From Candidatus Thorarchaeota archaeon (GTDB lineage: Archaea; Asgardarchaeota; Thorarchaeia; Thorarchaeales; Thorarchaeaceae): a stretch of 13,857 nt of DNA. Below, piece after piece: positions 1 to 13,857 of the stretch (positions are counted from its first letter, which is position 1; each line of letters starts with the position of its first letter). The notes beneath the pieces are model-generated. The model did not search any database. It worked only from the letters and a program-made list of their open reading frames with translations, and was not told where the DNA came from. The stretch covers positions 1 to 13,857 of the forward strand of contig JAEORO010000005.1 in NCBI GenBank assembly GCA_016840855.1. Direction: 5' to 3'. The translations under genes were made by a program, and so were the position numbers.

Positions 1-178
1 CATGCGGTCCAAGAAATCTAATTGTGCCGCCCACTCGAACATCTGCGCTAATCTCATCGCCTAACCACTGAAGCATGATGATTGGATCTAGGAATTTCTC
101 CCAGACCTCCTCCAAAGGTCTGGAAACACGAATCCGCAAATGAATAACAGGGAGGACATCTTCCTTCTGCTCCGCCAC
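1..178 (-). CDS. SRPBCC/START/AHSA1-like domain protein, N-terminal part (runs off the left edge)
   Basis: Manual translation from GTG at 178-176 gives MAEQKEDVLPVIHLRIRVSRPLEEVWEKFLDPIIMLQWLGDEISADVRVGGTIRFLGPH (59 codons, no stop). The PxExVW...DP..x.xW...DxRVGG..RF pattern is typical of SRPBCC/AHSA1 proteins. A GAGGTAGAGG SD-like site lies just upstream. Not in the ORF track. Confidence 0.75.
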   Translation of the reverse strand, partial: MAEQKEDVLPVIHLRIRVSRPLEEVWEKFLDPIIMLQWLGDEISADVRVGGTIRFLGPH

Positions 179-237
179 TTTCCTCTACCTCGTGTGTTGT
201 TTTCTGTTGTCATCAAGCCTTATCTTTCTGATGGTGG

Positions 238-266
238 ACACTTTTTTCATGACAAATGAAAAGTGT
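238..266. other. Intergenic hairpin downstream of the KAS III-like gene (possible terminator or processing site)
   Basis: ACAC-TT-TTTTCAT-gacaa-ATGAAAA-GTGT: 7-bp stem, 2-nt bulge, then 4 bp, starting 15 nt after the stop at 281. No U-tract follows on the minus strand. Confidence 0.3.
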
Positions 267-280
267 ATGAATGAGGATTC

Positions 281-1324
281 TTACTCCAATGGACCCCACT
301 TTATAGTCATTGCGTTCCATGACCAACCAATCCCAGCAGCTGTCAAAACTACCAAATCGCCATCCTTTAGTTTCCCACTCTTGATACCTTCTTCAAGAGA
401 CACAATTGCATCATTCTGTCCCATGTGACCCCATTCTTCGAAGTATGTGGATTGCCTATAAGGATCCACTCCAAGTTCATTAGCGACATATTCGAAGGCA
501 CTTCTCTTCATTCTGAGTAGACCTAGGTAATCAATATCACTTCGCGTATAGCCACTCTTTTCCAGTGAGTCATCAACGACCTTGAGAAAGTTCTGCATAG
601 AGAGTCTATCCAGTCTTTCTTTAAGTCCATCAGGATCTGTGACATCAAGATAGATGAGTTTCTTTTCAATTGCGTCACAGGTTATTGGCATCACTGTCCC
701 TCCTGCTGGAACATACACATCCTCAGAGAATTGGCCATCGGATATTACACTTCCTTCAAGAACAACATTCCGATTGTAATCAGACCTGAGAATTAGCGCA
801 ACACCACTCGCGGCAAGGTCATGCATGAAACGTGTTCGAATATTCTCATAATCTATGAGGTCCGAATTTCGATAGCCGCTCCCAATGATAATTCGTTTGT
901 AACCATGTGTCAACATAAGTGCCTTAGCAAGTATCATTGCAACCACAATAGTTCCGCATCTCTGATTCACGTCAAAAGCCCAAGCATTCATCGCTCCTAT
1001 CTCATTTTGGAATTTGATAGCATAAGTCTGCATTGGATGTTCAGCATATACCTCACCAGCCCAAATCACAACATCAATGTCCTCTGCAGGGTTGATGCCA
1101 GCTCTTTCAATAGCAATCTTTGCAGCCTTAACACCCATTGCAACTGTATGATCATCCTTGCCCGGTACCGCTTTGCTCTTCAGACCCATTTTTGTTTCCA
1201 ATATCTCAACAGGAGTACCTGATTTGCTTGAGATATATTCAGCTGTGTGTCTTTCCTTTGGGATATATGTCCCAATTGCTTCAATTCCTACTGTTATACT
1301 CTCTACCACTATCTTCACCTTCAC
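281..1324 (-). CDS. 3-oxoacyl-ACP synthase III (FabH-fold)-like protein with non-canonical active site (KAS III-like 1)
   Basis: Motifs GIEAIGTYIP, AWAFDVNQRCGT (Cys123), DIDYLGLLRMK (Arg271 at the His position), WGHMGQND (His300/Asp305), LKDGDLVVLTAAGIGWSW. The GTGA start overlaps the upstream stop; an alternative GTG at 1309 has an AGGTGA SD-like site. Confidence 0.9.
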   Translation of the reverse strand: MKVKIVVESITVGIEAIGTYIPKERHTAEYISSKSGTPVEILETKMGLKSKAVPGKDDHTVAMGVKAAKIAIERAGINPAEDIDVVIWAGEVYAEHPMQTYAIKFQNEIGAMNAWAFDVNQRCGTIVVAMILAKALMLTHGYKRIIIGSGYRNSDLIDYENIRTRFMHDLAASGVALILRSDYNRNVVLEGSVISDGQFSEDVYVPAGGTVMPITCDAIEKKLIYLDVTDPDGLKERLDRLSMQNFLKVVDDSLEKSGYTRSDIDYLGLLRMKRSAFEYVANELGVDPYRQSTYFEEWGHMGQNDAIVSLEEGIKSGKLKDGDLVVLTAAGIGWSWNAMTIKWGPLE

Positions 1325-2850
1325 TTTACTAGATCACGTTTCAAAATCTTCCCTGCAGCACTCTTGGGGAGCTCATCTCTGAATTCATATTCCTTCGGAA
1401 TTTTATATCTCGCAAGCTTTCCATTGAGATACTCCAGTATCTCTTCACCAGTGAGTGTTTTACTTGGCTTTAATACAATGAATGCTTTGCCCACTTCGCC
1501 CCATTTTTCATTTGAAATACCAACTACAGCAGCTTCAAGTATTGCTGGATGCTTGTAAAGCAATTCCTCTATTTCTGTGGGATAGACATTCTCGCCTCCT
1601 GAAATGAACATATCTTTCTTTCTACCTGTTATGAAGTAAAACCCTTCATCATCCTTCATTGCTAAGTCCCCAGTATGGACCCATCCATCAGGCTCAATCG
1701 TTTTTTGGGTCTCCTCTGGTTCATCCCAATATTCAGAGAATATGTGCGGACCTCGTAACAGCAATTCACCAATTTCCCCTAAAGGAACCTCGACATTGTA
1801 ATTGTCAATGATCTTCATATCACAATGAAAAACTGGAAAACCAACAGAACTCGGTTTGTACTTGACCTGATCTTCCGGGAGATAGAAATTATTCGGACCA
1901 ACCTCTGTAAGACCATAACCCATCTTGAGTATCTTATCACGCGCCCAGTATTTTTCCATGATAGCTACAGGACAAGGAGCACCACCACTGATGAATACAC
2001 GAACACTATCAAAGTTGGTTTCTGAGAATCTAGGAGACTCAGACATCATGTTGAACATGGTTGGAACGGCAACCACAATGGAGCATTTCTCATTCTCGAT
2101 GATTTTCAATGTTTCATCCGCATTGAAATCACCCATAATTATAGACTTAGCACCCAAGTGAATGAAGGGGATCAAAAGCACATTGATTCCGCCAGTATGA
2201 AAGAGCGGAAAAAGTAATGGTTGAATGTCATCGGGTCTTAGACCCCATGAAACTATTGTATTTACTGAATTCCAGAATACAAGACCATGTGAAAGCACCG
2301 CACCTTTAGGAAGTCCTGTAGTACCTCCAGTAAAGACAATGAGATAAGGATCATCTAGTGATAGTGATGGTCGTTCTACAGCAGTGGATGATTTTTTATT
2401 CATGAGTGAGTTGATATCAGGATCTAAGCCAAATGACTTCTCACCTAAAACAACAATTGGTTTCTTTTCAAGGAAGGAACGAAATTCATTAAACTGGCTC
2501 TTCAAGTCAGGATCATATATGAACAGGGAAGGATTCGTTTTATTGATCAGGTATTCAATCTCAGTTCTAGTAAGTCTAACGTTGAATGGAGTAAGCACAG
2601 CTCCGATTTTTCCACATGCAAAGAGAACATCAAGAAAGTCGAATCTATTCTTGGAGTAAATTCCCACTCTGTCACCCTTTTGCACACCGGAGTCGAGCAG
2701 CATTCTAGCCACTTTATTAGCATGATAATCTACTTCTTCGAATGTATATTTCTTCTTGCGAATGTTATCAACCATTGCTTCTTTTTTAGGCGTAAGCAAT
2801 GATCGTCTTGCGGTCCAATCTCCAATCCATGACCAATCTTTCAGGTCCAT
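1321..2850 (-). CDS. Long-chain fatty acid/acyl-CoA ligase (ANL adenylate-forming superfamily), paralog 1
   Basis: Motifs FTGGTTGLPKGA, PLFHTGG, GYGLTE, HTGD, RKKDMFISGGENVYP, KIPK, GKILKR. I moved the start from the track's GTG at 2871 to ATG at 2850 because GGAGG lies 7 nt upstream. Confidence 0.93.
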   Translation of the reverse strand: MDLKDWSWIGDWTARRSLLTPKKEAMVDNIRKKKYTFEEVDYHANKVARMLLDSGVQKGDRVGIYSKNRFDFLDVLFACGKIGAVLTPFNVRLTRTEIEYLINKTNPSLFIYDPDLKSQFNEFRSFLEKKPIVVLGEKSFGLDPDINSLMNKKSSTAVERPSLSLDDPYLIVFTGGTTGLPKGAVLSHGLVFWNSVNTIVSWGLRPDDIQPLLFPLFHTGGINVLLIPFIHLGAKSIIMGDFNADETLKIIENEKCSIVVAVPTMFNMMSESPRFSETNFDSVRVFISGGAPCPVAIMEKYWARDKILKMGYGLTEVGPNNFYLPEDQVKYKPSSVGFPVFHCDMKIIDNYNVEVPLGEIGELLLRGPHIFSEYWDEPEETQKTIEPDGWVHTGDLAMKDDEGFYFITGRKKDMFISGGENVYPTEIEELLYKHPAILEAAVVGISNEKWGEVGKAFIVLKPSKTLTGEEILEYLNGKLARYKIPKEYEFRDELPKSAAGKILKRDLVK

Positions 2851-2876
2851 TTCACAGCCTCCAGTTGACACGGCAT

Positions 2877-2902
2877 GAAGACTTTATCAAGTATTAGTCT
2901 TC
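2877..2902. promoter_or_regulatory. Candidate operator, inverted repeat GAAGACT-N12-AGTCTTC
   Basis: Perfect 7-bp arms in the divergent intergenic region, 27-52 nt upstream of the ligase 1 ATG. Confidence 0.4.
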
Positions 2903-2956
2903 CTAAAGATAAACAATCTGTATCATCTCGAAATTCTGAACTAACTTTACCAAATT

Positions 2957-2973
2957 CCAAAAGATATATTATT
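2957..2973 (+). promoter_or_regulatory. Candidate archaeal-type promoter (purine-rich BRE + TATA) for the ABC operon
   Basis: CCAAAAGA followed by TATATTATT about 62-78 nt upstream of the TTG start at 3035. Sequence pattern only. Confidence 0.35.
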
Positions 2974-2999
2974 CGCCTGAATGGTCTTCACTGGGGAAA

Positions 3000-3011
3000 T
3001 CCAATTTTGGA
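3000..3011. promoter_or_regulatory. Short palindrome TCCAA-TT-TTGGA near the predicted transcription start
   Basis: 5-bp arms about 30 nt downstream of the TATA-like box. TTCCAAAA (2955-2962) is also the reverse complement of TTTTGGAA (3005-3012). Confidence 0.25.
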
Positions 3012-3034
3012 AATAGTATGAGAAGGAAGTCGAA

Positions 3035-3829
3035 TTGTCTTCAAAGAATGATATTATCCTAAGTACAAGCGGATTAACCAAAAGTTTTGGCGGACTTGTT
3101 GCTGTTAATAATGTATCACTTGATGTCGAAAAAGGGTCGATAAAGGCAATCATTGGTCCGAATGGTTCAGGTAAAACGACTTTCTTTAATCTGATTACAG
3201 GGGTCTTTCCTCCTTCGTCAGGACACATCTTTTTTGAAGGTCGAAACATAACTCGCTCAGCGATGCATCATCGGACACGACTAGGAATATCACGGTCGTA
3301 TCAGATTACTAACATATTCCCATATCAGACAACATTTGAGAATATACGATTAGCCGTTCAAGGATGCAGTGGTGCAAGAGTTAACTTCTTCGGAATGCTA
3401 AAGGAGGCAAGCTCATATGATAAGTTCCATGAGAAAGTCTTGGATATTGCTACCATCGTAGGTCTTGACCCTACAAGACTTTACGTCCCTGCTGCTCTGA
3501 TACCTCACGCTGAACAAAGAAAGCTTGAGATTGCGATGGCTCTTGCTACCGAACCACGACTCCTCTTACTGGATGAACCAGCTGCTGGAATGGCTATTGA
3601 GGAGATTCCAGATGTCATTAATGCTATTTTGAGAGTCAAGGAATCGTATGGTGAACGACTTACGCTATTAGTCGTTGAACACAAGATGGACATTGTTATG
3701 AATCTCAGCGAAGAGATTTTTGTTCTTTCAGAAGGGAAGATGATAGCACAAGGGTCTCCCAAGGAGATCCAAGAGAATGAACAAGTATTGACAGCATACC
3801 TAGGTGGTACAGATGAAAAACTTGCTTGA
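3035..3829 (+). CDS. livG: HAAT-family (branched-chain amino acid type) ABC transporter ATP-binding protein, LivG-like
   Basis: GLTKSFGGLVAVNNVS, Walker A GPNGSGKTT, RSYQ Q-loop, Walker B LLLLDEP, H-loop VEH, C-terminal AYLG. TTG start with AAGGAAG upstream. The symbol is family-level only; the substrate is unknown. Confidence 0.92.
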   Translation: MSSKNDIILSTSGLTKSFGGLVAVNNVSLDVEKGSIKAIIGPNGSGKTTFFNLITGVFPPSSGHIFFEGRNITRSAMHHRTRLGISRSYQITNIFPYQTTFENIRLAVQGCSGARVNFFGMLKEASSYDKFHEKVLDIATIVGLDPTRLYVPAALIPHAEQRKLEIAMALATEPRLLLLDEPAAGMAIEEIPDVINAILRVKESYGERLTLLVVEHKMDIVMNLSEEIFVLSEGKMIAQGSPKEIQENEQVLTAYLGGTDEKLA

Positions 3830-4532
3830 AATACAAAATGCTCACGTGTACATTGGTTCCTTTTACATCTTGCAAGGAATCTCGTTAGTTGTTCCTAAAG
3901 GAGAAGTCACCTTATTGCTTGGTAGAAATGGCTCTGGGAAAACTACTACTATGAAATCTATACTCGGTATATACCCTCCAAAACAAGGAAAGATCATTTT
4001 CAAGGGTGAGGACATTTCTAATCTTCCAACTCATAAAATAGTGAATAAGGGTATGGGATATGTCCCTGATACTCGACGGATATTTGGGACATTGACAGTT
4101 GAACAGAATCTAATTGTGTCGATGAGGAAAGGAAGCTCGCGAGAAGCTATGCATGACCGATTGAACCTAATCTTTGACTTGTTTCCTGATATGGAGGGGT
4201 TTATGAAACAGAGAGCAGGAACTCTATCAGGCGGTCAGCAACAAATGCTTGCTGTAGCAAGAGCATTGATGAATCAAAATGATTTATTGTTGATTGATGA
4301 ACCAACTGAAGGTTTGAGTCCTCTTCTAGCAAAGAACTTAATCAACTCTCTGAATAGGCTAAAGGAATTTGCCACCATATTACTGGTCGAACAGAATTTT
4401 CGTGCAGTGTCCAAGCTAGGTGATAACTACTACATTTTCGATAATGGAAAGATCGTTCATGAAGGGAACAACATGGCTGCGTTAGTAGAAGACAAAGCAC
4501 TTGTTGCGCAATATTTAGGGGTGAGCATCTGA
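3813..4532 (+). CDS. livF: HAAT-family ABC transporter ATP-binding protein, LivF-like
   Basis: Walker A GRNGSGKTT, YVPDTRRIF, signature LSGGQQQM, LLIDEPTEGL, VEQN, YLGV. ATG at 3813 (GGTGG upstream) is preferred over the track's GTG at 3804. It overlaps the end of livG. Confidence 0.92.
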   Translation: MKNLLEIQNAHVYIGSFYILQGISLVVPKGEVTLLLGRNGSGKTTTMKSILGIYPPKQGKIIFKGEDISNLPTHKIVNKGMGYVPDTRRIFGTLTVEQNLIVSMRKGSSREAMHDRLNLIFDLFPDMEGFMKQRAGTLSGGQQQMLAVARALMNQNDLLLIDEPTEGLSPLLAKNLINSLNRLKEFATILLVEQNFRAVSKLGDNYYIFDNGKIVHEGNNMAALVEDKALVAQYLGVSI

Positions 4533-5773
4533 TGACAAAGGAAAAAGAGAGATTCTCTTTTCAGGACTATTTAGAGAGAAATCCACAAGTCAGAAATAGA
4601 CTTCTGTCGACAATCGTTCTCATAGTATTAGCAACTCTATTAGTTGTAGCGGCTGTATTCAATGATAGACCTGTATCGGCAGCCGCTCTCATAGTGATGG
4701 CAATTCTGTTGGTTATAGGAGCGATAGCTAATAAAAGAATTGTATCGGTAATCGTTCTCGTAGTGTTAGCAGCCCTATTGGTTGTAATTGCGATAGATGT
4801 CTACACTTGGCAAGGATTTGTTGAAAAGGGTAGTAAATCGCTGGTTAATGGTCTTGCGCTCAGCATGTTACTCTTTCTGATGGTGTCTGGCTTTTTCTTA
4901 ATCTTTGGCCTTTGTGATGTCATTAATTTTGCTCATGGTGCTTTCTTTATGTTGGGAGGCTTTTTGGGTTATGTAATCTATATTCAGACTGAGGCAATTT
5001 TCCTTGATCCCAGTTTACCGTTCAACATCATCTTTGGAGCCAATAATTTTGTTATGTCAGCTACAGCTTTTGGTATAAGTATCATTGGAGCTACTACAAT
5101 TATGGCTCTTATCGGTGGAGGAATAGAGGTCTTTACGATTCGACGACTCTATGGGAACCCTATCGCTCAGATACTACTAACAGTTGGGTTTATGGTTATT
5201 ATTTCACAGATTGCGGAGATAATCTGGGGGCCTCCACAATTCTCCTATTTCATTATTCCAGATTCGCAAATAAACTACTTTTTCATAATGGGTGTCCTTG
5301 ATCTAGGAGGAGGGATAATATTTCCACTTTATCGTATTTTCCTAATTTTCCTAGGATTTGCAGTTGCTGGAATAATGTTCGTAGGGTTCAAGAAGACTCG
5401 TATCGGACTCCAAATACAAGCGGGTATAGAAGATTCAGAGATGGTTGAAGCGTTAGGAACGGATATCAGAAAATTGTTTACAATTGTGTTTATGTTAGGT
5501 GCAGGCCTTGCAGGACTTTCAGGAGCAGTCCTGGTCCCTTGGATTGGTGCGAACTCAGGGCATGGTCTTACCTATCTAATCTACGCATTTGTCATAGTTG
5601 TTGTAGGGGGGGCTCATTATGGGCGCTTTGAAGGGACATTTTTTGGCGCCTTGATAGTAGGCTTATCAATTCAATTTACATCATATTTCATTCCATTTCT
5701 TGAGAACATTATTGTGTTTATAATAATGGTCGTGATTCTGATAATAAGACCAGGAGGTCTGACAGGAACATGA
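4532..5773 (+). CDS. livH: HAAT-family ABC transporter permease, LivH-like, with N-terminal TM extension
   Basis: NGLALSMLLFLMVSGFFLIFGLCDVINFAHGAFFMLG, TRIGLQIQAGIEDSEMVEALG, AFVIVVVGG, RPGGL. TGATG coupling to livF. Confidence 0.92.
   Translation: MTKEKERFSFQDYLERNPQVRNRLLSTIVLIVLATLLVVAAVFNDRPVSAAALIVMAILLVIGAIANKRIVSVIVLVVLAALLVVIAIDVYTWQGFVEKGSKSLVNGLALSMLLFLMVSGFFLIFGLCDVINFAHGAFFMLGGFLGYVIYIQTEAIFLDPSLPFNIIFGANNFVMSATAFGISIIGATTIMALIGGGIEVFTIRRLYGNPIAQILLTVGFMVIISQIAEIIWGPPQFSYFIIPDSQINYFFIMGVLDLGGGIIFPLYRIFLIFLGFAVAGIMFVGFKKTRIGLQIQAGIEDSEMVEALGTDIRKLFTIVFMLGAGLAGLSGAVLVPWIGANSGHGLTYLIYAFVIVVVGGAHYGRFEGTFFGALIVGLSIQFTSYFIPFLENIIVFIIMVVILIIRPGGLTGT
4595..4801 (+). repeat. Degenerate 3 x 69-bp (23-aa) tandem repeat, each unit encoding one hydrophobic helix
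   Basis: Units NRLLSTIVLIVLATLLVVAAVFN (4595-4663), DRPVSAAALIVMAILLVIGAIAN (4664-4732), KRIVSVIVLVVLAALLVVIAIDV (4733-4801). Ungapped hand counts give 47/69, 47/69 and 46/69 nt identities. Confidence 0.85.
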
Positions 5774-7611
5774 GGAACGAATATAGTAATGGAAGTGGGT
5801 CGCGTTTACGAGATAAAGTGTATAGTATACCCTCGGTATTATCAAAGAATAGAACGTTCATAGCTATTCTCGCTTTTATGTACATGCTCCCATTGAGTAC
5901 AGCCGCAAGCACGTCTCCAGTTAGAACTCTAATTTACATATTGACGCGGATTATGATTCTTGGTCTTCTAGCAATGTCCTTTGATCTGCAGTTAGGAAGG
6001 GCATCACTTCTAAACTTCGGACATGTTGCACTTTTTGGTGTGAGTGCCTATGTCATGGCATTTACCTTAAATGCAGATTTTCTACCGCCACCTTTCAATC
6101 TTATAGCTGCGATACCATATCCCCTTACGATAGTTTTGGGAATTTTGGTTGGTGCTGGGCTAGGGTTGATAATGGGTCTTACAACTAGTCGAATGAGGGG
6201 GACAGCTTTCGCATTCATTGCTTTAGCGATTGCTATGTTTATCTATAATTTCTTTGCTCAAAACCCTGATATTTCTGGGGGCGAAACAGGACTAACGGTT
6301 CCAACTCCGGATCTTATTAGAACTGGTCCATTCTATTTGTTCTTTGTCGCAATTGCATTTGTATTTCTTGCAGCTTTTGTTGGAATGGTCATTCTATATT
6401 TGAAAAAACGACTGGACACCTTTGGTATAGTTTTAGTGGCTCCAGTTATGATTTCACTTTTAGGTGTTCTATTGGTAATTGGAACAAATATTCTTGGAAC
6501 TGTATTAGTTGCTCTAGCTTTTATTTTGATGATTTTTCTCTTCTGGTTTGAACGAGATACGACGGTTACTGATCCTCTTCAATACTCTGAAAGTCATGCA
6601 TATGCGTATGATGAGCACAAAACTAACATACTAACTGCCTATGCATTACCATTTATTGCAATACTAATTGCTTTGGCTGGGATAGCTCTTGCTTTCGGAG
6701 ACAATATTACTCAAATGGTTTCTTTGTGGATAGAAGATTCCTCCATTTTTTACTTCACTATTCCAGTACAGTACTATCTAGTATTAACCTGCCTTGTGAT
6801 AACTTACATCTTCATCAAACGATTGATAGCATCTCCCTTTGGTAGAATGGTTGCTGCTGTTGCTCAAAATGAGGAACGTGCTGAAGCATTGGGCTACAAT
6901 AGTTATCGCACCAAAATAGTTGTACTTGTTATAAGTGGAGCGATTGCTGGTCTCTCAGGAGCGTTGTATTCACCATATCTTAGAATCATTGATCCTGAAA
7001 CAACCTTAGGAGTAGGAATAACTATAGATGCAATGCTATTCACTATCATAGGAGGAATTGGCACATTATTTGGTCCACTTCTCGGAACAGGAGTAGTAGC
7101 GTATTCTGAGCTGAATCTTGTAGACTTCTTCACCGCAGTGCTAAACATGGATGGGAGATATTGGTTAGTTGGCTTGGGTATAATTTACATTGTCATTGTC
7201 CTATTCATGCCTCTTGGAATTGTCGGTTCCTCTGCGAGAAAGTTTAACTCTCTTAAAGGAAAACTTCAACGAATAACTTTCCAATTTAGGATAAAAGTAC
7301 GGCAATTTGAGTTAAAAACGAGGAGATTTGAGTTTGGGCTGAAGGATGTTGATTACTGGATCTTTGGATTATTGGGAACAATGGCTGTAATCCTTTTATT
7401 AACAGAGGACAGTAGATTTCTCCTTGTTTCTGTTGGGATATTTGGATTTCTGTTACTTGTTGGTTCACTACTGACAATAATTTTCAGAAGAGAGATTTGG
7501 TCAAAATTAAAATCATATGGCAGAAGGGTGAGGTTGAGATTAAGAGGGCTTGGTTCAAGATTGAAATCCCTTTTTGGAAAGAGAAGATTGAAACAAGAAG
7601 GAAGTGATTGA
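5770..7611 (+). CDS. livM: HAAT-family ABC transporter permease, LivM-like, with large insertion and C-terminal extension
   Basis: AMSFDLQLGRASLLNFGHVALFGVSAY, GGETGL, SPFGRMVAAVAQNEERAEALGY, IIGGIGTLFGPLLG, FMPLGIVG. 613 aa. ATGA coupling to livH. Confidence 0.9.
   Translation: MRNEYSNGSGSRLRDKVYSIPSVLSKNRTFIAILAFMYMLPLSTAASTSPVRTLIYILTRIMILGLLAMSFDLQLGRASLLNFGHVALFGVSAYVMAFTLNADFLPPPFNLIAAIPYPLTIVLGILVGAGLGLIMGLTTSRMRGTAFAFIALAIAMFIYNFFAQNPDISGGETGLTVPTPDLIRTGPFYLFFVAIAFVFLAAFVGMVILYLKKRLDTFGIVLVAPVMISLLGVLLVIGTNILGTVLVALAFILMIFLFWFERDTTVTDPLQYSESHAYAYDEHKTNILTAYALPFIAILIALAGIALAFGDNITQMVSLWIEDSSIFYFTIPVQYYLVLTCLVITYIFIKRLIASPFGRMVAAVAQNEERAEALGYNSYRTKIVVLVISGAIAGLSGALYSPYLRIIDPETTLGVGITIDAMLFTIIGGIGTLFGPLLGTGVVAYSELNLVDFFTAVLNMDGRYWLVGLGIIYIVIVLFMPLGIVGSSARKFNSLKGKLQRITFQFRIKVRQFELKTRRFEFGLKDVDYWIFGLLGTMAVILLLTEDSRFLLVSVGIFGFLLLVGSLLTIIFRREIWSKLKSYGRRVRLRLRGLGSRLKSLFGKRRLKQEGSD
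7282..7344 (+). repeat. Degenerate 3 x 21-bp (7-aa) repeat in the LivM C-terminal extension
   Basis: CAATTTAGGATAAAAGTACGG / CAATTTGAGTTAAAAACGAGG / AGATTTGAGTTTGGGCTGAAG, encoding QFRIKVR / QFELKTR / RFEFGLK. Confidence 0.55.
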
Positions 7612-8431
7612 TTTGCCTTATGCACCTGTGGGAGACATCGAGATCTATTATGAAATTCACGGACCACTTGACGCTCCACCATTAGTACTCATTGGAGGAT
7701 GGGCTAGCTATCGTTGGATTTGGTTTCGACAGATTCCAGTCTTCAAGAAGAAATACAAATGCATTGTATTTGATAACCGTGGAGCAGGAAGAAGTTCCAA
7801 ACCAGACTATCCCTACACAGTGGAAATGTTCGCTCAAGATACAATTGGCTTGCTGGATGCATTGCATATTGATAGCGCTCATATCTTGGGGATTTCAATG
7901 GGAGGATTGATAGCTCAGCAAATTGCCATTTCTTACCCAAAGAAAGTTCGGAGCTTGATTATTGTGTCAAGCCATTTTGGGGGGCCCAACCAAATTCGGA
8001 TGGATGAAAGAACAATGGCTTTGTTAATTGCCCTACCCACTGAAACAATCTCAAAGGAGCAAGCTAGGGCAATGAGATATAGGGCAACATTCACTCCGCA
8101 ATTCCTACAGGAAAATAAGTCAGTAATAGAACAAATAGATGGATGGGCTGAGAAATATCCTACACCACTCTATGCTCAAGTGCATCAAAGTGCAGCAACA
8201 GCTGAGTTTGATGCTGAAACTCAATTAAACCAGATACATGCACCAACACTAATTGTTCACGGCGATAATGACCTTGCTGTTCCACCTAAGAACGCTGAGC
8301 TTATTGCTGAGAGAATATCGGAATCAAAATTGGTATTCATCAAGGGTGGCGCACATTTCAGTATCATCGAAAAGTATGAGGATTTCAATAATACTGTGAT
8401 GGAGTTTATTGATGAAGTGGAGAAAGAATGA
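7604..8431 (+). CDS. Alpha/beta-fold serine hydrolase (esterase/lipase, enol-lactonase-like), paralog 1
   Basis: FDNRGAGRS, nucleophile elbow GISMGG, HGDND, GGAHF. The true start may be TTG at 7613 (MPYAPVG..., aligning with MPVCKVN... of paralog 2, with GTGAT upstream). Confidence 0.92.
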   Translation: MIDLPYAPVGDIEIYYEIHGPLDAPPLVLIGGWASYRWIWFRQIPVFKKKYKCIVFDNRGAGRSSKPDYPYTVEMFAQDTIGLLDALHIDSAHILGISMGGLIAQQIAISYPKKVRSLIIVSSHFGGPNQIRMDERTMALLIALPTETISKEQARAMRYRATFTPQFLQENKSVIEQIDGWAEKYPTPLYAQVHQSAATAEFDAETQLNQIHAPTLIVHGDNDLAVPPKNAELIAERISESKLVFIKGGAHFSIIEKYEDFNNTVMEFIDEVEKE

Positions 8432-8508
8432 TTCACGATTTTAAAGAATTAAGAAATTTTGCTTGGACATAGTATCAGTTTGAATGATTATAAAAAGAGA
8501 TGATATAG

Positions 8509-9519
8509 ATGATTCGTTCAGCAGTTGTCACAGGCTTGGGAATATACATCCCTGAGAAAATGTTGACAAATGAAGATATTGAGCTGATGCTCAACCGTCC
8601 TGGGACTGCTGAGTGGCTTGTAAAGAATGTTGGTATCAGACAACGTCATATCATGGCTGATGATGAAGTGACATCTGATCTTGCAGCAAATGCAAGTCGT
8701 GAGGCATTGGAAAAGGCAGGTATCGATGCTGAGGAACTTGACCTAGTAATTTTGAGTACTGATACACCAGACTATCTTTCTCCAGCAACATCAGTAGTAG
8801 TTCAACACAAGATTGGTGCGATAAATGCAGGTACATTTGATGTCAATTGTGCATGTGCTGGTTTGGTCACATCCTTGGACATTGCATCTCGATTTATAGG
8901 ATCAGATTCAGAGATTAATTCAGTTTTAGTGATTGGTGCTTATGGCATGACTAAATTTGTAGATTGGACCGACCATTATACATGCACCTTGTTTGCAGAT
9001 GCTGCAGGAGCAATGATACTACAATCAAGCGAGGACAAGGAGGGATTCATTGCCTCAAAACTGATTGCTGATGGCTCCTTTCATGACCACCTAGGAGTCT
9101 TTGTCGGGGGTACCGCAGAACCTCCCACAATTGAAGCAATTCAGAATAATAAGCATCATTTAGCTTTTCGCAAACGATTTCCTGCAGACACCAACCTCAA
9201 ATACTGGCCAGAACTAACAAGAGATTGTTTGACGAAAGCTAATCTAACTATTGATGATTTAGAGTGGATTTTCTTCACTCAAGTAAACTTGCGCACCATT
9301 GAAGCGGTTATGAAGGAACTGTGCTTGCCACTTGAAAAGACCCATAATGTCATGGATAAATGGGGATACACAGGTTCTGCATGTATAGCACTAGCAATGT
9401 ATGATGCCATTGACCAAGGGAAGCTTCCACCACCAGGAGAAGGAAATGGAGAGTATATTGCGCTGTGTTCGTCAGGAGGAGGATTCAACATGGCAGCCGC
9501 TGTGTTGAGATGGTGGTAA
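8509..9519 (+). CDS. 3-oxoacyl-ACP synthase III (FabH-fold)-like protein with non-canonical active site (KAS III-like 2)
   Basis: GLGIYIPEKMLTN, GIRQRH, TDTPDYLSPATS, FDVNCACAG (Cys116), LFADAAGA, FTQVN (Thr257 for His of HQAN), WGYTGSAC (Tyr287 for Asn of GNTSAAS), SGGGF. Confidence 0.92.
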   Translation: MIRSAVVTGLGIYIPEKMLTNEDIELMLNRPGTAEWLVKNVGIRQRHIMADDEVTSDLAANASREALEKAGIDAEELDLVILSTDTPDYLSPATSVVVQHKIGAINAGTFDVNCACAGLVTSLDIASRFIGSDSEINSVLVIGAYGMTKFVDWTDHYTCTLFADAAGAMILQSSEDKEGFIASKLIADGSFHDHLGVFVGGTAEPPTIEAIQNNKHHLAFRKRFPADTNLKYWPELTRDCLTKANLTIDDLEWIFFTQVNLRTIEAVMKELCLPLEKTHNVMDKWGYTGSACIALAMYDAIDQGKLPPPGEGNGEYIALCSSGGGFNMAAAVLRWW

Positions 9520-9597
9520 TGAGTTTTTTATTGTGGTGGTGAGTGCCTACATAGTAGCATAGTTGAAAGATGATTGAATTCTTGCTGAGGGATACAA

Positions 9598-11148
9598 ATG
9601 GTGAATCAGTTTGATTATTTATCCAAGAGAGATGTCTTCTCACCGGAAGTTGAAGCCTTGGTCGATGTGGAAACAGGAAGAAGGTATACATATAGGGTAT
9701 TTAACGAGCGAGCGAACCAAGTGGCGAATTTCCTCCAAAAGGAGATAGGATTTCAAAAGGGAGATCGTTTATGTATTATTGCTCAAAATAGCCTGGAATA
9801 TTGGGAGACCTTTTTCGGATGCCAAAAATGTGGAGGCATTTTCAGTCCACTAAACTGGCGATTAGTAGCTCGAGAGTTAGCCGGTTTAATCGATGATTTA
9901 ACCCCCTCTGCATTATTCTTTGATAGAGACATGGCCAAGGTTGCATCGGAGCTAAAAACACTGGTTTCAATTGAACATTGGATTTCATTGAGCCCAGAAG
10001 GAGAGCAGATTGATGATTCCCTTTCATATGAAGACATTATGAATAATGCTCCATCCAGTCCACCTAATGTGGTGAATCTCTCCTATGAAGATCCAATGGG
10101 TATAGTATTTACTGGAGGAACAACTGGCTTACCGAAAGGTGCAATGATTACCTATAGACATGTTGCATTCAATACACTCAACACGATTAGAGACATCCTT
10201 CCAGCTGATGTATACATCAACCATCTACCTCTGTTTCATGTGGGAGGACTATATGTATATGCTATTCCACTTTTCATTCTCGGAGGAAAAGTAATCCAAA
10301 TGAAGAGGTGGGATCTTGATACTTTGATAGATGTGATCAATAAAGAGAAACCAAACTTTTTCTTCGCGGTGCCAACACAATACCGAATGTTGATGAATCA
10401 TTCAAATTTTGAATCAGTTAACTTCAGTAGTGTTCGATTCCTGACATCAGGTGGAGAGCCTTTACCCATAGACATCATCAGGACATTTCGAGAGAAGCAT
10501 GGTGTCAAATTCAAACAAGGTTTTGGAATGACGGAAGTCGGACCAGGGTGTTTTGCTCTAGACCCTTGGGATGCAGAACAGAAGATTGGGAGTATTGGTA
10601 CGCCAAATTTCTTTATTGATGCAAAAGTTGTTGATCCTGAAACAGGAAAGGACTGTAGTGCAAATGAGGTTGGTGAACTTCTATTTCGAGGCCCAACAGT
10701 GACAATAGGTTATTGGAATCGACCAGAATTGAATAAGACTCTTTTAGACGAAGATGGTTGGTTTAAAACTGGGGATATGGTGTATTTTGACAAGGAAGGA
10801 TATTACTATGTAGTGGATCGAGTAAAAGACATGTTCATCTCAGGAGGCGAAAATGTCTATCCACGAGAGATTGAGAAGGTTCTCGAGCAGCATCCAAAAA
10901 TTGCTGAAGTGCAGGTAATCGGAGTGCCTGATTCGAAATGGGGAGAGGTTGGACGCGCTATTGTAGTATTGAAACCCGGACAAGAAGCAACAGAGAAAGA
11001 GATAATCGACTTCTGCAAAGATAAATTGGCAAAATTCAAAATTCCAAAATCTGTTGTCCCCATTGACAGTTTTACTCCGTATATCTCTGGAGCAGGAAAG
11101 ATCCTAAAACGGAAACTGCAGGAGGATTATGGACAAGAGGAGAAATAA
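9598..11148 (+). CDS. Long-chain fatty acid/acyl-CoA ligase (ANL superfamily), paralog 2
   Basis: PLNWRL, FTGGTTGLPKGA, PLFHVGG, GFGMTEVGP, KTGD, RVKDMFISGGENVYP, KIPK, GKILKR. GAGGGA upstream of the ATG. Confidence 0.93.
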   Translation: MVNQFDYLSKRDVFSPEVEALVDVETGRRYTYRVFNERANQVANFLQKEIGFQKGDRLCIIAQNSLEYWETFFGCQKCGGIFSPLNWRLVARELAGLIDDLTPSALFFDRDMAKVASELKTLVSIEHWISLSPEGEQIDDSLSYEDIMNNAPSSPPNVVNLSYEDPMGIVFTGGTTGLPKGAMITYRHVAFNTLNTIRDILPADVYINHLPLFHVGGLYVYAIPLFILGGKVIQMKRWDLDTLIDVINKEKPNFFFAVPTQYRMLMNHSNFESVNFSSVRFLTSGGEPLPIDIIRTFREKHGVKFKQGFGMTEVGPGCFALDPWDAEQKIGSIGTPNFFIDAKVVDPETGKDCSANEVGELLFRGPTVTIGYWNRPELNKTLLDEDGWFKTGDMVYFDKEGYYYVVDRVKDMFISGGENVYPREIEKVLEQHPKIAEVQVIGVPDSKWGEVGRAIVVLKPGQEATEKEIIDFCKDKLAKFKIPKSVVPIDSFTPYISGAGKILKRKLQEDYGQEEK

Positions 11149-11150
11149 CT

Positions 11151-11945
11151 ATGCCAGTCTGCAAAGTGAATGGGGTGAAAATCTACTACGAATTACATGG
11201 GGAAGGTGAACCTGTCATCTTTGGTAATGGCGTTTTCTCAAACACATTGGGATGGGTTAATCAACTTCCGGTCTTCTCCGAAAAGTATCAGGTCATTCTA
11301 TACGATATGCGTGGACAGGGACAAAGTGACAAACCTGAAGGTGTTTATTCCTTCGAGATCCATGTTGAGGATCAAAAGGCACTTCTCGACGATCTTGGAA
11401 TTTCAAGAGTCCATCATGTCGGGATAAGCTACGGAGCGGAACTTGGTCTTGTTTTTGCACTAAAATATCCTGAAATGTTGAAGAGCTTGGTTGTTTGCAG
11501 TGCTGTTTCATATTTGGAATCAGTCCTCTATGAAATGGCACAACTTTGGAGATACGTTTGCGAGCTTGGTGATCCTGACCTTTTTTATCACGCTACTGTA
11601 CCATTGAATTTTGGAGAAACTTTCATTCGAGAAAACACTGCTATCTTAGAACAAGCAAAAGTTCGTTATAGCCAATTGGATTATCCACCACTTGTAAGAT
11701 TAATGGATGCTTTTCTTAAACTAAATATCTCAGAGAAGCTATCACAAATCAAAACACCGACTTGTGTTATTGCTGGGGAGAATGATATCTTAAAACCAGT
11801 CCATCCATACTCAAGGCTAATTCATGACCGTATACCAAATTCAGAACTGATCATTATTCCTGATTCAGGTCATGCTGTTACATTCGAAAAACCTGAGGAG
11901 TTCAATAGCATAACGCTTGGGTTTTTGAACAAGCACCATGAGTAA
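11151..11945 (+). CDS. Alpha/beta-fold serine hydrolase, paralog 2
   Basis: YDMRGQGQSDKP, GISYG nucleophile elbow, GENDILKP, SGHAVTFEKPEEF. Starts 2 nt after the ligase 2 stop, with GAGGAG upstream. Confidence 0.92.
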   Translation: MPVCKVNGVKIYYELHGEGEPVIFGNGVFSNTLGWVNQLPVFSEKYQVILYDMRGQGQSDKPEGVYSFEIHVEDQKALLDDLGISRVHHVGISYGAELGLVFALKYPEMLKSLVVCSAVSYLESVLYEMAQLWRYVCELGDPDLFYHATVPLNFGETFIRENTAILEQAKVRYSQLDYPPLVRLMDAFLKLNISEKLSQIKTPTCVIAGENDILKPVHPYSRLIHDRIPNSELIIIPDSGHAVTFEKPEEFNSITLGFLNKHHE

Positions 11946-11961
11946 ATTGCTATGCCACTTG

Positions 11962-12068
11962 AGGTTCCTTAAGAGATAAATAGTAGGGAACCTATCTATT
12001 AGAGATAGACATAGAACAGTCTATGTTCTGACTTTAACAGTACACTATCATGAGAAGTACTGTTAGGG
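11962..12068 (+). promoter_or_regulatory. Cluster of four consecutive inverted repeats upstream of the binding-protein gene
   Basis: AGGTTCCTTA-N12-TAGGGAACCT (11962-11993, 9/10); CTATCT-N5-AGATAG (11992-12008); ACATAGA-N4-TCTATGT (12009-12026); TAACAGTAC-N13-GTACTGTTA (12035-12065), which abuts the SD GGGGAGG (12066-12072). Confidence 0.55.
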
Positions 12069-12079
12069 GAGGATAGAAG

Positions 12080-13576
12080 ATGAGAAAGTTAAGAACAATA
12101 TCTCTATCTCTTTCGTTGCTATTACTAGTTTCCATCTTCCTGCCTTGTTTTATGGTCAGACCGGCTGTGGCGCAAACTCCTGAACCAATTAAAATTGGAA
12201 TATTCGTCCCAGAAACAGCAGGTCTAGTGACATACGCACCATGGACAAAACAGGGTTTCGAGTTGGGAATGATATATGCAACGACGATGATGGGATACAA
12301 TAATGAGAATGAAACCGAAGCGGGTAGACCCTATGAGCTTTATTATTATGATACGCAAGGCGACCCAGTCCACTCTGCGGCTCTTGCGGTTGAAGCTATT
12401 GAAACCGATGGAATTGATATTCTTGTTGGAGGAACATCTAGTGCAGTTGCCGCTGCAATAGCGCCTATCGCAGAAAGCTATGAGAAGCTGTATTTCATTA
12501 CTCCAGCTGCTGCTTCTTCGTTGACCGAATCCGGCTTTAATCCGTACATATTCCGTATCGCAAGAAACAGCTGGCACGATGCTTATGCCGGCGTTACATA
12601 TGCTATGGATACACTCGGTTACACGAAATTTGCCTTTCTTGCTGCTGACTATTCCTTTGGATATGCTGGCGTTGATTCAATGGCAGCAGTAATCGAAGAG
12701 AAAGGAGGAACAGTACTAGGTTCCGTATATGCAAGTCTTGTTGATACAGATTTCTCTCAAGAGATTGATGCTCTCAAAGCAATTGATTTAGTAAACGATA
12801 TTGAGTATCTGTTCATCATCTGGGCTGGTAACTTCGCATATCTGTATGGGGATCTGGCAACCTATAATCTTGCAGCTGACATGGAGATTGCTGGTGCATG
12901 TATCGATATACTTTCAATGAATCTCATTGAAGCAAGTTTGACACCTCCAGCTACCTACATCAACTCCACGGGTCTCTGTCTATATGGTTATGATCTACCT
13001 AACAACGCAGTAAATGATTGGATGGTGGCGCAACATGTTGATAGAGATATCTATCCTGATCTTCCATATTACTCATTTCGGGCACCAGAGCTTTTCACAG
13101 CAGCAGGATTTGCTACAGCACAGTTCCTTGTGGATGTAACAAATGAAATCGCTGACCTTGATACTGGTTTGATGATAAACTATCTAGAAAGTGGAGTCAC
13201 GATAGATTGTCCTAAGGGATCAATATACTTGAGACCTGAAGACCACCAAGGACTTGCAGAGATGTATATAGCAAAAGCTGTGAATGATACCCGTACAGGA
13301 TCTGAAACAGAGAATATGGTAATTGCTGAACTAGTTGAAACACTAGACCGCGACACAGTCGCACCTCCAGTTGCATCAGAATGGAACGGAGATCCTTATG
13401 TCCCAGGTGGATTCGCACCACCACCGACTACAACGACATCACCAACAGCAACAACAACCCCAACAGGTACGGTAACACCACCCCCAGGTTTTGATATCTT
13501 GACTGTTAGTGTAGTTGCAATCGTTGGAGTAGTTCTAGGATTTATCGTAGCTGCAGTAATCTTTCGTAGGAAGTAA
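12080..13576 (+). CDS. Leu/Ile/Val-binding-protein family (type I PBP) ABC substrate-binding protein with C-terminal membrane anchor
   Basis: Signal peptide ending AVA-Q; PIKIG, YDTQGDP, LVGGTSSAVA, YIFRIARNS, LAADYSFG, PKG...RPEDHQ. Thr/Pro linker, hydrophobic helix and RRK tail at the C-terminus. Strong SD GGGGAGG. Confidence 0.9.
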   Translation: MRKLRTISLSLSLLLLVSIFLPCFMVRPAVAQTPEPIKIGIFVPETAGLVTYAPWTKQGFELGMIYATTMMGYNNENETEAGRPYELYYYDTQGDPVHSAALAVEAIETDGIDILVGGTSSAVAAAIAPIAESYEKLYFITPAAASSLTESGFNPYIFRIARNSWHDAYAGVTYAMDTLGYTKFAFLAADYSFGYAGVDSMAAVIEEKGGTVLGSVYASLVDTDFSQEIDALKAIDLVNDIEYLFIIWAGNFAYLYGDLATYNLAADMEIAGACIDILSMNLIEASLTPPATYINSTGLCLYGYDLPNNAVNDWMVAQHVDRDIYPDLPYYSFRAPELFTAAGFATAQFLVDVTNEIADLDTGLMINYLESGVTIDCPKGSIYLRPEDHQGLAEMYIAKAVNDTRTGSETENMVIAELVETLDRDTVAPPVASEWNGDPYVPGGFAPPPTTTTSPTATTTPTGTVTPPPGFDILTVSVVAIVGVVLGFIVAAVIFRRK

Positions 13577-13583
13577 AAACTAT

Positions 13584-13619
13584 AAAGTAAGGGGCAAACC
13601 CTTACTTTTCCCTTTTTTT
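13584..13619 (+). terminator. Intrinsic terminator-like hairpin plus U-tract
   Basis: AAAGTAAGGG-gcaaa-CCCTTACTTT (perfect 10-bp stem) beginning 8 nt after the stop, followed by TCCC and T7 (13613-13619). Confidence 0.75.
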
Positions 13620-13703
13620 CACTCATTCAGATAACATATCAAAGGTCAATCAATCTCATTCAAAGTTTCCATTCTTAGGACTTGTCTTTAATAATCAAAT
13701 TTG

Positions 13704-13723
13704 TGAATAGATATCTATATTCA
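13704..13723. promoter_or_regulatory. Palindromic AT-rich site upstream of the next gene (possible promoter/operator)
   Basis: Perfect 12-bp palindrome ATAGATATCTAT (13707-13718) within TGAATA-N8-TATTCA, about 70-90 nt upstream of ATG 13793. Confidence 0.3.
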
Positions 13724-13792
13724 ATATTAGTCTGCAAAGAAGAAATAAGCAGATGATTCAAACGATGATTTGTCCTCGCGAGGTAGGAAATT

Positions 13793-13857
13793 ATGAAAAA
13801 CCACCTAAAACTACTTGGAATTCTATGTGTCATTTTGTGGGTTATCCCAATCATCAC
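13793..13857 (+). CDS. N-terminus of a secreted or membrane protein (runs off the right edge)
   Basis: ATG at 13793 preceded by GAGGTAGG. It translates MKNHLKLLGILCVILWVIPII..., a basic N-region followed by a hydrophobic stretch like a signal peptide. Not in the ORF track. Confidence 0.65.
   Translation, partial: MKNHLKLLGILCVILWVIPII

Follow-up and report, generated by a model that had tools for sequence, protein, structure and literature searches.

A KAS III-like protein of Thorarchaeota with an invariant glutamate and a clade-specific arginine at active-site positions: a candidate for 3-oxoacyl-CoA chemistry

The locus and its genes

The stretch of DNA analysed here, called the window below, is one whole contig (C215; 13,857 bp) of a Candidatus Thorarchaeota archaeon with a genome of 3.36 Mb that is 92% complete. 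Close to one of its ends lies the intact open reading frame of a KAS III-like protein, which we call KAS1 and which shares the contig with a second KAS III-like gene, two acyl-CoA synthetases, two hydrolases and the parts of an importer. The features that matter for the following sections are listed in the order of their coordinates, with the residues of KAS1 below their gene.

281..1324, minus strand: KAS III-like 1 (KAS1), 347 aa, GTG start, member of NCBIfam NF005308 (PRK06840)
410..427, minus strand: His300 and Asp305 of KAS1 in the motif GHMGQND, at the site of FabH Asn274 (DNA reading and alignment)
512..514, minus strand: Arg271 of KAS1, AGA, the substitute of the Thorarchaeota-type clade for the His of the family (DNA, conservation, codons, tree and contigs)
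818..823, minus strand: His168-Asp169 of KAS1, CAT GAC, altered along with Arg271; residue 168 corresponds to Phe157 of E. coli FabH
956..958, minus strand: Cys123 of KAS1, TGC, the nucleophile position, equivalent to FabH Cys112 (DNA reading and alignment)
1052..1054, minus strand: Glu91 of KAS1, GAG, at the position of the catalytic Glu of HMG-CoA synthase, 32 residues ahead of Cys123 (alignments)
1321..2871, minus strand: acyl-CoA synthetase ACS1, whose TGA stop overlaps the GTG of KAS1 by 4 nt
3035..7611, plus strand: Liv/Urt-type ABC importer with two ATPases and two permeases; many Thorarchaeota loci are arranged alike
7604..8431, plus strand: alpha/beta hydrolase 1
8509..9519, plus strand: KAS III-like 2 (KAS2), with the Cys kept, His changed to Thr and Asn to Tyr
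9598..11148, plus strand: acyl-CoA synthetase ACS2
11151..11945, plus strand: alpha/beta hydrolase 2
12080..13576, plus strand: substrate-binding protein of the ABC importer

Residues of KAS1 are numbered on the 347-residue frame, the longer of two models; the gene model in the protein database (P0002) has 342 residues and starts five codons after the GTG. The nearest solved structures to ACS1 are feruloyl- and fatty-acyl-CoA synthetases (E 1e-98) and FadD13. Downstream of KAS1 the window holds a fragment of an AHSA1-like gene, and no reductase gene was found in the window. The second KAS III-like protein, KAS2, exceeds the cut-off of a FabH model.

Family and fold of KAS1

KAS1 is a member of a family that has been catalogued but is uncharacterised. 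With NF005308 it reaches 416.8 (cut-off 315), residues 11-345 covering model positions 4-337 of 339, and it contains the Pfam domains ACP_syn_III and ACP_syn_III_C. The models of FabH stay below their cut-offs (TIGR00747, 120.5 vs 292.1; NF006829, 119.6 vs 249), and so do those of HMG-CoA synthase (NF003274, 64.1 vs 244; TIGR00748, 41.1 vs 353), the archaeal model NF003274 matching the N-terminal half of KAS1 with E 1.1e-17. We know of no member of NF005308 that has been assayed. A literature search found no mention of PRK06840 by name, and in the titles and opening lines of abstracts listed for Asgard archaea, FabH and fatty acids nothing refers to NF005308.

An AlphaFold2 model of KAS1 built from 41 sequences has a mean pLDDT of 95.9 and is a confident prediction of the KAS III fold of the thiolase superfamily. 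In comparisons with Foldseek and VIA the closest structures are BioZ, PqsC, FabH, ZhuH and PqsD, which are tied at Z 38-40; the group of FabH (1hn9/6x7r), FabHA (8vd9), BioZ, PqsD and PqsC superimposes with an rmsd of about 2 Å over 310-327 residues and shares with KAS1 the fold, the nucleophilic Cys and both Pfam domains. CerJ, DpsC and ChlB3 are outside the best 50 matches listed by Foldseek or VIA and may be present further down. The nearest ESM Atlas clusters consist of bacterial proteins (Thermotogota, Bacillota) labelled '3-oxoacyl-ACP synthase', which carry no functional name.

The sequence-only reading had set KAS1 apart from FabH and likened it to acyltransferase-type KAS III proteins such as CerJ and ChlB6. 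The separation from FabH is borne out by the TIGR00747 score, by the loss of the His/Asn pair and by the genome: the PP-binding (ACP) profile PF00550 gave no matches in it, at its 92% completeness, while 11 of 14 control genomes were positive. A kinship with CerJ, ChlB or DpsC found no support in the profile search, in which the KAS1 family profile finds FabH with an E-value of 5e-58 and CerJ, DpsC and ChlB3 with 3.7e-27, 8.6e-27 and 7.9e-25, respectively. KAS1 is best described as a non-FabH variant of KAS III within NF005308. An OleABCD-like pathway to beta-lactones or olefins, which combines a KAS III protein, an AMP-ligase and an alpha/beta hydrolase, was also considered and was rejected because the kin of ACS1 are true acyl-CoA synthetases and the OleA match is partial (OleA chains match only positions 28-148 of the KAS1 profile, E about 1e-20).

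Residues at the catalytic positions

The catalytic triad of FabH is Cys-His-Asn, as described in an excerpt of a review (PMC10054515). How much of it is left in KAS1? Reading the DNA confirms the four residues first pointed out, namely Cys123, Arg271 (AGA), His300 (CAC, 427-425) and Asp305 (GAT, 412-410). HMMER alignments with FabH structures place Asn274 on His300 and the last Ser of the motif GNTSAAS on Asp305, in agreement with the earlier assignment of the Asn site. The His site is less simple. In every direct HMMER alignment with FabH structures His244 falls on Leu270 and Gln245 on Arg271. Alignments with the archaeal HMG-CoA synthase of a congener (locus L085), by hhalign (probability 96.6) and by MAFFT, introduce a one-residue gap that brings the catalytic His of its FHM motif onto residue 271 and Met onto Met272. 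Allowing for a shift of a single column, the claim that Arg271 stands at the FabH His is correct, with a His in the family and an Arg here; HMMER itself gives Leu270. By either alignment there is no His at the canonical place in KAS1 or beside it.

The family as a whole makes this clearer. Of its 121 close members, 78 carry Arg at residue 271, 41 carry His and two carry Lys, and residue 270 is Ile, Leu or Val without exception; remoter representatives mostly read (L/I/T)H(M/T/V)K...GHxxxxD. Cys123, His300 and Asp305 are each invariant (121/121), which is conservation far above chance, and the same holds for Glu91, Lys273 and Arg274. Compared with FabH, KAS1 thus has Arg271 (or Leu270) for His244, His300 with Asp305 for Asn274, and a Glu where FabH has Thr, in a genome in which no ACP domain was found.

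CerJ, ChlB3, ChlB6 and DpsC likewise have a His at the FabH-Asn site and, five residues on, an Asp, the equivalence resting on motif, spacing and published numbering. The consulted part of PMC9573744 gives His296 and Asp301 for ChlB3 and proposes the His-Asp pair as activator of the Cys in ChlB3 and CerJ, and an excerpt of the review PMC12664062 describes for DpsC a Ser-His-Asp site (His297/Asp302) with a second His, in an enzyme that both condenses and transfers. KAS1 relatives with His271 likewise have two His. Unlike DpsC, KAS1 has Cys123 rather than Ser as nucleophile, and it differs from this group of proteins in being remoter from them than from FabH in sequence, in Arg271 and the invariant Glu91, and in being archaeal, ACP-free and outside a polyketide cluster.

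The invariant Glu91 points in another direction. It is found in 121/121 family members and in 4/4 bacterial orthologues, and BLASTP, hhalign and MAFFT all align it with the Glu of the GSES motif of HMG-CoA synthase. In HMG-CoA synthase this Glu is the general base. The spacing from Glu to Cys is 32 residues in KAS1 (91 to 123) and in the archaeal HMG-CoA synthase of L085. In remoter relatives the acidic residue may sit one position later, and GSEY is as common as GExY; judged from these alignments, Glu91 is a feature of the Asgard-centred subfamily, not of the whole superfamily. For VirC, the available part of PMC11522927 gives a triad of Glu82, Cys114 and His250 with the same Glu-Cys spacing of 32, and states that catalysis by HMG-CoA synthase depends on Glu-Cys-His. 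KAS1 thus resembles HMG-CoA synthase in that Glu91 and Cys123 fall on the catalytic Glu and Cys and residue 271 on the catalytic His; it differs in that this His is Arg271, so the Glu-Cys-His triad is incomplete, in the Asn that HMG-CoA synthase keeps where the KAS1 family has His300 and Asp305, and in model scores far under the cut-offs.

Origin of Arg271 and linked changes in the pocket

Is Arg271 a property of the protein or of the assembly? When 120 family members and three outgroups are placed in a tree, all rows with Arg or Lys form one clade of 79 (SH-aLRT 99), and the 41 His271 rows fall outside it. Given the outgroup rooting, this fits a single change from His to Arg at the base of the Thorarchaeota-type clade. 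Codons were compared in the 76 of 80 related loci that match the motif, the other four being motif variants that all have His. Arg271 is written with five kinds of codon in 40 relatives (AGG 14, AGA 8, CGA 7, CGC 6, CGG 5), and His271 with CAT in 26 loci and CAC in 10. Loci L066, L073 and L075 read HMKD, HMKP and HMKK, and L074 likewise has His271. Contigs from two sequencing runs of two other studies, which extend over positions 281-704 and 399-610 of the window, cover the codon at 512-514 with no differences; the contigs of two further runs do not reach this codon.

The single clade of Arg and Lys rows, the five Arg codons and the unchanged contigs from two other studies mean that the residue is not unique to this assembly: Arg271 is real and not a sequencing error, as had been supposed from the letters. 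The argument first offered for this, that Arg is two substitutions away from His, is correct for AGA and fails for the CGA, CGC and CGG of relatives, which are one step from CAY. Arg271 marks the Thorarchaeota-type clade and not the whole family; it is a clade-specific replacement of the family's His.

A fixed difference that separates the Arg/Lys clade (79) from the His rows (41) is seen at no more than eight positions, namely 37, 86, 111, 168, 169, 216, 271 and 312. Asp169 is present in 79/79 members of the clade and in 0/41 His rows, where Ser, Ala or Asn takes its place, and His168 in 77/79 and 0/41, with Ile, Phe, Tyr or Leu as the alternatives. In E. coli FabH the corresponding Phe157 adjoins Asn274 in a docked complex, according to an excerpt of the review PMC10054515. 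We infer from these patterns that the pocket may have been remodelled by a coupled change of residues 271, 168 and 169, and a salt bridge between Arg271 and Asp169 is possible. An independent repeat of this shift of a His from 271 to 168 was not found among the family representatives compared: the rows with His168 are KAS1 and two other members of the Arg clade (P0013 and P0074), and in representatives without His or Gln at 271, position 168 is either a gap or occupied by Trp, Phe, Tyr or Ser.

Conserved neighbours and distribution

The surroundings of KAS1 were compared across 80 related loci, nearly all from Asgard archaea (Thor, Promethearchaeota/Loki, Hod, Hermod and Heimdall types) and four from bacteria (L066 from Deltaproteobacteria, L073 from Syntrophaceae, L075 and L076). 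The most constant partner is the ligase: a homologue of ACS1 lies directly upstream of KAS1, on the same strand and ending within 150 nt, in 67 of the 74 loci with room for it. The loci without it are L020, L027, L066, L073, L075, L076 and L079. In 35 of 71 loci that offer room, the next gene downstream encodes a MaoC-like dehydratase (Pfam confirmed all five that were checked), and a convergent alpha/beta hydrolase is found downstream in 27 of 66, mostly of the Loki and Hermod types. Neither gene stands at this place in the window or in the loci closest to it (L003-L005); an orthologue of the MaoC protein with 67% identity is encoded elsewhere in the genome, beside a histidine kinase on contig C166.

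The bacterial loci add reductases to this picture. In L075 the order is ACS, SDR and KAS, the SDR being assigned to the 3-ketoacyl reductases of PRK08217 (400.8 vs a cut-off of 298). In L066 KAS is followed by an SDR within a PHA-type cluster that holds two class III PhaC-like genes (258 and 153, under the cut-off of 365), a PhaR-like gene (104 vs 109) and a scl-PHA depolymerase domain (236 vs 150). L076 has ACS, a substrate-binding protein, ABC genes and a hydrolase, and then KAS amid two SDRs and two enoyl-CoA hydratases.

Within its organisms KAS1 is an accessory gene. Of 31 genomes searched (that of KAS1 and 30 relatives), 12 have NF005308 over the cut-off; within the genus the count is 10 of 19, the KAS1 genome included, and among control genomes none of 14. 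Remote members of the family occur in 9 of 301 genomes of the phylum of genome G031 at E<=1e-80. The genome of KAS1 also encodes one carboxyltransferase and six thiolases.

Proposed function and its alternatives

Can a function be read from a site that mixes features of several enzymes? The conserved partners give the best lead. All of them act on acyl-CoA or on 3-oxo-, 3-hydroxy- or enoyl-thioesters, which is why we infer that KAS1 makes or breaks the C-C bond of a 3-oxoacyl-CoA. We put the chances about even that it is CoA-dependent and either forms 3-oxoacyl-CoA or cleaves it, working on CoA thioesters and not on ACP; chemistry, direction and substrates are deductions. The ester- or amide-forming role that had been suggested loses ground with these neighbours (acyl-CoA ligase and MaoC, and in bacteria ketoreductases and enoyl-CoA hydratases), and Glu91, standing at the Glu position of HMG-CoA synthase, favours the other option named at the time, a condensing enzyme that does not decarboxylate.

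In such a reaction the co-transcribed ACS1 would convert an imported organic acid to its acyl-CoA. Cys123, activated by the pair of His300 and Asp305 as proposed for ChlB3 and CerJ, would accept the acyl group, and condensation with another CoA thioester (malonyl-CoA or acetyl-CoA) would yield a 3-oxoacyl-CoA; alternatively, the reaction would run backwards as a thiolytic cleavage. Glu91 would be the likely base for forming a carbanion without decarboxylation, and residue 271, which is mostly His across the family and Arg here, could stabilise the enolate or oxyanion as a hydrogen-bond donor or positive charge. In relatives the product may then pass to the adjacent 3-ketoacyl reductase or to the (R)-specific MaoC hydratase/dehydratase. 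Several observations count against this 3-oxoacyl-CoA reading: the Cys-His-Asp arrangement has been described for CerJ and ChlB3, which transfer acyl groups; the MaoC gene downstream is missing from the window and its three closest relatives, and the window has no reductase gene; the position of Glu91 varies in remoter relatives; the genome already has its six thiolases; and the linkage to importer and hydrolases fits a salvage of acids or esters that is compatible with other chemistries.

The first of these objections leads to the alternative that KAS1 is an acyltransferase of the CerJ/ChlB3 type, in which Cys123 would be acylated from the product of ACS1 and His300 with Asp305 would aid the transfer to an O- or N-acceptor or to water. 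The invariance of all three residues, the spacing of five between His and Asp as in ChlB3 and DpsC, the missing FabH pair for decarboxylation of malonyl groups and the presence in the cassette of alpha/beta hydrolases able to undo esters are all in line with it. We nevertheless regard it as unlikely, since the family profile is far nearer to FabH than to these transferases and the conserved dehydratase, ketoreductases and hydratases act on 3-oxo- and 3-hydroxyacyl thioesters. Moreover, the second His at 271 in most of the family recalls DpsC, an enzyme of both activities, and a simple acyl transfer offers no role for an invariant Glu at the base position of HMG-CoA synthase. That same Glu could instead indicate a reaction like that of HMG-CoA synthase itself, with Glu91 deprotonating the acyl group on Cys123, addition to a keto group, and hydrolysis to the thioester of a branched 3-hydroxy acid. 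The match of Glu91 and Cys123 in position and spacing, the placing of residue 271 on the catalytic His and the similarity of the N-terminal half to NF003274 would suit this idea, which we hold to be improbable all the same in view of the low full-length model score, the Arg of KAS1 at the catalytic His, His300 and Asp305 in place of the Asn, and FabH, BioZ and PqsC as the nearest structures.

A protein that has lost both the canonical His and Asn, and that is accompanied by a second odd KAS III gene in the cassette, might also be a dead or structural subunit similar to PqsB, or the product of a decaying gene. The replacing residues are kept in 121 members and Arg271 is maintained through five synonymous codons, the reading frame is intact, and KAS1 is found in Loki- and Hermod-type loci with no KAS2 within 10 kb, which together make this explanation extremely unlikely. 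The formation or cleavage of 3-oxoacyl-CoA is the reading that we carry forward.

Relation to CoA-based fatty-acid synthesis and significance

The partners of KAS1 bring to mind the archaeal CoA-based synthesis of fatty acids, for which the consulted part of a preprint (10.1101/2024.07.05.601840) lists a ketothiolase with DUF35, a ketoacyl-CoA reductase, a MaoC dehydratase and an enoyl-CoA reductase; the terms 'FabH', 'KAS' and 'ketosynthase' are absent from the retrieved portion of its text. Both systems are ACP-free, and in both a condensing enzyme is linked to a MaoC-type dehydratase, here in about half of the loci compared. They differ in that thiolase and DUF35 condense there, not a KAS III protein, and in that the KAS1 module is tied to an importer and hydrolases.

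A more far-reaching proposal, which we offer as a speculation and regard as rather unlikely, is that the Asgard operon of ligase and KAS1, with or without MaoC, is an ACP-free, KAS III-based module for chain extension that replaces the thiolase/DUF35 step of this CoA-dependent synthase. In the Thorarchaeota clade a single step would then have rewired the active site, exchanging His271 for Arg, Ile/Phe168 for His and Ser169 for Asp. The Arg, probably salt-bridged to Asp169, would have taken over charge stabilisation from the canonical His, with the new His lining the acyl pocket.

What is new in this analysis is the codon-supported history of Arg271 with its probable single origin, the coupling with His168 and Asp169, Glu91 at the HMG-CoA synthase position, the counts for linkage to the ligase and MaoC, and the ketoreductase and PHA context in bacteria. 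As far as alignments tell, a KAS III fold with Glu-Cys-(His/Arg)-His-Asp as its site would blend features of HMG-CoA synthase with those of CerJ and DpsC, and the natural pair of His271 and Arg271 clades provides a ready-made experiment on the role of the second catalytic position. For annotation there is a direct consequence: with an archaeon free of ACP and no FabH His/Asn pair, the database name '3-oxoacyl-ACP synthase' is almost certainly wrong for KAS1. To our knowledge Asgard archaea have no ACP. No closer relatives of eukaryotes are known, and how fatty-acyl compounds are processed in these archaea matters for the 'lipid divide'.

Surroundings of the first KAS III-like gene

Of the 71 related loci with room downstream of the first KAS III-like gene (KAS1), 35 have a MaoC dehydratase at that position. 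In the window one finds the start of a different gene instead:

2-178, minus strand: AHSA1/SRPBCC-like gene, start only, downstream of KAS1

The MaoC orthologue of this genome is located on another contig (C166), where it adjoins a histidine kinase.

The ligase (window 1321-2871) has NF005307 (PRK06839) as its best NCBIfam match, an accession that directly precedes that of the family of KAS1 (window 281-1324), NF005308 (PRK06840). Because these accessions run consecutively, their numbering suggests that ligase and KAS1 genes may also have been adjacent in the bacterial genomes originally used to build the PRK06839 and PRK06840 clusters.

The second KAS III-like gene and other reading frames

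Three further features of the window deserve description:

8509-9519, plus strand: KAS2, KAS III-like, Cys kept
5770-7611, plus strand: second permease of the ABC importer, 613 aa, unusually long
2947-3249, minus strand: 100-aa ORF in the divergent intergenic region, overlapping the first ABC ATPase gene at its start

In KAS2, Thr replaces His in the motif FFTQVN, and in GYTGSAC Tyr replaces Asn, with a Cys at the place of Asp305 of KAS1. The string WGYTGSAC occurs in 15 copies across the window and the related loci. KAS2 scores 259 against the NCBIfam model NF006829 'beta-ketoacyl-ACP synthase 3', above the cut-off of 249, and annotation pipelines would therefore call it FabH.

The BPD_transp_2 domain of the permease covers residues 223-470 only, and some 220 residues form an N-terminal extension outside it. 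The 100-aa ORF had no family match and is probably not a gene.

Bacterial orthologues and paralogues

Bacterial settings with members of the KAS1 family include a Syntrophaceae genome (G032, behind locus L073) with four paralogues, three of which share one contig, and a deltaproteobacterial MAG (locus L066) with an orthologue inside a polyhydroxyalkanoate (PHA) cluster:

G032, contig C7 (1856-16059) and contig C38: KAS1-family paralogues
L066, 4360-13001: PHA cluster with two class III PhaC-like genes, a PhaR-like gene, acyl-CoA synthetase, 137-aa ORF, KAS, short-chain dehydrogenase/reductase (SDR) and depolymerase domain

Within this cluster the 137-aa ORF is without a family, the SDR is 3-ketoacyl-reductase-like, and the depolymerase domain is of the scl-PHA type. 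Here the KAS1 orthologue may replace PhaA.
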